Source: Myxococcota bacterium
Lineage (GTDB): Bacteria; Myxococcota_A; UBA9160; UBA6930
Direction of reading: 5' to 3'
Assembly: GCA_965223415.1 (NCBI GenBank)
Contig: OZ245002.1
Location: forward strand, 2,496,001-2,560,000
Length of the DNA: 64,000 bases
Shown: in pieces, positions 1 through 64,000 of the stretch
How the letters are laid out: every line of letters starts with the position of its first letter
Numbering within the stretch: the stretch's first letter is position 1
Made by a program: the position numbers and the translations under genes
Notes under the pieces: model-generated
Told to the model about the DNA's origin: nothing
Database searches by the model: none
The model's input: only the letters and a program-made list of their open reading frames with translations

Positions 1-89
1 TCGCAGCCTCGAACCGGGGCGTGCGGTACGCCACGGGGGGGAACACGGCCGAGCGATCTGTCGTCCTCGGCACTGGGAGGTTCAGTCAG

Positions 90-293
90 ATGGCAGCACG
101 AAGGAAGAAGGCGGCGCGCAAGCCGGCCGAGCTCATCATTTCCAAGGCCCGCACCAAGGCCGCCACGAAGAAGTGCAACGTCGGTGGCGAGTTCTACGAG
201 GCCCTCGACAAGCAGGTGCGCGAGCTGATCAAGGACGCGGAAGCCCGCGCGATCGGCAACAAGCGCAAGACGCTGAAGGCCGTCGACCTCTAG
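90..293 (+). CDS. Bacterial histone-fold protein (67 aa) with basic N-terminal tail
   Basis: GGGAGG RBS before ATG 90. The sequence ELIISKARTKAATKKCNVGGEFYEALDKQVRELIKDAEARAIGNKRKTLKAVDL has the size and C-terminal RKTxxxxD motif of archaeal/bacterial (Bd0055-like) histones. Confidence 0.8.
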   Translation: MAARRKKAARKPAELIISKARTKAATKKCNVGGEFYEALDKQVRELIKDAEARAIGNKRKTLKAVDL

Positions 294-305
294 GGTCGCG
301 CCGGA

Positions 306-351
306 AGAACGAGAGCCCGCGGGGCCTTGGCCCCGCGGGCTCTTTCGTTCT
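306..351. terminator. Bidirectional intrinsic terminator
   Basis: GAGCCCGCGGGGC/GCCCCGCGGGCTC stem with A-rich and T-rich flanks between convergent genes. Confidence 0.85.
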
Positions 352-1547
352 CAGTCCTCCTCTCCGCCCTCGTCCTCGCCGGTTTCCTCTTCGATGTGGA
401 CGGGGGGCGCGGCGCGCCCCGCCGCGCGCTCCCGGTTGAAGCCGACCCGGAACAGCCGCTCCAGGGAGACGCGGCGCACCACCTCCGCGCCCGGCCGGTC
501 GTGCTCGGCACACAGGTGGTCGAGGCCCAGGCTGGCGAAGCGCGCGGCCTTGGCGAGCGAGGCGGGGAGCGTCTCCGCGTCTCCCAGGTCGAGGTCGTCG
601 GCCACGGCCACCCGGTTGGCCAGGGTGAGGAACTCGAGCAGTCGCGGCCGCCGCTCCTCCTCCGAGAGCGCGGCGAAGGCGCGGAACAGGCTGTAGTCCC
701 GCTCGGCGACGGCCGGGAAGCTCGGCATCCAGACCGGGAGGGGCCAGTCCTCCAGGTCGAGGGCGCGCTCCTCCTCGGGCAGGTGGCCGACCTGGCCCTC
801 GTCCAGGAAGGCGTAGACCGCCTTCGCCTCGTCCAGGGGCGGGAAGCCCAGATCCTGCAGGCGCCCGCCGCGCCAACGCCGCGCCCACTCCTCGGTCTCG
901 GTCGGCAGCTCCCAGATCACCGCCTGCAGCAGGCGGAAGTAGAGCCAGTAGCTCTTCTGGAAGAGCACGCGCAAGAAGCCCAGCACCTCGTCCAGGTCGT
1001 CGTCGCTGTGCCGTGCCACCAGGTAGAACTGTCCGTCGATGGTCTGGCCGCCGGCGGGCGGGGTCCAGTCGTCGTCGCCGGAGGGCTTGAGGGTCACCTC
1101 CACCCGCTCCATCAGGAGCAGCGTCCAGGCCTCTGGATCGACGGCCTCCGAGGCGCGCAGCAGCGTCTCGTCGCCGGCGTCGGCGAAGGCCTCGAGCCAG
1201 CCCGCCAGGCGACCGCGATCCGGCAGGCCCGCGCGCCATCCGTCGAGGTCGATGCAGGCGGTGATCTGCTCCGGCGTGGCGTGCTCGAGGATCCACCCGG
1301 CGTCGGCCAGCCCGACCGCCTTGGCCGTGAAGCACAGCTCCGCCGGGGGCAGGCGCGGGATCAATCGCGCCGGCTCCGCCGCCAACCCGAGGAGCTCGCC
1401 GCGGCGGCCGACCGGGGTCTCGCAGACGAGGGCCACCTGGGCGTCGAGGGGGTGCTCGGCCAGGACCTCTCGGGCGGCGGTGCGGTCGGTGCGGGCCAGC
1501 TCCAGGATGCGGCGCGCCTGGGGCGGGGGAAGCAAGGGGGTTCCCAT
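351..1547 (-). CDS. DUF6178-like protein
   Basis: Helical protein with 'ATPEQITACIDLDGW' and 'RWRGGRLQDLGFP' motifs and an acidic tail. Start taken at ATG 1547. Confidence 0.7.
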   Translation of the reverse strand: MGTPLLPPPQARRILELARTDRTAAREVLAEHPLDAQVALVCETPVGRRGELLGLAAEPARLIPRLPPAELCFTAKAVGLADAGWILEHATPEQITACIDLDGWRAGLPDRGRLAGWLEAFADAGDETLLRASEAVDPEAWTLLLMERVEVTLKPSGDDDWTPPAGGQTIDGQFYLVARHSDDDLDEVLGFLRVLFQKSYWLYFRLLQAVIWELPTETEEWARRWRGGRLQDLGFPPLDEAKAVYAFLDEGQVGHLPEEERALDLEDWPLPVWMPSFPAVAERDYSLFRAFAALSEEERRPRLLEFLTLANRVAVADDLDLGDAETLPASLAKAARFASLGLDHLCAEHDRPGAEVVRRVSLERLFRVGFNRERAAGRAAPPVHIEEETGEDEGGEED

Positions 1548-1626
1548 CGCCGCGGATCGTAGCCCGCGAGGGCAGCGGGGGGAGTCCTTGGCCTTCAGGC
1601 GCAGTGCTATCGTCCGCCCGTTCGCC

Positions 1627-2943
1627 GTGGCAGCCGCGTCGCCCCAACCCTCGTCTCGCTCCGCGCTGCGTGCCGCCAGCGGCGCCGCTGCGCTGCCCGC
1701 GCTGCTCGCTGCGAGCGCGACGGGTCTGGGCGCCGGCGGCGCCTTCTGGTGGACGATCGGCGCCGGGTGGATCGCTGTGTCCGCACTCCTGGGCGGATTC
1801 GTCCTCCGCCGCGGGCCGCTCAGGCTGTGGTGGCTCGGGCAGGCGGCGGCCGGCGTCGTGTTGGCCCTGGCCGTCGGGGCGTTCCATGCCGCGGCCGCGG
1901 GCTCCGGGCCGAGCGTTCCCGACGTCCATCGCACGCTCGCCCTCGACGTCGATGCGGGTGTGGCCCTCGACCCGGAGCTGAGCTGCGAGCCCGGCGTGCG
2001 CGCGGGCGCGGCGCTCGCGAGCCCCGGTGCCCATCCCCGGCTCGGCTCGAAGGGGGAGCGGCTCTGGTTCGACGCGCCGGGCCCGGAAGGCCGGCGCCAG
2101 ATCCACCTGCTGGAGGGGCCGGACCGTGACGCGCCGCGTGCGCGTTGCTGGACCTGCGGCGAGCCGGGCGAGAACCGTCGCCCGGCGCCGAACCCCTACG
2201 GCGAAGGCGTGCTGTTCGAATCCGACCGAAACGGGAGCGTCGATGTCTTCGTCGCGGAGACGCGCGAGCGCAGGCGGGGGCGCCTCCCTTCTCGCCGCGT
2301 CACGCAGCTCGCGTCCGCGGACCGCTTTCCGATCTTCGAGGCGGGAGGTCGGGGGCTCGTGTGGTCCACCGGCGATGCGGGGCGCTTCGCCGTGGAGGCT
2401 GCGGGCATGGCCACAGGGCACGGCGGCCTCGTCCTCGGAGCCCGGCGCCGGCTGATCGCCGGTGGCCGCGCCTGGGTGGCGCCGCTCGCCTGGTCGCCGG
2501 ACGCGCGCTCCCTGGTCTACGCCCGCGGCGCCGGGCCCGGCGCCTTCGAGGGGCGACTCCTCGATCCGGCGACCGGCGACGAGCGCTCCCTCGGTCCCCT
2601 CGTGGCGGCCTCGTTCTCGCGGGACGGACGGCTCCTCGCCGTCGCCAGCGAGGAAGGACGGGGAACGGGCCCCGCCGGCCTCGGATTCCTGCTGGCGCGG
2701 CTCCCCGGCGAAGGCGGGGTGGGCGAAGGGCAGCCCGGGCGCAGCGTCCTCCTCATCGGCTCGCCCGACGCAGCGCTCGCCGCGGTCGACCTCGGCCCGG
2801 TCGCCGACTGGGGTGCGCCGACCGGCGTCGCCCTCGCACCCGACGGCCGATCACTCGTGCTGGGCCAGTGGCGCCGGAGCGCGAACGGCGGCCGGGAGGA
2901 GCGGCTCATCCGGCTGCTGCGGAGCTGCTCCGTCCGGCCGTAG
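1627..2943 (+). CDS. Membrane-anchored TolB/PD40-like beta-propeller protein
   Basis: N-terminal hydrophobic helices followed by 'FESDRNGSVDVF', 'AWSPDARSL' and 'FSRDGRLL' repeats. Start uncertain. Confidence 0.6.
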   Translation: MAAASPQPSSRSALRAASGAAALPALLAASATGLGAGGAFWWTIGAGWIAVSALLGGFVLRRGPLRLWWLGQAAAGVVLALAVGAFHAAAAGSGPSVPDVHRTLALDVDAGVALDPELSCEPGVRAGAALASPGAHPRLGSKGERLWFDAPGPEGRRQIHLLEGPDRDAPRARCWTCGEPGENRRPAPNPYGEGVLFESDRNGSVDVFVAETRERRRGRLPSRRVTQLASADRFPIFEAGGRGLVWSTGDAGRFAVEAAGMATGHGGLVLGARRRLIAGGRAWVAPLAWSPDARSLVYARGAGPGAFEGRLLDPATGDERSLGPLVAASFSRDGRLLAVASEEGRGTGPAGLGFLLARLPGEGGVGEGQPGRSVLLIGSPDAALAAVDLGPVADWGAPTGVALAPDGRSLVLGQWRRSANGGREERLIRLLRSCSVRP

Positions 2944-2952
2944 CTCTCACGC

Positions 2953-4188
2953 CTACCACGCGTGGAGGCGAACGGGCAGGTACGAGTAGCCCTTCACGAA
3001 GTTCGAGCGCACCCGACGCGGCGCTCCCACGACCTCGATCTCCCGGAACCGCGCCAGCGCTTCCTCCCAGAGGACGCGCAGCTGCATCTCGGCCAGGCGA
3101 CTGCCCATGCAGAAGTGGACGCCGAGCCCGAAGGCGAGGTGCTGCTTCGCGTTCGGGCGATCGATCCGAAGGGCATCGGGCTCGTCGAAGACCGATTCGT
3201 CGCGGTTCGCCGAGACGTACCACATGACGACCTTGTCGCCTTTGGCGATCGGCTTGCCGCCGAGCTCCGTGTCCCGGGTGGCTGTTCGGCGCATGTGCGC
3301 GAGGGGCGTCTGCCAGCGGATGATCTCGCTCACCATGTTCGGGATGAGGCCCGGATCGTCGCGCAGCTTCTGGTACTCCTCCGGGTACTCGTTCAGGGCG
3401 AGGACACCGCCGGAGATCGAGTTCCGCGTCGTGTCGTTACCGCCCACGATGAGCAGCATCAGGGTCCCGAGGTACTCCATGGGGTCCATGGCACGGGTCG
3501 CCTCGGCATTGGCGAGCGCCGTGATGAAGTCGAGCCGCTCGGAGGGCGGCCGATCCTGGCGCTGCTCCCAGAGAGCCGTGAACTCCCGGAGGCACTCCAT
3601 GAGCGCCGTCCGGCGCTCCTCCTCGGTGGCGTCGCCGGAGCCGACCTGCAGGGGGCTCGCCGTCGCCATGTCCGACCAGTGGGTCAGTTTGCGGCGCTCC
3701 TCGTACGGGAAGTCGAAGAGCGTGGCGAGCATCCCGGTGGTGAGCTCGATCGAGACGCGATCGACCCAGTCGAAGGTCTCACCGACGGGGAGGGCGTCGA
3801 GGATCTCCCGCGCGCGCTCCCGGATCACGGGCTCGAGGACGGTCAGGTTTCGGGGGGAGGCGACCGGCTGCACGACCTTGCGATGGGCGGTGTGCTTCGG
3901 TCCGTCCATCGTGATGAAGCCCGATTCCAGGGGGAAGGCCGGGTCCGGATCGCCGACGACGATGCTGCGCGCGGAGGAGTAGGTCTCCGGGTCCTTCTCC
4001 ACGCTCACGACGTCGTCGTAGCGAGTCACCGACCAGTAGGGACCGAAGGCACTCTCGGGGCAACGGTGAACCGGGTCCTCTTCGCGCAGGCGTGCGAAGT
4101 AGCCCCAATGGGTGTCCGTCTCGAAGAGCTCGGAATCCGAGACGTCGATCTTCTCGAGAGGAATGGAACGAGGATCGGGTTGGCTCAT
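2953..4188 (-). CDS. Cytochrome P450 (CYP153-like)
   Basis: I-helix GGNDTT, ExxR (EIIR) and heme motif FGLGVHFCMG. Confidence 0.95.
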   Translation of the reverse strand: MSQPDPRSIPLEKIDVSDSELFETDTHWGYFARLREEDPVHRCPESAFGPYWSVTRYDDVVSVEKDPETYSSARSIVVGDPDPAFPLESGFITMDGPKHTAHRKVVQPVASPRNLTVLEPVIRERAREILDALPVGETFDWVDRVSIELTTGMLATLFDFPYEERRKLTHWSDMATASPLQVGSGDATEEERRTALMECLREFTALWEQRQDRPPSERLDFITALANAEATRAMDPMEYLGTLMLLIVGGNDTTRNSISGGVLALNEYPEEYQKLRDDPGLIPNMVSEIIRWQTPLAHMRRTATRDTELGGKPIAKGDKVVMWYVSANRDESVFDEPDALRIDRPNAKQHLAFGLGVHFCMGSRLAEMQLRVLWEEALARFREIEVVGAPRRVRSNFVKGYSYLPVRLHAW

Positions 4189-4231
4189 GGTGCTGTCTCC
4201 TACACCCTGGGAGAGTAGCTATCGTGTCGCA

Positions 4232-4828
4232 ATGCCCGGCCTGGAGGATATTCGCAGAGCCTTCGAGCGCCACGAGCCCGAGCTGATCGAGAGGCCCGAT
4301 GCGCGGCGGGCGGCGGTGGCGATGGTGCTGCGCGAGAGCGGCGACCGCCCCGAGGTGCTCTTCATCGAGCGCGCCCGGCACGAGGGCGATCCCTGGTCCG
4401 GCCACATGGCTTTTCCCGGCGGGCGGGTCGATCCCGAGGACGTGACCGTGCGCCACGCCGCCGAGCGCGAGACCGAGGAGGAGGTCGGCGTCTCGCTCCG
4501 CGACGCCGAGCTGATCGGGCGTCTCGACGATCTCCAGGGCCGCCACGCCGGCCGCTCGAATTCGATGGTGATCTCCGGCTTCGTCTTCCACCATCCCGCG
4601 CCCGAGGAGCTCGTGCCGAACTACGAGGTGCAGGAGACCTTCTGGTTCCCGGTGGGCGAGCTGCGCGAGCCCGAGCGCCACATCGAGAAGAGCTTCCGCG
4701 AGACCGGCAGCATGCGCTTCCCCGGCATCGTCGTCGGCCACCCGGAGCGCCACGTCGTCTGGGGCCTGACCTACCGCTTCCTCGAAGTCTTCTTCGAGGT
4801 GGTCGGCCACCCGCTCAGAGACGATTAG
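4232..4828 (+). CDS. Nudix hydrolase, CoA pyrophosphatase family
   Basis: 'WSGHMAFPGG' plus Nudix box 'AERETEEEVG' and 'VWGLTYRFL'. Confidence 0.9.
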   Translation: MPGLEDIRRAFERHEPELIERPDARRAAVAMVLRESGDRPEVLFIERARHEGDPWSGHMAFPGGRVDPEDVTVRHAAERETEEEVGVSLRDAELIGRLDDLQGRHAGRSNSMVISGFVFHHPAPEELVPNYEVQETFWFPVGELREPERHIEKSFRETGSMRFPGIVVGHPERHVVWGLTYRFLEVFFEVVGHPLRDD

Positions 4829-4854
4829 GAGACGGGCCGGAGGCCCCGTTTCTC
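4828..4854. repeat. Short hairpin at a convergent junction, loosely related to the AAACGG..GGCCC repeat
   Basis: GGAGACGGGCCGGAGGCCCCGTTTCTC, an imperfect inverted repeat. Confidence 0.45.
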
Positions 4855-5389
4855 AACTCTGCTCGAGGTCGACGTCGATGATGAGGCGGTCGGCTTCGGC
4901 TTCGAGGGCGCTGCGGAGGTGGCTCTCGTCCGTGGTGCCGGGGACCTCGGCGAGGAGGTTCATCTCGTAGTGGGGGGAGCCGCCGGGTCCGGGCTGGCTC
5001 CGGGTCGAGAGCTCGACGATGTTGACGGAGTGCTCGGCGAGCACGCCGCAGATGGCAGCGACGATCCCGGCCTTGTCCTCGCCGGCTGCGCGCACCCGGT
5101 AGAGATGGGCGCCCGCCGCGGGAACGGCTGGACGCGGTCCGCCCTCGAGATGGCGCAGCAGGATCGTGAGCCCGTGGTCGCGCTCCAGCTGCTTGGCGCC
5201 CACCGCCAGCCGATCGCCGGCTCCCTCGCTGGACGACGAGCACAGCAGGATGACCGCGAAGTCGGTCCCGAGGATCGTCATGCGCGAGTCCTCGAGGTTG
5301 GCGTCGCTGTCGAGCACGAGCCGGGCCAGCTCGGCCACCAGGCCCGGCCGGTCTCGACCGATCGCGGAGAGGATGAACCAGCGCTGCAT
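4853..5389 (-). CDS. GcvR-like double-ACT-domain regulator
   Basis: Two ACT repeats: 'GRDRPGLV' and 'GEDKAGIV'. Confidence 0.88.
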   Translation of the reverse strand: MQRWFILSAIGRDRPGLVAELARLVLDSDANLEDSRMTILGTDFAVILLCSSSSEGAGDRLAVGAKQLERDHGLTILLRHLEGGPRPAVPAAGAHLYRVRAAGEDKAGIVAAICGVLAEHSVNIVELSTRSQPGPGGSPHYEMNLLAEVPGTTDESHLRSALEAEADRLIIDVDLEQS

Positions 5390-5398
5390 GGCAGGAGC

Positions 5399-5695
5399 CT
5401 AGCTCTCCGCCGGGGCCTCCTCGAACCCGTCGCAAGAGCGCACCGGGAGCTGCGGATAGCGAGGCCAGGCCGGGTCGGCCTCGGCGCGGCCGCAGCGCCA
5501 GAACGTGCTGCCTCGGGCGCTTCGCGTCGCCCGGACGTGGCGGCAGCGCCCGCACAGGCCCGGGCTCGGAGCGGGCGGCTCCGGGCTCACGGGCGGCGCC
5601 TCGGCGTCGGCATCGCGGAAGTCTACACTTCGCACCCGTGAGCCCCGGAAGCCCCGACCCCCGTTCGGCCCGACGCCCCGGCGGCCTGCGCGCAC
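5399..5695 (-). CDS. Small Cys-rich hypothetical protein (start probably further downstream)
   Basis: GLCGRCRH...FWRC...YPQLPVRSCDGFE; sits just upstream of, and co-directional with, the GcvR-like gene. Confidence 0.55.
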   Translation of the reverse strand: MRAGRRGVGPNGGRGFRGSRVRSVDFRDADAEAPPVSPEPPAPSPGLCGRCRHVRATRSARGSTFWRCGRAEADPAWPRYPQLPVRSCDGFEEAPAES

Positions 5696-6570
5696 GTCTG
5701 GAACGGGTGCTCGACCTCGCGGAGAGCTGGCTCCGGAGCGAGCTCGGCGTCCTCGCGGATCCCGGTGCCGTAGCCCGCGGCCGGGCCTTCCGCTTCGAGC
5801 GGGTGCGCGGACGCGGCCAGCTCGTGCCCATCCCCGATCCGGAGCCCTTCGCCCTGGACGACCTGCTGGGCGTCGAGCGCGCCAAGCAGCGCCTGGTCCG
5901 CAACACCGAGCAGTTCCTGGCCGGCCATCCCTTCAACCACGTACTCCTCTACGGCGAGCGCGGCACCGGCAAGTCCTCGGCGGTGCGCGGCCTCCTCACC
6001 CGCTACGGCGAGCGGGGCCTCCGGGTCGTGGAGGTTCGCAAGGCCGACCTGGCCCACCTGCCTGACGTGCTGACGCTCCTCCGCCCGCACGCCGAGTGCT
6101 TCCTGGTCTTCTGCGACGATCTCTCCTTCTCCGACGGCGATGCGGGCTACCGCGAGCTGAAGGCCGCTCTCGAGGGCAGCCTCGACGCGCCGCCCCGCAA
6201 CGTCTGCTTGGTCGCGACCAGCAACCGCCGCCACCTGCTCCCGGAGCGCCGTTCCGAGAACCAGGAGGTCCGCCTCGACGAGGACGGCGAGCTGCACCTG
6301 GGCGAGACCATCGATGAGAAGCTCGCCCTCTCCGACCGCTTCGGACTGATGCTCGGCTTCTTCGGCTTCGACCAGAAGACCTATCTCCGGATCGTCGCCC
6401 ACCACGCCTCGGCGGCCGGCATCGACGTGGACCCGGAGCAGCTGCGAAGCGACGCGCTGCGCTGGGCCCTGGACCGCTCGTCGCGGTCCGGTCGCACGGC
6501 CCGCCAGTTCGTGAACGACCTGGCAGGACGCCTCGCTCTCCAGGCCTCCGGCGACCGGGGCGACGCGTGA
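5638..6570 (+). CDS. AAA+ ATPase, DUF815 family
   Basis: Walker A GERGTGKS, 'FCDDLSF', 'ATSNRRHL' and 'SLSDRFG'-like motif. Confidence 0.92.
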   Translation: MSPGSPDPRSARRPGGLRARLERVLDLAESWLRSELGVLADPGAVARGRAFRFERVRGRGQLVPIPDPEPFALDDLLGVERAKQRLVRNTEQFLAGHPFNHVLLYGERGTGKSSAVRGLLTRYGERGLRVVEVRKADLAHLPDVLTLLRPHAECFLVFCDDLSFSDGDAGYRELKAALEGSLDAPPRNVCLVATSNRRHLLPERRSENQEVRLDEDGELHLGETIDEKLALSDRFGLMLGFFGFDQKTYLRIVAHHASAAGIDVDPEQLRSDALRWALDRSSRSGRTARQFVNDLAGRLALQASGDRGDA

Positions 6571-7409
6571 TGCGGCAACTCGCCCTGATGCTGCTCCTCC
6601 TGTCGTCCGGCCCCCTGCAGGCGGTCGCGGTCGCGGCCGCGGCCGAGGAGCCCGCCGCCGCCTCCGAGGAGCCCACCCCTGCGGAGGACTGGGCCGAGAT
6701 CGACGACATCCTCGAGGAGGACTGGCTCCAGCCGGACCCGGCCGAACGGGATCCCCTGGAGCCGATGAACCGGAGCGTCCATGGACTGAACGAGGGTTTC
6801 CTGAGCTGGGTCGTCCAGCCGGTCCACCGCGCCTACCGCTTCGTGGTTCCCGCCGCGGCACGGCGAGGCCTGGCGCGCTTCTTCTCCAACCTCCATGCGC
6901 CGGTGATCCTCGTGAACGACGTGCTCCAGCTCGCCCCCGTCCAGGCGGGGGAGACCAGTGCGCGTTTCGTCGTCAACTCGACCCTCGGCATCGGCGGCCT
7001 CTTCGATCCGGCCACGCCCCTGGGCCTCCCCGGTCACGAGACCGACTTCGGCGAGACGCTGGCCGCCTACTGGACTCCGAGCGGCCCGTACCTGGTCGTC
7101 CCGATCCTCGGCCCCTCGACGGTCCGGGATGCCGTGGGTGAGGCGGTGGACGGCCTGCTCCGCCCGGACGTCTGGTTCCTAGGCATGGGCCCGGGCGTCC
7201 TCCTCAGCACCGGCAGCGGCATGGCGACCTACGACATCCAGAAGGAGAGGCTCGAGGCGCTGCGCGAGACCTCCGTGGACTACTACGCAGCGTTGCGGGG
7301 CGCCTACCTCCTCGATCGGGATGCCCAGGTGGATGCGCGGGTGTGCGGGCTCTCCTGGCGGGCCTGCGTCACGGAGGAAGCTGCCGCGGCGACCTCCGGT
7401 GGTCGTTAG
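6570..7409 (+). CDS. mlaA: VacJ/MlaA family lipid-asymmetry protein
   Basis: 'DPLEPMNR', 'NSTLGIGGLFD', 'DFGETL' and 'GPYLVVPILGPSTVRD'. Confidence 0.9.
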   Translation: MRQLALMLLLLSSGPLQAVAVAAAAEEPAAASEEPTPAEDWAEIDDILEEDWLQPDPAERDPLEPMNRSVHGLNEGFLSWVVQPVHRAYRFVVPAAARRGLARFFSNLHAPVILVNDVLQLAPVQAGETSARFVVNSTLGIGGLFDPATPLGLPGHETDFGETLAAYWTPSGPYLVVPILGPSTVRDAVGEAVDGLLRPDVWFLGMGPGVLLSTGSGMATYDIQKERLEALRETSVDYYAALRGAYLLDRDAQVDARVCGLSWRACVTEEAAAATSGGR

Positions 7410-7418
7410 GCGAGCATC

Positions 7419-8048
7419 CTAGGGCTCGGCCGCCACGTCGGCGCTGGCCTCGCCCGCGGCGATCTTCCCCTCGAGCTGCTCGATCAGCAGGTCCAGCCCG
7501 TCCTTCTCGATGACGCTGCCGTACTCAGAGCGGCGTAGGGCGAGCTCGCTGACGGTGCCGTTCAGGAAGACGTCCATGACCCGCCAACGGCCTTCGCGAT
7601 GGCCCAGCCGGTAGTGGATCTGCACCGGCTCACCGTCGGGGCGGGTGATGTGGGTGTGTACGACGATGGTCCCGCGGGCGCCGCTCTCCGCTTCCTCCAC
7701 CACGAGCTCCTCGCCGCTCCAGCCGTCGAAGCGCTCGGCGTAGGTGGCCACGGTGAGGCGGCGGAAGGTCTCGACCCAGCGGCTCCGCTCGTCGTCGGCG
7801 AGGCTCCGCCAGTGCCGGCCGAGCACCTTGGCCGCCATCAGCGGTACGTCGTAGGCCTGCTCGACGGCGGGGCCGAGCTTCTCGCGCCGCCCCTCGAGCC
7901 CGAGGCTCTCGGCGTTCCGCATGCAATCCGACAGCGCCGCGTAGAAGGCCTCGATCGGAGCCCGCGCGGCCGAGAGAGCGGCCGTTTCCTCGGCCACCGC
8001 CGCGAGGGGCAGGAGCCAGACGACGGCTAGAGCGAGGAGGCGCCACAT
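7419..8048 (-). CDS. hpnM: MlaC/HpnM family periplasmic lipid-binding protein
   Basis: Signal peptide and 'WRVMDVFLNGTVSELALRRSEY'; divergent from hpnN. Confidence 0.82.
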   Translation of the reverse strand: MWRLLALAVVWLLPLAAVAEETAALSAARAPIEAFYAALSDCMRNAESLGLEGRREKLGPAVEQAYDVPLMAAKVLGRHWRSLADDERSRWVETFRRLTVATYAERFDGWSGEELVVEEAESGARGTIVVHTHITRPDGEPVQIHYRLGHREGRWRVMDVFLNGTVSELALRRSEYGSVIEKDGLDLLIEQLEGKIAAGEASADVAAEP

Positions 8049-8154
8049 GGGTCGGGAGAGTAGCGGTCCGGCCCCGTTCGGCCCCGTGGCGCCGGTCACC
8101 CTCGCCGCCGGTGGCCGTTCGCACGGGGGCTCCGGAGTCTGCTAGGGCTTCCTC

Positions 8155-10791
8155 GTGGCGACCGAGCTCGAGAAGGCGCTGGGCCGCGGCCTGGCTCGTT
8201 GGGTGGCGTGGATCGGCGGGAGCGCCGGCGCGGCGCTCGCGTCGGCCGTGCTGCTGGCCGTGCTGGCCGGCGGATACGCGGCCGCGAACCTCGGCGTGAA
8301 CTCGGAGACAGACGACGTCTTCGACGCGGAGCTCCCTTTCCGGCGCGACCGCGCGCGCCTCGACGCGGCGCTCCCCACCCGCAATGACAACCTGCTCGTG
8401 GTGATCGACGGGCCGACCGCGCTGGCGGCCGGGGACGCCGCCGCCGCTCTCGCCGCCGAGCTCGAAGCGCAGCCCGAACGCTTCGCGTCGGCCTTCGCGC
8501 CGGGCGCCGGGCCTTTCTTCGAGCGCCACGGGCTCCTCTTCCTCGAGCTGGACGAGCTCGACCGCCTCGCAGATGATCTCGCCTCCGCCCAGCCCTTCCT
8601 GGCGGAGCTCTCGCGGGATCCGAGCCTGCGCGGCCTCTTCGGTCAGCTCACCCGCGCCATCGAGGAGGGGGCCCTCGATCGCGGAGGCTTCGACTTCGAC
8701 CGGGTGCTCGAAGGCGTCACCCACGCCATCGCCGATGCGGAGCGCCGACGCTCGCGGCCGCGGGCCTTCGGCGAGCTCGTGCTCGGGGGCGAAGACGAGG
8801 GCCCGGTTCGGCGCTACGTGATCGTCCAGCCGAAGCCAGACTACAGCGACTTCGTTCCTGCGCGCGCCAGCGTCGGCCGACTGGACGAGATCCTGGCGGA
8901 GAAGGGCTGGGCCTCGGGCGAAGGCGGCATCCGCGCGCGGGTCACCGGCGACCTCGCGCTCAAGACCGAGGAGCTCGCCCTGGTGAAGGCCCAGGCGGCC
9001 GGAGCCGGTGTCGCCTCCTTCGTCCTGGTGGGCCTGATCCTGTGGCGCGCCCAACGCTCGCGCCGCCTGATCGGCGCCACGCTTCTCACCCTGCTGGTCG
9101 GCCTGCTGTGGACCGCCGGGTTCGCGGCGCTCTCGATCGGCCACCTGAACATCATCTCGGTGGCCTTCGCTGTCCTGTTCATCGGCCTGGGCGTCGACTT
9201 CGGCATCCACCTGACCCTTCGCTACCGGGAGCTCCGCGCCGGTGAAACGGCGCACGCGCCGGCCCTTGCCGAGGCGGCCAGGGGAGTCGGCAGCTCGATC
9301 GTGCTGTGCGCGATCACCACCGCGGTCGGCTTCTACGCCTTCGTGCCGACGGACTTCCTGGGCGTTGCCGAGCTCGGCGTCATCTCCGGAACGGGCATGT
9401 TGTTGAGCCTGGTCGGCACGCTGGTCGTGCTGCCGGCGGGTCTCTCCCTGGGCCGGGGGCCGCGGCTCCCGCGCGCGGACCTCGCGACGCTGCGCCTGCC
9501 GACCTGGCCAACGCGGCATCCACGGCTGGTGTGCGGCACCGCCGCCGGTCTCGCCCTCGTCTCTCTCGCGCTCGTGCCGCGTCTCCACTTCGACGCGAAC
9601 CCGCTGCGCGTGCGCGACCCCGCGGCGGCCTCGGTGCAGACCTTCTTCGAGCTGCTGGACGGCGGTGACATCAACCCCTGGAGCATCGAAGTGCTGGCGC
9701 CGGACCTGGCCGCCGCCGACGCGTTGGCCGAGCGCCTGGACGCGCTGCCGAGCGTGGATCGCACGAGCACGCTCTCCACCTACGTGCCCGAGGGCCAGGA
9801 CGAGAAGCTGCTCGTGTTCGAGGACGTGGCCCTCTTCCTCGGCACTGCCGATCTCGAGCCGCTGCCGGCGCCCGGGCTCGCGGAGAACGAGGCGGCCCTG
9901 CGGGAGCTGCGCGTCGCCCTCGCCAGTCTCGAGACCGGGCCCGGCGAGACGCGCCGACGGGTGGCCGGCGAGCTCGGCGCGGCCATCGACCGCTTCGTCG
10001 CCGACCTGAATGGCGATGCGGTGGGCACCCTGCGCGTGAGCCTCGTGGAATCGGTGCTCGACCGGCTGAAGCGGCTCGAGATGGCGCTCTCGAGCGAGGG
10101 CGTGACCCTGGCCGATCTCCCGGCCGTTCTCCACCGCCGCATGGTCGCCGCGGACGGCCGCGCGCTCGTCGAGGTGTATCCGGCGAAGAGCCTCCGCGAC
10201 GATGCGGCGGTGGCGGAGTTCGTCGGCGAGGTTCGCGAGCTGACCGAAGGGGCGACCGGCACGTCGATCTACATGGTGGAGGCGGGGGCCGCCATCATGG
10301 ACGCTCTGCGCCAGGCCCTCGTGACCGCATCCATCGCGGTGGCGCTGCTCCTGCTGGTGCTGTGGCGGAGTCCCCGGGACACCCTGATCGCACTGGCTCC
10401 CCTCGCCCTGGCGGCGCTCCTCACCAGCGCGGTGTGCGTGCTGATCGACATGCCCATCAATTTCGCCAACGTGATCGTGGTGCCGCTCCTGCTCGGGATC
10501 GGCGTGGACAGCGGCATCCACCTCGTCCATCGCTTCCGGGCCGGAGCGCCTCCGGACGGCATCCTCGACACGAGCACCTCGAGGGCCGTGTTCTGGAGCG
10601 CCCTCACGACCATCGCGAGCTTCGGCTCGCTCGGCCTGGCGAGTCACCGCGGCCTTGCGACCCTCGGCCAGCTGCTGACCCTGGGCGTGGCCATCACGCT
10701 CGCGTGCAACCTCGTGTTCCTGCCGGCGCTGCTGACCCTGACGTCCGGCGCTGCTAGTCGCCCAGGGCGAACGCCGCCAACGCCTCGTTGA
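8155..10791 (+). CDS. hpnN: Hopanoid transporter HpnN (MMPL/RND)
   Basis: 'FFERHGLLFL', 'GLGVDFGIH' and 'GIGVDSGIH'; two TM bundles. Confidence 0.9.
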   Translation: MATELEKALGRGLARWVAWIGGSAGAALASAVLLAVLAGGYAAANLGVNSETDDVFDAELPFRRDRARLDAALPTRNDNLLVVIDGPTALAAGDAAAALAAELEAQPERFASAFAPGAGPFFERHGLLFLELDELDRLADDLASAQPFLAELSRDPSLRGLFGQLTRAIEEGALDRGGFDFDRVLEGVTHAIADAERRRSRPRAFGELVLGGEDEGPVRRYVIVQPKPDYSDFVPARASVGRLDEILAEKGWASGEGGIRARVTGDLALKTEELALVKAQAAGAGVASFVLVGLILWRAQRSRRLIGATLLTLLVGLLWTAGFAALSIGHLNIISVAFAVLFIGLGVDFGIHLTLRYRELRAGETAHAPALAEAARGVGSSIVLCAITTAVGFYAFVPTDFLGVAELGVISGTGMLLSLVGTLVVLPAGLSLGRGPRLPRADLATLRLPTWPTRHPRLVCGTAAGLALVSLALVPRLHFDANPLRVRDPAAASVQTFFELLDGGDINPWSIEVLAPDLAAADALAERLDALPSVDRTSTLSTYVPEGQDEKLLVFEDVALFLGTADLEPLPAPGLAENEAALRELRVALASLETGPGETRRRVAGELGAAIDRFVADLNGDAVGTLRVSLVESVLDRLKRLEMALSSEGVTLADLPAVLHRRMVAADGRALVEVYPAKSLRDDAAVAEFVGEVRELTEGATGTSIYMVEAGAAIMDALRQALVTASIAVALLLLVLWRSPRDTLIALAPLALAALLTSAVCVLIDMPINFANVIVVPLLLGIGVDSGIHLVHRFRAGAPPDGILDTSTSRAVFWSALTTIASFGSLGLASHRGLATLGQLLTLGVAITLACNLVFLPALLTLTSGAASRPGRTPPTPR

Positions 10792-11617
10792 AGCCCTCGG
10801 GGTTGTCCGTCATCACCGAGTGGCTGGATTGGGGCACCACCGCGAGCCGCCCGTTCGGTAGCGCGTCGTCCACCATGCGGTCGGCGATCTCCGGCCCGAG
10901 GATGTCCGAAGCGGCGCCTCGCACGACGAGGGTGGGGCAGGGGATCTTCGGGAGGGCGGCCCACAGCCGTGCGGACATCTCCTTCTCGTGGGCCTCCATG
11001 GCGGCCTCGTCCATGTCGCCCCGGGCGGGGAAGAAGGAAGGGTCGAGCTTGCGCTCCCAGCGCCCGTCGTCGCGCTGGCGCAGCTCGGCGGCAGCCATGC
11101 GGCGGATCATCTCCGGGGAGGAGACCGGAAAGTTGTGGGCGAGCACGCGTTCGTACTCCTTCGGCTCAGCGAAGGCGCCGTCGCCCCGGGCCTCTACCTC
11201 GCCGCGGATGCGCGAGGTGCCGCGGGGGTCGTGCTCGGGGCCCGTGTCGACGATCACGAGACCGGCGAGCTTCTCCGGATTGCGCTCGGCGAAGACCATC
11301 GCCGTGCGTCCGCCGAGGGAGTGGCCGACCAGCACGAAGCGCTCGATGCCGAGGGAAAGGGCGATCGCTTCCAGGTCCCGGGCCAGGTCCTCGTAGGCGT
11401 AGCGATGCTCCGGGTCGTGGCCGGAGTCGCCGTGCCCCCGCTGGTCGATGGCCAGGGTGCGGTAGTAGGGCGAGACCACGGGGACCGCCTGGTCCCAGAT
11501 GTGGGCCGTGTTGCCGAAGCCGTGGACGAAGACGAGCGGGACGCCTTCGGTGCTCCACTCGAGTACGTGGATCGGGTGGCCGTCGGCGCCGGTGACGAAG
11601 AGCGAGCGGGGCTCCAT
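10754..11617 (-). CDS. Alpha/beta hydrolase
   Basis: HGF oxyanion motif, GHSLGG nucleophile elbow and C-terminal His. Confidence 0.9.
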   Translation of the reverse strand: MEPRSLFVTGADGHPIHVLEWSTEGVPLVFVHGFGNTAHIWDQAVPVVSPYYRTLAIDQRGHGDSGHDPEHRYAYEDLARDLEAIALSLGIERFVLVGHSLGGRTAMVFAERNPEKLAGLVIVDTGPEHDPRGTSRIRGEVEARGDGAFAEPKEYERVLAHNFPVSSPEMIRRMAAAELRQRDDGRWERKLDPSFFPARGDMDEAAMEAHEKEMSARLWAALPKIPCPTLVVRGAASDILGPEIADRMVDDALPNGRLAVVPQSSHSVMTDNPEGFNEALAAFALGD

Positions 11618-11814
11618 GAGTGCGCATGCTATCGCAGCCCGCGGGTTCCGAACTGCTAACGTTGCGCCCCCGCGCCGCCGACGATTCCCGGCGGACGCGC
11701 CGGCCGCGCACCCGCCGCGCCCGCACACCCGCGGGAAAGCGTCGCGGGCCGCCCCGAAGGGACGGCCCGGCGCGGGAAGCCCGGCGAGAGAAGCCAGAGA
11801 AGGGAGGAGACCGG

Positions 11815-14082
11815 ATGCCGACGATCGAGACCACGCCCGACCTCGTGCGGAGCACCTACGAGAAGGTCCGCCAGAACCTGGAGATCGTGCGACGTCGGCT
11901 CGGGCGACCGCTCACCTACGCCGAGAAGATCCTGCTCGGCCACCTGAACGACCCGCAAGGGCAGGAGCTCGACCCGGGCGAGAGCTACCTCGAGCTGCGG
12001 CCCGACCGGGTGGCCATGCAGGACGCCACCGCCCAGATGGCGCTCCTCCAGTTCGTCTCCTCCGGACGCGAGGAGACCGCGGTGCCCAGCACGGTGCACT
12101 GCGACCATTTGATCCAGGCCTACCAGGGTGCCAGCCAGGACATGGAGACCGCCGAGGTGACGAACCGCGAGGTCTACGACTTCCTGCGCTCGGCCTCGGC
12201 ACGCTACGGCATCGGCTTCTGGGGCCCGGGGGCCGGCATCATCCACCAGGTGGTGCTCGAGAAGTACGCCTTCCCGGGCGGCATGATGATCGGCACCGAT
12301 TCCCACACGCCGAACGCCGGCGGCCTCGGCATGTTCGCCTGCGGCGTGGGTGGCGCCGACGCGGTGGACGTGATGGCCGGCTTCCCCTGGGAGGTGCTGT
12401 ACCCGAAGCTGGTCGGCGTTCGCTTGACCGGAGAGCTCAGCGGATGGTCGGCGCCGAAGGACGTGATCCTGAAGGTGTGCGAGCTGCTCACGGTGAAGGG
12501 CGGCACGAACCGGGTGGTCGAGTACTTCGGTGCCGGCACGCGCTCGCTCTCCTGCACCGGCAAGGGAACGATCACGAACATGGGCGCCGAGCTCGGCGCG
12601 ACGACCTCGATCTTCCCCTACGACGAGCGCATGGAGCTCTATCTCAAGAGCACCGAGCGCGAGGCCCTGGCGGACCTGGCCAACGAGTACGCGGACCTGC
12701 TCGGTCCCGACCCGGAGGTGGCGAACGAGCCCGACGGTTTCTTCGACGAGATCGTCGAGATCGATCTTTCCACCCTCGAGCCCCACATCGTCGGCCCCCA
12801 CACGCCGGACCTCGCGCGGCCGGTCTCGCGGATGGCGGCGGACGTGGAGGAGAAGGGTTACCCCGCCAGCCTCACCTCGTGCCTGATCGGAAGCTGCACG
12901 AACTCGTCCTACGAGGACCTGTCGCGAGCGGCGGACGTGGCGCGGCAGGCCAGCGCCCGCGGCGCCGGGGCGAAGACGAAGCTGTGGTGCACCCCCGGCT
13001 CCGAGCAGATCCACCGGACGATCCGCCGCGACGGCCAGCTCGAGGCGCTGGAAGGGATCGGAGCGGTGGTGCTGGCGAACGCCTGCGGGCCCTGCATCGG
13101 CCAGTGGCGGCGCGACGACATCGAGAAGGGCGTCCCGAACTCGATCCTCACCTCGTTCAACCGGAACTTCCCGAAGCGAAACGACGGGAACCCGGAGACC
13201 CTGGCGTTCATCGGCAGCCCCGAGATCTGCGTGGCCTACGCCCTGGCGGGGACCCTGGCCTTCGATCCCCTGACCGACGAGATCGAGGCCGCCGACGGAA
13301 CGCGCTTCAAGCTCTCCCCGCCCGCACCGGCGCCGGACGTGCCGGAGAACGGGTTCGTGGCGAGCAGCGAGGGCTACCAGGCGCCGCCGGCGGATCGCGC
13401 GGGCCTGGAGGTCGAGATCAGCCCCGAGTCCGAGCGCCTGGCGTTCCTGGAGCCCTTCGCGCCCTGGAGTGGCCAGGATTTCGCCGAGCTGCCGCTCCTC
13501 CTGAAGGCCAAGGGCAAGTGCACCACCGACCACATCTCGATGGCCGGCCCGTGGCTGCGCTTCCGGGGCCACCTGGATCGCATCAGCGACAACATGTACA
13601 TCGGCGCGATCAACGCCTACACCGGCAAGGCGGGCGAAGGCCTCGACCAGCTCTCCGGCGAGGCGGGCGTCTCCTTCCCGAAGATCGCCCGCCACTACAA
13701 GGCCGAGGGCCTGCGCTGGGTCGTCGTCGGCGACGAGAACTACGGCGAGGGCTCGAGCCGCGAACATGCGGCCATGGAGCCGCGGCACCTGGGCTGCGCC
13801 GCCGTGATCGTCCGCAGCTTCGCCCGCATCGCCGAGACGAACCTGAAGAAGCAGGGCGTGCTCCCTCTCACCTTCACGGACCCGGCCGACTACGACAAGG
13901 TGCAGGAGCACGACCGCATCAGCATCACCGGCCTCACTGCCCTCGCCGAAGACCAGCCCGTGACCGCTACCCTCCACCACAAGGACGGCAGCACCGACCA
14001 GTTCCCCGTCATCCACTCCCTCAACGACGACCAGATCGCCTGGTTCCAGGCCGGCTCCGCCCTCAACATCCTCCGCCGTTAA
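11815..14082 (+). CDS. Aconitate hydratase (mitochondrial-like clade)
   Basis: [38 protein letters not shown] and [20 protein letters not shown]. Confidence 0.96.
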
Positions 14083-14156
14083 GTTAGGGGCCGGTTCCGT
14101 TTGTTAAGTTGTCGCTTGTTGTGTTGGGGGCCGGGTCCGCTTGTTGCGTTGTCGGG
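14078..14156 (-). repeat. Dispersed repeat, two tandem units (reverse orientation)
   Basis: GGGGCCGGTTCCGTTTGTTAAGTTG and GGGGGCCGGGTCCGCTTGTTGCGTTGTC; same family as the copies at 19133, 21740 and 51714. Confidence 0.85.
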
Positions 14157-14845
14157 AGGGCGGGGGCGAACTGGTAGCGGAGCCAGGCGCGAGCGCCGGG
14201 GTGGAGCAGGGCCGCGAGCGGGAGCAGGATGAGGGCGGCGAGCCAGGCGGCGTTGCCGTAGTCGCCTTCGAGCAGCTTGCTCCCGAAGGCCGCGTAGACG
14301 AGGCAGCGGGGCACGAGGCCGACGGCGAGGGCCAGGGCGAAGATCGCGGGACCCATCTGCGTCACGCCCGCGGCCGCGTGGTAGAGCGTCGTCGGGCCGA
14401 AGGGCAAGGCTGTGCCGACGGCCATCAGCGCCGCCGCACCGCGGGTGCCGGCCACGTCGAGGGTGCGCCGCAGGTTCGGCGGCACGCGCCGCGAGACCTG
14501 CTCGGCGCCGAGCCAGCGCACCGCCGCGAACACCCCGAAGCCCGAGAGGAAGCTCCCGAGGTGGCCGTAGAGGGCCCCCTCGAGGACCCCGAAGCACACG
14601 CCCGACACGGTCAGGACGATCTGGGAGGTGAGCAGCAGCAGCGTACGGAAGGCGACGATCAGCACCATCGCCACCGGGCCCCACATCCCGAGGCTCCGGA
14701 CGAAATCGCGCACCGAGTCGACGTTCAGGTCGACGTCCAGGGCCGAGCGCACAGCGAAGGCAATCCCCACCACCGCCAGGACGGCAACGAGGACGAGGAG
14801 GCGGCGCGCCGGCACGCCTCGGCTGGGGGAGGGGGATTCGCTCAT
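14084..14845 (-). CDS. TVP38/TMEM64 (VTT/DedA) membrane protein
   Basis: Hydrophobic helices and 'GVCFGVLEGALY'. The C-terminus reads through the dispersed repeat. Confidence 0.82.
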   Translation of the reverse strand: MSESPSPSRGVPARRLLVLVAVLAVVGIAFAVRSALDVDLNVDSVRDFVRSLGMWGPVAMVLIVAFRTLLLLTSQIVLTVSGVCFGVLEGALYGHLGSFLSGFGVFAAVRWLGAEQVSRRVPPNLRRTLDVAGTRGAAALMAVGTALPFGPTTLYHAAAGVTQMGPAIFALALAVGLVPRCLVYAAFGSKLLEGDYGNAAWLAALILLPLAALLHPGARAWLRYQFAPALPTTQQADPAPNTTSDNLTNGTGP

Positions 14846-14891
14846 GGGATGGAGGGCGGGGCGCTCGGCCTCCGGTAGCATCCCCGATGCC

Positions 14892-15830
14892 ATGCCGCCG
14901 CGCACGCTCGTGATCGTGAACCCGGCCAGCCGCAGCGGGCGCACGCGAAAGGCCTTCCAGGCGCTGGAGCCCAGGCTCCGCGACCTGCTCGGGCCGCTGG
15001 AGATCGACTGGACCAAGGCGCCCCGGGACGCCGAGCGCCTGGCGCGCGAGGGCGCCCGGGCCGGCGTGGAGCGCATCCTGGTCGCCGGCGGCGACGGCAC
15101 CGCTGGCGAGGTGGTCACCGGCGTGCTGGCCGCCGACCTGGTCGACGAGGTCCAGATCGGCTTCCTCCCCCTCGGCACCGGTGCCGACCTGGTGCGCGGG
15201 CTCGGCCTCGCCACCGATCTCGAGCAGGCGGTCGCCGACATCGCCGCTGGCCGCACCCGACAGGTCGACGCCGGCCGCGTCCACTACGTCACCCGCGAGG
15301 GCGAGCCGCGCAGCACCGGCTACATCAACTCCGCCACCCTCGGCATCTCCGGCACGATTTGTCGCATGGTCAACCAGACGGGAAAGTGGATGGGTGGCAC
15401 CCTCTCGTTCCTGATCGGAACCCTGCGCGGGCTGGCCCGCTTCCGCCCCGCCGCCGTCGATCTCGTCCTCGACGGCGAGAAGATCTACAGCGGCGACGTC
15501 GTCCTGGCCACGGCCACCAATGGTCCCTTCTTCGGGGGCGGGATGCGCGCCGCGCCGAAGGCCCGCTTCGACGACGGACTGCTCGACGTCATGGTCATCC
15601 CCGGCCTGTCGAAGCGGACGCTGTTCACGAAGCTTCCGCGCCTCTACACCGGAACGCACGTCGACGTGGCCGACGTGCTCTACTTCCAGGGTCGCGAGCT
15701 GGTCGCGGAAGCGGCTCCCGGTGCCCAGGGTCTCGAGGTGGACGGCGAGCCGCTCGGCTTCGCGCCGGCGCGCTTCGAGGTGCTCCCGGAGGCGATCACG
15801 ATCGTGGGCGTCCGGGAAACCGGTCGGTGA
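14892..15830 (+). CDS. Diacylglycerol/lipid kinase family protein
   Basis: IVNPAS, AGGDGT, PLGTG, FGGGM and DGE motifs. Confidence 0.92.
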   Translation: MPPRTLVIVNPASRSGRTRKAFQALEPRLRDLLGPLEIDWTKAPRDAERLAREGARAGVERILVAGGDGTAGEVVTGVLAADLVDEVQIGFLPLGTGADLVRGLGLATDLEQAVADIAAGRTRQVDAGRVHYVTREGEPRSTGYINSATLGISGTICRMVNQTGKWMGGTLSFLIGTLRGLARFRPAAVDLVLDGEKIYSGDVVLATATNGPFFGGGMRAAPKARFDDGLLDVMVIPGLSKRTLFTKLPRLYTGTHVDVADVLYFQGRELVAEAAPGAQGLEVDGEPLGFAPARFEVLPEAITIVGVRETGR

Positions 15831-16792
15831 GCGAGGAGCCGCTCTTCGATCGCATCCGGGAGGCCTGTGCCGAGGTCGCGCGCCGTGCCCGCCGCGTGCG
15901 AATCGACGACGCGGCCCTGGAGCAGCTCGCGGCCATCCTCGCCCGCGAGCGCCCGCCGGTCCCCGAGCTCGATCCGGGCCACCGGGAGCTCGGCGAAGCC
16001 GATGCCACTGTCGCCTACGTGGTCACCCTGAATGCGATCAACTTCGGCTCCGGCTGGTTCCCGCACCTGCAGAAGCGCCGGGGCCAGTCCGGCTACCTGA
16101 CCATCGCCCACGGCCTGCGGGAGCGGTTCGAGAAGGAGGGCCCATGGAGCGCCGGCCAGCTCGTCCGCCTCACCGCCGGCGACTGTGCCCGCACCTTCGG
16201 CCAGAGCACCGAGGGCCCGGCCGGCGAGCTCATGGAGCTCTTCGCCCAGGCCCTGAACGAGCTCGGCCACTTCCTCCACCGCGAACACCGCGCGCGCTTC
16301 GCGGGGCCGGTGGAAGCGGCGCGTGGCTCCGCGGCTTCCCTCGTCCGCATCCTCGCCGCCATGCCCTTCTACCAGGACGTCTCCCGCTACCAGGGCTTCG
16401 AGGTTCCCTTCTACAAGCGCGCGCAGATCACCTGCGCCGACCTGCACGCGGCCTTCCGGGGACGTGGCCTGGGCGCCTTCCGGGACCTGGACGAGCTCAC
16501 GATCTTCGCCGACAACCTCGTGCCTCACACCCTGCGCATGCTGAAGGTGCTGGCCTTCGACGCCAACCTGGAGGCCGACGTCGAGCGCGAGAGGCTCGTC
16601 CCCCACGGCAGCGAGGAGGAGGTGGAGATCCGCGCCGTGGCCCTCCACGCGGTCGAGCAGATCGTGGCGAGCTGCCGGCGTCGGGGCTGGCAGGTGAACG
16701 CGCAGCGCATCGACAACCTGCTCTGGTCCCGCGGGCAGAGCCCCGAGATCAAGGCCCGCCCACGTCATCGCACGCGCTGCACCTTCTACTGA
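15827..16792 (+). CDS. Queuosine salvage nucleotide N-glycosylase (DUF2419/QNG1 family)
   Basis: 'AINFGSGW', 'FYKRAQI', 'LTIFADNLVP', 'EEVEIRA' and 'HRTRCTFY'; GTGA coupling to the upstream gene. Confidence 0.85.
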   Translation: MSEEPLFDRIREACAEVARRARRVRIDDAALEQLAAILARERPPVPELDPGHRELGEADATVAYVVTLNAINFGSGWFPHLQKRRGQSGYLTIAHGLRERFEKEGPWSAGQLVRLTAGDCARTFGQSTEGPAGELMELFAQALNELGHFLHREHRARFAGPVEAARGSAASLVRILAAMPFYQDVSRYQGFEVPFYKRAQITCADLHAAFRGRGLGAFRDLDELTIFADNLVPHTLRMLKVLAFDANLEADVERERLVPHGSEEEVEIRAVALHAVEQIVASCRRRGWQVNAQRIDNLLWSRGQSPEIKARPRHRTRCTFY

Positions 16793-16827
16793 TCGTGGCC
16801 GCGCGAGGATCCGAACGGAGGAGCCCG

Positions 16828-17328
16828 TTGCTCGATCCCCAGCTCGCGTTCATGGCGGCGCTGCTCGCGGCTCTGGCCGGCCTGGCCTGGTGGCGCGGTG
16901 GCGAATCGCTCGTTCGCCAGGGCCTCGGCGACGGTCTCGATCTGTTGCTGCGCTTCGGCCTGCTGATCGCCGTCTCCTTCCTCGCGGCGGGGCTCGCCCA
17001 GGCGCTGGTCCCCCGCGGCTGGATCGAGGGCGCCCTCGGCCACGACGCCGGTCTGCGCGGCATCCTGATCGCCACCGCCGCCGGGGCGATCACGCCGGCG
17101 GGGCCCTTCGTCTCGATGCCGATCGCCGCGGTGATGCTGCGCGCCGGCGCTTCACCGGCGGCCGTGGTGGCGTTCCTGACGGCGTGGTCCCTGCTGGCGC
17201 TTCATCGCCTGGTGGCCTGGGAGGTGCCGATCCTCGGCGCGCGCTTCGCCCTGCTGCGCTACGGGGTCTCGTTGGGGCTGCCGGTGCTTGCCGGGCTCGT
17301 CACCCGCGCCCTCGCGCGTGGGGGCTGA
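16828..17328 (+). CDS. Putative permease (DUF318/ArsP-like)
   Basis: GGAGGAG RBS, TM helices and 'TPAGPFVSMPIA'. Confidence 0.72.
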   Translation: MLDPQLAFMAALLAALAGLAWWRGGESLVRQGLGDGLDLLLRFGLLIAVSFLAAGLAQALVPRGWIEGALGHDAGLRGILIATAAGAITPAGPFVSMPIAAVMLRAGASPAAVVAFLTAWSLLALHRLVAWEVPILGARFALLRYGVSLGLPVLAGLVTRALARGG

Positions 17329-18459
17329 GTGCTGGGGCGCGCCCGGGGGCTCCGGGATGCCGACGCGGACGAGCAGCCAGGCGATCTTCTCGCCGATCCG
17401 GAGAAGCGCGGGGCGTAGCTCCGTGGCCAGGTCTGGCGCCTCGCCGGGGCGGGTCGGCCCCGCCAGCACCTCTCGCTGGCGCGCCTTCGAGGCTTCGATC
17501 TGCTCCCGATAGAAGGCGGCGACGGCAGCCGGGGCCGGCGGGGCCGCGCCCGCCTCCTCCGCCGCGCGGGCGACGGCCCGCTGCCCCGCTCGGATCACCA
17601 CCGCCTCGCGCTCGGGCACCTCCACCGGCGCGCCGCTTCTGCGCTTGGCCTCGGCGACGAAGGGAATCAGCGAGAGGCGCTCTTCCAGCGCCGCTTCGAG
17701 AGCCGCCCGGGGCTCCGCGCTGGCCCACGCCTCTGCGATTCCCGCCTCCTCGCGGAATCGGGCGAGAGAGCCGTCGGCCTCGCGGGCGACGAGCCAGGCG
17801 TCGAGGTTCCGGGCCAGCTCCGGGCGGTCGGCACGGATCCAGACCGCCTTGCGATCCCGGGTGAGGGGCCCGATCGCGCGCAGGCGCACCGGGCTTGCGG
17901 TCATCCATCCCGGCGCCTCCAGGGTGTCGGTCAGCACCGCGTCGGCGCGGCCCTCCAGCAGCTCGCCCAGGACCCGTTCGTTGGCCGGGAGGGTGATCAG
18001 CTCGGCATCGGGAAAGCTCGCCCGCGCCACCCGCTCCAAGTGGCCGCCCCGGTTCACCGCGATGCGGCGTCCGGGCTCGGCCGGAGCGCGGTCGTCCTCC
18101 TCGCGCACCAGCAGCACCGCTCCGCTCTCCAGATAGGGCACGCTGAAGCGGCCGATCACCGAGCGTTCCGGTCGCACGGTGACTCCGCTCCAGACCAGGT
18201 CGAAGCGACCCGCGGCAAGATCGGCGTGGAGCTCCGGCCAGCGGAAGCGCACGAACTCCACGACCCGGCCCCGGTCGGCGGCGAAGGCGCGGGCCAGGGA
18301 CACGTCGAGGCCGGTCAGCACGCCTTCGCGGGTCGTGGTGCTGAAAGGGAGGTAGTCCCCGCTCGTGCCGACCCGGAGCACCTCGCGCTCCGGCGGCGAG
18401 GTGCAGGCGAGCGCCAGCAGCAGGGTCGCGACGATGGGGAGCGGGGCGGGGCGGCTCAC
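17152..18459 (-). CDS. Exported lipoprotein: cyclohexadienyl dehydratase (SBP fold) fused to chorismate mutase
   Basis: Lipobox LALAC; 'GTSGDYLPFS' and 'TDTLEA' (PheC-like); 'ERLSLIPFVAEAK..PVEVPERE..QIEASKARQ..LRPAL' (AroQ-gamma-like). Confidence 0.78.
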   Translation of the reverse strand: MSRPAPLPIVATLLLALACTSPPEREVLRVGTSGDYLPFSTTTREGVLTGLDVSLARAFAADRGRVVEFVRFRWPELHADLAAGRFDLVWSGVTVRPERSVIGRFSVPYLESGAVLLVREEDDRAPAEPGRRIAVNRGGHLERVARASFPDAELITLPANERVLGELLEGRADAVLTDTLEAPGWMTASPVRLRAIGPLTRDRKAVWIRADRPELARNLDAWLVAREADGSLARFREEAGIAEAWASAEPRAALEAALEERLSLIPFVAEAKRRSGAPVEVPEREAVVIRAGQRAVARAAEEAGAAPPAPAAVAAFYREQIEASKARQREVLAGPTRPGEAPDLATELRPALLRIGEKIAWLLVRVGIPEPPGAPQHSAPTREGAGDEPGKHRQPQRDPVAQQGEARAEDRHLPGHQAMKRQQGPRRQERHHGRR

Positions 18460-18648
18460 GGCCGGCGTTCTCCTCGGGCCGCCGATGATCCCAGGCCGCC
18501 GGGGAATTGACCACCCGGGGGGAATCTCCTAACGTCCCGGGCTCCCGGCGTCCCGGTCTCCGCCCCGGCGATCGCCCCGGCGCCGGGTGGGCGAGGCGTG
18601 GCGGCCGCGAGCCTCCCCTGCCCTTCCTTCCACCCGGAGGTTCCCGCC

Positions 18649-19128
18649 ATGTTGTCGCTGGACGAGATCGAGGCGGGTGCCCTGTGCACCCACAAGAACA
18701 CGGGCCTCCGCTACGTGGTGGTGGCGGTGGAGGACGCCGAGGTGCTGCTCGAGGCCCAGACCGAGGGCCACGAGCCGTTGACCGTTCCCGACGACCTGTT
18801 CGTGCGGGAGTTCCACGTCGGCGAGGCGTACCGCACGCCCCGGCGCGGCCGCAGCCGTGGCCGTGGGCGGCGCAGCGGGCCGGCGACGCCGGCGGCGCCC
18901 ACCGGGCCGAAGTCCAAGGGCAAGATCAAGAAGATGGTGCGCGACCGGGGCTTCGGCTTCATCCGCGGCGACGACGGCAAGGAAGTCTTCTTCCACCGCT
19001 CCGGCATGAACGGCACGGACTACGACAACATCTCCGAAGGCGACACCGTCGAGTACGTCATCCAGGAAGGCCCCCGCGGCGCCCGCGCCGAGCACGTCCG
19101 CGCCGTCCCCCAGGACTCCGCCGCCTAG
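18649..19128 (+). CDS. Cold-shock-domain protein with N-terminal extra domain
   Basis: C-terminal RNP motifs 'RGFGFI' and 'VFFHRS'; GGAGG RBS. Confidence 0.85.
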   Translation: MLSLDEIEAGALCTHKNTGLRYVVVAVEDAEVLLEAQTEGHEPLTVPDDLFVREFHVGEAYRTPRRGRSRGRGRRSGPATPAAPTGPKSKGKIKKMVRDRGFGFIRGDDGKEVFFHRSGMNGTDYDNISEGDTVEYVIQEGPRGARAEHVRAVPQDSAA

Positions 19129-19132
19129 CCCC

Positions 19133-19176
19133 GACAACGCAACAACTTAACAAACGGAACTGGCCCCCAACTTAAC
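19133..19176 (+). repeat. Dispersed repeat copy
   Basis: GACAACGCAACAACTTAACAAACGGAACTGGCCCCCAACTTAAC. Confidence 0.88.
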
Positions 19177-20800
19177 TCGGGTAGCGGTGGACGATGGGGA
19201 GGCGGCGGCCGCTGCCGAAGGCCTTGGGGCTGACGCGAAGGACGAGCGGGGACTGGCGGCGCTTGTACTCGTTGCGGTCGAGGCGGCGGACGATGCCGGC
19301 GGCGTCTTCGCGGGTGGCGCCCGGCGGCGGGGTGATGGCGGCGGCGCCCAGGCCCCCTTCGATGGCCTGCTCGAGGACGGCGTCGAGGACGTCGTAGGGC
19401 GGCAGGTCGTCGCTGTCGAGCTGGTCCGGCGCCAGCTCGGCCGAGGGCGGCTTGTCGATCGTGTTCTGCGGGATCCGCTCGCCGTTCTTGTTGGCGTGGC
19501 GGGCGATGGCGTAGACGTCGCGCTTGTAGACGTCGCCCAGCACGGCGAGGCCACCGACCGTGTCGCCGTAGAGCGTGCAGTAGCCGACCGAGAGCTCGCT
19601 CTTGTTGCCGGTGGCGAGGACGAGCCGGTTCTCGGCGTTGGAGACCGCCATCAGGATCGCGCCGCGGATGCGCGACTGGATGTTCTGCTGGGCGAGTCCG
19701 TAATCGTCCTTCGCGCCGAACAGCTCGGCGAAGATCGCGCGGTAGGCCTCGTAGACCCGGCCGATCTCCACCTCGCGCACCTCGATGCCCAGGTGCCCGC
19801 CCAGCCCGAGGGCGTCGTCGACGCTGTGCTCCGAGGAGAAGGGGCCGGGCATGGCGACGCCCAGCACCTGATCCGCGCCCAGCGCCTCCACGGCCAGGTG
19901 CGCCGTCACCGCCGAGTCGATACCGCCGGACAGCCCGATCACGGCCGCGTGGGGCAGGCCCTGTTTGCGGAAGTAGTCGTGGATGCCCAGCACCAGGCCG
20001 CGCTCGAGCTGGCTCACCCGGTCGAGGTCCGGAACGTCGTCCGGGAGGCGCCCGGGCTCGCTGCCAGGCAGCTCGACCACCTCGAAGGCCTCCTCGAAGA
20101 GAGGGAGCTGAGCGAGGACGCGGCCCTCCTCGTCCACCACGAAGGAGCCGCCGTCGAAGATCAGCTCGTCGTTGCCGCCGACCTGGTTGGCAAAGACGAT
20201 CGGCACGCGGTGGCGGGCCGCGAGCTCGCCGAACATCCGGCGGCGCTCGGCCGGCTTGCCCGCGTGCCACGGGGAGGCCGAGAGGTTCAGCACCACCTCC
20301 GCGCCGGCGGCCGCCAGCTCGCCGACCGGGTCGCGGCCGTAGCCGATCTCGAAGGACCAGGCGTCTTCGCAGACCGTGAGGCCCAGGGTGCCGATGGGAG
20401 TGCGCTCGGTGGCGTCGACGAAGTAGCGGTTCTCGTCGAAGACGTCGTAGGTTGGGAGCAGGGTCTTGGCCTGGACGGCGACGCGCTCGCCGTCGCGGAG
20501 CAGCACCGCGGCGTTGACCAGGCGCTTGGCGCGCTGGGGCTCGGCCCGGAGCACGGCGCCGACGGCGAGCTCGATCCCCTTCGAGCAGGGCGCGAGTGCT
20601 TCGAGCTCCCGGAGCTGGTCGCTCACGAAGCCCTCGCGCTCGAGCAGGTCCATCGGCGGGTAGCCGGTGAGGCAGAGCTCCGGCAGGACGCACAGGTCGG
20701 CGCCCGCTCGCTTCGCACGCTCGGCCGCCTCTTCCACGCGGCGGCGGTTGCCGGGGAGATCGCCCACGGTGGGGTTGATCTGCGCGATCGCGATCTTCAC
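19172..20800 (-). CDS. nadE: Glutamine-dependent NAD+ synthetase
   Basis: Nitrilase-fold domain (PEL, K, VCED) plus SGGIDS, NIQSRIRG, TGNKSE and PPSAEL. Confidence 0.96.
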   Translation of the reverse strand: MKIAIAQINPTVGDLPGNRRRVEEAAERAKRAGADLCVLPELCLTGYPPMDLLEREGFVSDQLRELEALAPCSKGIELAVGAVLRAEPQRAKRLVNAAVLLRDGERVAVQAKTLLPTYDVFDENRYFVDATERTPIGTLGLTVCEDAWSFEIGYGRDPVGELAAAGAEVVLNLSASPWHAGKPAERRRMFGELAARHRVPIVFANQVGGNDELIFDGGSFVVDEEGRVLAQLPLFEEAFEVVELPGSEPGRLPDDVPDLDRVSQLERGLVLGIHDYFRKQGLPHAAVIGLSGGIDSAVTAHLAVEALGADQVLGVAMPGPFSSEHSVDDALGLGGHLGIEVREVEIGRVYEAYRAIFAELFGAKDDYGLAQQNIQSRIRGAILMAVSNAENRLVLATGNKSELSVGYCTLYGDTVGGLAVLGDVYKRDVYAIARHANKNGERIPQNTIDKPPSAELAPDQLDSDDLPPYDVLDAVLEQAIEGGLGAAAITPPPGATREDAAGIVRRLDRNEYKRRQSPLVLRVSPKAFGSGRRLPIVHRYPS

Positions 20801-20869
20801 GCTCGGTTGCCCACGGCCGGAGGATCGGCGCCGGCCGGAAGGGCGTCAAGCTCGCGCTAGGCTCGCGTG

Positions 20870-21781
20870 ATGCCCGAGATCGTCGGACCGAGCTCCCACT
20901 TCTACGTCTCCCAGCGTCTGCGGCTCCACTACGTGGATTGGGGCAACGAGAGCGCGCCGCCGCTCCTGCTGATCCACGGAGGCAAGGACCACGCGCGCAG
21001 CTGGGACCCGATCGCCCGGGAGCTGCGGCGGGACTGGCACGTGATCGCCCCGGACCTCCGCGGCCACGGCGACAGTGCCTGGGCCATCGGGGGCAGCTAC
21101 GGCCTGCCGGACTTCGTGCTCGATATCGCCCAGTTGGTGGAGGCTCTCGAGCTCGCGCCACTCACGATCGTCGCGCACTCGCTGGGCGGCGCGGTGGCGC
21201 TCCACTACGCCGGCATCTACCCCGAGAAGGTGGCGCGGCTCGTCGCGATCGAAGGTCTCGGGCCGGCGCCGGAGCTCGCGAAGCGCATGGCCGAGACGCC
21301 GGTGCACGAGCGCTTCCGCAGCTGGATCGGCTCGATGCAGGAGCTCGCCGCCCGGCATCCGCGCCGCTACCCGTCGATTGACGACGCCGCGAAGCGCATG
21401 CAGGAGGTGAACTCCTTCCTACCGCCGGACCTCGCGCGCCACCTCACCCTGCACGGCGTGGCTCGCAACGAGGACCACTCCTTCAGCTGGAAGTTCGACA
21501 ACTACGTCCGGGCGTTCTCGCCGGTACGCCTGCGGGGCGACGACGTGCGAGCCCTCTGGGCCCGCATCACCTGCCCCGTCCTCCTCGTCCGCGGCAGCGA
21601 GAGCTGGGCCAGCGATCCCGAGCGCGATGGCCGCATCGCCCACTTCCAGAACGCCCGCCTCGAGAACGTCGAGCGGGCCGGCCACTGGGTCCACCACGAC
21701 CAGCCCGAAGCCTTCCTCGCCGCCCTCCGCCCCTTCCTCACAACGCAACAACTTAACAAACGGAACCGGTCCCTATCTTAA
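20870..21781 (+). CDS. Alpha/beta hydrolase
   Basis: HGG, AHSLGG and AGHWVHHD. The last codons are repeat-derived. Confidence 0.9.
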   Translation: MPEIVGPSSHFYVSQRLRLHYVDWGNESAPPLLLIHGGKDHARSWDPIARELRRDWHVIAPDLRGHGDSAWAIGGSYGLPDFVLDIAQLVEALELAPLTIVAHSLGGAVALHYAGIYPEKVARLVAIEGLGPAPELAKRMAETPVHERFRSWIGSMQELAARHPRRYPSIDDAAKRMQEVNSFLPPDLARHLTLHGVARNEDHSFSWKFDNYVRAFSPVRLRGDDVRALWARITCPVLLVRGSESWASDPERDGRIAHFQNARLENVERAGHWVHHDQPEAFLAALRPFLTTQQLNKRNRSLS

Positions 21782-21785
21782 CAAC
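21740..21785 (+). repeat. Dispersed repeat copy
   Basis: ACAACGCAACAACTTAACAAACGGAACCGGTCCCTATCTTAACAAC. Confidence 0.88.
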
Positions 21786-21803
21786 TCGCCAGAGTCACCG
21801 AAC

Positions 21804-22265
21804 TCAGGGGTAGTACACCAGGAGGGCGTCGCCGAAGGCGGCGGGGCGGGATTCGCCTTCGATCTCGAAGCGCATGGTGAGGGTGGCGCGGAGGGCGCCG
21901 CGGGGGAGGTCGCGGAGGGCCTTCAGGGTGGCGCGCATGCGGAGGCGCGCGCCGGAGGGGACGGGAGTGCGGAAGCGCATCTTCTCGATACCCGGGTTGA
22001 CGAGCATGCGCGCACCCTTCACCTCGATGATCTGGCCGAGAAGGAACGGCGCGAGAGAGGCGGTCAGGTGGCCGTGCGCGATGGTCGTGCCGAAGGGCCC
22101 TTCCTTGGCGCGCTCGGGATCGGTGTGGATCCACTGCTTGTCGCCGGTCGCTTCGGCGAACAGGTCGATCCGCTCCTGGCTGATCGTGAGCCAATCGGAG
22201 ACGCCCAGCTCCGTTCCCACGAGGGCCTTGAGGGACGGGATGTCGGGGACGACGCGCTTTGCCAT
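21804..22265 (-). CDS. MaoC-like dehydratase
   Basis: 'FAEATGDKQWIHTD' and 'TIAHGHLT'. Confidence 0.92.
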   Translation of the reverse strand: MAKRVVPDIPSLKALVGTELGVSDWLTISQERIDLFAEATGDKQWIHTDPERAKEGPFGTTIAHGHLTASLAPFLLGQIIEVKGARMLVNPGIEKMRFRTPVPSGARLRMRATLKALRDLPRGALRATLTMRFEIEGESRPAAFGDALLVYYP

Positions 22266-22332
22266 GGGGGACGGCGCAGGATAGCAGGCACCCGGCAGGG
22301 GACGGCTATGCTCCGGCGCCGTGGAAACGCGA

Positions 22333-23133
22333 ATGCGAGTGGGGCTGCGATTCGATCCCCGCCTCACCGACGGCGCCGGCGAACGCCTGTCCGCCCTGGT
22401 CGACGCCGCGCCGCTGGCGGAGGCCCATGGCTTCGACGTGCTGTGGATCGCCGAGCGGCCCACCTCCGAGGCGTCCCTCGTGCCCTCGGCTCTCGTGCTG
22501 TGCGCCGCCGTTGCCGTCCGCACCCGGCGTCTGCGCATCTCGAGCGGCCTGCTCCCCCTGCCCTTCTATCACCCGCTGCGCGTGGCGGAGGACGCCGCCT
22601 CCCTCGACGGGCTTTCGCAGGGACGGTTCGAGCTGGGCGTGGGTCTGGGAAGCGATCCCGCGGCCCTGGCGCACTTCGGCGTCGAGGCCGACGAGCGCAT
22701 CGCGCGCTTCGAGGAAGCCCTGGACCTGATCGAGAGCGCCTGGGTGCGCGAAGCCCTCGACTTCGAAGGGCGCTACTTCCCCACCGAGAACGTCGCGCTG
22801 CACCCCCGTCCCGTGCAGCCGGGCGGGCCTCCCCTCTGGATCGGCGTGGAGGCGCCCGCCGCCCAGCGGCGCGCCGCCGAGCGGGGGCGCGGCCTCCTGG
22901 TCCGGGCCGGCGTGTCGGTGGAGCCGTACCTGGAGGCGTTCGCCGGCGCCGGTTCGCCCCGGGTGGCCTTCCTGCTGGCCGAAGGCGCCGCCGAGGCCGA
23001 GCTGCCCTCGGAAGGAGTGGCCTCCGACTGGGTGCTTCCCCTCCCTTCCGATCTCGCCCCCGACGCGATCGGCCCCGAGATCCGACGTCTCGCCGACCGC
23101 GCCAAGTCGCTCCGGGACGGAACTCGGGGCTGA
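22333..23133 (+). CDS. LLM-class flavin-dependent oxidoreductase (divergent)
   Basis: 'AEAHGFDVLWIAE', 'HPLRVAEDAASLDGLSQGRFELGVG' and 'PRPVQ'. Confidence 0.82.
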   Translation: MRVGLRFDPRLTDGAGERLSALVDAAPLAEAHGFDVLWIAERPTSEASLVPSALVLCAAVAVRTRRLRISSGLLPLPFYHPLRVAEDAASLDGLSQGRFELGVGLGSDPAALAHFGVEADERIARFEEALDLIESAWVREALDFEGRYFPTENVALHPRPVQPGGPPLWIGVEAPAAQRRAAERGRGLLVRAGVSVEPYLEAFAGAGSPRVAFLLAEGAAEAELPSEGVASDWVLPLPSDLAPDAIGPEIRRLADRAKSLRDGTRG

Positions 23134-23169
23134 CCCTTCCCGTATACTCGCCGGACGAAGGGGAGGACC

Positions 23170-24729
23170 ATGCGGCCGCGCACCGCGCTTCTCGCATCGC
23201 TCGGGATCGCCGTCGTCGTCGGGTTCGGCTGGTCCGGCGCGGCGCTCTACAAGACCGTCATCGATCTGGTCTCCGCAGCCTTCCCCGCAGGCAGCGTCAT
23301 CCAGGCCGCCGCCGACGCCCTGGGCATCCCCTACCCCCGACCGATCGCCGGCCCGTTCTGGACCTTCTCGGGGCTGATCGTGGTGGCGCTGGCGAGCTTC
23401 TGGCTGATGCGCCGCGCCGTCCGCCGGCAGCAGGCCGAGACGGATCCCCATCGCCGCGGCTTCCTCACCGGGACGCTCGCCGGTGGCGCGACCGCCCTGG
23501 CGGCCACCGGCGTGGCGGGAGGCCTCGCCGTCGCCCGGGCCCTCGGCGGCCTCGGCAACGGGGGACGCGGCTGGGCCCCGACCTTCACCCAGGTGTGGGG
23601 CGGCGACGTGGAGAAGACCCACGAGCGCTGGGCCGAGGAGTGGAAGGGGAGCCGCGTTCGCGAGTACCGGCGGCTCGGCCGCACCGGCTTCCAGATCTCG
23701 GACATCGTCGTGGGCGGCGGCCGCGTGAAGGGCGAGAAGGGCAGCGAGATCGTGCGCATGGCCCTGGACCGCGGGGTGAACTACGTCGACACCTCGCCGG
23801 ACTACTCCGCCACCGGGAGCGAGAACGCGATCGCCGCGGCGCTGAAGGGCCGCCGCGACAAGGTGTTCGTCGCCACCAAGTTCTGCACCGCCCGCGGTCA
23901 CCTCGGTCCGAAGGCCGGCGTCGCCGAGCACAAGCAGGTGGTGGAGGACAGCCTGCGCCGCCTCCAGACCGACTACGTCGACCTCGTCCACCAGCACAGC
24001 TGCGACGAGGTCGCTCGGATCGAGTCCGAGACCATGCACGAGGCCTTCGACCGTCTGAAGCAGGAAGGGAAGGTCCGCTTCCTGGGCTTCTCCTCCCACA
24101 CGCCGAACCTGGTGCAGGTGGCCGACGCAGCCATCGCGAACGGCCGCTACGACGTGATGATGCTCGCCTATCATCACGGCATCTGGCCCGAGATGGCCGA
24201 CGTGGTGCGCCGCGCCCGCGAGGCCGACGTCGGCGTGGTCGCCATGAAGACGCTGAAGGGCGCGAAGCACGACGGCCTTGCCGGCTTCCAGGAGCGCTCG
24301 GGCGCCTACAGCCAGGCGGCGCTCCGCTGGGTGCTCTCGAACACGGACGTGTCCGCCGCGATCATCTCCTTCTTCGAGTTCCAGCACGTCGACGAGTACC
24401 TTTTCGCCTCGGGGGGGCGCGCCGACGCGCGGGATCTCACGCTGCTGCGGGAGTACGACCGCCAGGTCGCCGGCCGCTACTGCGCCCCCCACTGCGGCGC
24501 CTGCCTCTCGAACTGCCCCGAAGGTGTTCCGATCCACGACGTGCTCCGGCACCGCATGTACTTCGAGGACTACGGCAACGAGAAGGAGGCCCTGCGCCTC
24601 TACGCGGGCCTCGGAACGAATGCCGAGGCCTGCGCATCGTGCAGCGGCCCCTGTGTTGGCTCGTGCCCGCTGGGCATCGACATCCCCGAGCGCATGCGTG
24701 GGAGCCACGAGCTCCTCACCCTGACCTGA
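23170..24729 (+). CDS. Aldo/keto reductase with N-terminal TM segments and C-terminal Fe-S dicluster
   Basis: YRRLGRTG, DTSPDY and SLRRLQTDYVDL; C-terminal CxxxCxxCxxxCP and CxxCxxxCxxxCP. Confidence 0.88.
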   Translation: MRPRTALLASLGIAVVVGFGWSGAALYKTVIDLVSAAFPAGSVIQAAADALGIPYPRPIAGPFWTFSGLIVVALASFWLMRRAVRRQQAETDPHRRGFLTGTLAGGATALAATGVAGGLAVARALGGLGNGGRGWAPTFTQVWGGDVEKTHERWAEEWKGSRVREYRRLGRTGFQISDIVVGGGRVKGEKGSEIVRMALDRGVNYVDTSPDYSATGSENAIAAALKGRRDKVFVATKFCTARGHLGPKAGVAEHKQVVEDSLRRLQTDYVDLVHQHSCDEVARIESETMHEAFDRLKQEGKVRFLGFSSHTPNLVQVADAAIANGRYDVMMLAYHHGIWPEMADVVRRAREADVGVVAMKTLKGAKHDGLAGFQERSGAYSQAALRWVLSNTDVSAAIISFFEFQHVDEYLFASGGRADARDLTLLREYDRQVAGRYCAPHCGACLSNCPEGVPIHDVLRHRMYFEDYGNEKEALRLYAGLGTNAEACASCSGPCVGSCPLGIDIPERMRGSHELLTLT

Positions 24730-24746
24730 TCCCGCGGAGGTCCCCG

Positions 24747-26267
24747 ATGCGACGACCGATCGTCTTCTGTCTCCTGCTGGCCGCGAGCTTCGCCGTGGCC
24801 GCCCTCGCCGACGAGGCCGGGGAGCCCGCCGAGCCCGCAGCGAGCGCCGAGGCGCCCGCGGAGGCCTGGCCGTTGCCGGAGCCCGGCGCCTGCCAGCCCA
24901 AGGGCGGGCTGCTCGCCGGACCGCGCGCCACTCCGGAGGACGCGCCCCCGGCGCTGCCTTTCGAGCCCGGCGACGTCTTCGAGCTCGAGCGCCTGGACAC
25001 GTTGAAGAACTTCCTTCCGGAGTTCGTGTGGCCCCACCGCGAGCGCTTCTTCTTCGACGGCATGCGGCTCGAGATCGGTCCCTGCTTCCGGGACTACGGC
25101 CCGCCCGCCTTCTACGACGAGGCCACCGAGAAGTTCCGCGGCCAGGCGAAGCTCACCGCCAACGGCGGGCTCGAGGGCTACACCGCCGGCCAGCCCTTCG
25201 CGCCCGTGGACATCGCCGAAGGCGACGCCCGAGCCGGCGACAAATGGCTCTGGAACACCGAGTTCCGCTACCAGGCGGCGGGCTTCCGGGGGAAGTTCCG
25301 GATGACCGACCTGGTGGGCCGCATCGGACGCGCCGAGCCCTTCGAGGGGGAGATGTTCAAGCTGCAGATGGCGCACCGGGCGGATCGACCGGGTGACGAC
25401 TACACCGCGCCGGGTGCCCGCTCGAAGCACTTCGTGGCCGGCGGGATCTTCTTCAAGCCCTTCGACGCACGCGAGCACTCCTGGCGGCAGTTCCGGGACC
25501 TCGAGCACCAGGTCGTGGTCGAGCGCTCCGACGACCTGCACGCCTACCTGCCGCAGTGGCGGCGGGTGCGGCGCCTGAACGCCAGCCAGGTCGAGGGGCT
25601 CTACATGCCTTCCTTCTCGGTCGGCGTCGTGCAGAACCAGCAGCTGGCGGTCGGCACGGGCACCGGTGGCGGCGGAGGAGTGGGCGCGGCCGGCGGAGTG
25701 ACCGGCGTGGGCGGCACGATCCAGAACAAGCGCAGCGGCTACGAGGGGCTGGTGTTCCGCCCGCTCCTCTACACGACCCGCGTGATCGGCCTGCACGACG
25801 TGCTCGCGCCGATCAACAGCGTCTCGCCCGGCTACCCGGAGAACGAGGATCGGGACTACGGTCCTTGGGGCCTCTCCTTCGCCAGCGATCGCTGGGACCT
25901 GCGTCGCGCCCTGGTCCTCGAGATGAAGGCCAAGGACCCCGGCGGCGACCTCAACGCGCGGCAGGTGGTGTACGTGGATCTCGAGACCCTGCAGCCCCTC
26001 TACATGGCGACCTTCGACGGGAAGGACGAGATGACCAACGTCGGTCTCTACGTCGGGCGCTGGAGCGAGGACCGGGAGGGCTACCCGCGCTGGCCCGACG
26101 ACGAGAGCCGCCCGGTGCGGGTGATCGACTCGGTGGGCGCTGCCTTCGCGAACCTCTCGGAGTCCGGGAGCTGGCGGCGGGAATCCTGGGAGAACGTGGC
26201 GACGCCGCCGGACGACCGGACCGTGAAGCGCATGGCCTCGGTGAGCCAGCTGACCAAGCGCCGCTGA
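24747..26267 (+). CDS. DUF1329-like exported protein
   Basis: Signal peptide, 'GYTAGQPF', 'GDKWLWN' and 'DDLHAYLPQWRRVRRL'. Confidence 0.75.
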   Translation: MRRPIVFCLLLAASFAVAALADEAGEPAEPAASAEAPAEAWPLPEPGACQPKGGLLAGPRATPEDAPPALPFEPGDVFELERLDTLKNFLPEFVWPHRERFFFDGMRLEIGPCFRDYGPPAFYDEATEKFRGQAKLTANGGLEGYTAGQPFAPVDIAEGDARAGDKWLWNTEFRYQAAGFRGKFRMTDLVGRIGRAEPFEGEMFKLQMAHRADRPGDDYTAPGARSKHFVAGGIFFKPFDAREHSWRQFRDLEHQVVVERSDDLHAYLPQWRRVRRLNASQVEGLYMPSFSVGVVQNQQLAVGTGTGGGGGVGAAGGVTGVGGTIQNKRSGYEGLVFRPLLYTTRVIGLHDVLAPINSVSPGYPENEDRDYGPWGLSFASDRWDLRRALVLEMKAKDPGGDLNARQVVYVDLETLQPLYMATFDGKDEMTNVGLYVGRWSEDREGYPRWPDDESRPVRVIDSVGAAFANLSESGSWRRESWENVATPPDDRTVKRMASVSQLTKRR

Positions 26268-26362
26268 GCACCGATCGATCGATTCCCCTGGGGGAATGAT
26301 CCCTCGAGCAGGTGGGGGGAAACTACTTCAGTGATCCGCGCCACAGGGCGATACGTCCAGGC

Positions 26363-26881
26363 ATGACCCTCCGATTGTCCACTCTCGCCAGCCCCCGCTC
26401 GCTCCTGCTGCTGGCGATAGCGGCGCTGATGGGTGCGCCGATCATCGTTGCGGAGCCGGCTTTCTCCGACCAGCCCCGGAAGATGTCCGTCACCCGCCGG
26501 CGGGACTACAGCTACGAGCGCGAGAAGCGCGAGCGCGAGCGCGCGGACGAGCGCGAGAAGTGGCGGGCGCACCGCGAGAAGCAGACCGACAAGTTCCTCG
26601 ACTACCTCGAAGAGGAGGAGTTCGAGGAGGTGAAGGCGCGGCGCGTCGGCACCAACGGCAAGGCTTGCATGTACGGCGTGAACGGCGAGGTGATCCACCG
26701 CCCGGCCGGCGCCATCTGCGACCGCGCACCCGGCCCTCGCCCGGAGGGCGCCGCCGCCGCCCCGGCCGCACCCGCCGCCCAGCCCACCACCTCCGCCCCG
26801 GCCAAGGAGCAGACCAAGGGCCGCTGCATCTACGGCAAGAGCGGCAAGCTCCTCTACGCCGCCCCCGACGCCGAGTGCTAG
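26363..26881 (+). CDS. Hypothetical exported protein with two CxYGxxG repeats
   Basis: Signal peptide, charged helix, and 'CMYGVNGEVI' / 'CIYGKSGKLL' repeats. Confidence 0.65.
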   Translation: MTLRLSTLASPRSLLLLAIAALMGAPIIVAEPAFSDQPRKMSVTRRRDYSYEREKRERERADEREKWRAHREKQTDKFLDYLEEEEFEEVKARRVGTNGKACMYGVNGEVIHRPAGAICDRAPGPRPEGAAAAPAAPAAQPTTSAPAKEQTKGRCIYGKSGKLLYAAPDAEC

Positions 26882-26882
26882 C

Positions 26883-26950
26883 GAGACAAGGGGACGTTCC
26901 TTTCTGTCTCACGGCGAGCCGTGAGACAGAAAGGAACGTCCCTATGTCTC
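26883..26950. repeat. Long palindromic REP-like element at a convergent junction
   Basis: Perfect 25-nt arms GGGACGTTCCTTTCTGTCTCACGGC / GCCGTGAGACAGAAAGGAACGTCCC, plus outer GAGACA/TGTCTC. Confidence 0.85.
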
Positions 26951-27232
26951 ACTCAGCTCGTTCATCGCGGCGGCGAGCTCGACGTCGCTGCGGGTGATGC
27001 CGCCGGAGTCGTGGGTCGTGAGATCGACGACGACGCGGTTCCAGACGTTGGACCACTCGGGGTGGTGGTCGCGCTTCTCGGCGACGAGCGCCACGCGGGC
27101 CATGAAGCCGAAGGCCTGGTTGAAGTCGGCGAAGCGGAACTCCCGGTGGAGCTTGCCCGCCAGGACGCTCCAGCCCTCGAGCTCCGCCAGCGCCGCAGCG
27201 AGCTCGGCCTCGCCGAGGACCGGCCGCGCCAT
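26942..27232 (-). CDS. 4a-hydroxytetrahydrobiopterin dehydratase
   Basis: '[26 protein letters not shown]'. Confidence 0.93.
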
Positions 27233-27243
27233 CCCCCGTCCCC

Positions 27244-28635
27244 TCAGTCGTCCTGGTGGATGGCCTTGGTGAAGGCCTTCAGCAGCGCCTGCCGGATCGT
27301 CGCCCGGTCGGCCCGCTTGTAGACCTTGCGGAAGGCCTTGAGCGGGATGATGCCCTTGGCCATCGAGCGGTGGCCGCCGCCGACGCCCAGGCCCTCGACC
27401 ACCGCGCGCACGACCTCGCCGGCCGCCCGCACGTAGCCCACGTTCCGCACCGAGAACACCAGGTCGCCGCCTACGATGCCCGCGGCGATCGCCCACTCGG
27501 CGCCCTCGGCCTGGAGGCCCAGGTCGGCCACCTGCGGGATCACGTCCTCGCGCACCCGGCCCAGCACGAGCAGGTGGATGCCCTCCTCGACGCTCGTCGA
27601 CGAGAGCGCCCGCCCGAGGGCCCGCAGCCCGTCGGCGGGCAGGGCCGGCCGCTCGATCCGCCGCAGGAGAGCGGGGCTGTGGCAAGCGTGCAGGGTCGCG
27701 AAGGCCTGCATGTCCGCGGAGCTGGTATCCCGCCCGAGCAGCTGGGTATCGCTCTTGATCCCGTACAGGAGCGCGGTGCCGAGCTTCCCGCGGATCTCGG
27801 TGCCGGCGGCCTGCAGGTATTCGGTCATGATCGTTGCCGTGGCGCCGTAGGCGGTGCGAATATCCTTCACCACCGCGTCGTAGCCGGTGCGCTCCGGGTG
27901 GTGATCGATCACCACGTCCACCGAGAGCACCCGAGCGGGGGGATGCTCACCGAACACCGTCGGCTGCACGTCCACCAGCGCGAGCCCGTCGAACTCGTCC
28001 AGCTCCTCCGGCGCGATGGTGCGCACCTCGATGCCGAGGGCCTGCACCATCGCCAGGTTCTCCGGCCGCTTCACCTCGCCGAAGGAGACCAGCGGCGCGG
28101 TCGGGGACTTGCGGCCGAGCAGGATGCGCAGGGCGTAGCCGGCGGCGATGCCGTCCGGGTCCGGATCCGGCTGGAGCAGGATGCCGATCTTCTCGCGGCT
28201 GCCGAGCAGCTCGCGCAGGCGGACGACCCGGCGCAGGTTGCCCAGGTGGGCGAAGTCGAGGTCGACGTCGTCCCGGATCTGGGTCCGCAGGCCGGTACGT
28301 CGCAGACAGGTGTGGTCCGGGATGTCGTCGGCGTCGAGCCGGTCGGACATCACCAGGATGGGGGCGCCGGGCGCGGCCTCGCTCACCGCGGCGACCGCCG
28401 ATCGCACGAAGGGCCCGTCCTCGGTGACCAGCGCGAACTCGTCCCCTTCCTTGGGCTCGAGCTTGGCGATCGAATCCGCGGCGAGTCCGCCGGCCAGGGA
28501 GCGGAAGCCCGGCGGCCTGGCGCGGGACTCCTCCTCGCGAGGCACCCAGAAGAGCTCCTCGGCCTCGCTGGCACCGATCCGGGCCCAGAGACGGGCCAGC
28601 TCGGCGCCATCACAGATGATGAATCGGCTCGCCAA
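27244..28635 (-). CDS. DHH/DHHA1 family phosphoesterase
   Basis: PDPDG, VIDHH, GIKSDT and GGGH motifs. Confidence 0.9.
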
Positions 28636-28759
28636 TCCGATCCTGCTCCCACCCCGTCAGGTCGACGTCCGGGCCGCGTCCGCGGGGCCCGGCGCGCGAA
28701 AGTCTAGCCCTGCCCCCACCGCCGCACCCCCGGCCTGATCCCCGGGGGGATGCGCTCTC

Positions 28760-29968
28760 TCAGGTCGGTGGCCGGGCTCGGGCGAGGGCCAGGCAGCCGC
28801 CCCCCGCGAGCAGGACCGCCAGGAACAACGCGAACGCGGCCGCGTATCCCCCGGTCCGGTCCACGAGCAGCCCGGCGACCGGTGCCGCGGCGAGGAGCGA
28901 GGGCAGCCCGATCGGGCCCTGGAGCCCGAGGACCCGGGCAATCGAGCCGGCGCCGAAGCGCCCACCGACCAGCAGCGGATGGAGCGGCGCAACCCCGCCG
29001 GTCGCGAGGCCGATCCCGCCGGAAGCTGCGAGCGTCACCTCGTAGGACGGCGCGACGAGGATCAGTCCGAAGGCAGTGGCGCCCGCGGCGAGGAAGCCCA
29101 GGAGGATCACCTTTACGCCGAAGCGATCCGCCAGCGCCCCGGCCGAGAGGCTGCCAGCGAAGGCGAAGAATGCCATCACCGAGACCGACAGGGCGGCCGC
29201 ATCCAGGCTGGCACCCCCCTCGATCAGGAACTTCGGGAGGAATGGCCCGACACCCACCGGCAGGCAGAACACGAAGCCGAAGCCCAGGCCGATGAGCCAG
29301 AAGTCCCGGCTCCCGGCGAAGCCCGCGGCCGCGTCCTCCTCACCCGCCGGCACCGGGCTCGCCTCTGCGCGGCCGTCCGGGTGCTGCCCCGCGTCGCTGG
29401 GACTCACCACCACGCCGAAGGCCACCAGCGCGAGTGCCAGCGCGCCGCCGCCCAGCATCAGGGCCAGGATGGCGCTCCGGTAGTCGCCCCAGCCGAGTAG
29501 CCGCGCGGCCAGGAGCGGCACCACGAAGCCCGCCGCCGCCGGGCCGGCCGCCGCGACGGCCAGGGCCGTCCCGCGCCGGGCCTGGAACCAGCGCACGAGG
29601 ATGGCGTTCACCGGCAACGGCCCGAAGCCGGCGATGCCCACCGCGGCGAGCAGCAGCCCCGCCGCGAACATCCCGGCGGAATCCGCCATGCCCATGCCGA
29701 TCGCGCCGGCGCCCATCACCGCGATGCCCGCGAACATCACCTTGCGGATGGGTCCGCGGTCGACCACCGGGCCCAGCAGCGCGCCCGCGATGGCCAGGCC
29801 CGCGATGAAGGCTGTCATCCCGAGGCCCACCTGGGTGTCGCTCAGGGCGAACGCCTCGCCCACCGCGGGCACCAGCACCCCGAACGCCTGCAGGAGCCCG
29901 ATGCCGCACCCCTGGGCCAGCGCCAGACAGCCCGCTACGCGCCATCCGAGGAAGCGGGGCCCGGCCAT
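28760..29968 (-). CDS. MFS transporter
   Basis: About 12 TM segments; motif A 'GPVVDRGPIRK' / 'GALADRFG'. Confidence 0.9.
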   Translation of the reverse strand: MAGPRFLGWRVAGCLALAQGCGIGLLQAFGVLVPAVGEAFALSDTQVGLGMTAFIAGLAIAGALLGPVVDRGPIRKVMFAGIAVMGAGAIGMGMADSAGMFAAGLLLAAVGIAGFGPLPVNAILVRWFQARRGTALAVAAAGPAAAGFVVPLLAARLLGWGDYRSAILALMLGGGALALALVAFGVVVSPSDAGQHPDGRAEASPVPAGEEDAAAGFAGSRDFWLIGLGFGFVFCLPVGVGPFLPKFLIEGGASLDAAALSVSVMAFFAFAGSLSAGALADRFGVKVILLGFLAAGATAFGLILVAPSYEVTLAASGGIGLATGGVAPLHPLLVGGRFGAGSIARVLGLQGPIGLPSLLAAAPVAGLLVDRTGGYAAAFALFLAVLLAGGGCLALARARPPT

Positions 29969-30021
29969 CGCCGCACGATAGCCCGCTTGCCCAGCGCCGC
30001 GTGGTTGCGGATCCTCGCTCC

Positions 30022-30861
30022 ATGAAGCGGGCGTTCATCGGCGACGTGCAGGGCTGCGCCAACGAGCTCGATCTGCTCCTCGCGCGCATCGACGACGAGC
30101 TCGGCCGGAGCGCCGAGGTGTGGCTCGTCGGCGATCTGGTGAACCGCGGCCCCCACGACCTGCGCGTGCTCGAGACCGTTCGGGCGCGTGTGGAGGCCGG
30201 CCGCGCCCGCGTCGTCCTCGGCAACCACGAGCTGCACCTGCTGCGCATCGCCTGGGGCCTGCGGGAGCCCGGCCCGCTCGACACGGTGCAGAAGCTCCTG
30301 GCTCGCCCCGACGCCCGGGAGTGGGTCGATTGGATCCGCCACCTCCCCCTCGCCCTCACCGGCAAGCTGGGCCAGCGCCGCTTCGCCATGGTCCACGCCG
30401 CCAGCAAGCCCGGCTGGTCCCGCTCGCGGCTGGCCGAACGGGCCGCGGCGGCCGCCGAGCCCCTCGCGGCCCCGGGCGAGAAGACGGCCCGCCGCTACCT
30501 GGCCGGCGACGGCAGCCGCGAGCACGACGACCTGATGCGCCTCGTCTCCTGCCGCAGCGTCACCCCGGAAGGCTGGTCGTCCAAGACGCCCGAGGAGCTG
30601 CCCGGCGACGCCGTCCCCTGGCACGAAGCCTGGCGCGAGCGCCAGCACGGCCACGGCCTCGTCTACGGCCACTGGTCCCTGCAGCGCCTCCACGTGGCAA
30701 GGGGACTGCGCGGCCTCGACACCGGCTGCGTCCACCACGGCCGCGGGGTGAACGGCTACTTGACCGCCTGGGTGCCGGACACGAAGAAGGACGATCCCTT
30801 CGACGTGCCGGACGATCGGTTCTGGCGGGTGAAGGCGCGGAGGGCGTACTACCGGGATTGA
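30022..30861 (+). CDS. ApaH-like metallophosphoesterase
   Basis: IGDVQG, GDLVNRG, LGNHE, VYGHW and LDTGCV. Confidence 0.88.
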   Translation: MKRAFIGDVQGCANELDLLLARIDDELGRSAEVWLVGDLVNRGPHDLRVLETVRARVEAGRARVVLGNHELHLLRIAWGLREPGPLDTVQKLLARPDAREWVDWIRHLPLALTGKLGQRRFAMVHAASKPGWSRSRLAERAAAAAEPLAAPGEKTARRYLAGDGSREHDDLMRLVSCRSVTPEGWSSKTPEELPGDAVPWHEAWRERQHGHGLVYGHWSLQRLHVARGLRGLDTGCVHHGRGVNGYLTAWVPDTKKDDPFDVPDDRFWRVKARRAYYRD

Positions 30862-31007
30862 TGCGGCATGCGGACCGGTTCAAGGGGCGGGTGGCGTCTC
30901 ACCCTGGAGCGTCCGCAGGACGACCGCCGCACTGGAAGCGGTTCCATCTGCGCACAAGTCGTCGATGAAGTGTCTCCGAGTGCCTCGAGCACGCTAGCCC
31001 CCGTTGC

Positions 31008-31120
31008 CTAGCGGGCCTGCGGCCGAGCCCCCTGGAGCGCACCGAGGCCGGCCGTGGCGCTCAACGCCAGGAATAGTGAGGTGCACGCTCAGTGCCGAGG
31101 TCTCGGGTCACCTGCAGCGT
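31008..31120 (-). other. Highly degenerate attC-like remnant
   Basis: Minus strand carries GCTGCAGGTGACCC (L''-like) and GCTAGGC (R'-like). Confidence 0.3.
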
Positions 31121-31231
31121 CCCCCGCCCAGGGGCTTACATTCGTCGGTGAGCCGTTGCGCCTCCCCGGCCCATGCCTGTTTCGCGCTGCGCGCCGCACC
31201 CGCTCGCGCCCATGCCGGCCAGCTACCACCT

Positions 31232-31316
31232 TCGCGAGCCACCTGAGGTGGACCCAGGCAACCGCGCGTCGCAGCGACCTGCGGCGCCCGGCAAGCTGCA
31301 GCCGCTGATTGCGCGG
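31232..31316 (-). other. Degenerate attC site
   Basis: Minus strand GCGCAATCAGCGGCTGCAGC; shares the body GAGCCACCTGAG(G/T)TGGACCCAG with the attC at 32249. Confidence 0.5.
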
Positions 31317-31392
31317 CGCCGCCATGAGCCGCAGCAGAACGAGCGCGGTTCCCTGTCCTGCGGCCTCTCGCTGTGTGCGCGATCCTTGCGAG

Positions 31393-32235
31393 ATGGCGAG
31401 GACTTCGCGTTCCAGGACAGCGCAGGGCGTCGCGGCCGAACGTGCTGTGCTGGCGGGGATGGGTGTGATTGCCGACCCGTTCGCCCAGGACATGATCGGA
31501 CCGGCGATGGGAGGGATCGTCTGGCTCGTCCGCCAACTCCCAAACCGTGTGCGCGCGCGGTCCGCAACCCTGGCAGGGCTGGCCGCCCGTGTCCTGTGGT
31601 TCGACGCCCAGGTGGTTGGAGCCATTGAAGCCGGGCTTGGCCAGATCGCGGTGATTGGAGCCGGCTACGACAGTCGGGCGTGGCGATTCCGTCGGGACGA
31701 CGTGCGCTTCTTCGAGCTGGACCTGGGTGCAACGCAGCGAGACAAGATGAGCCGAGCTCCAGGGCCCGGGCCCACCTATGTTGAGGCCGACCTGGGGACC
31801 GATTGTGCCGCAGAGGCTCTTCAGCGGCATGGCCTCGACTCGAGCCGCCCGGCGCTCTTTCTCGTCGAAGGCGTGACGATGTACCTCGTTGAAGCCAGCG
31901 CCCTGCGTCAGCTTCGTGAGCTGGCGGCATCGAGCGCCGTCGGCAGCAGGCTGGCTGTGGACTTCTACCCGCCCCACGACGCTGGGACCTCGCGAAACAA
32001 CCGGCAGCGGCTTCTCCAACGCCTATCCCGGATCGGGAGCGGTGAGGGGTTCAGGCTTCTTGTGGATCGCCGGGCGGCGGTCGGACTGGTCGAGTCATCC
32101 GGGTGGAAAGTCGAGCAAGCGACGAGCATCAGAGAAGCGGCTCGGGTCCTCGTAGGACGCGACGCTGGCCTACCAATCGAATCTGTGAACGAACACAAGA
32201 CCCTGGTTGCCGCCATTCGAGCCGGAGAGGCTTGA
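31393..32235 (+). CDS. Class I SAM-dependent methyltransferase (LCM-like), cassette gene in inverted orientation
   Basis: 'SRTAQGVAAERA', 'IGAGYDSRAWR', 'FFELD' and 'VEGVTMYL'; atypical codon use. Confidence 0.88.
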   Translation: MARTSRSRTAQGVAAERAVLAGMGVIADPFAQDMIGPAMGGIVWLVRQLPNRVRARSATLAGLAARVLWFDAQVVGAIEAGLGQIAVIGAGYDSRAWRFRRDDVRFFELDLGATQRDKMSRAPGPGPTYVEADLGTDCAAEALQRHGLDSSRPALFLVEGVTMYLVEASALRQLRELAASSAVGSRLAVDFYPPHDAGTSRNNRQRLLQRLSRIGSGEGFRLLVDRRAAVGLVESSGWKVEQATSIREAARVLVGRDAGLPIESVNEHKTLVAAIRAGEA

Positions 32236-32248
32236 TCGCCGAGGCCCT

Positions 32249-32359
32249 GCCCAACGGGTAGGCGGCCCGAAGCTCGCTGAGCCACCTGAGTTGGACCCAG
32301 TGTACCACGCCAAGAGCGGAAGCAGCGGTTCCCCGGTCAGGTCCAACCCCTTGTTAGGC
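32249..32359 (-). other. attC site (L' box deleted)
   Basis: R'' GCCTAAC just after the cassette stop and R' GTTGGGC. Aligns with the attC body at 38544-38620 but lacks ~17 nt containing CTCAGCTG. Confidence 0.75.
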
Positions 32360-32365
32360 AGCTGC

Positions 32366-32860
32366 TCACTCGACTCGATAGATCAGCCAAGCCGAAAAGA
32401 CGATGAAGCCGACGCCGAGGCATGTAAGGAGGCCCAGTTGGAAGATGCCTGGGTTGAGCGAGATCACGCTGAGCCCGGTGACCAAGAGAGCACCGATCTC
32501 GACGAAGACTGCGAGTGGCACAACCGCATAGAGGTAGGGGTAGGGACCGCGGTCGCCGGTGCGCTCGACGCTTCGATTGCGTTTCAGTACGAAGACGGAG
32601 AAGAGAAGCATCGCGAGGCCGAGCGCCCCGCTGCAGGCCACCAAGGTTGTTTCAACGGCGACGCCAGTCTCGACTAACGCCGAGGGAACGAGAGAGAACA
32701 CCAACGCCATGCCACTCCAGCCGAGCATCTGGCGGAGAGCTAGACGGTCTCGTTCGCTGAATCCGTCTTGGGCACGGCGCTGAAGGGCTGCCGCAACTCC
32801 GGAGAACCCAGCTAGGGCTACTGCAATCTCGGCTATGACCTCGTAGGACTGTAGTTCCAT
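32366..32860 (-). CDS. Cassette-borne membrane protein
   Basis: 'IAEIAVALAGFSGV', about 5 TM segments, lower GC, stop adjacent to the attC. Confidence 0.8.
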   Translation of the reverse strand: MELQSYEVIAEIAVALAGFSGVAAALQRRAQDGFSERDRLALRQMLGWSGMALVFSLVPSALVETGVAVETTLVACSGALGLAMLLFSVFVLKRNRSVERTGDRGPYPYLYAVVPLAVFVEIGALLVTGLSVISLNPGIFQLGLLTCLGVGFIVFSAWLIYRVE

Positions 32861-32876
32861 CGGCTCGCGCAGCCGC

Positions 32877-33268
32877 CTTGTGTGTTCCGCCTAGCGCCAG
32901 ATTCGGGATAGGGTAGGTGTTTCGATCGGGGAGACCGTAGCTGCCTGAAGCCAGGTGAGCCTGAGAGTTGGATGAATCCCCCGTCCTTCTCGCCATGCCT
33001 TGAAGTATGCGAGGCCCGAGAGCCCGGATCTACAAAGTCGGTAGACGAGGATTCAGGGTCGGGCGACCGAGCGAGATTCTACACCGAGGAGGGAAACGAG
33101 CGGGCCGGGAATGGGGGGCTGGCCCAGGCCTTGGTTCGTCGGCGCAGCGCCGCGCGTGTGCGTCGAGGTGAAGGGCATCTACCACCTCGAGCCGTGTCTG
33201 TGGCCGGACGACGCAGCTCGGATCGAGGTGATGGTGGCGAACCCGCGAGCCACGAAGGATCTTGGCTC
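32877..33268 (+). pseudogene. IS110 remnant (left end, bridge-RNA region and transposase fragment)
   Basis: The non-coding part aligns with 37360-37500. The fragment 'ARVCVEVKGIY..EVMVANPRA' matches the transposase at 37531. Confidence 0.8.
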
Positions 33269-33291
33269 GGGTCAGCTGCAGCCGGTTAGGC
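33269..33291 (-). other. attC left half (R''-L'')
   Basis: GCCTAACCGGCTGCAGCTGACCC, overlapping the TAA stop of the DUF2442 gene. Confidence 0.75.
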
Positions 33292-33558
33292 GGCGCCCCT
33301 CTGCTTGGGCGGCGCGGGTGCGCCGCGGAGGAGGCCTTCCGCACTGAGGTCTTCATCCACATCCGGCCAGTGAATTCCGTGGCCACCACCACAGAGCTCC
33401 CACTTCTCGCGTTGCTCACGGGTGGCGTGCAGGAGCCGAGGGAACCAAGCGAGCGGAACAGAAATGGTGCGACCATCAGCAAGCGTCGCGTGAAGCGAGT
33501 CGTCATCGATTTCGACATCGATGATTCGCTCGCCCGCTCTAGGTTCCGAAGTAACCAT
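33286..33558 (-). CDS. DUF2442 family protein (putative TA component)
   Basis: 'LADGRTISVPLAWFPRLLHAT..GIHWPDVDEDLS'. Confidence 0.9.
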   Translation of the reverse strand: MVTSEPRAGERIIDVEIDDDSLHATLADGRTISVPLAWFPRLLHATREQREKWELCGGGHGIHWPDVDEDLSAEGLLRGAPAPPKQRGAA

Positions 33559-33775
33559 TCCAGGCCTCGAAGAGAGATCGTTCGTTGGATCGAATCAGCG
33601 CTTCGATCTGTCGCAGTTCCCGCGGGCCGAACCCGAGGTTTCGCGCCAACCCAACCGGAGCGAGCCAGAACTTCGCGGTTCGATCGTCGCGATCAACGTG
33701 AACGTGCGGAGGTTCGTTCGGCTCATGGCTGTAGAAGTATATCCGGTAGGGTCCGGACCGAAGAACCGTCGGCAT
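33539..33775 (-). CDS. DUF4160 family protein (putative TA component)
   Basis: 'MPTVLRSGPYRIYFYS.E..EPPHVHV..AKFWL'. Confidence 0.9.
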   Translation of the reverse strand: MPTVLRSGPYRIYFYSHEPNEPPHVHVDRDDRTAKFWLAPVGLARNLGFGPRELRQIEALIRSNERSLFEAWNGYFGT

Positions 33776-33855
33776 GGCTCACCGCAAGGTATCGGATTCC
33801 CAAGCGAAATCGCCTTGCGGCACCACCTCGCAGTAGGAGGGGGCCGAGGCACTAG

Positions 33856-35146
33856 CAGGCTGCGGAAAAACCCCGTGCGACGGGTCGAATCGGTTGGTAC
33901 AGGCATACCGGGGGGATGGAGATGCGCGGAACCGATCGAACGCAGTCCACGATGTTCAGCTACGTGTCGCCGGAGGCGCGTGTCCCCGCCGATCATCCAC
34001 TGCGCGTGACGCGGGAGATGACGAATCGCGCCCTGGTCCGGCTGGACGGGAGGTTGCGGAAGCTGTACTCGCGGACGGGTCGGCCGTCGATTCCGCCCGA
34101 GCACCTGTTGCGGGCCCTGCTGCTGCAGGTGCTCTACTCGGTGCGAAGCGAGCGGATGCTGATGGAGCAGCTCGAGTACAACCTGCTGTTCCGCTGGTTC
34201 GTGGGGCTCGAGATGGACGACCGGGTCTGGGACGTGACGGTGTTCACGAAGAATCGGGATCGGTTGCTTCGGGGAGAGATCGCGGAGGGGTTCTTTCAGG
34301 CCGTGTTGGCGGAGGCCCGCGAGGAGGGGCTTCTGTCGGACGAGCACTTCACGGTGGACGGCACGCTGATCGAGGCATGGGCGGGGCAGAAGAGCTTTCG
34401 GCCGAAGGACGAGGACCGGGGCGGCCGCGGGGGTGGACGGAAGGCGACGGAGCGGGACTTCCACGGTGAGCGTAGGAAGAACGACACGCACGCCTCGACG
34501 ACGGACCCGGAGTCCCGGCTCTACCGCAAGGGGAAGGGGAAGGAAGCGAAGCTGTGCTTCATGGGCCACGTGGTGACGGAGAACCGGCATGGCCTGGTGG
34601 TGGCGGCCAAGACGACGCTGGCCACGGGCACGGCGGAGCGCGAGGCCTCGGTGGCGATGGTGAAGCGGGTGCCACGCGGACGGCGATCGACGTTGGGCGG
34701 AGACAAGGGCTACGACACGGTGTCGCATGTCGAAGAGCTTCGAGAGCTGGGCGTGACCCCGCACGTCGCGCAGAACGACAAGGGCCGCCGCAGCGCGATC
34801 GATGATCGAACGACGACGCACGTGGGCTACGAGATCAGCCAGCGCAAACGCAAGGCGATCGAGCAGGTCTTCGGCTGGGGGAAGACGGTAGGCCCGATTC
34901 GCAAGGTGAAGCATCGCGGCAAGGAGCGGGTGGGCTGGATGTTCACGTTCACCCAGGCGGCCTACAACCTTGTGAGGATGAGGAACCTGCTATGCCCCAC
35001 GTAGCTTGTCGGGTCGAGTGGAGGGCCCCGTTGGCAGCGAGCCGGGCGTCAACCGGCGGCAAGGCCTCGATTCCGCGCTCCTTTCCTAGCCAAAGCGCCT
35101 CCAAGGCACCGTTCTCTGCGTACCATCGGCGTTCTTCCGCAGCCTG
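33856..35146 (+). mobile_element. IS5-family element
   Basis: Terminal IR CAGGCTGCGGAA / TTCCGCAGCCTG, with CTAG duplicated at 33852-33855 and 35147-35150. Confidence 0.92.
33922..35004 (+). CDS. IS5-family transposase
   Basis: 'GRPSIPPEHLLRA', 'VDGTLIEA', 'GDKGYD' and 'IEQVFGW'. Confidence 0.95.
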   Translation: MRGTDRTQSTMFSYVSPEARVPADHPLRVTREMTNRALVRLDGRLRKLYSRTGRPSIPPEHLLRALLLQVLYSVRSERMLMEQLEYNLLFRWFVGLEMDDRVWDVTVFTKNRDRLLRGEIAEGFFQAVLAEAREEGLLSDEHFTVDGTLIEAWAGQKSFRPKDEDRGGRGGGRKATERDFHGERRKNDTHASTTDPESRLYRKGKGKEAKLCFMGHVVTENRHGLVVAAKTTLATGTAEREASVAMVKRVPRGRRSTLGGDKGYDTVSHVEELRELGVTPHVAQNDKGRRSAIDDRTTTHVGYEISQRKRKAIEQVFGWGKTVGPIRKVKHRGKERVGWMFTFTQAAYNLVRMRNLLCPT

Positions 35147-35350
35147 CTAGGACCCGGGGCCAAAGACGGAGAGATACGAGTCTAGGGCTGCGCTGAGCCA
35201 GCTGTCGTCGAGCCGCCGCAACTCGTCGATTCGCTCCTCGGGTTGGAGAATGTCGAGAAGGAGCTTCCCGAAGGGCAATTCGGGCTTGGCATCCCAGGCA
35301 CTGCCCAGCGCCTCGAGGATCTCCGCTCGCTCCTCTTCGCGGTTGGACAC
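35147..35350 (-). CDS. Small cassette hypothetical protein (67 aa)
   Basis: 'ILEALGSAWDAKPELPFGKLL'; the stop codon lies in the IS5 CTAG target. Confidence 0.6.
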   Translation of the reverse strand: MSNREEERAEILEALGSAWDAKPELPFGKLLLDILQPEERIDELRRLDDSWLSAALDSYLSVFGPGS

Positions 35351-35420
35351 CCCGCCAGCCTACCCCTAGAAGGTTCGCTCGCTGGCGCCCGATCGCGTCC
35401 AACCTGTCCGCGTTCGCCAA

Positions 35421-35521
35421 GCCGCCTTGTACCTCTGATCCAGCCGGCCAAGGAACAACCCCAGGCTACCATGGCCGTTTGAAGGGTGCTTGGAGCCGTC
35501 AGCTGCAGCCGCTTGTTAGGC
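35421..35521 (-). other. attC site whose R' end is replaced by an IS110 left-end stub
   Basis: R''/L'' GCCTAACAAGCGGCTGCAGCTGAC. The other end reads GCCGCCTTGTACCTCTGA, identical to 37297-37314. Confidence 0.75.
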
Positions 35522-35528
35522 GCCGCGC

Positions 35529-36786
35529 GGTACGGTCCGGCCACATCCTTTACAGGAGTCCAGGGACATCGTTTACACCCGGGGGATGCCCTGGATGGAA
35601 ACGGATGCAAGGAAGCAGCGGCAGGCGTTCGTTCGCGACTACGAGAGCGGTCAGTGGTCGATGAGCGAGCTGTGTCGGCGGTATCGTGTCTCCCGGCCCA
35701 CAGGCTACAAGTGGCTCGGGCGCTTCGAGTCGGAGGGGGAGGCCGGCCTGGAGGAGAGGTCCCGTGCGCCGGCTCGCTGCCCGCACAGGACGCCAGCGAG
35801 CGTGGAGCGCAAGATCCTGGCCCTTCGCGCCGAGTACGGCTGGGGTGCGAAGAAGATCTTGCAGGTGCTCGAGCGCCGGTACCCGAAGATGCAGAGGCCC
35901 GCGCGAAGCACGGTGAACGCGATCCTCGATCGCCACGGCAAGCTGCGCAAGAACCGACGTCGGAAGAAGTGGTCGCATCCCGGCGCTGCGTCGCTGTCGA
36001 CCGACCACCCGAACCAGGTGTGGCCCGCGGACTTCAAGGGCCAATTCAAGATGCGCAACGGTCGCTACTGCTACCCGCTGACCGTGACCGACCACTGCAG
36101 CCGCAAGCTCCTGATGTGCCGCGGGCTGCACTCGATTCGCACCGAGGGCGTGAAGCCGCTGTTTCGGGAGCTCTTTCGCGAGGTCGGACTTCCCGAGGCG
36201 ATTCGCACCGACAACGGTGCCCCCTTCGCATCGACCGGGATCCACGGCCTGTGCGAACTCAACGTGTGGTGGATGAAGCTCGGCATCGTGCACCAGCGCA
36301 TCCGTCCTTCGAGCCCCCAACAGAACGGGCAGCACGAGAGGATGCACAAGGACCTCAAACGCGAGGCGACCCGCCCGCCTGGCGCGAACCTCAACGTCCA
36401 GCAGCGGATGCTCGAGGCCTTTCGTCGACGCTACAACGAGGAGCGGCCGCACGAAGCACTCGGTGGAGCGTTTCCCGAGGAGCGCTACGAGCCCTCGCCG
36501 CGGCCGTACCCCAGTCGCCTCTCGCCGCCGGAGTACCCTGCGCAGATGGAAGTGCGCCGCGTGAGCCGGGCCGGGACGTTTCGGCTGAAGGCGAAGCAGC
36601 CCTTCCTGAGCAACGCACTGGCCGATGAGTACATCGGACTTGAAGAGATCGGCGACGGCATCTGGAGCATCGTCTACTACGAGACGATCCTGGGCCGCAT
36701 CGACGAGCGCAGCAGGAAGATCACCGGAGTCTGAGAGGTGTAAACGATCTACCTGGACTTGTGTAAAGGATCAGCCGGACCGGTCA
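35529..36786 (+). mobile_element. IS481-family element
   Basis: Long imperfect IRs (CGGTCCGGC..ATCCTTTACA..GTTTACACC and its reverse complement); inserted between a cassette stop codon and its attC. Confidence 0.85.
35586..36734 (+). CDS. IS481-family transposase (HTH + rve)
   Basis: MPWME start, 'WPADFKG', 'RTDNGAPF' and 'QQNGQHERMH'. Confidence 0.93.
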   Translation: MPWMETDARKQRQAFVRDYESGQWSMSELCRRYRVSRPTGYKWLGRFESEGEAGLEERSRAPARCPHRTPASVERKILALRAEYGWGAKKILQVLERRYPKMQRPARSTVNAILDRHGKLRKNRRRKKWSHPGAASLSTDHPNQVWPADFKGQFKMRNGRYCYPLTVTDHCSRKLLMCRGLHSIRTEGVKPLFRELFREVGLPEAIRTDNGAPFASTGIHGLCELNVWWMKLGIVHQRIRPSSPQQNGQHERMHKDLKREATRPPGANLNVQQRMLEAFRRRYNEERPHEALGGAFPEERYEPSPRPYPSRLSPPEYPAQMEVRRVSRAGTFRLKAKQPFLSNALADEYIGLEEIGDGIWSIVYYETILGRIDERSRKITGV

Positions 36787-36790
36787 GGCC

Positions 36791-37249
36791 CTAGAACCTG
36801 GAGCTGAGCCAGGTCGCATTCCTGGCCAACAGAAAACCCACGAGAACCCTTGCGAGAGGAGACACCAGGTACCCGATGAACGTCGTCGAACTCATCCTCT
36901 CAGGAGCTGACATGGCCATTGAAAATAGAACTACGAACGCAGAGAGAAGCGAAGCAGAGCCTGCAGCCATGAAGAAGATCCCGAGCAGAACGACGCCGAG
37001 GGAGAGCCACTGCGCCCCCGGGGCAACGCTCGGCGGGTTGTGCTCTGGCATGCTGAATGCGACGTAACGCGAGAGCACCAGGAGGACGACTCCTGGAATC
37101 CAGTTGCCAGCTAGCGTGGGCCAGGAGTCCAACAGCATCGACGAGAGGGGCCTCACAAGATCCTCGGACTGGCCCATGACCAAGTAGTAACTGGAAGCCT
37201 CGTGGGCCCATTCGGCGACACCGGACGCAAGAAAGAACAGGCCGAGCAA
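36791..37249 (-). CDS. Cassette-borne membrane protein (start uncertain)
   Basis: Four hydrophobic helices with an internal repeat 'LLG(L/I)FF(L/M)A.G'; lower GC. Confidence 0.65.
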   Translation of the reverse strand: MLGLFFLASGVAEWAHEASSYYLVMGQSEDLVRPLSSMLLDSWPTLAGNWIPGVVLLVLSRYVAFSMPEHNPPSVAPGAQWLSLGVVLLGIFFMAAGSASLLSAFVVLFSMAMSAPERMSSTTFIGYLVSPLARVLVGFLLARNATWLSSRF

Positions 37250-37309
37250 CGCCGTCCCAGTCCGCGCAACTTCGGTCAGCTTGAACCCCCCTTCGCGCCG
37301 CCTTGTACC

Positions 37310-37515
37310 TCTGAGCAGGCTCTTCGGGCCTGAGTGAGACTCCGAGATGGGTTCCCGGGAAAGGCCGTCGCTGCCTGAAGCCAGAGAGCTTGTCCGTTAG
37401 ATGGGCCTCCCGCCCTCGTCACCCATGCCGTGGAGTATCCGAGGCCCGAGAGCCTGCGTCTACAAGGTCCGTAGGTGAATGTGCAGGGTCGGGAGACCCG
37501 GGTCCCAGCTTATCA
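37310..37515 (+). ncRNA. Putative bridge RNA
   Basis: Guides CGCTGCCT (37369), TGTCCGTTAG (37391), GGAGTATC (37432) and TACAAG (37461) match the target and donor ends. RNA boundaries are approximate. Confidence 0.8.
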
Positions 37516-37530
37516 CGGGGAGGAGAGACC

Positions 37531-38526
37531 TTGAAGAAGTGTCATTACGTGGGCGTGGACGTCGGGGCGAAGGAGCTCGTCGTCGCCATCGACCGGAACG
37601 GAACTCGCGAGGGCGGGCTGGTCTTTGCGAACGATCCCAAGGGCCACCAGAGGCTGATTCGGTGGGCCACGAAGGGGAATGCGACGGCGCGCGTCGTCCT
37701 GGAATCGACCGGGGTGTACGGCCTCGACCTCGCGTTCGCGCTTCACCGTGCGAAGGCGTCCCAGGTGATGGTGGCGAACCCGCGGGCCATTGCCGCGTTC
37801 GCCAAGGCATCGCTTCAACGCTCCAAGACGGATGCGCTCGATGCGGAAACGATTCTCGAGTTCGGAATGCGCATGGAGTTTTCCGCCTGGACTCCGCCGG
37901 ACCCCCGAATTCTGGAGGTACGGGCCCTCTCCCGCCGCGTGGAGGCTCTGAGCAAGACCGTGACGCAGGAGAAGAACCGGCTCCATGCCAACGACCAGAG
38001 CGAGGAGCTCAGTGAGTTCGTGAAGCAAGACATCCGCGAACTGATCGAGCTCCTGGAGGGGCGAATCGATCGGCTGCGCAAGCAAGCGTTGAAGGTGATC
38101 GAGCAGAGCCCCGAGCTCGCCAGAGACTTCGGCCACATCACATCGATCAAGGGTATCGCCGACGCAGCCGGCATCCAGTTGCTCGCCGAGCTAGGCACCT
38201 TGCCCAAGGACATGACGACCCGGCAATGGGTCGCGCATGCGGGCCTCGACCCCCGACAGTTTCAATCGGGCACCTCTGTGCACAAGCCAGCTCGCATCAG
38301 CAAGACCGGCAACGCCCACCTTCGCCGCGCACTCTTTCTTCCTGCGATGGTCGCTGCACGCTGGGAACCGAACGTGAAGGCCTTCTACGAGAAGCTGCTC
38401 TCCAAGGGCAAAACCAAGATGCAAGCACTCGTCGCCGTCATGCGGAAGCTGCTCCACGCCATCTACGGCATGCTCCGCCACGACCAGGACTTCCTTGGCG
38501 AGAAATTCTTCGCCACGAAGGGTTGA
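37531..38526 (+). CDS. IS110 recombinase
   Basis: DEDD residues (GVDVG, LEST, KTDALDA) and catalytic QSG; TTG start after GAGGAG. Confidence 0.95.
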   Translation: MKKCHYVGVDVGAKELVVAIDRNGTREGGLVFANDPKGHQRLIRWATKGNATARVVLESTGVYGLDLAFALHRAKASQVMVANPRAIAAFAKASLQRSKTDALDAETILEFGMRMEFSAWTPPDPRILEVRALSRRVEALSKTVTQEKNRLHANDQSEELSEFVKQDIRELIELLEGRIDRLRKQALKVIEQSPELARDFGHITSIKGIADAAGIQLLAELGTLPKDMTTRQWVAHAGLDPRQFQSGTSVHKPARISKTGNAHLRRALFLPAMVAARWEPNVKAFYEKLLSKGKTKMQALVAVMRKLLHAIYGMLRHDQDFLGEKFFATKG

Positions 38527-38543
38527 CGACGAAGGGAGTATCT

Positions 38544-38646
38544 AACGGACAGGCGGCTCAGCTGCTGGGCAGGCCCCGAAGCTCACTGAGGCGCCTGGGT
38601 GGAACCCAAGAGTACCACGCCCCAGTTGGAACGCGCGGTTGCCCGG
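38544..38646 (-). other. attC central and right part (split by three IS)
   Basis: AACGGACAGGCGGCTCAGCTGCTGGGCA...TTGCCCGG continues at 40022 as GTCAGCTGCAGCCGCT. Confidence 0.82.
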
Positions 38647-38724
38647 AGGGTATAGGGAGGTCAGCTCCTTGGAGAACAGCCACCTTGGCTGTGTTCCAAC
38701 AAACACTCCCCAAGGAGACTGACC

Positions 38725-39774
38725 ATGACGACAGAGTACTTCGCTGGGATCGACTTGCATCGCACCGTGATCCAGATCTGCGTGCTGGATGCGCGGGGTG
38801 AGAAGATCGCCGAGGAGAGGATCCGCTCCGAGAGCCTTGAACAGGGCCTCGGGGTCGTGGAGCGGCTGAAGTTCTTCGGACCCCATTGCCGCGTAGCCGT
38901 CGAGGCGTTGGGCCTCAACCGGTGGTTCGTCAACGCCTGCCGAGAGGCGCAGCTCGACGTTCTGGTCTGTGATCCGCGCAAGCTCGACCTGAAGAAGCTC
39001 GGCAAGAAGACGGACCGGCGAGATGCAGCCGAGATTGCACGCCGGCTCTGGCTCGGTGATCTGGATCGGGTGGCAACGACCTACTACCCGAGCGACGAGG
39101 AGTACGGGAGGAGGAAGCTCCTTCGGGTCCGCCACCGCCTCGTCCAGATGCGCCAACAGGCCGTGAACCAGCTCCGGGGCTTCCTGAACGCCTACCGGAT
39201 TCCCGCTCCCACGAGCGCGCTCTATACCAAGCCGAGCCGGGAGAAGCTCCGCACCGTCACCCTGCCGACCCTGGAGATGCAGACCGCCTTCAAGGCCCTG
39301 CTCCAGGTGCTCGATAGCCTGCAGGGCCAGGTGCTGGCTCTCGATCGGGAGATCCGACGGATCGGGCGAGAGGATCCCGACGTCCAGGCCCTCGAGCAGG
39401 AGCTCCCGAGCATCGGGACGCAATCGGCTGCCACGCTGCTCGCCGAGATCGGCGACCCGCACCGATTCCGAGGCCCCCGTGCGGTCTCGGCCTTCGCCGG
39501 CTTCACCCCCAAGGTGAACCAGTCAGCCGACCACGCCCACCACGGCCGCATGACCCGCCAAGGCCAGGCCGAGCTCCGCTGGATCGTCAGCCAATGGGCG
39601 GTTCGCCTGATGAAGGACGACCCGTTGGTTCGTGCCTGGGCGAAGACGATGCGGACCCGCGTCCACAAGAACAAGGTCCGCATGGCCTTGGCTCGCAGAC
39701 TCCTCGTCAGCGTCTGGGTCACGCTCACCCGCGGCGAGGCCTTCGATCTCCGGAGGTGCCTTGGCATGGCGTAG
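38725..39774 (+). CDS. IS110/IS1111 recombinase
   Basis: GIDLH, VEA, KTDRRDA and NQSA; AAGGAG RBS. Confidence 0.94.
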   Translation: MTTEYFAGIDLHRTVIQICVLDARGEKIAEERIRSESLEQGLGVVERLKFFGPHCRVAVEALGLNRWFVNACREAQLDVLVCDPRKLDLKKLGKKTDRRDAAEIARRLWLGDLDRVATTYYPSDEEYGRRKLLRVRHRLVQMRQQAVNQLRGFLNAYRIPAPTSALYTKPSREKLRTVTLPTLEMQTAFKALLQVLDSLQGQVLALDREIRRIGREDPDVQALEQELPSIGTQSAATLLAEIGDPHRFRGPRAVSAFAGFTPKVNQSADHAHHGRMTRQGQAELRWIVSQWAVRLMKDDPLVRAWAKTMRTRVHKNKVRMALARRLLVSVWVTLTRGEAFDLRRCLGMA

Positions 39775-39779
39775 CCCCG

Positions 39780-39995
39780 CTCCCCCAGGACCCCTTCTCG
39801 CTTGTGTTCCAACGAAGACGGTAGGCGGGCAGCTGACTGCGGCCCATGAGCCCTTGGCCCCGATTCACCACCGTCGCCCCGAACCCCTCATTGAGCCCAC
39901 GAGGCCGACAACGCGTTTGGACTGAACCCGAACCCGCAGGGACGCAAGCCGATTCCGTTGGAGGACACCACCAAGACCCACACGTGCTTCGCGAT
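39780..39995 (+). ncRNA. Putative seekRNA/bridge RNA
   Basis: GCAGCTGAC (39829-39837) is the reverse complement of the right flank GTCAGCTGC. CGTTT and CCCTC segments are complementary to the element ends. Confidence 0.65.
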
Positions 39996-40035
39996 CATTG
40001 GAGTTGACACTCCCTAAACGGGTCAGCTGCAGCCG

Positions 40036-40805
40036 CTCCTATGATGCTAGGCATGGTTAGATGAAGCGGCCGGTGAGCAGAGGCACTGCCCACCGGCCTT
40101 TCTCAACCGGAGCGGAAGACCGGTAGCCGTCGGGTCCCTCGTGAGACCGTTAACCAGCTTGGGTCTCCGCTCCACAGCCGCAGCGAAGCTCGAACGATCG
40201 CCTGGGCCTCTTGCGAGAGCCCGTAACCAGGAGCCCGAGTTCGTTGCACCTTGGAGTCTACCATGGGGATGAACGTCGGGATCGACGTCTCGAAACACTC
40301 GCTTGATTGGACCTCAGGAAGCAAGGGGAAGCTTCAGCACACCCGCAACGAGCCGCGGGCCATCGCCCACCTCCTGCGTCGGATGGCCGAGCTCGACCCC
40401 GAGCGCATCGTCGTCGAGTCGACCGGGGGCTACGAGCGCCCGGTGGTCCAGAAGCTCGCCGAGGCGGGACTCCCGGTCGTCGTCGTGAACCCGGTTCGCG
40501 TTCGGCGCTTCGCCGAAGGCCTGGGGCTGCTGGCGAAGACGGACGCGGCAGATGCGCAGGTGCTCGCACTCTACGGCGAGAAGGCCGGGCCGCCGATCCG
40601 GCCGATTCCGATGGGGAGAAGCCGTCTGCTGGCCGATCTCATCGCACGGCGCCGCCAGCTCGTCTCGATCCTGGTGGCCGAGAAGGGTCGGCGGGAAGCG
40701 GCGCCTCGAGCTGCGCAGGCCTCGATCACGAGGATTCTCCGTGCTCTCGAGCGCGAGGTCGACGGCATCGACCAGCGCATCCAGAAGGCGATCGAAGACG
40801 ACCTC
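40036..40805 (+). mobile_element. IS110 element, 3'-truncated by IS21, with 5' bridge-RNA region
   Basis: Starts at the CT after GCAGCCG. Guides GTAGCCG (40123), TAACCAG (40151) and AGGAG (40229). Confidence 0.8.
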
Positions 40806-40835
40806 TGTCGAGGGACGTCATCTCTTGCGCGCTAA
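40263..40835 (+). pseudogene. IS110 recombinase, N-terminal half only
   Basis: GIDVSK, VESTGGYE and KTDAADA; the frame is broken at the IS21 end (40806). Confidence 0.9.
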
Positions 40836-40940
40836 GAGGACGGCTAGTTTTGCGCACCCCCCTGGGTTGATGTTCGGTTCTTCCTTCTTCTCTTCCGCTC
40901 TCCGAAGGAGAGCACGGCCGTCAGGCCGCCCTCTGGGGCC

Positions 40941-41741
40941 TCAACGCTGGGCGCTTTGCCCCGCGGCCTGCTCGAGCTCGCGGAGCCGGTAGCTCCGCCC
41001 CGAGATGTTGAGCACCTGGCTGTGGTGGAGGAGGCGATCGAGGATGGCGGTGGCCAGCACCTCGTCGCCCGCCAGCACCTCGGGCCAGTCGGCGATGCCC
41101 TTGTTCGTGGTGATCAGGATCGAGCCCCTCCCATAGCGGTAGGAGACGAGCCGGAAGAAGAGGCTCGCCTCCTGGCGCGTCATGGGCTCGAAGCCGACCT
41201 CGTCGATGACGAGGAGCGCCACGTTCATGTGCTTGCGCCGCCGCAGCCGTTGCGGGCTGATCTCGGCGTCGCGCTTGAGGGCCGCCAGCAGGTCCTCGAG
41301 GCGATGGAAGGCCACGGAGAAGCCGTTCTCCACGGCCCGCACCCCCAGGGCCACCGCCAGGTGGGTCTTGCCCACTCCCGGCGGACCCTGGATCAGCAGA
41401 CTCTCCTTGGCCCGGATCCACGCGCAGGTGCCCAGCGTCTCGATCCGGCTCCGCTCCACACTCGGCTGGAAGGCGAAGTCGAAGTTGCCGAGGGTCTGCC
41501 CCGTGGGAAGGCCCGAGAGACGGAGCGAGGTCTTCATCCTCCGCTCCTCGCGGTGCTGCAGCTCGGCCTCGAGCAGCAGGTCGAGGAAGCGGTGGGGCAC
41601 GAGGTCGTCCTTGGTCGCTCGGGCCAGCTCCTCGCCGATGTGCTCGGCCGCGTGATGGAGGCCGAGGCGCACGAGCCGCTCGCGGGTCGGGTCGAGATCC
41701 ACCTTGCCGCCCTTCTTGGGCACCGGGTTTCCCGCCGTCAT
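40941..41741 (-). CDS. istB: IS21 helper ATPase
   Basis: GPPGVGKT, LLVIDEVG, ITTNK and ILDRLLH. Confidence 0.95.
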   Translation of the reverse strand: MTAGNPVPKKGGKVDLDPTRERLVRLGLHHAAEHIGEELARATKDDLVPHRFLDLLLEAELQHREERRMKTSLRLSGLPTGQTLGNFDFAFQPSVERSRIETLGTCAWIRAKESLLIQGPPGVGKTHLAVALGVRAVENGFSVAFHRLEDLLAALKRDAEISPQRLRRRKHMNVALLVIDEVGFEPMTRQEASLFFRLVSYRYGRGSILITTNKGIADWPEVLAGDEVLATAILDRLLHHSQVLNISGRSYRLRELEQAAGQSAQR

Positions 41742-43024
41742 CGCGCCACCTCCGCCAGATCGGCATAGAGGTCGATCGGCCGCTGCTCCGGCTCCATCGC
41801 CCACAGCTCCTGGAGGCGTCGACCCATGCGCCCGAGCGGTACGGGCGCCTCCACCCCCTCCGTGCTCGGCCCCTCGTAGTGGCTCGGGTCCAGCAGCAGG
41901 CGGCTTCGCGTGTGGCGCGGGTGCGCGGCCACCACCGAGCCCTCGGCCCAGACCTGCACCTGCCGGGCGCAGCCGCGCACCTCGACGCTCTGCTCGACGA
42001 AGCGGAAGGGGACGCTGTAGGTACGCCCCTCGAAGCGCACCGTGGCGTCGCGCCCGACACGTCGCATCACGGCCAGGTCGAAGGGCTCGGGAAGCCGCTC
42101 GGGCAGGGCCCCGAGATGGGGCTTCTCCGCCTCCCACGCCTGGAAGACCGTCGTGCCCGTCGCCGGGCACTGCCGCCGGTGGCTCGAGCGCGCCACCTGG
42201 CCGTCCGTCCACGCTTGCAGCGACTCCAGGCTCTCGTGCTCCCGCCGACGCGGATCGAAGCCCCGCCGGTGCCCCAGGATCCGACGCTCCACCTTCCCCT
42301 TCTCCTGCGGCTGGCGGGGACGGGTGGCGTCCACGTGGAAGCGAAGGGCCCCGGCATAGCTCGCGTAAGCCGGGTTCACCGTCCCCCATGGCCCCGCCCC
42401 CTTCGCCACCGCTGTCTTCACGTTGTCGACCCGCAGCACCGCCGGCACCCCGCCCAGCCGCTCGAAGGCCCGGTTGTGCACGTCCAGCCACGCCAGCGTG
42501 TCCGCCCGCTCCGACCACACCACCGCTTCTCGCCGCGAGTGCGAGAGCACCAGGTGGAAGGCATGCAGGTCCACCTCCTGGCCCCCGATCCGCACGCCCG
42601 GAAACTCGCCCCAGTCCACCTGACCCTGCGCCCCGGGCGGTGTCTCCACCCGACGCCGGCTCCGCACCTTCGGTCTCGGGAACCGGGCCCGCACGTACCG
42701 CTGCACGCTCTTGGAGCTCCCCGTGTACCCGTGCTCCTCCACCAGGAACTCGTGAAGCTCCTGCAGGTTCACGCCACGGCCTCCCGAGCTCGCCTCCAGC
42801 CACTCCGCGATCACCTCGTGGACCGCCTCGGCCAGGAAGGGCTTCCCGCTCCGGCCGTCTCGCGCCCCCTCCGCCAGCCGCTTCAGCCGGTAGCGCACCG
42901 CGCTCTCCCGGATCCCCAGCTGGCGGGCGATCTCCCGGTTCGAGCACCCCCGCTCGTGCAGCACTTCGATCGTCATCACTTCCTCCTGCCTCAGTCGCCG
43001 CTGCCCCACGCCCCCCTCCCTCAC
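41738..43024 (-). CDS. istA: IS21 transposase
   Basis: HTH, 'ETPPGAQGQVDWG', 'DNVKTAV' and 'KGKVER'. Confidence 0.95.
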   Translation of the reverse strand: MREGGVGQRRLRQEEVMTIEVLHERGCSNREIARQLGIRESAVRYRLKRLAEGARDGRSGKPFLAEAVHEVIAEWLEASSGGRGVNLQELHEFLVEEHGYTGSSKSVQRYVRARFPRPKVRSRRRVETPPGAQGQVDWGEFPGVRIGGQEVDLHAFHLVLSHSRREAVVWSERADTLAWLDVHNRAFERLGGVPAVLRVDNVKTAVAKGAGPWGTVNPAYASYAGALRFHVDATRPRQPQEKGKVERRILGHRRGFDPRRREHESLESLQAWTDGQVARSSHRRQCPATGTTVFQAWEAEKPHLGALPERLPEPFDLAVMRRVGRDATVRFEGRTYSVPFRFVEQSVEVRGCARQVQVWAEGSVVAAHPRHTRSRLLLDPSHYEGPSTEGVEAPVPLGRMGRRLQELWAMEPEQRPIDLYADLAEVAR

Positions 43025-43274
43025 GGGGAACGTGCCGCGCAGCGGCTCAACAGGAGGTGCGCAAATCTACGTGTCCTCTTAGCCCTCGAATATCACGTCC
43101 TGCGACAGTGCCGTCTGGTGCCGCCGCAGTTGTGCGTTCGAGTCCCCACCGCGTTTGCGAAATTGAGAACTGACCCTCAGGCTCGCGGAAGGAGGGTCAC
43201 TCGTAGCTTCCCGCCTAACCGCGAATGCCTGATCCAATAGGCTGAAAGGAATTCGAACCCCCGACCCTTGTATC

Positions 43275-43495
43275 TACTCCACTCACCCGGATCTGGTTCA
43301 ATAGGGTCAGAACGGGTTTCGGGGGAGGGTCGCCGTCCCGACCCAGAGGCATGGTCCTCGTACCTGAGAGAGGCGCCCTCGCCCGATCTCGCAAGCTCGA
43401 ACGGTATCCCGAGGCAGCGGTCTGCCGCTCGTCCTCGCATGCACAAGGAAGAGCACCGAGGTCGGCACCGAGGCTCCCGACGCTCCCGTTCGAGG
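43275..43495 (+). ncRNA. Putative bridge RNA
   Basis: Guides CCCGACCC (43337), ACCTGAG (43362), ACGGTATC (43401) and CACAAG (43442). Confidence 0.78.
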
Positions 43496-43507
43496 AGGAA
43501 GAAGGGG

Positions 43508-44683
43508 ATGCGCTTCGTTGGGATCGACATCGCCTCGGAAACGCACGTCGTCGCGATGGTGGGAGAAGACGGGGGCGTGCTGCTGAAGCCGGTCTCGTTC
43601 CGGGAGGAGGCGGCTGGCTACGCACTGCTGTGGGAGAAGCTGGGAGGCCCCGAGGACACGCTCGTAACGCTCGAGGCAACGGGGCACTACTGGAAGAACC
43701 TGTTCGCGGCGCTTGCGGCGAGGGGTTTTGCCGTGGCGTTGATCAACCCGCTGCGCAGTCGCCGGTTCGCACAAGAAGACTTGGAGCGGACGAAGACCGA
43801 CGCAATCGATGCGCTCGGCCTGGCTCGCTTCGGAGCACAGAAGCGTCCGAGGGTGACTCGCCTTCCGGACGCGGCGACAGAAGAGCTTCGTGAGCTCGTC
43901 CGGCTCCGCGATCGTCTGGTTCAGGACTTCGGGGACTGCACCCGGCGGCTCCACCGCATGGTCGATCTGGGCTTCCCAGAGCTCAAACGGTACGTGAAGC
44001 ACCTCGATAGCCAGCTGTCGACGGGGCTGCTGCGGGAGTACCCCACGGCAAGAGCCTTCCAGGAAGCCTCTGTGGGGCGCGTGGCAAAGCTTCGCTACGA
44101 CGGTCGTCATCGTGTAGGCGATGCGCTCGCGAAGCAGCTCGTCGAGGCTGCGCAGAACTCGGTGGGCGCCCATCATGGCCCGGCCTACCAGGTGCAGGTG
44201 CGTTACCTGTGCGAAGACATGGACGTCTTGCGCAAGAGACTCGGCGACATCGACCGCGACATCGCGGATCAGCTATCCGCGCACGAGGTCGGAAGCTTGC
44301 TGACGACGATCGATGGGATCGGGCCGACGACGGCAGCACGGCTCATCGCGGAGCTCGGTGACCCGGCCGACTTCGCCACGGCCGCAGCCCTCGCCGCCTA
44401 CGTGGGCGTCGTTCCAGGCCTAAAGCAGTCGGGCAAGCGCCAAGGCAAACGCGGGAACCTCTCGCCAATCGGTCACGCGCGGCTACGTCGCGCACTGTGG
44501 ATGCCGACGTTGGTCGCCGTTCGGAAGAACCCCTGGGTGCGGGCCCACTACGAGCGGCTGCGCGACAACGGCAAGCCCGCAAAGGTCGCGCTGATCGCCT
44601 CGACGAGGAAGCTGCTCATCGCGGTTCACGTCGTGGCGAGGACCCGCAAGCCCTTCGTTCCACAGCTAGAGACCAACCCATGA
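43508..44683 (+). CDS. IS110 recombinase
   Basis: GIDIA, LEATGHY, KTDAIDA and KQSG. Confidence 0.95.
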   Translation: MRFVGIDIASETHVVAMVGEDGGVLLKPVSFREEAAGYALLWEKLGGPEDTLVTLEATGHYWKNLFAALAARGFAVALINPLRSRRFAQEDLERTKTDAIDALGLARFGAQKRPRVTRLPDAATEELRELVRLRDRLVQDFGDCTRRLHRMVDLGFPELKRYVKHLDSQLSTGLLREYPTARAFQEASVGRVAKLRYDGRHRVGDALAKQLVEAAQNSVGAHHGPAYQVQVRYLCEDMDVLRKRLGDIDRDIADQLSAHEVGSLLTTIDGIGPTTAARLIAELGDPADFATAAALAAYVGVVPGLKQSGKRQGKRGNLSPIGHARLRRALWMPTLVAVRKNPWVRAHYERLRDNGKPAKVALIASTRKLLIAVHVVARTRKPFVPQLETNP

Positions 44684-44773
44684 ACCGAGAAAACCGGGCC
44701 CAGCCCCTTGCTGAAGATCACGGTATCTCAGGTTCGAAGCCTGGGGGTCGGGGGCTCTCCCACCCCACGCGTC

Positions 44774-45322
44774 CTAGTCGAGGAATGCCCACAAGAGCCG
44801 TCGGCTCCTCGCGTCCAGGCTCCCCGGGCTCGACACCAGGTAGAGATCCCCGGCCACGTCCTTGATCAGGAGGCCGCCGCCGGGCATCTCGCGGGGCCAC
44901 TCGTCCCGGAGGGTCTGGAAGCTGCGCTCGCCCTGGGCCGTGCGCACGCGGAAGGTGCGGATCTCGATCTCCTCGTCCACGTCGAGCACCGCCTGGATCT
45001 CGAGCACGAAGCCCGCCTCGAGCAAGGCCGTGCCCAGCGCCCGCTGGGCCGTGTAGGGGAGGTCGGTGAGGTCGCGCACGAGCGCCACCTCCTCCTCGTC
45101 CCGGTCACGGAGCGAGACGTAGCGCGACGGCTTCGACCAGGGGAAGCAGCGCACGGGCCGCACCGAGCAGGTGCGGTCGGCAGTGCGCGCCCAGAGCTGG
45201 CCGTCGGAGCCACGCCACAGCTCGAGGCCCGCCATCGGGCGCCGCGGAGCCTGGTGCGCCACGGCGCGTCCGCGCCGGCTGGGTGCGAGGGTCTTCGGCT
45301 CTCGTCTCTGCGGGTCGTTCAT
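44774..45322 (-). CDS. DUF1854 domain protein
   Basis: 'VRPVRCFPWSKPSRYVSL' and 'LIKDVAGDLY'; downstream of the ABC transporter. Confidence 0.82.
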   Translation of the reverse strand: MNDPQRREPKTLAPSRRGRAVAHQAPRRPMAGLELWRGSDGQLWARTADRTCSVRPVRCFPWSKPSRYVSLRDRDEEEVALVRDLTDLPYTAQRALGTALLEAGFVLEIQAVLDVDEEIEIRTFRVRTAQGERSFQTLRDEWPREMPGGGLLIKDVAGDLYLVSSPGSLDARSRRLLWAFLD

Positions 45323-45353
45323 GGTTGTCCCTCGTTTCTTTCGTTCGTCTCGT

Positions 45354-47639
45354 TCATGCCTGGAGCTGCTGCTGGAGCTGCCACAGGTGTTGGAAGGTCC
45401 CCTCCGGCTTCGCCATCAGCTCGCCGGGCGTTCCACTCTCGGTGAGCCGGCCGTCCTCGATCACGAAGATGCGGTCGGCCCGCCGCAGGGTGGAGAGCCG
45501 GTGGGCGATGGCGAACACGGTGCGGCCCTCGGTGAGCCGCTCGAGCGCCTCCTGGATCTTGTACTCCGTCTCGGTATCGACGGCGCTGGTGGCCTCGTCG
45601 AGCACCAGGATGCGCGGATCGTGCAGGATGGCCCGCGCGATCGAGATCCTCTGGCGCTCGCCGCCGGAGAGCGTCTGCCCCCGCTCGCCCACCATCGTCT
45701 CGTAGCCGTTCGCGAGCTTGCAAAGGAAATCGTGGGCGTTGGCGGTGATCGCCGCCTCCACCACGTCGTCCTCGGTCGCGCCTGGCAGCCCGTAGCGGAT
45801 GTTCTCCATCACCGTGCCGTGGAAGAGGTACGGATCCTGGAGGACCATCCCGAGCTGACGCCGGAAGCTCCCGGTGTCGAGCCGGCGCACGTCGATGCCG
45901 TCGATGCGCACCTGCCCGCCCGTCACGTCGTAGAAGCGGGCCAGCAGGTTCGTCACCGTCGTCTTCCCGCCGCCGGAAGGCCCGACGAGACCGATCATCT
46001 CGCCCGGCTCCACCGCGAAAGAGACGCCCTGGATCACCTGGCGCACCCCGTCGTAGCCGAAGGTCACGTTCTCGAACTCGACCCTGCCCTCGACGGGCTC
46101 GAGGCGCACCGGGCAGCCGACGTCGACCACCTGGGGCTCGGTGTCGAGCACCTCGAAGATGCGGTGGGCGGAGCTGGTGGCGCGGTTCATGATGCGCGCC
46201 ATCTGCCCGATGATCTCGATCGGCTGCACGAACATGGTCATGTAGAGCAGGAACGCGACGAAGGTCCCGGACGTGAGCGTCGCGCCCATCTCCGAATCGC
46301 CGGGGATGACCCGCGGCAGCGCGAACACCCACACCAGCACCACCATCCCGCGCACGGCCAGCATCAGCGTCGGCCAGAACGAGGTCCACACCTCGTGGAT
46401 GCGGTTGAACTCGTCGGTCACGTTGTGGTTGCGCGCGCCGAAGCGCTCTTTCTCCCTCTCCTCCTGATGGAAAGCTTTCACGACCTTCATGCCGGGGATC
46501 GTGTCCGACACCACGTCGGTCACCGAGCTCCACTTGCGCCAGGCGCGCAGGAAGAGCTTGTTCATGCGCCGGCCGTGCCAGTAGACCCAGAGGCACAGGA
46601 AGGGCACCGGCAGGGTCATGATCAGCCCGAGCTTCCAGTCCAGGTGGATCAGCACCGCCGAGAGGCCGAGCAGCATCACGATGGAGAGCGACACGTCCAC
46701 GATGCCGAGCGCCAGGAACTCCCAGAGCCGGTCCGTATCCGCGGTGACCCGCGTGATGAGGCTTCCGGTCTTCTTCCTCGAGTAGAAGGAGAGCGAGAGC
46801 TTCTGCAGGTGCTCGTAGAGCTCGGTGCGCAGGTCTCGCGCCACGTGCTCGCCGAGCACGGCCATCCAGCGAAGCCGCGCCCAGGCGGCGAGCTGCCGCA
46901 GCAGGTAGCTCGCGGCGATCGCCACCACGGCGTACCAGGCGATCTGCTGCACGTCCGCCAGGGTCTTCGCCCCGTCCTGCACGGGCCGGATCACCTCGTC
47001 GACCAGGTAGCCGGTGAGGTAGGGCGGCACGAGCGAGAGCGCCGTCAGGACCGCCGCCGACGCCAGGCCGAAGATCACCTGCCCGCGGTAGGGCCGCAGG
47101 TAGCCGAGCAGCCGCCACACGACCGCCAGGTCGTTGCCGGCGACCAGCGCCTGGGCCTCCCGGATCGGGCCGGCCACGCTGTCCGCGTACTCCTCGTCCG
47201 GATCCGCCGGTGCGGGCACGGGCGAGCCGTCGAGGTCCCGCTCGATCAGGAACTGCAGGTTCTCCATCGCGCGACGCTGGCGGTGGGTGAAGCGGACGCG
47301 GGCGAGCGCCGGCTCCCCGGGCTCCCGCAGGAAGCGCAGGGTGTTGCAGGTGAGGCCCGGATCGAGCCGCACGGCCTGGATCGCCTCGCGGGCGAAGGTC
47401 TGCACGTCGAGCCGCCCGCCGAGGGCGCGGGCCACGGCCACGTGGCGCGGCCCGAGGGCGACCCACGACTCGGTGAGCTGGAGGCTGCCGTCGAGGTCCG
47501 CCAGCGCGTAGAGCTGGACGGGATCGCCGCCCCAGCCGTCCTCGATGGCCTCGCGCACGGCGCGCGGCATCGAGACGGGCTGGTCGGTGTATCGCTCGAG
47601 GATCTTGCGGTCAGTCGAGTCGGTCGGGTGCGCGAGCAT
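45354..47639 (-). CDS. ABC exporter (TMD + NBD) with N-terminal extension
   Basis: GPSGGGKT, LSGGERQR, LDEATS and AHRLST. Confidence 0.93.
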   Translation of the reverse strand: MLAHPTDSTDRKILERYTDQPVSMPRAVREAIEDGWGGDPVQLYALADLDGSLQLTESWVALGPRHVAVARALGGRLDVQTFAREAIQAVRLDPGLTCNTLRFLREPGEPALARVRFTHRQRRAMENLQFLIERDLDGSPVPAPADPDEEYADSVAGPIREAQALVAGNDLAVVWRLLGYLRPYRGQVIFGLASAAVLTALSLVPPYLTGYLVDEVIRPVQDGAKTLADVQQIAWYAVVAIAASYLLRQLAAWARLRWMAVLGEHVARDLRTELYEHLQKLSLSFYSRKKTGSLITRVTADTDRLWEFLALGIVDVSLSIVMLLGLSAVLIHLDWKLGLIMTLPVPFLCLWVYWHGRRMNKLFLRAWRKWSSVTDVVSDTIPGMKVVKAFHQEEREKERFGARNHNVTDEFNRIHEVWTSFWPTLMLAVRGMVVLVWVFALPRVIPGDSEMGATLTSGTFVAFLLYMTMFVQPIEIIGQMARIMNRATSSAHRIFEVLDTEPQVVDVGCPVRLEPVEGRVEFENVTFGYDGVRQVIQGVSFAVEPGEMIGLVGPSGGGKTTVTNLLARFYDVTGGQVRIDGIDVRRLDTGSFRRQLGMVLQDPYLFHGTVMENIRYGLPGATEDDVVEAAITANAHDFLCKLANGYETMVGERGQTLSGGERQRISIARAILHDPRILVLDEATSAVDTETEYKIQEALERLTEGRTVFAIAHRLSTLRRADRIFVIEDGRLTESGTPGELMAKPEGTFQHLWQLQQQLQA

Positions 47640-47684
47640 CGGTGGGCTTCCTTGCCCCGGGTCCGAACCTTGGAGTGCCGACCT

Positions 47685-47725
47685 AACGAAAACGGCCTTC
47701 CAGGCTCGCACCCGGAAGGCCGTTT
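47685..47725 (-). terminator. Leader-region intrinsic terminator (possible attenuator)
   Basis: Minus strand AAACGGCCTTCC-loop-GGAAGGCCGTTTTCGTT, ~45 nt upstream of the ABC start. Confidence 0.65.
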
Positions 47726-47740
47726 GAAACGACGCGATTC

Positions 47741-47902
47741 CTAGGGTGCTGGGATTCTCTGAACGCCCTGGCTCTTGACCCGGCCATGGGGAATCCCGAA
47801 GAGGGACGGGCAGGCGTCACCGGTGAAGGCAGCGGCGGGCGCGCGGCGTACGCACACGGCCACGAAGACCGCGTCCCGGTTCTGATTCCCGATGGAGCTC
47901 AT
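47741..47902 (-). CDS. Putative leader peptide (53 aa)
   Basis: GAGGTG upstream of ATG; the stop lies ~15 nt before the hairpin. Confidence 0.35.
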   Translation of the reverse strand: MSSIGNQNRDAVFVAVCVRRAPAAAFTGDACPSLFGIPHGRVKSQGVQRIPAP

Positions 47903-47995
47903 GATCTCTGGATACACCTCTGCCAGTTGGGCGAGCACGATACCCGGACGTCAAGGCGAAGGCAACCCCCTTTTCGACCTCGCTACCCTGGAATC

Positions 47996-48406
47996 ATGCC
48001 CGGCTCCAAGCCCCCCGGCGTTTCGCGGCAGAGCTGGCTCGAGGGCCAGATCGAGGAGGCCCGCGGGCGCGGCCTGTTCGACCACCTGCCCGGGGCCGGC
48101 CGCCCGCAGGAGGACCTGGGCGAGGCCGACGACCCGCTCTGGTGGGCCAAGGCCCTCCTGCGGCGGGAGCAGCTCTCGGTGCTTCCCCCGGCCCTCGAGC
48201 TCCGCAAGAAGGTGGAGGCGACCCTCGCCCGATTGCCGGAGCTGCGCCGGGAGGCGGACGCTCGCGAGGCCCTGGAGACCCTGAACGCGGTGATCCGCGA
48301 CACGAACGCCAAGGCCCACCGCGGCCCGCCCAGCACCCAGGCTCCCCTCGACGTGGAGGCGGAGCTTCTCCGCTGGCGGACGGCCCGGGAAGGAACGGAG
48401 CGATGA
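47996..48406 (+). CDS. DUF1992 domain protein
   Basis: 'QIEEARGRGLFDHLPGAGRP' and 'VLPPALELRK'. Confidence 0.87.
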   Translation: MPGSKPPGVSRQSWLEGQIEEARGRGLFDHLPGAGRPQEDLGEADDPLWWAKALLRREQLSVLPPALELRKKVEATLARLPELRREADAREALETLNAVIRDTNAKAHRGPPSTQAPLDVEAELLRWRTAREGTER

Positions 48407-49008
48407 CCACCCTCGAGTTCTTCTTCGACTGCGGCAGCCCCTGGACCTACCTGGCCTTCCACAAGATCGAGGAGCTGGCCCGCGACACCGGGGCCGAGCT
48501 CCGCTGGCGACCGATCCTGGTGGGCGGCGTCTTCAACCAGGTGAACCGCGAGGTCTACGAGGCCCGGGCGAACCCGAACCCGCTGCGCGGCCGCTACCAC
48601 GCCAAGGACCTGCAGGACTGGGCGCGGCTCTACGGCCTGCGCATCGGGTGGCCGACGGTCTTCCCCGTGAACAGCGTGAAGGCCATGCGCGGCGCCCTCG
48701 TGGCCCAGGACGCCGGCTGCCTGCCCGCCTACGCCCGGGCCGTCTTCGAGCGCTACTGGGGAGAGGACGGGGACATCTCGCGGGACGAGGTGATCTCCGC
48801 CGTCGCTGCTGGGATCGGCCTCGATCCGACGGACTTCCTGGAGGCGATCGCGAAGCCGGCGATCAAGGAGCGCCTGCGCACCAACACCCAGGAGCTCGTG
48901 GACCGGGGCGGCTTCGGCTCCCCGACGATGTTCGTCGCGGGCGACGACATGTTCTTCGGCAACGACCGGCTGCCTCTCGTCCGCGCCGCCCTGGAACGCC
49001 ATGTGTGA
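48403..49008 (+). CDS. 2-hydroxychromene-2-carboxylate isomerase / DsbA family
   Basis: 'FFFDCGSPWTYL', 'FGSPTM' and 'FFGNDRL'. Confidence 0.92.
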   Translation: MTTLEFFFDCGSPWTYLAFHKIEELARDTGAELRWRPILVGGVFNQVNREVYEARANPNPLRGRYHAKDLQDWARLYGLRIGWPTVFPVNSVKAMRGALVAQDAGCLPAYARAVFERYWGEDGDISRDEVISAVAAGIGLDPTDFLEAIAKPAIKERLRTNTQELVDRGGFGSPTMFVAGDDMFFGNDRLPLVRAALERHV

Positions 49009-50194
49009 CACCGCGGTGCGGGTGCTGCCCGGCCGCGTGCTGTTCGCCAAGAACTCCGACCGGGACCCGAACGAGGCGCAGCTCTTGGAGTGGCAGCCCG
49101 CCCGTGAGCACCGGCCCGGCGCTCCCCTGCGCTGCACCTGGATCCGCATTCCCCAGGTCGCGCGCACCCACGCGGTACTGCTCTCGCGGCCCTTCTGGAT
49201 GTGGGGCGCGGAGATGGGGGCGAACGAGCACGGGGTCGTGATCGGGAACGAGGCGGTCTTCACCAGGCAGCCCCTGGCGGAGACCGGGCTCACGGGGATG
49301 GACCTGCTGCGCCTCGCCCTGGAGCGGGCGGCCAGCGCCGAGGAAGCCCTCGGCGTGATCACGGAGCTGCTCGGCGAGCACGGCCAGGGCGGGGGCTGCG
49401 GGCACGAGGACCGCTCCTTCTCCTATCACAACAGCTTCCTGCTCGCGGATCCGGAGGGCGCCTTGGTGCTCGAGACGGCGGACCGGGAGTGGACGAGCGA
49501 GCGGGTGGAGGGCGCCCGCAGCATCTCGAACGGGCTCACCATCCAGCCGTTCGCGCGGCAGCACCGGGACGCACTGCGCACGAAGGCCGCGGCCGCCGGC
49601 CTGCGGCGCGCCTGCACCGAGGCCCGGGCCCAGCGAGCGGAGAGCGTGCTCGACATGATGGCGCTGCTGCGGGACCACGGGCGCCACCGGTCCGCCCCCC
49701 ACTACGCGCGCTTGAACGGCGGGATCGGAGCGCCCTGCGTCCACGCCGGCGGGATGGTGGTGAACTCGCAGACCACGGCGTCGTGGGTGGCGGAGCTCGC
49801 GCCCGGTGGGGCCACCCACTGGGTCACGGGCACGGCCGCCCCTTGCACCTCGCTCTTCAAGCCGGTGCGCCTCGACGAGCCCCTCGACCTCGGCCCCGAG
49901 CCCACGGACCGCTACGACCCGGCCAGCCTGTGGTGGCGCCACGAACGCTTCCACCGCCGTGCGATGTGGGATCCGGAGGCGCTGATGAGCGCGATCGCCA
50001 GGGAGCGGGATCACGTAGAGGCGGGCTGGGTCGCGGAGCCACCGGAGCCGGAGAAGGCCTTCGCCGAGGGCGACCGGCTGCTCGAGGGATGGACCGAGCG
50101 GGCCCTGGCGGCGAGCCTTGCCGACCGGCGGCCGGCGTGGACACGGCGCTACTGGGCGAAGCGGGACCGGCGGGCGGGCCTCGCGCCGGAGTGA
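49001..50194 (+). CDS. Secernin / peptidase C69-like Ntn hydrolase
   Basis: N-terminal MCDT, 'AKNSDR' and 'WGAEMGANEHGV'. Confidence 0.9.
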   Translation: MCDTAVRVLPGRVLFAKNSDRDPNEAQLLEWQPAREHRPGAPLRCTWIRIPQVARTHAVLLSRPFWMWGAEMGANEHGVVIGNEAVFTRQPLAETGLTGMDLLRLALERAASAEEALGVITELLGEHGQGGGCGHEDRSFSYHNSFLLADPEGALVLETADREWTSERVEGARSISNGLTIQPFARQHRDALRTKAAAAGLRRACTEARAQRAESVLDMMALLRDHGRHRSAPHYARLNGGIGAPCVHAGGMVVNSQTTASWVAELAPGGATHWVTGTAAPCTSLFKPVRLDEPLDLGPEPTDRYDPASLWWRHERFHRRAMWDPEALMSAIARERDHVEAGWVAEPPEPEKAFAEGDRLLEGWTERALAASLADRRPAWTRRYWAKRDRRAGLAPE

Positions 50195-50272
50195 ACGCTC
50201 TCGGTTGACAGCCGTGCAACCGATGGGAATCCTTCACGTTTCCCCTTCACCCAGGACCCCAGGAGGAACCCC

Positions 50273-51301
50273 ATGGCAGACCGCCATGCGAACGATCCGC
50301 GCTGTGTCGCGGTCGTCGGGGCCACCGGGGCCGTCGGGGAGGTGGTGCTTCGGCTGCTGGCCGAGCGCGGCTTCCCGGTGGGCGAGCTCCGGGCCCTGGC
50401 GAGCGAACGCTCCGCCGGCACGACGGTGCGCTTCGCCGACCGGGACGTCGAGGTTCAGGAGGCCGTGCCCTCCGCCTTCGACGGCGTCGACTTCGCCTTC
50501 TTCGCCGCCACCGGCGGGCTCTCGAAGACGCTCGCGCCGGAGGTGGCGAAGCGCGGAGGCGTGGCCATCGACAAGTCGAGCACCTGGCGCCTCGACGAGC
50601 AGGTGCCGCTCGTGGTGCCGGAGATCAATCCGGACGCGCTCGAGAAGCACAAGGGCATCGTCTCGTGTCCGAACTGCACGACCATCGGCTTCGTCATGGC
50701 CCTCGAGCCGATCCGGCGCGAGGCGGGCGTGAAGTCGGTCGTCGTGACGACGCTGCAGGCGGTGAGCGGCTCGGGCAAGCCGGGCATCGACGAGCTGGCG
50801 AGGCAGAAGGCGGAGCTCGAGCGCGGCGACGCGCCGACGACCGGCTTCTACCCGAAGCCGATCGTCGAGAACGCCCTGCCCCTCTGCGAGAGCTTCCGCG
50901 ACGACGGCTACTCGACCGAAGAGGTCAAGCTGCTCCACGAGACTCGCAAGATCACCGGCCAGCAGGACGTGGACGTGACCATGACCTGCGTGCGCATCCC
51001 GGTTCCGGTGGGCCACTCGGCGACCATGCTGGTCGAGACCGAACGGCCGATCACGCCGGAGCGGGCGCGCGAGATGCTGGCAGCGTTCCCCGGCGTACGG
51101 GTCGTCGACGACCCGGCGGAGAACGTGTTCCCCACGGCCCGCGACGTGCACGGGAGCGACGAGGTGCTCGTGGGGCGCGTGCGCAAGGACCTGGTCAGCG
51201 ATCGGCTGTGGATGTGGCAGGTCTCGGACAACCTTCGCAAGGGCGCCGCGACCAACGCCATCCAGATCGCCGAGGAGATGGTTCGCCGCGGCCTCCAGTA
51301 G
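50273..51301 (+). CDS. asd: Aspartate-semialdehyde dehydrogenase
   Basis: GATGAVG, PNCTT, CVRIPVPVGHS and DNLRKGAA. Confidence 0.96.
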   Translation: MADRHANDPRCVAVVGATGAVGEVVLRLLAERGFPVGELRALASERSAGTTVRFADRDVEVQEAVPSAFDGVDFAFFAATGGLSKTLAPEVAKRGGVAIDKSSTWRLDEQVPLVVPEINPDALEKHKGIVSCPNCTTIGFVMALEPIRREAGVKSVVVTTLQAVSGSGKPGIDELARQKAELERGDAPTTGFYPKPIVENALPLCESFRDDGYSTEEVKLLHETRKITGQQDVDVTMTCVRIPVPVGHSATMLVETERPITPERAREMLAAFPGVRVVDDPAENVFPTARDVHGSDEVLVGRVRKDLVSDRLWMWQVSDNLRKGAATNAIQIAEEMVRRGLQ

Positions 51302-51347
51302 CCGACCGAGCTCTGCCGAGGGAGCGCCCGGGGCGGGAACGTCCCGG

Positions 51348-51743
51348 GTGCTCCTTCGCTACGCCGCGTTCCAGCTACCGGGGCTGGCCGTGTTCTCCCT
51401 CGGCGTCGCTGCGGCCCACGAGTGGCTCGAGCTGCCGGCGGACGTCGCCCTGGTGGCGGTCGCCTTGTGGATGGCGAAGGATGCGCTGATGTTCCGCTTC
51501 GTGCGCAAGGCCTACGAGCCCGGCGACGGGCGCACGCCCCGGGACGTGCGGGACGCCCTGGCGGTCGCCACCGACGGCCTCGACAGCGAGGGCTACGTGC
51601 GCATCGGCTCCGAGCTCTGGCGCGCCCGCCGGGCCGAGGGCTGCCCGCCCATCGCCGCCGGCGAAACCGTCCGCGTCGTCGACGTCCGCGGCCTCACCGT
51701 CCTCGTCGACCGGGACAACGCAACAAACGGAACCGGCCCCTAG
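51348..51743 (+). CDS. NfeD family protein
   Basis: TM segments then 'GYVRIGSELWRAR..GETVRVV..GLTVLV'. The C-terminus NATNGTGP is repeat-derived. Confidence 0.8.
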   Translation: MLLRYAAFQLPGLAVFSLGVAAAHEWLELPADVALVAVALWMAKDALMFRFVRKAYEPGDGRTPRDVRDALAVATDGLDSEGYVRIGSELWRARRAEGCPPIAAGETVRVVDVRGLTVLVDRDNATNGTGP

Positions 51744-51750
51744 CGCAACA
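51714..51750 (+). repeat. Dispersed repeat copy between co-directional genes
   Basis: GACAACGCAACAAACGGAACCGGCCCCTAGCGCAACA. Confidence 0.85.
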
Positions 51751-52601
51751 TGGGTGGTTCCGGCGTGACGGCTCTCGGGAGGCTTCTGGGGCTGCTTCGG
51801 CTCGAGGGGTTGGACCGGGACCTGTTCGTCGGGGATACGCCGCGGGGGGAGGGGCGGCTGTTCGGGGGGCTGGTGGCGGCGCAGGCGGCGGTCGCGGCGA
51901 TGGAGACGGTGGAGGACCGGGCGCTGCACTCGCTGCACGCCTACTTCCTCCGCCCGGGGCTGCACGAGACGCCGATCCGCTTCGTGGTGCATCGCATCCG
52001 GGACGGGCGCTCGTTCGCGACGCGGCGGGTGGTCGCCTATCAGGCCGGCGAGGCGATCTTCAATCTCTCGGCGAGCTTCGTGCAGCCCGAGGAGGGCATC
52101 TCCCACCAGGCGCCGGCGCCGGAGGCACCGGGGCCCGAAGGGCTCCCGGACTGGGAGGAGCTGCGCTCCCAGATGCTCGGCCGACCGGACGCCGTGCGGC
52201 ACCAGCCGATCGAGGTGCGCGTCTGCGACCCGGACGATCCCGACGGCCATCCCCAGGAGCCGCGCAAGCGGGTCTGGTTCCGGGCCGCGGGCAGTGTCCC
52301 CGACGACCCGCGCATCCACACGGCGCTGCTCGTCTACGCCAGCGACCGCACCCTCCTCTCCACGGCCTCGCGGCCCCACGGCCTGCCCTGGGGCAGACGG
52401 ATGGTCGCGAGCCTCGACCACGCGGTGTGGGTCCACCGCGAGCCCCGCTTCGACGATTGGGTGCTCTACGCCTCCGAGAGCCCGGTCGCCCACGCCGCCC
52501 GCGGGCTGGTGCTGGGCGCCCTGTACGACCGGGCCGGACACCGGATGGCCTCGGTCGCCCAGGAGGGCCTCATCCGGATCCCCCGGAACGATGTCGGATA
52601 G
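51750..52601 (+). CDS. tesB: Acyl-CoA thioesterase II
   Basis: 'LFGGLVAAQA', 'SLHAYFLRPG', 'ASLDHAVW' and 'QEGLIR'. Confidence 0.92.
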   Translation: MGGSGVTALGRLLGLLRLEGLDRDLFVGDTPRGEGRLFGGLVAAQAAVAAMETVEDRALHSLHAYFLRPGLHETPIRFVVHRIRDGRSFATRRVVAYQAGEAIFNLSASFVQPEEGISHQAPAPEAPGPEGLPDWEELRSQMLGRPDAVRHQPIEVRVCDPDDPDGHPQEPRKRVWFRAAGSVPDDPRIHTALLVYASDRTLLSTASRPHGLPWGRRMVASLDHAVWVHREPRFDDWVLYASESPVAHAARGLVLGALYDRAGHRMASVAQEGLIRIPRNDVG

Positions 52602-53871
52602 CTGGGAGAGCCGACGCCTCGGCCTGGCCGGCGCCTCGGCGCTGGTCGTGGCGAACATGGTCGGCGCCGGCGTCTTCACCACCTCCGGCTTCGCCCTCGC
52701 CGACCTCGGCGACGCGGCCTGGGTGCTGCTGGCCTGGCTCGTCGGGGGAGGGGTCGCGCTGTGCGGCGCCCTCGCCTACGGCGGCATCGCCCAGCGCATC
52801 CCGCGCTCGGGGGGCGAGTACACCTTCCTGACGCGCCTCCACCCGGGCCTGGGCTTCGCAGCGGGATGGGTCTCGCTCTGGGCGGGCTTCACGGGACCGA
52901 TCGCGGTCTCGGCGCTGGCCCTGGAGGTCTACCTCGGTGCGGCGCTGGGCGTCGCGGCACCGCCGGGCTGGACGGCCACCGCGGCCATCGCCGTGGCGCT
53001 GGTGCTCCATACGGTGCGCACGGAGACCGGGACGACGAGTCTCGGCGCCGTCGTCCTGCTGAAGCTCGTGGCCCTGGCGGCGTTCCTCTTCTGGGCCAGC
53101 GGAGCCCTCGACGCCTCCCGCGTCGAGGTTCTTCCCGCCCGGGCCTTCGACTTGGGCGCCTTCGCCGTGACCCTGGTATGGATCTCGTTCTCGTACTCGG
53201 GCTGGAACGGCGCCGTCTACCTGGCAGGCGAGATCCGTGCGCCGGAGCGGACCCTCCGCCCGGCCCTCTGGATTCCGACCCTGGGCGTGGCGCTCCTCTA
53301 TGTGGCGCTCAACGCCGTCATGCTCTGGGCGGCCCCGGCCGAGCAGCTCGCAGGCCAGGCGGAGGTGGGCGCCATCGCGGCAGGCGCTCTTGGAGGCGAG
53401 ACGGCGCGACGCTGGGTCTCCGCCGTGGTGTGCCTCGCCCTCTTCTCCTCCGTGTCGGTGATGGTGCTCTCCGGCCCGCGGGTCGTCGCCGTGATGGCGC
53501 GGGACGGCTTCCTGCCCACCGCTCTCGCCCGCGGCATGGCGTCGCCCCGCGCGGCGCTCCTGGCCCAGGCGATCGCGGCTACGGCCCTCGTCTGGATCTC
53601 CACCCTGCGCAGCCTGATCGGCAGTCTCGGCTTCATGCTAGGCATCTCCGCGGCCGCGACCGTGGCGAGCGCTGCCTACCTGCGCCACCGCGAGGGGGGG
53701 CAGAGCGTGCCGATCCCGGGCTACCCGTGGACGCCGGCCCTCTTCATCGGCTTCACCGTCGGCAGTACCGCGTTCCTCGTGGTTCGCGCGCCGGGCGACG
53801 CGGCCATCGGCCTCGTGCTGCTCGCGACGGGGCTTCCGATCTACCTGTGGCGAACCCGTCAGAGCAGCTGA
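52591..53871 (+). CDS. APC-family amino acid permease
   Basis: 'NMVGAGVF', 'PRSGGEY' and 'FSYSGWN'. Confidence 0.9.
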   Translation: MSDSWESRRLGLAGASALVVANMVGAGVFTTSGFALADLGDAAWVLLAWLVGGGVALCGALAYGGIAQRIPRSGGEYTFLTRLHPGLGFAAGWVSLWAGFTGPIAVSALALEVYLGAALGVAAPPGWTATAAIAVALVLHTVRTETGTTSLGAVVLLKLVALAAFLFWASGALDASRVEVLPARAFDLGAFAVTLVWISFSYSGWNGAVYLAGEIRAPERTLRPALWIPTLGVALLYVALNAVMLWAAPAEQLAGQAEVGAIAAGALGGETARRWVSAVVCLALFSSVSVMVLSGPRVVAVMARDGFLPTALARGMASPRAALLAQAIAATALVWISTLRSLIGSLGFMLGISAAATVASAAYLRHREGGQSVPIPGYPWTPALFIGFTVGSTAFLVVRAPGDAAIGLVLLATGLPIYLWRTRQSS

Positions 53872-54284
53872 GTCTGCTGCGCGGAGAGCGGCGACGAGCC
53901 AAAGCTGTTGTAGGTGCTCACCTTGTACCAGCCCGCCGGCGTATCGTTGGGGAAGTACAGGTGGACCTCGATGGCCTCGGGCACCAGCGGATCGCGGAAG
54001 ACCTGGGCGCTCAGGGTGAGCTGGCTTCCGTCGGCCTGGGGCACGAAGTACTCGATCACCTCGATGGATCCGCCGCCGAAGTCGTAGGTGGAAAGCGCCC
54101 CGAAGGTGATGTCGCCCAAATCGACGGGCTGCGCGACGTCGACGCGCCATACGTCGACGCCGATCACCTGGCTGGTCTCGAAGTCCGGGATGACGACGTG
54201 CAGCTTGCGCATGTTGCAGCCCATGAGCGCCAGGCAGGCCGCGACCAGCGAGACCAGGACGAAGAGGCGGAGGATGCGTGTCAT
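53859..54284 (-). CDS. Hypothetical lipoprotein
   Basis: AAGGGAGG RBS; signal peptide with LMGC lipobox; beta-rich body. Confidence 0.7.
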   Translation of the reverse strand: MTRILRLFVLVSLVAACLALMGCNMRKLHVVIPDFETSQVIGVDVWRVDVAQPVDLGDITFGALSTYDFGGGSIEVIEYFVPQADGSQLTLSAQVFRDPLVPEAIEVHLYFPNDTPAGWYKVSTYNSFGSSPLSAQQTQLL

Positions 54285-54487
54285 GAGGTTCCCTCCCTTG
54301 TGAAGTCCGGACGCATTCGCGTCTCCGGTCTCCAGGGATCGGCCGGGAAGAGCCGCAGAAACGTGATCGAGCCAACGCTCCGGGCGGGCCGGGAGAAACT
54401 GAACCCCTCGGGGAGCCCCGAGCTGTGACGAACCACACCGCGGTCTCGTGCGTATCACCCGTCGCGCGCCGAGGAGACCACCTGCCC

Positions 54488-54817
54488 ATGGAACGCTTCG
54501 AATCCGACGAGTCGCGGCCGAAAGCCTTGATGGAGTGGCACCGGGGCCACCCGGAAGGACGCGTCGCGGGCGTCTGTGCCGGCCTGGCTGCCGAGTTCGA
54601 CATCCCCCTCACGCTGGTGCGGGCCGGCTTCTTGCTGGGCGGCCTGCTCGGCCCCGGGGTGACCCTGATCGTCGGCCTCTACGGGGTGCTGTGGTTCCTG
54701 ATGCCGGCGGAGCCGGGGGGAGACTCGGGCCTCGACCGGCTGGTCGAGGGCGTCACGTCCCTGAGCGGCGAGGCCCGCGAGCGCACCCTCCGCTCGGACG
54801 TCGACTTCCGCTCGTGA
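54488..54817 (+). CDS. PspC domain protein
   Basis: 'RVAGVCAGLAAEFDIPLTLVR..YGVLWFLMP'. Confidence 0.88.
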   Translation: MERFESDESRPKALMEWHRGHPEGRVAGVCAGLAAEFDIPLTLVRAGFLLGGLLGPGVTLIVGLYGVLWFLMPAEPGGDSGLDRLVEGVTSLSGEARERTLRSDVDFRS

Positions 54818-55059
54818 GGGCAGCGCGGGACGAGCCGGCGTGGCCGCGTTGGCTGCGCCGGATCGGCCTTCCGGCCGCCGGTCTCACGCTGGTCGGCATC
54901 GGCCTGCTGCTGCTCGTGACGCCGGGCCCGGGCCTCCTCACCCTGGCCGGCGGTCTCGGCGTGCTCTCGGCGGAGTTCCCGGGGCTGGCGGGCTGGCGCG
55001 ACACATGGATGCGTCGGATCGGAGGCTGGCGTTGGGGAAGGCACCCTTCAGCGGAGTGA
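54814..55059 (+). CDS. PGPGW-like small membrane protein
   Basis: 'LLVTPGPGLLTLAGGLGVLSAEFP'; GTGA coupling. Confidence 0.75.
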   Translation: MRAARDEPAWPRWLRRIGLPAAGLTLVGIGLLLLVTPGPGLLTLAGGLGVLSAEFPGLAGWRDTWMRRIGGWRWGRHPSAE

Positions 55060-55851
55060 CGCCAGCACCTCGACCATCCGCGTGAACGCCGCGCCGTCCT
55101 CGTAGCGCCCTCCCTGGGCCAGGCGCGTGACGCCGAGCTCGGCCAGCTGGGCGAGCTGCTCGCGCGCGCGGGGCGGGTCGCCCAGCGCCACGCCGCCGAG
55201 CACGACGATCTCGAGGGGCTCCCGGTCGGCCTCCTTCTCGAGCTGGCGCAGACGCTCGATGCGCGGGCCTAGCTGGGCCGGGTCGCCGCCCATGGGCATC
55301 CAGCCGTCTCCCGCCCGCACCGCGCGGGCGAGCGCCGCGTCGCTGCCACCACCGACGAAGATGGGCGGCTTCGCCGGCCGCGGGAGGAACAGGAAGGGCT
55401 GGCCGTTCGCCTCCACGACGTCGCTCTGGAAGCAGCGCTCCAGGAAGTCGAGCATCTCGTCGGCGAGCCGCCCGCGCCGGCTGCGGTCGACGCCCAGGGC
55501 GCGAAACTCCGGCTCCATCCAGCCCACGCCGACGCCGAGCTGGAGGCGCCCTCCCGAGAGCTCCTGGAGCGTGGCGATCGCCTTCGCGGTCGGGAGCGGC
55601 GAGCGGTAGGGAAGGTTCAGGATCGCCGTGCCGATGCGCACGCGCTCCGTCGCACCCGCGATCCAGGCCAGGGTCACGAGCGGATCGAGGTAGCGACCGC
55701 CGGAGCCCTCGGCGTCGTCCGGTGGAATCGCGACGTGGTCCACCACCCAGACTTCGTCCAGGCCGGCGGCCTCGGCGGCGCGGGCGCAGGCGCGAACGGT
55801 CTCCGCGGTGGAGACGGGGCCCATGGTGCGAACGACGGCGCCGAGCTGCAC
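55048..55851 (-). CDS. LLM-class (probably F420-dependent) oxidoreductase
   Basis: 'WVVDHV', 'SGGRLQLGVGVGW..EF' and 'DGWMP'. Confidence 0.88.
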   Translation of the reverse strand: MQLGAVVRTMGPVSTAETVRACARAAEAAGLDEVWVVDHVAIPPDDAEGSGGRYLDPLVTLAWIAGATERVRIGTAILNLPYRSPLPTAKAIATLQELSGGRLQLGVGVGWMEPEFRALGVDRSRRGRLADEMLDFLERCFQSDVVEANGQPFLFLPRPAKPPIFVGGGSDAALARAVRAGDGWMPMGGDPAQLGPRIERLRQLEKEADREPLEIVVLGGVALGDPPRAREQLAQLAELGVTRLAQGGRYEDGAAFTRMVEVLASLR

Positions 55852-55866
55852 GAGGGGCTCCTCTCC

Positions 55867-56718
55867 TCAGCCGAGCTTCGTGAGCAGGCCGTTGGCGGCC
55901 TCGTCGACGAAGCGCAGCAGCTCCTCCTCACTGCGCGCGACGGGCACGAGGGTGAGCCGCTCGACGCCCAGGTCCTGGTAGCGCCGCGCGGTGTCGAGAT
56001 CGCAGCCGGGAAGCGGCGAGGCGCTGATCTCCAGGGGGCCGAGGGCACCGGGGCGGTCGATCTCGCTGCGCGCCTTCTCGATGCCGCGCAGGCAGGAGGC
56101 CAGGCCGTCCGGATCCTGGAAGTAGGCGTACCAGCCGTTGCCCCGGGCCACGGCGCGACGAAAGGCCGGCGGGCTGTGGCCTCCGATCACGAGCGGCGGG
56201 TGCGGATCTTGAACCGGGCGCGGCTGGGCGTCGATGCCGTCGAAGCGGAAGGTCGGCCCCTCGAAGCGCGGGTGCTCCTCGGTCCAGAGGGCACGCAGGA
56301 CGTCCAGGTACTCGTCCGTCCGGGCGCCCCGGTTCGTGAAGTCCGCGCCGATGGCCGCGAACTCGGGCTCGAGGTAGCCGGCGCCGATCCCCACGATCAG
56401 CCGGCCGCCGGAGACCACGTCCACGCTGGCCAGCTCCTTGGCCAGCACCACCGGATTGCGTTGGGGCAGGATGATGATGCCGGTCCCGAGACGCAGGGTG
56501 GTCGTGGCCCCAGCGAGGAAGGCCAGGCTCACCGCCGGGTCGAGCATCTTCATGTGGGGCGGCGCCGGCGACGGCGGAACCTGGGGATCCGGGAGCACGA
56601 CGTGCTCGCCGGTCCAGACGGATTCGAAGCCCGCGGCTTCGGCCGCCCGGGCCACGCGAAGGGCCGTCTCCGGCGCCGCGCAGGGCCCCGTGTTGATGCC
56701 GAAGAGCCCGAGCTTCAC
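55867..56718 (-). CDS. LLM-class (probably F420-dependent) oxidoreductase
   Basis: 'WTGEHVV', 'LAKELASVDVVSGGRL' and 'PRPVQ'; GAGGAG RBS before GTG. Confidence 0.9.
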   Translation of the reverse strand: MKLGLFGINTGPCAAPETALRVARAAEAAGFESVWTGEHVVLPDPQVPPSPAPPHMKMLDPAVSLAFLAGATTTLRLGTGIIILPQRNPVVLAKELASVDVVSGGRLIVGIGAGYLEPEFAAIGADFTNRGARTDEYLDVLRALWTEEHPRFEGPTFRFDGIDAQPRPVQDPHPPLVIGGHSPPAFRRAVARGNGWYAYFQDPDGLASCLRGIEKARSEIDRPGALGPLEISASPLPGCDLDTARRYQDLGVERLTLVPVARSEEELLRFVDEAANGLLTKLG

Positions 56719-56926
56719 GCTTCTCCTCCTCAGGGTCGGGCGGATGACGATAGCCCGGCTTCGATCGCGTCGTCGGACGCCATGGCTCGGGCCGCACCCT
56801 GGGGACGCGAGCATCGCCACTCCCAGCGGCTTGGTAGGGTCGGGGCGTCCGCATGGAAGCGACGAACCTCACGGCTCTTCCCACGCTCGCCGAAGCGGGG
56901 GGGCCGCGTTTGGAGACAACGAGACC

Positions 56927-57244
56927 GTGCTTCGGGTCCTCGGCGCCTTGCTATTCTGCGTCTTCGGCGCAGCCTGGGGGCTCTCCGTCGTGCGCATGCG
57001 GGACTTGCTGAGGCGGAGCCTGGTCGCGCCTCGAGGACTCGCCTACGTCCTCGAGCCGACCCTCGTGTACTTCAACAACGCGCTCGGCCTAGCCGCTGCC
57101 GCGACTGTCGCCCTCGCCTCGATTCCTGCGTACCTCGCGCTCTCGTACCAGATTGCGGTCGCCGCCCCTTTGATCACCTCGATGGCCATTCTCTGGGGTG
57201 CCGTGCGACGGCTCCTCATCGAAGTCGAAGGAGAAGAGCAGTGA
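56927..57244 (+). CDS. Small membrane hypothetical protein
   Basis: GGAGA RBS and three hydrophobic segments. Confidence 0.5.
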   Translation: MLRVLGALLFCVFGAAWGLSVVRMRDLLRRSLVAPRGLAYVLEPTLVYFNNALGLAAAATVALASIPAYLALSYQIAVAAPLITSMAILWGAVRRLLIEVEGEEQ

Positions 57245-57440
57245 GATCGTACTCATCGCCGTCCTGTCGGCGCGCCTCCGCCAGTACGAGAGCGCCCTCG
57301 ATGCGCTCGAGCACGCCCACCCCGCCAGAGCCCCCAGCATGGGTTTCGTGCGCGTCCATCCCGCCGTCGCCCCCCTCCGGGGATTGCCCCGGTTCGAGGC
57401 GCTCGTACGTGCGTCGGACCTTCCTGAACCCGAGCGCTGA
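57241..57440 (+). pseudogene. Orphan C-terminal fragment of a TPR signalling protein
   Basis: 'ALDALEHA..VRVHPAVAPLRGLPRFEALV' resembles the tail of 60911-62638; no convincing start. Confidence 0.5.
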
Positions 57441-57553
57441 GCAGAGCGGCACGTGGGGCGAATTCGCATCTTGCTCGCTTTTGAAGGCCGGCAACTGTTC
57501 GATTCCATCTTTTGGTGGATGTTCGTTCCGGGGGCCTCGCATAGGGTGGCCGC

Positions 57554-60500
57554 ATGGATCCCGCGATCGCGCCGACGCCTCGCTCGGAGGGTGTGGTCAC
57601 GTTCCTGCTCACGGACGTGGTGGCGTCCAGCCGGCTGTGGCGCGACTCGCCTGACGCGGCGGCTGCGATCGGCAGGCAGGCGGAGCTCATCGCAACGGCT
57701 GCGCGAGAGGCGTGCGGGGTGCGGCCCCCGGACCAGGGTGAGGGGGATTCGACGCTCTGGGTCTTCGATCGCCCGGCGCAGGCTCTCGCCGCGGCGCTCG
57801 AGGCCCAGCGATCCCTGACGGCCGAGGGCTGGCCAGAGGGCGCCGAGATCGAGGTCCGCATGGCCGTCCACAGCGGCGAGGCCGAGCGGCTCGAGGGCGG
57901 GAACTACGGAGGCCTCTCGCTGATCCGTTGCGCTCGGCTTCGCGACCTCGCCCACGGCGGCCAGGTCCTGACCACGGTCGCCACCGCCGCCCTCGCCGCC
58001 GACTCGCTGCCGGGAAGCTGCACGCTCGCCGAGCTCGGCGTCGTGTCGCTCCCGGGTCTCGAGCGGGCGGAGCGTGTCTTCGAGCTCAGGCACCCCGGTC
58101 TGGCGGGGGGCTCGTCCCGGCTGGGCTGGCTGCGTGCCTCGCCGTCGCAGGGTCCCACGCCTTGGCCGACCGACCTCGTCGGCCGCACGGTCGAGCGTGC
58201 CGAGGTCGCCCGGCTCTTGACCGAAACTCGCCTGGTGACGATCAACGGCGTGGGCGGATCGGGAAAGACGCGCCTGGCCCACGCCGTGGCGGAGGACCTG
58301 AGCGATGAGTTCCCGGACGGTGTGGTCTGGGTCGAGCTCGCTCGGCTCGCCGAAGGCGGCCAGGTCGCGGTGGCGGTCCTGGAAGCGTGCGGCGGCATCG
58401 AGTCGACGACCCTGCCGACGCTCGAGCTGCTGGGACGGCAGCTGGCGAACGCCGAGCTGCTGCTCGTCATCGACAACTGCGAACACGTGCTGGACGCGTG
58501 CGCTGAGCTTTCGGACACCGTGCTCCGGGAGGCCCCTCGCGTGCGGCTCCTCACGACCTCACGCGAGCCTCTGAGCGTTCAAGGAGAGGTGAGCTGGCGC
58601 ATCCCGTCACTCTCCCTGGCTGCCGAGGGCGAACGAGATCTGGGGAAGATCGGGGAGAGTGAGGCGGTCCGGCTGTTCGTCGAGCGGGCTCGGGCAGCGC
58701 ACCCGGAGTTCGCGCTGGTCGAGGAGGTCGCCGCCGACGTGGCTCGCCTGTGCCGTCGCCTTGACGGTATCCCGCTCGCCATCGAGCTTGCGGCCGCCCG
58801 GGTGCGGGCGCTCTCGGTCGCCCGCCTCGTCGAAGGCCTCGACGATCGCTTCCGCCTGCTGACCGGTGGCGCACGCACTGCGCTGCCACGACAGCGCACC
58901 CTGCTCGCCTCGGTGGAGTGGAGCCACGATCTCCTGGACGAGAAGGAGCGCTGCCTCTTCCGCCGGCTCGCGGTCTTCGCCGCACCCTTCACCCTGGACG
59001 CGGCCGAGGCCGTGGTCGCCGACCCGTCTCTGGACGGGTTGGGCGTCTTCGACCTGTTGGCTCGGCTCGTGGACAAGAGCCTCGTCACCCACGCGGGGGA
59101 CGACCGCTACCGCATGCTCGAAACGCTTCGCCAGTTCGCCCTCGAGCGTGCCCACGAAGCCGACGAGCTCGCCGCGAGCCGAGATCGGCACCTGGCATGG
59201 TTCCTAGGAAGGGCGCGGGAGTGGGGCTTGGACGTCCACATGGAGACGGACCCGGTGCTCGACGCCATCGACCAGGAGAAGCCGGACCTGCTCGCCGCCT
59301 TGGAGTGGTCGCAATCGGCACCCAGAGAGCTGGCGCTACCGTTGCTGACGGCGCTGGGCCGATTCTGGTTCGTCCGTTCCGGCCGAGCCGAGCTCCGGGT
59401 CGTGGCGCATCGCGTCCTGGACCGCCTCGAGGAGGGAAGCCCCGGCTGGCTCCGCGCCCTGGCACCTCTGTCGGCCGCGCTCTTCTTCGCCGGGGACCCG
59501 ACCTGGATCCCGGCGGCCGCGCGTGCACTGGCCGAGCACGAAGAAGCCCTTTCGGACGGCGAGCGTGCGCGGCTCGAAGGTGCGATCGGCACGGGGCCGG
59601 CGTCCCACGGCCGGCCCGAGGGAATCGCGCGCTGGCGAAGGAGCGTCGAGCTGAGCCGACGCTCCGGAAGTCGGGGTGTGATCGTCGACCACACGATCGG
59701 GCTCACCATCATGTTGACCCAGGTGGGCCGACTGGCCGAGGCGCGACCGCTGCTCTCGTGGGTCGAACGCAACATCCGCCCGGGAGACGCGTTGAAATGG
59801 GGGCCCAACCTCGCCAAAGCCTGGATCGCCCTGTTCTCGGCCGAGTACGAAACTGCCACGGCTCTCTTCGAGCGGGTCCAGATGCACTCCTACGATCGCG
59901 GTGCAACTTCCGGCTGGCTCGCTCTCGTCGCCCTCTGGACCCAGGACCGCGCTCTGGCCGATCGCGCCATGACTGCTCTAGCGGGCTGTCCCGACCTGGG
60001 TGTCTTCGAGCGCTTCTGCACCGTCGCGGGCGCGGTGACCGAGATCCTCTCTGATGATCTCGAGGCCGCCAAACGCGTGCTGCGGACGGAGGTGGGGTCG
60101 CCCCAGATCGGGACCACGGTCTACTGGCCCCAGCTCAGCGCTGCCGAGCTGGAGCTTGCGACCTCCGATCTGGATGCGGCCGAGAAGACCTGCGACGAGG
60201 TGGCCAGCCAGCTATCGGCCTGCGAAGTCCCGCTCTTCCAAGCGTGGCTCGGCGACGCACGCGCTCACCTCGCACGTGGGCGCGGCGCGCATGCGGAGGC
60301 CGAGACGCTGGCCCACGGTGCGCTCGCACTCACCGTCGAGAACGGCCTGCACCACCTGCAGAGCGAGATCCTCGAGACCCTCGGCGTCCTGGCCGCCGAC
60401 GCCGGACGACGGGACGAGGCGGGTCGGCTGCTCGGCGCGACCCAATCATTCCGCGACGCCCACGGCATCCGCTTCCGTTGGCCCCATCGTGCCGCCGGCG

Positions 60501-60814
60501 TCGAGGCGGCACTCACGGGGCTCGACCCCCTTTACATGACCGAGGGCACCGCCATTCCCCTCGCCGAAGCGGCCGCCTACTGTCGGCGCGGGCGGGGCGA
60601 GCGCGGACGGCCGGACACGGGTTGGGAGGCACTCACACCCACCGAGCATCGGGTGGTGGAGCTGGTCGCAGAAGGGCGATCGAACAAGGACACCGCCGCC
60701 GAGCTCTTCGTGAGCGTCGCGACCGTCAAGACGCACCTGGTCCACGTGTTCGCGAAGCTCGGTGTGAAGAGCCGGGCCCAGCTCGCGGCGATGGTGGCGC
60801 GCCGAGCGTCATGA
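57554..60814 (+). CDS. Cyclase-like / NB-ARC ATPase / TPR / LuxR regulator (Rv0386-like)
   Basis: 'FLLTDVVAS', 'GEGDS', GVGGSGKT, 'IDNCEHV', 'DGIPLAIELAAAR' and C-terminal LuxR HTH. Confidence 0.92.
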   Translation: MDPAIAPTPRSEGVVTFLLTDVVASSRLWRDSPDAAAAIGRQAELIATAAREACGVRPPDQGEGDSTLWVFDRPAQALAAALEAQRSLTAEGWPEGAEIEVRMAVHSGEAERLEGGNYGGLSLIRCARLRDLAHGGQVLTTVATAALAADSLPGSCTLAELGVVSLPGLERAERVFELRHPGLAGGSSRLGWLRASPSQGPTPWPTDLVGRTVERAEVARLLTETRLVTINGVGGSGKTRLAHAVAEDLSDEFPDGVVWVELARLAEGGQVAVAVLEACGGIESTTLPTLELLGRQLANAELLLVIDNCEHVLDACAELSDTVLREAPRVRLLTTSREPLSVQGEVSWRIPSLSLAAEGERDLGKIGESEAVRLFVERARAAHPEFALVEEVAADVARLCRRLDGIPLAIELAAARVRALSVARLVEGLDDRFRLLTGGARTALPRQRTLLASVEWSHDLLDEKERCLFRRLAVFAAPFTLDAAEAVVADPSLDGLGVFDLLARLVDKSLVTHAGDDRYRMLETLRQFALERAHEADELAASRDRHLAWFLGRAREWGLDVHMETDPVLDAIDQEKPDLLAALEWSQSAPRELALPLLTALGRFWFVRSGRAELRVVAHRVLDRLEEGSPGWLRALAPLSAALFFAGDPTWIPAAARALAEHEEALSDGERARLEGAIGTGPASHGRPEGIARWRRSVELSRRSGSRGVIVDHTIGLTIMLTQVGRLAEARPLLSWVERNIRPGDALKWGPNLAKAWIALFSAEYETATALFERVQMHSYDRGATSGWLALVALWTQDRALADRAMTALAGCPDLGVFERFCTVAGAVTEILSDDLEAAKRVLRTEVGSPQIGTTVYWPQLSAAELELATSDLDAAEKTCDEVASQLSACEVPLFQAWLGDARAHLARGRGAHAEAETLAHGALALTVENGLHHLQSEILETLGVLAADAGRRDEAGRLLGATQSFRDAHGIRFRWPHRAAGVEAALTGLDPLYMTEGTAIPLAEAAAYCRRGRGERGRPDTGWEALTPTEHRVVELVAEGRSNKDTAAELFVSVATVKTHLVHVFAKLGVKSRAQLAAMVARRAS

Positions 60815-60910
60815 CTCGATGTCAACTGATCTGCCGACCCACGTTGGAATGATCGAGGTGGCATGGCGAAGCTCGGTGCCCAATGCTGGATCGCTGGACC
60901 CCCTAGACGA

Positions 60911-62638
60911 ATGATCTTTCGAATCGGTGACCTGGAACTGGACTCGCTCCGCCGAGAGCTCACGCGGCATGGTCAGGCGATCGCCGTACAGCCGAAGGTG
61001 CTGGAGCTGCTGCTCTATCTCTTCGAGCGCCGCCACCGCGCCGCCTCCAAGGCTGAACTCCTCGAGGCCCTCTGGCCCAACACTCACGTGACGGAGAGCT
61101 CTCTCCTGCGTGTCGTGAGCATCGCGCGGAGGGTCCTCTCAAGATGCGCAGGCGCCGACTCAGCCCTGGAGACGGTTCGCGGCTACGGCTATCGGGTCTC
61201 GTCGATCGCGCCGCTCCAGGCGCTGCCGAACGACGGCCCATCAGCCGTTGCCCCCCGAAGGTCCTTGGCGGTCTTGCCTTTCGGGTTGATGGGGGAAGGC
61301 CCTCCGGCCAACGGCCTGCACTTGTCGAGCGTACTGATCTCCCGTCTCGAGAGGCATGGGGCCTTCGACATCCGATCCCTGAAGGACATCAGCGCTCCCC
61401 TCGACGGTATCGAGGATCCGATCGCAGCAGGTCGTCAGCAACAGGTCGACTTCGCCATCGACGGGAGGCTCGATTGCGGCACCATGGCGACGAAACTCCT
61501 CATCCGCATCCTGGATGTGCCTGGGGGCGTTGCACTTCGGGAAGCTCACTTCGAGACGCGGGGCGACCATGTCGACCGTCTCCTCGATCGTGCCTTCCGA
61601 GAGATCGTGCAGACGCTGGACCCGGGCGAAAAAGCGGACGGGGGTCGGGGGGACGCCGCGTTCGAGCCTGGACTGAACCTGCAAGCTCACGGACACTTCG
61701 TCCGCGGCTGGCTTGCCTTGGCGCAGATGTCACCCGACTCGAGCGCCCAGGCGATCCGGCACTTCGACCACGCGACGGTCGTCGACCCTTCGTTCGCCAG
61801 GGCGTACTCCGGGATTGCGAGCGCGCACCTGGACCTTGCAACGGCGGGAGTCCGGCCAGCCGAGTCGTTCGACGCCGCGGAGCGTGCCATCTCTCGAGCT
61901 CTCGCGATCGACCCCGACGAGGCGAGCGCGCACGCTCTTCGGGGCCGTATCTCCTGGCAATGGGACTGGGACTGGAAGGCGACGGAAGCGCATTTCGAGC
62001 AGGCGTTGGCTGCCGATTCCCGACATGCCGAGGTGTGGGCCCTCATCGCGGGCTACCAGACGTTCGTCGGGCTGGCGGAAGAGTCCATCCAGAGCTCGTC
62101 GCGTGCCTGCGACTTGAGTCCCACGTCTTCTTACACGGGAATGATGCGGCTTCAGGCGCTCTACTTCGGGGGCAGGTACAGTGAGGCGATCGACGCAGCG
62201 AAGCAGCTGCTTCAGATGATGCCTGCCTTTGGCTTCGCTCACTTCTATGTGGGCTTGGCTTCCGTGGAGCGAGGCAACCTTGTGGAAGGCATCGCGTCAC
62301 TCGAAGAGGCGTGGCGCCACTCGGGGCGGTCCGACTTTGGGGCGATGTTGGCGTACGCCTATGCGCGAGCGGGCCGACTGGACGAGGCCAAGCCCTTGTT
62401 CGACCGGCTGGTTTCGCTGGCCCAGCGCCGGGAGGCCACGGTTCTGGCACCCATCTTGTACGAGCTGGTGATGGGCACGATCGATCGCGCCTTGGACCAC
62501 TTGGAGAAAGCGATCGACCTTCACGACTGGCACGCGTTGATCTTCGCCAGCGAGCCGAGCCTGGCGCCACTCCGCGCCCACCCCCGAGGAATCAAACTCC
62601 TGGATCGCCTCGGCCTCCTCGGTCGAAGGGCGGCGTAG
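60911..62638 (+). CDS. Winged-helix (CadC/OmpR-type) / TolB-N / TPR regulator
   Basis: 'ETVRGYGYR', 'SLAVLPF', TPR repeats and 'EPSLAPLRAHPR'. Confidence 0.88.
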   Translation: MIFRIGDLELDSLRRELTRHGQAIAVQPKVLELLLYLFERRHRAASKAELLEALWPNTHVTESSLLRVVSIARRVLSRCAGADSALETVRGYGYRVSSIAPLQALPNDGPSAVAPRRSLAVLPFGLMGEGPPANGLHLSSVLISRLERHGAFDIRSLKDISAPLDGIEDPIAAGRQQQVDFAIDGRLDCGTMATKLLIRILDVPGGVALREAHFETRGDHVDRLLDRAFREIVQTLDPGEKADGGRGDAAFEPGLNLQAHGHFVRGWLALAQMSPDSSAQAIRHFDHATVVDPSFARAYSGIASAHLDLATAGVRPAESFDAAERAISRALAIDPDEASAHALRGRISWQWDWDWKATEAHFEQALAADSRHAEVWALIAGYQTFVGLAEESIQSSSRACDLSPTSSYTGMMRLQALYFGGRYSEAIDAAKQLLQMMPAFGFAHFYVGLASVERGNLVEGIASLEEAWRHSGRSDFGAMLAYAYARAGRLDEAKPLFDRLVSLAQRREATVLAPILYELVMGTIDRALDHLEKAIDLHDWHALIFASEPSLAPLRAHPRGIKLLDRLGLLGRRAA

Positions 62639-63368
62639 GCCAACCCCTCGGCACGAGCCTGCGCTGAGAAAGGATCGTTCGCGCCGCGGACACCGCGCTT
62701 GGTGCCTCACAGATCTCCGGCGTGCCGCCGTCCTGCCTCGAACGACCCAGGAAGAAGAAGAACCCGTGAGCGGAATCGAGGAGATCAGAGGCGAATCCAG
62801 GGTCTTCATCCATGTTCATGTTTACGATGACAGGGAATGAGCGCATCACTCGGCCGATCTCCTCGACGCGCAGCTGCTCCTCGTGCCTTCCCGCTTCGTT
62901 CCGAAGCCAGTCGATCGGCCACATGAGGCTCGGGAGCAGCGTCAAGATGAACCCGTGCGGGGCCCACCGTTCGGCATACCGGCGTAGGCGTTCCTCGATC
63001 CACGTGGGATCGCTGTCGTAGTCCAGGTCCATCCCAAGAAGCAGCAGGCGAGCGGGCTCGCTCGGAGCCCGCTGCAGCAGCTCCTCCGCTCCAGCCTGCC
63101 GAACATCGATCGCCACGAAGGCCGGTTCCAGTCGGCCGCACCACTCGCGCTGACGGCCCGGGTCCTCTCTTGCATCCAGAATGACACACAGATCGGACGC
63201 CCCGAGCGCGGAGTCGATCAAGAGCGCTTGGTGGAGATTGACGATCGTCCCCTCGTCGAATCTCGGCAGTGCGGCGAACTGGATCGCGATCGCGGAGAAG
63301 CCGACCCGTTCGAGGGCGGCTGCGCCCTCGGGTGTGGCCACCGGGCCTGCCATGAGCGGCTTCGCCAT
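62592..63368 (-). CDS. Hypothetical protein
   Basis: GGAGG RBS and protein-like composition; the N-terminus is loosely TIM-barrel/TrpF-like. Confidence 0.6.
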   Translation of the reverse strand: MAKPLMAGPVATPEGAAALERVGFSAIAIQFAALPRFDEGTIVNLHQALLIDSALGASDLCVILDAREDPGRQREWCGRLEPAFVAIDVRQAGAEELLQRAPSEPARLLLLGMDLDYDSDPTWIEERLRRYAERWAPHGFILTLLPSLMWPIDWLRNEAGRHEEQLRVEEIGRVMRSFPVIVNMNMDEDPGFASDLLDSAHGFFFFLGRSRQDGGTPEICEAPSAVSAARTILSQRRLVPRGWPTPPFDRGGRGDPGV

Positions 63369-63421
63369 TCGTTCCGCGCCTCCACGGAGTCTTCTCCGTC
63401 GACTGGAGCGTTTGTCGCAGA

Positions 63422-64000
63422 CTACTCGTCGATCGCCCCATCACAGTCGTTGTCGACTCCATCGGGTCGCTCGACGGCGACCGGGCTCACAGCCCGGTCT
63501 TCGTCGTTGCAGTCAGTCGAGTAGACGGACCATCCATCGACAACATGGCATTTCCTGGTGCGTTGGGTGGCTGATCCAAACGAATCACCGTCGGCGTCGC
63601 GGTAGAGGACGATGTCCACGCCCTCGTCGACCTCGCCGTCGCAATCGTTGTCAAGGCCATCGCAGACCTCCACGGACGCCGGATGGATGCCGGGCCTCGA
63701 ATCATCGCAGTCACGGCCGCGAAAAACCTCATCGTTGGAAGCGCTGTTGAGGCACTGTGCCGAGACGAACCGATCGTCGTCCGAGTCCCGATCGCCGAAT
63801 GTGGTCGGGTCGCAGTCCTCGTCGTGCCCGGTGTCATCGCACACCTCCGGATTGCCGGGGAAGCGGCGCGGGTCCAGGTCGTCGCAGTCCGCGCCGCCGC
63901 ACCGTAGCGACACCACGCCGTCTCCATCCTCGTCCTTAGGATGGTCACAATAGGCCGCCTCGCCGCCGATCTGGCCAACGATCGGCGCACGGTTGCTGAT
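63422..64000 (-). CDS. Putative metal-binding (MopE-type DCDD..EVCDGxDNDCDG) repeat protein, 5' end outside the window
   Basis: Repeated DCDD/DNDCDG motifs; the frame is open to the window edge. Confidence 0.85.
   Translation of the reverse strand: MSNRAPIVGQIGGEAAYCDHPKDEDGDGVVSLRCGGADCDDLDPRRFPGNPEVCDDTGHDEDCDPTTFGDRDSDDDRFVSAQCLNSASNDEVFRGRDCDDSRPGIHPASVEVCDGLDNDCDGEVDEGVDIVLYRDADGDSFGSATQRTRKCHVVDGWSVYSTDCNDEDRAVSPVAVERPDGVDNDCDGAIDE

Follow-up and report, generated by a model that had tools for sequence, protein, structure and literature searches.

At REP-type elements of this genus, silent codon positions are altered over a zone of about 600–700 nt centered on the element. Where transcription runs towards the element, the RNA-like strand is shifted to C at the cost of G, and a weaker mirror image lies beyond the element. 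Here, this footprint was analyzed for one junction of a Myxococcota bacterium, for the surrounding 64,000 nucleotides (referred to as the window), for the whole genome and for its relatives.

Results

A skew inversion at the NfeD-like/tesB junction

The two genes at the junction are both encoded on the + strand, as the initial annotation had it, with open reading frame and Pfam support (Table 1). Their synteny is retained in 10 relatives, and tesB orthologues within the genus share 79–86% identity. The repeat seen at this junction is indeed a dispersed one, but it does not lie between the genes: it overlaps both, with the final nine codons and TAG of the NfeD-like gene lying in the repeat, which also reaches into the ATG of tesB. 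The four-fold degenerate sites at positions 51573–51707 comprise 29 C and 3 G, whereas those at 51750–51929 comprise 33 G, 6 C, 5 T and 0 A, with binomial tails against the genome baseline of 3.8e-5 (C side) and 1.0e-7 (G side). The inversion that had been claimed from hand counts of 26:3 and 35:4 is thus real, and the counts were close; it also fades with distance as described, since the bias is gone by about 51570 on the left and about 51950 on the right. In an unbiased scan with 200-nt arms the site scored 50, a value reached by 0.12% of genome positions, and this score was obtained despite the fact that the gene caller put the tesB start at 51810, omitting the first 20 codons. Rfam, promoter and terminator scans of the site gave no match, and no terminator-like site (G+C-rich hairpin followed by a U run) was found in 51300–52100.

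Table 1. Features at the junction under study and at the other flip sites (positions are those of the window)
Feature	Position	Strand	Evidence
NfeD-like gene, 131 aa	51348..51743	+	ORF; Pfam NfeD 48.6 bits
Acyl-CoA thioesterase II-like gene (tesB), 283 aa	51750..52601	+	ORF; Pfam Acyl_CoA_thio 120.6 bits
REP-type repeat, family R copy	51711..51751	+	nhmmer 40.3 bits, one of 108 copies
C-rich, G-poor silent positions, NfeD-like 3' end (flank transcribed towards repeat)	51573..51710	+	four-fold counts
G-rich, C-poor silent positions, tesB 5' end (flank transcribed away)	51750..51929	+	four-fold counts
Two tandem R copies at junction, flip	14076..14155	-	nhmmer 44.5 and 26.5 bits
R copy, convergent genes, flip	19139..19177	+	nhmmer 35.8 bits
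R copy, convergent genes, flip	21744..21783	+	nhmmer 38.8 bits
Family c 74-nt near-perfect palindrome, convergent junction, strong flip	26880..26953	.	inverted repeat

Four further repeat-bearing junctions in the window show the flip. At the tandem R pair, the four-fold G:C counts changed from 11:26 to 24:2 across one copy and from 9:34 to 21:4 across the second. The two R copies between convergent genes gave 1:28 before and 35:7 after (first copy in Table 1) and 1:31 before and 36:4 after (second copy). The family c palindrome, with a DNA fold of -36.1 kcal/mol (z -12.2), coincides with the flip peak at genome position 2522930, which scored 55.

Repeat families and their RAYT-like genes

The repeat is a REP-type element and belongs to one of four RAYT-linked families (R, a, b and c; together 235 clusters), each of which flanks its own RAYT-like tyrosine-transposase gene. 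The consensus of family R is about GACAAC[GC/TT]AAC-AAACGGAACCGGCCCC-TAAC[GC/TT]AAC; nhmmer found 108 copies in the genome, and downstream of 93 of them lies a gene 3' end. A cognate gene of HUH/RAYT-like type, as looked for in the initial annotation, exists: around a Y1_Tnp match at genome positions 3528523–3528852, R copies lie at -479 and -441 (minus strand) and at +424 (plus strand), i.e., they flank it in inverted orientation, and families a, b and c do the same at three other Y1 genes. The four RAYT-like proteins matched Pfam Y1_Tnp with 37.1, 28.1, 31.1 and 24.2 bits (cut-off 23) and NCBIfam REP_Tyr_transpos with 59.3, 55.5, 57.8 and 33.6 bits, all under its cut-off of 80. They are about 273 aa long with a C-terminal HTH, all four share N-H-x-H, and three of them contain a Y-V-x-x-N-P stretch; the fourth gene, that of family c, reads as frameshifted. 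As single-stranded DNA, a single R unit forms no hairpin and folds worse than shuffled sequences (z +2.0 and +1.8 for the two strands); palindromes among the elements are only the inverted R pairs and families a–c. By eye, ...GGAACGTCCCC was spotted in families a and c.

The footprint across the genome

Coding-strand four-fold sites of the whole genome comprise 578,600 C and 436,237 G (C57:G43), corresponding to a baseline skew of -0.14. Against this, 86 of 100 usable R copies had C over G before and G over C after the repeat, and the flip was strong on both sides at 59 of the 100 as compared to 60 of 4394 control junctions; the flip does belong to the repeat, as had been supposed. It is, however, not particular to this repeat, since the three other RAYT-linked, palindromic families display the same profile. 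In total, 104 strong C-to-G flips were detected and, at equal threshold, 1 of opposite polarity.

Gene ends were scored as skewed when the four-fold skew of the last 60 codons was -0.6 or lower, and as repeat-associated when an R copy or family core lay within 150 nt of the 3' end; genes were called by a crude codon-score method that slightly favors C-ending frames. Skewed ends made up 70% of 123 genes near family R, 73% of 73 near a, 55% of 69 near b and 25% of 53 near c, as compared to 3% of the 4097 genes that have no such repeat nearby. Altogether, 306 of 4415 gene ends (about 7% of all in the genome) are skewed; 190 of them, nearly two thirds, are located beside a recognized repeat, and for 116 no core of any of the four families lies within 150 nt.

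In the 358 flanks transcribed towards the 235 clusters, the coding-strand skew per 50 nt, counted from the repeat, was -0.75, -0.64, -0.49, -0.43, -0.28, -0.25, -0.22 and -0.13; taken over all four families together, the footprint on genes ending at a repeat fades over about 350 nt. The 81 flanks transcribed away share its sign and length scale at about one third of the log-odds. The earlier statement that gene orientation cannot explain the inversion was therefore right in part: both classes are shifted, and yet genes running towards the repeat show about three times the log-odds effect of genes starting at it. The tesB side, third most skewed among 79 'away' flanks, is an extreme case of the weaker class. 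For towards-flanks the skew was equal whatever lies across the repeat (-0.58, -0.59 and -0.55), and repeats between divergent genes showed no shift (3 repeats, 6 flanks). Single R units share their profile with the 70-nt palindromes. The weakest footprint is that of family c, whose RAYT gene is the frameshifted one. At non-coding positions adjoining the repeats, the skew is only mild (-0.19 to -0.07). Flip size was uncorrelated with the HMM score of R copies, taken as copy 'age' (rho 0.08, n = 100), and repeat-to-gene-start distance did not account for the spread of the 'away' flanks (rho -0.10).

With regard to its base pattern, the footprint is a pure C-for-G exchange. Four-fold sites within it change by factors of 1.62 for C, 0.69 for T, 0.51 for A and 0.30 for G, reaching near 83% C and 12% G, without any A/T skew or decrease in GC3. 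At two-fold sites, which are independent of the four-fold ones, the share of A in NNR codons increases from 9.7% to 18.3% and that of C in NNY codons from 90.2% to 95.0%; these shifts match the factors given by a plain C-over-G preference.

Several candidate causes were rejected on these data. A general gradient along genes does not account for the footprint, as over all genes the skew of the 120 codons at either end varies only from -0.10 to -0.19, and cytosine deamination of an exposed strand is contradicted by the lack of A/T skew and by the retained GC3. Selection for G-quadruplexes was dismissed because C4 runs numbered 932 as compared to 1127 ± 19 in local-composition shuffles, and the motifs were not in excess (32 vs. 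29.9 ± 2.8). Extension of the palindromes into the flanks was not seen either, true pairs folding at -83.6 and mismatched pairs at -83.3 kcal/mol (128 junctions). The idea that the flanks shield an RNA hairpin from competing structures was rejected by reasoning, given that unstructured units and 70-nt palindromes share one profile.

Relatives, Rho and E. coli

The comparison with repeat-free orthologues bore out the dependence on the repeat: in sister species, 14 of 14 repeat-free orthologous junctions (four loci) were unskewed. The last 57 codons of the NfeD-like gene have a C:G ratio of 33:4, as compared to 20:11, 20:8, 22:6, 20:16 and 26:10 in five repeat-free orthologues of the same genus, and tesB up to about codon 61 has a G:C ratio of 34:6, as compared to 16:14, 16:13, 12:14, 15:10 and 20:15 in five same-genus orthologues. 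Genome G005 owns family R, yet it has no copy at two of the tested junctions, and those are unskewed. Certain junctions carry different families in two species, namely R in G005 and b or c in G000. After R copies of a second species, a method free of gene calls counted G579:C185. Relatives without such repeats had 0 of 285, 3 of 276 and 1 of 252 skewed gene ends.

Rho was not found in this genome: PF07497 had no match, and the best TIGR00767 match reached 56.6 bits against a cut-off of 509. None of 5 same-genus genomes yielded it either, whereas each of the 12 other families of the order did; the overall tally was 18 of 31 genomes. The sister genus that is Rho-less and has no such repeats shows 0 of 285 skewed ends; thus, Rho loss alone does nothing. 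In E. coli K-12, REPs were not accompanied by C enrichment (+0.27 for 90 flanks vs. +0.20 for 86 controls), the REP sites being taken from a repeated 12-mer in REP loci since the record lists no REP features.

Discussion

REP and REPIN sequences with their RAYT enzymes have been described in E. coli and Pseudomonas (Bertels and Rainey, 2011; PMC3116915 and PMC3337134, accessible parts). The repeats analyzed here resemble them in being short, with about 100 copies per family, located outside or at the extreme ends of genes, mostly at 3' ends and convergent junctions, as single units, tandem or inverted pairs, and in that each family has a single Y1 (HUH) transposase-like gene with inversely oriented copies on its two sides. 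They differ in that the single R unit is not a palindrome, in that the proteins of about 273 aa with C-terminal HTH fall below the NCBIfam cut-off, and in the strong polar C/G footprint, which is absent at 90 REP-adjacent gene ends of E. coli K-12. Di Nocera et al. (2013; PMC3733652) give as a criterion for REP/REPIN-RAYT systems that one end carries a GTAG or CGTC tag, and describe TIRtrons as tyrosine-transposase (TIRYT) genes with long terminal inverted repeats that form families. Families a, b and c are like TIRtrons, being long palindromes whose arms flank a Y1 gene inversely, and the placement of repeats about 20 bp or less from the 3' ends of convergent or same-direction ORFs is shared as well. 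Unlike in TIRtrons, four abundant families coexist here.

In composition, the towards-flanks resemble rut sites. These are C-rich, G-poor stretches of RNA upstream of a transcript end, on which Rho is loaded. The flanks share with them the C-rich, G-poor RNA upstream and the preference order C > U > A > G, and differ in that no Rho was found and in that the zone extends over about 300 nt, is located within coding sequence and accompanies a mobile repeat. Rho loading sites, the C>G 'bubble' of Rho-dependent terminators (PMC6144790 and PMC6407284, accessible parts), were accordingly rejected as the cause despite the fitting composition, as Rho was not found and the Rho-less, repeat-free sister genus has no skewed ends. 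The pattern may also be compared to sites at which the excess of G over C switches at a defined point, such as that of the present footprint. GC skew switches at replication origins and at R-loop-prone human gene ends, the latter with a G-rich non-template strand past the transcript end, as here. Hundreds of sites per genome, a far stronger effect (four-fold skew of up to -0.8), the lack of an A/T partner and independence of the replication strand (by the cumulative-skew proxy) set the footprint apart from both. We found a C-before/G-after skew around such repeats described nowhere: a literature search outside subscription journals revealed no link of REP, REPIN or RAYT to local GC skew, the accessible part of PMC12642595 makes no mention of skew around such repeats, and the word 'skew' occurs 0 times in that of PMC3733652.

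As to the cause, our preferred reading, which we advance tentatively and short of calling it probable, is that transcription pauses or ends at the element and that selection favors C-rich, G-poor nascent RNA. The element, perhaps bound by the HTH-bearing RAYT, would be the place where RNA polymerase pauses or terminates; in a lineage without Rho, nascent RNA rich in C and poor in G would be selected over the last approximately 300 nt before the element, as such RNA would be unstructured and a poor former of RNA:DNA hybrids and might thereby let transcription stall without R-loops. On the tesB side, this pressure might be acting in a weaker form, downstream or in antisense. The link of skewed gene ends to the elements (25–73% per family vs. 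3%), the polarity that follows the direction of transcription, the agreement of four-fold and two-fold shifts with a base preference in the absence of A/T skew, the unskewed repeat-free junctions at four loci, the distribution of Rho within the order, and E. coli, which has both Rho and REPs and shows no C enrichment, all argue for it. On the other hand, C-rich, G-poor RNA ahead of a transcript end is what characterizes Rho loading, and no Rho was found here; the Rho-less sister genus without repeats has no skewed ends; and the hairpin-less single R units share the profile of the 70-nt palindromes, so that an RNA hairpin cannot be the obstacle. Moreover, the mirror image on genes that start at the repeat, which is very strong at tesB, has no clear use at the RNA level, the smooth decay over 350 nt resembles a tract-length process as much as a signal, and the weakness of family c with its frameshifted RAYT gene fits any enzyme-dependent model, including a mutational one.

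Such a mutational footprint, which we regard as possible though doubtful, would arise if polymerases arrested at the repeat, or RAYT nicks in the strand opened by transcription, led to one strand being excised and resynthesized again and again across a few hundred nt, with misinsertion of G opposite G, G opposite T and T opposite G converting, on the RNA-like strand, G to C or A and T to C. The idea is that of the initial annotation, made transcription-dependent. It would explain why skew occurs only where the repeat is present, why structurally differing repeats that share only a RAYT partner have one profile, why this is weakest at the family with the frameshifted gene, and why a smooth decay is accompanied by a mirror effect past the repeat; all three changes can be expressed as misinsertions on the complementary strand, and E. 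coli, which has a different RAYT type as well as Rho, has no such skew. However, it needs a spectrum led by G:C-to-C:G transversions that holds about 83% C and 12% G without gain of A or T, and we know of no bacterial repair path with such a spectrum. The mild skew of adjoining non-coding positions also speaks against it, and the agreement of four-fold and two-fold sites under one set of base weights, expected for a preference, would be a coincidence for a change in rates. With no A/T skew, no fall in GC3 and two-fold shifts as under plain preference, the mutational origin first put forward is one candidate, and transcript selection fits at least equally well. The more specific claim that REP-type repeats and RAYT enzymes drive a site- and strand-specific substitution of G into C at silent positions of the adjacent genes, over about 300 nt towards the repeat in this Rho-less genus, appears rather unlikely to us.

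Reverse causation, by which repeats would preferentially insert or survive at junctions already skewed (e.g., transcription-unit ends), is improbable. Strong flips at convergent junctions without room for a repeat (e.g., a 1-nt gap at genome position 248494), the 116 of 306 strongly skewed ends lacking a family core within 150 nt and the junctions bearing R in G005 but b or c in G000 are in line with it; against it stand the 14 of 14 unskewed repeat-free orthologous junctions, which include those of G005 and all four loci, the near absence of skewed ends in repeat-free relatives, and the fact that many of the seemingly 'repeat-less' skewed ends bear repeat remnants. Silent sites are saturated between species, which limits what they can say on the order of repeat and skew. 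The analogy to a replication origin drawn in the initial annotation holds for the polarity, C-rich and then G-rich as at a bidirectional origin, and otherwise gained no support: local DNA synthesis or strand exposure in replication is highly improbable in view of the dependence on transcription direction, the 104 strong sites in the genome, the lack of the T>A partner skew expected from strand exposure, and an equal footprint on either strand as defined by genome-wide cumulative skew (-0.571 vs. -0.583), although the latter is weak and lopsided and the power of this test accordingly limited. Chance, codon usage or faulty gene calls could be suspected because the crude calls lean slightly to C-ending frames; with Pfam and orthologue support for both genes at the site, the ratio of 104 to 1 between the polarities, the gene-call-free counts of the second species and the same pipeline finding nothing in E. 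coli or three relatives, this is practically negligible.

REP elements and RAYT genes are among the commonest bacterial repeats, and their cellular role is still argued about; the repeats described here leave a large, polar and easily measured mark on neighboring genes. Tools based on codon usage and skew are open to local error near such repeats. If selection on the transcript is the true cause, this would point to a new means by which transcription is ended or tamed in the absence of Rho. If repair is, it would point to a new site-specific, strand-biased mutational process triggered by a domesticated transposase and, should substitution be RAYT-driven, to a type of local mutator or repair footprint undescribed in bacteria and a direct read-out of the role of RAYT and REP in the cell. 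Under either cause, the question is a testable one.

Results

The initial annotation described an abrupt change from C to G at four-fold degenerate sites around a dispersed repeat between two same-strand genes, and this local flip was borne out by four-fold counts, binomial tails and an unbiased genome scan. The stretch before the repeat (51573-51707) carries C29:G3 and that after it (51750-51929) G33:C6:T5, with binomial tails of 3.8e-5 and 1.0e-7, respectively. Over all called genes of the single 5.83-Mb contig (G+C 71%; window at its bases 2496001-2560000), the coding strand has 578,600 C and 436,237 G at four-fold sites, a skew of -0.14 (negative meaning C>G) that stays within -0.10 to -0.19 across the first and last 120 codons. 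Since the local counts are improbable and the site lies within the top 0.12% of genome positions, the observation stands. Genes were called by our own codon-score method, which places the tesB start 20 codons short and may misplace other starts.

Genes at the flip and copies of the repeat R in the window
Feature	Position	Strand	Assignment
Aspartate-semialdehyde dehydrogenase-like ORF	50273-51301	+	putative, named from sequence only
NfeD-like gene	51348-51743	+	Pfam NfeD, 48.6 bits
Acyl-CoA thioesterase II-like gene (tesB)	51750-52601	+	Pfam Acyl_CoA_thio, 120.6 bits
R at the junction	about 51711-51751
R, two copies in tandem	14076-14155
R	19139
R	21744

The repeat at the site, of a REP-type family here called R, forms the 3' end of the NfeD-like gene, with nine codons plus the stop, and reaches into the tesB start codon, where the three closest relatives have an ATGA overlap of the two genes and no repeat; the insertion thus replaced the NfeD-like tail and broke a coupled stop-start. 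A profile search, based on 103 core matches, detected 108 copies of R genome-wide (50 on the + and 58 on the - strand), whose arrangements include tandem pairs as well as inverted pairs forming long hairpins, while folding found the single unit less structured than shuffles (z +2.0 and +1.8). Elsewhere in the window, a 76-nt direct repeat (32993-33068 and 37423-37498; 80% identical, copies 4.4 kb apart) encloses a 35-nt inverted repeat (35545-35579 / 36737-36771; 89% complementary), and this may be a small mobile element.

A gene of HUH/RAYT type, of the cognate kind that the initial annotation had proposed to look for, was found. Pfam Y1_Tnp matches eight places in the genome, one of which (3528523-3528852) has R copies on either side in inverted orientation, and three others are bracketed likewise by the long palindromes of families a, b and c (101, 89 and 82 half-sites, respectively). 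The four RAYT-like (REP-associated tyrosine-transposase-like) proteins, of ~273 aa and with 32-40% identity to the R-linked protein, all carry an invariant N-H-x-H motif and, C-terminally, an HTH; they score above the Pfam cut-off and, at 59, 55, 58 and 34 bits, below the cut-off of 80 of NCBIfam REP_Tyr_transpos. The gene linked to family c (genome 3235897-3236736; L165:1398-2237) has a frameshift near residue 95, with residues 1-97 lying in one frame and about 95-265 in a second; it could be a sequencing error.

The skew is tied to these RAYT-linked repeats. Around the 108 R copies, read in the repeat's own orientation, it is -0.60 directly before and +0.79 directly after, returning to baseline by ~400 nt. 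The comparison with control junctions suggested by the initial annotation upheld the flip: C>G before and G>C after was seen at 86 of the 100 copies that have 15 or more informative sites on each side, and 59 of the 100 reached 0.4 or beyond on both sides, as compared to 60/4394 junctions lying more than 300 nt from any of the four families (opposite polarity, 16/4394). A further 30 copies were strong only after and seven only before the repeat. The whole-genome scan detected 104 strong C-to-G flips and a single strong G-to-C flip; R accounts for only 31 of the 104, most of the others lying at families a, b, c or short related hairpins. A last-60-codon skew of -0.6 or below is seen at 306 of 4415 gene ends; 190 of these lie no more than 150 nt from a repeat of the four families, and many of the other 116 carry repeat remnants by eye. 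Profiles of R, a and b are nearly alike (about -0.8, -0.7, -0.55, -0.47 and -0.3 per 50 nt), that of c being weaker (-0.54, -0.49, -0.32). Convergent gene pairs at 248494, 438321, 761460 and 4590843 (genome), with 1-nt gaps or 4-nt overlaps and no space for a repeat, are strongly C-rich at both gene ends; either repeats may once have been there, or the skew may arise without one.

The skew depends on the direction of transcription. Across 235 clusters of the four families, the coding-strand skew of 358 flanks transcribed towards the repeat was -0.75, -0.64, -0.49, -0.43, -0.28, -0.25, -0.22 and -0.13 per 50 nt, whereas 81 flanks transcribed away, on the strand reading towards the repeat, gave -0.13, -0.16, -0.10 and -0.02, then +0.09 to +0.19, over a baseline of about +0.14 to +0.19; sign and length scale are equal, at about one third of the log-odds. 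Towards-flanks were unaffected by their partner (towards -0.58, away -0.59, empty -0.55). Away-flanks were shifted when the partner is transcribed towards the repeat (-0.11; 73 flanks), and no shift was seen at three repeats between divergent genes in a small sample of six flanks (+0.14). At most same-strand junctions the upstream gene alone is affected, a downstream skew of at least +0.4 accompanying an upstream skew of -0.6 or below in 9/72. The tesB flank (C5:G30 by our gene caller) is the third most extreme among 79 away-flanks, so that the initial annotation had picked an unusual case.

The bias has a defined base pattern. GC3 near repeats stays up at 0.94-0.97, with A and T balanced. Four-fold sites of 234 strongly skewed gene ends have C 82.6%, G 12.2%, A 2.1% and T 3.1%, as compared to 51.0%, 40.4%, 4.1% and 4.5% at other ends. 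Two-fold sites, which played no role in selecting these ends, shift alike: A rises from 9.7% to 18.3% among NNR, and C from 90.2% to 95.0% among NNY. A slight shift in this direction is also seen at first and second codon positions, and the same base weights (C 1.62, T 0.69, A 0.51, G 0.30) account for all three site classes. There is avoidance, not enrichment, of C runs and no excess of quadruplex motifs, and the two flanks show no complementarity beyond that from composition. Beside repeats, non-coding positions show only a mild skew (-0.19 to -0.07). No dependence on the strand set by the genome's cumulative skew was found, in a test made soft by the weak, lopsided curve. The curve is lowest at 5.80 Mb and highest at 4.82 Mb, which implies either very unequal arms or a weak, disturbed replication skew.

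Orthologous sites free of the repeat lack the skew. NfeD-tesB synteny is kept in ten relatives, all fragmented metagenome-assembled genomes (MAGs) whose contigs break at repeats, and the repeat is at that junction in none. In five same-genus orthologues, C:G at the NfeD end is 20:11, 20:8, 22:6, 20:16 and 26:10 (here 33:4) and G:C at the tesB start 16:14, 16:13, 12:14, 15:10 and 20:15 (here 34:6). For three further R junctions, nine orthologous junctions in the same genus (G001-G005) have neither repeat nor skew, for example 31:6 here vs 19:9, 17:11 and 20:11; 24:4 vs 10:16, 14:13, 16:19 and 22:13; and 21:6 vs 14:12 and 13:12, the far sides being likewise unskewed. Amino-acid identity is only 53-86%, so that silent sites are saturated and carry no order of events.

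R itself was detected in a single further genome, the same-genus G005 (45 copies), where third positions are G579:C185 in the 200 nt after 15 copies and several copies lie at junctions bearing R, b or c here. G004, without R, has another palindromic family, which adjoins three of its four most skewed gene ends (strongly skewed, 5/86). At its loci L126 and L132, a 90-nt palindromic family of its own (…CAACCAGCGGGGACGGGGTTTACAATTGACTTG…) abuts the stop codons of convergent genes, whose ends are C-rich. In 400-kb samples, skewed ends number 0/285 in the sister-genus genome G016, where Rho was not found, and 3/276 and 1/252 in two further relatives (G007, G025) almost without dispersed repeats. 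G016 has a different kind of dispersed repeat, without the flip; at L023-L042 it is partly tandem, with the core GCAAGCGAAGCGCGCAGCGAG (23 matches in 400 kb when up to three mismatches are allowed), and there are long C runs as well. In E. coli K-12, 90 gene ends at 65 REP-bearing gaps have a skew of +0.27 and 86 other ends +0.20; the footprint is therefore no general property of REPs.

In this single-contig genome, which is 97% complete, no gene was detected with either the RNA-binding domain or the full model of Rho. The domain was also not found, which in incomplete MAGs is not proof of absence, in any of the five same-genus genomes or in seven genomes from five other genera of the family. 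It was found in six further members of the family and in all 12 genomes from the order's other families.

Discussion

In appearance, the repeat belongs with the known REP/RAYT and TIRtron systems. A single R unit does not form the hairpin typical of these elements, and the RAYT-like protein scores under the curated RAYT cut-off. Full-text literature searches gave no description of a skew footprint at REP/RAYT-type repeats, and the word 'skew' does not occur in a survey that covers REP families of over 80 species (PMC3733652).

It is possible, if somewhat doubtful, that strand-specific repair error is responsible for the footprint, arrested polymerases or RAYT nicks calling in resynthesis; this would be supported by the weak footprint of family c, whose RAYT gene reads as broken, by profiles that are identical whether or not the repeat is structured, by the mirrored skew of genes that run away from the repeat and by the smooth decay of the skew. 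That the repeats target sites skewed beforehand is improbable. We tentatively favour selection on RNA, because the base weights are coherent and neither A nor T is gained.

Rho looks to have been lost in one clade of this high-G+C lineage. We propose that the repeat, perhaps with the HTH-bearing RAYT bound, would mark a point of RNA polymerase stalling or termination, and that, without Rho, the RNA made directly before it would come under pressure towards a C-rich, G-poor composition, either by selection or by strand-specific repair error; selection on RNA would here favour unstructured transcripts that form hybrids poorly.
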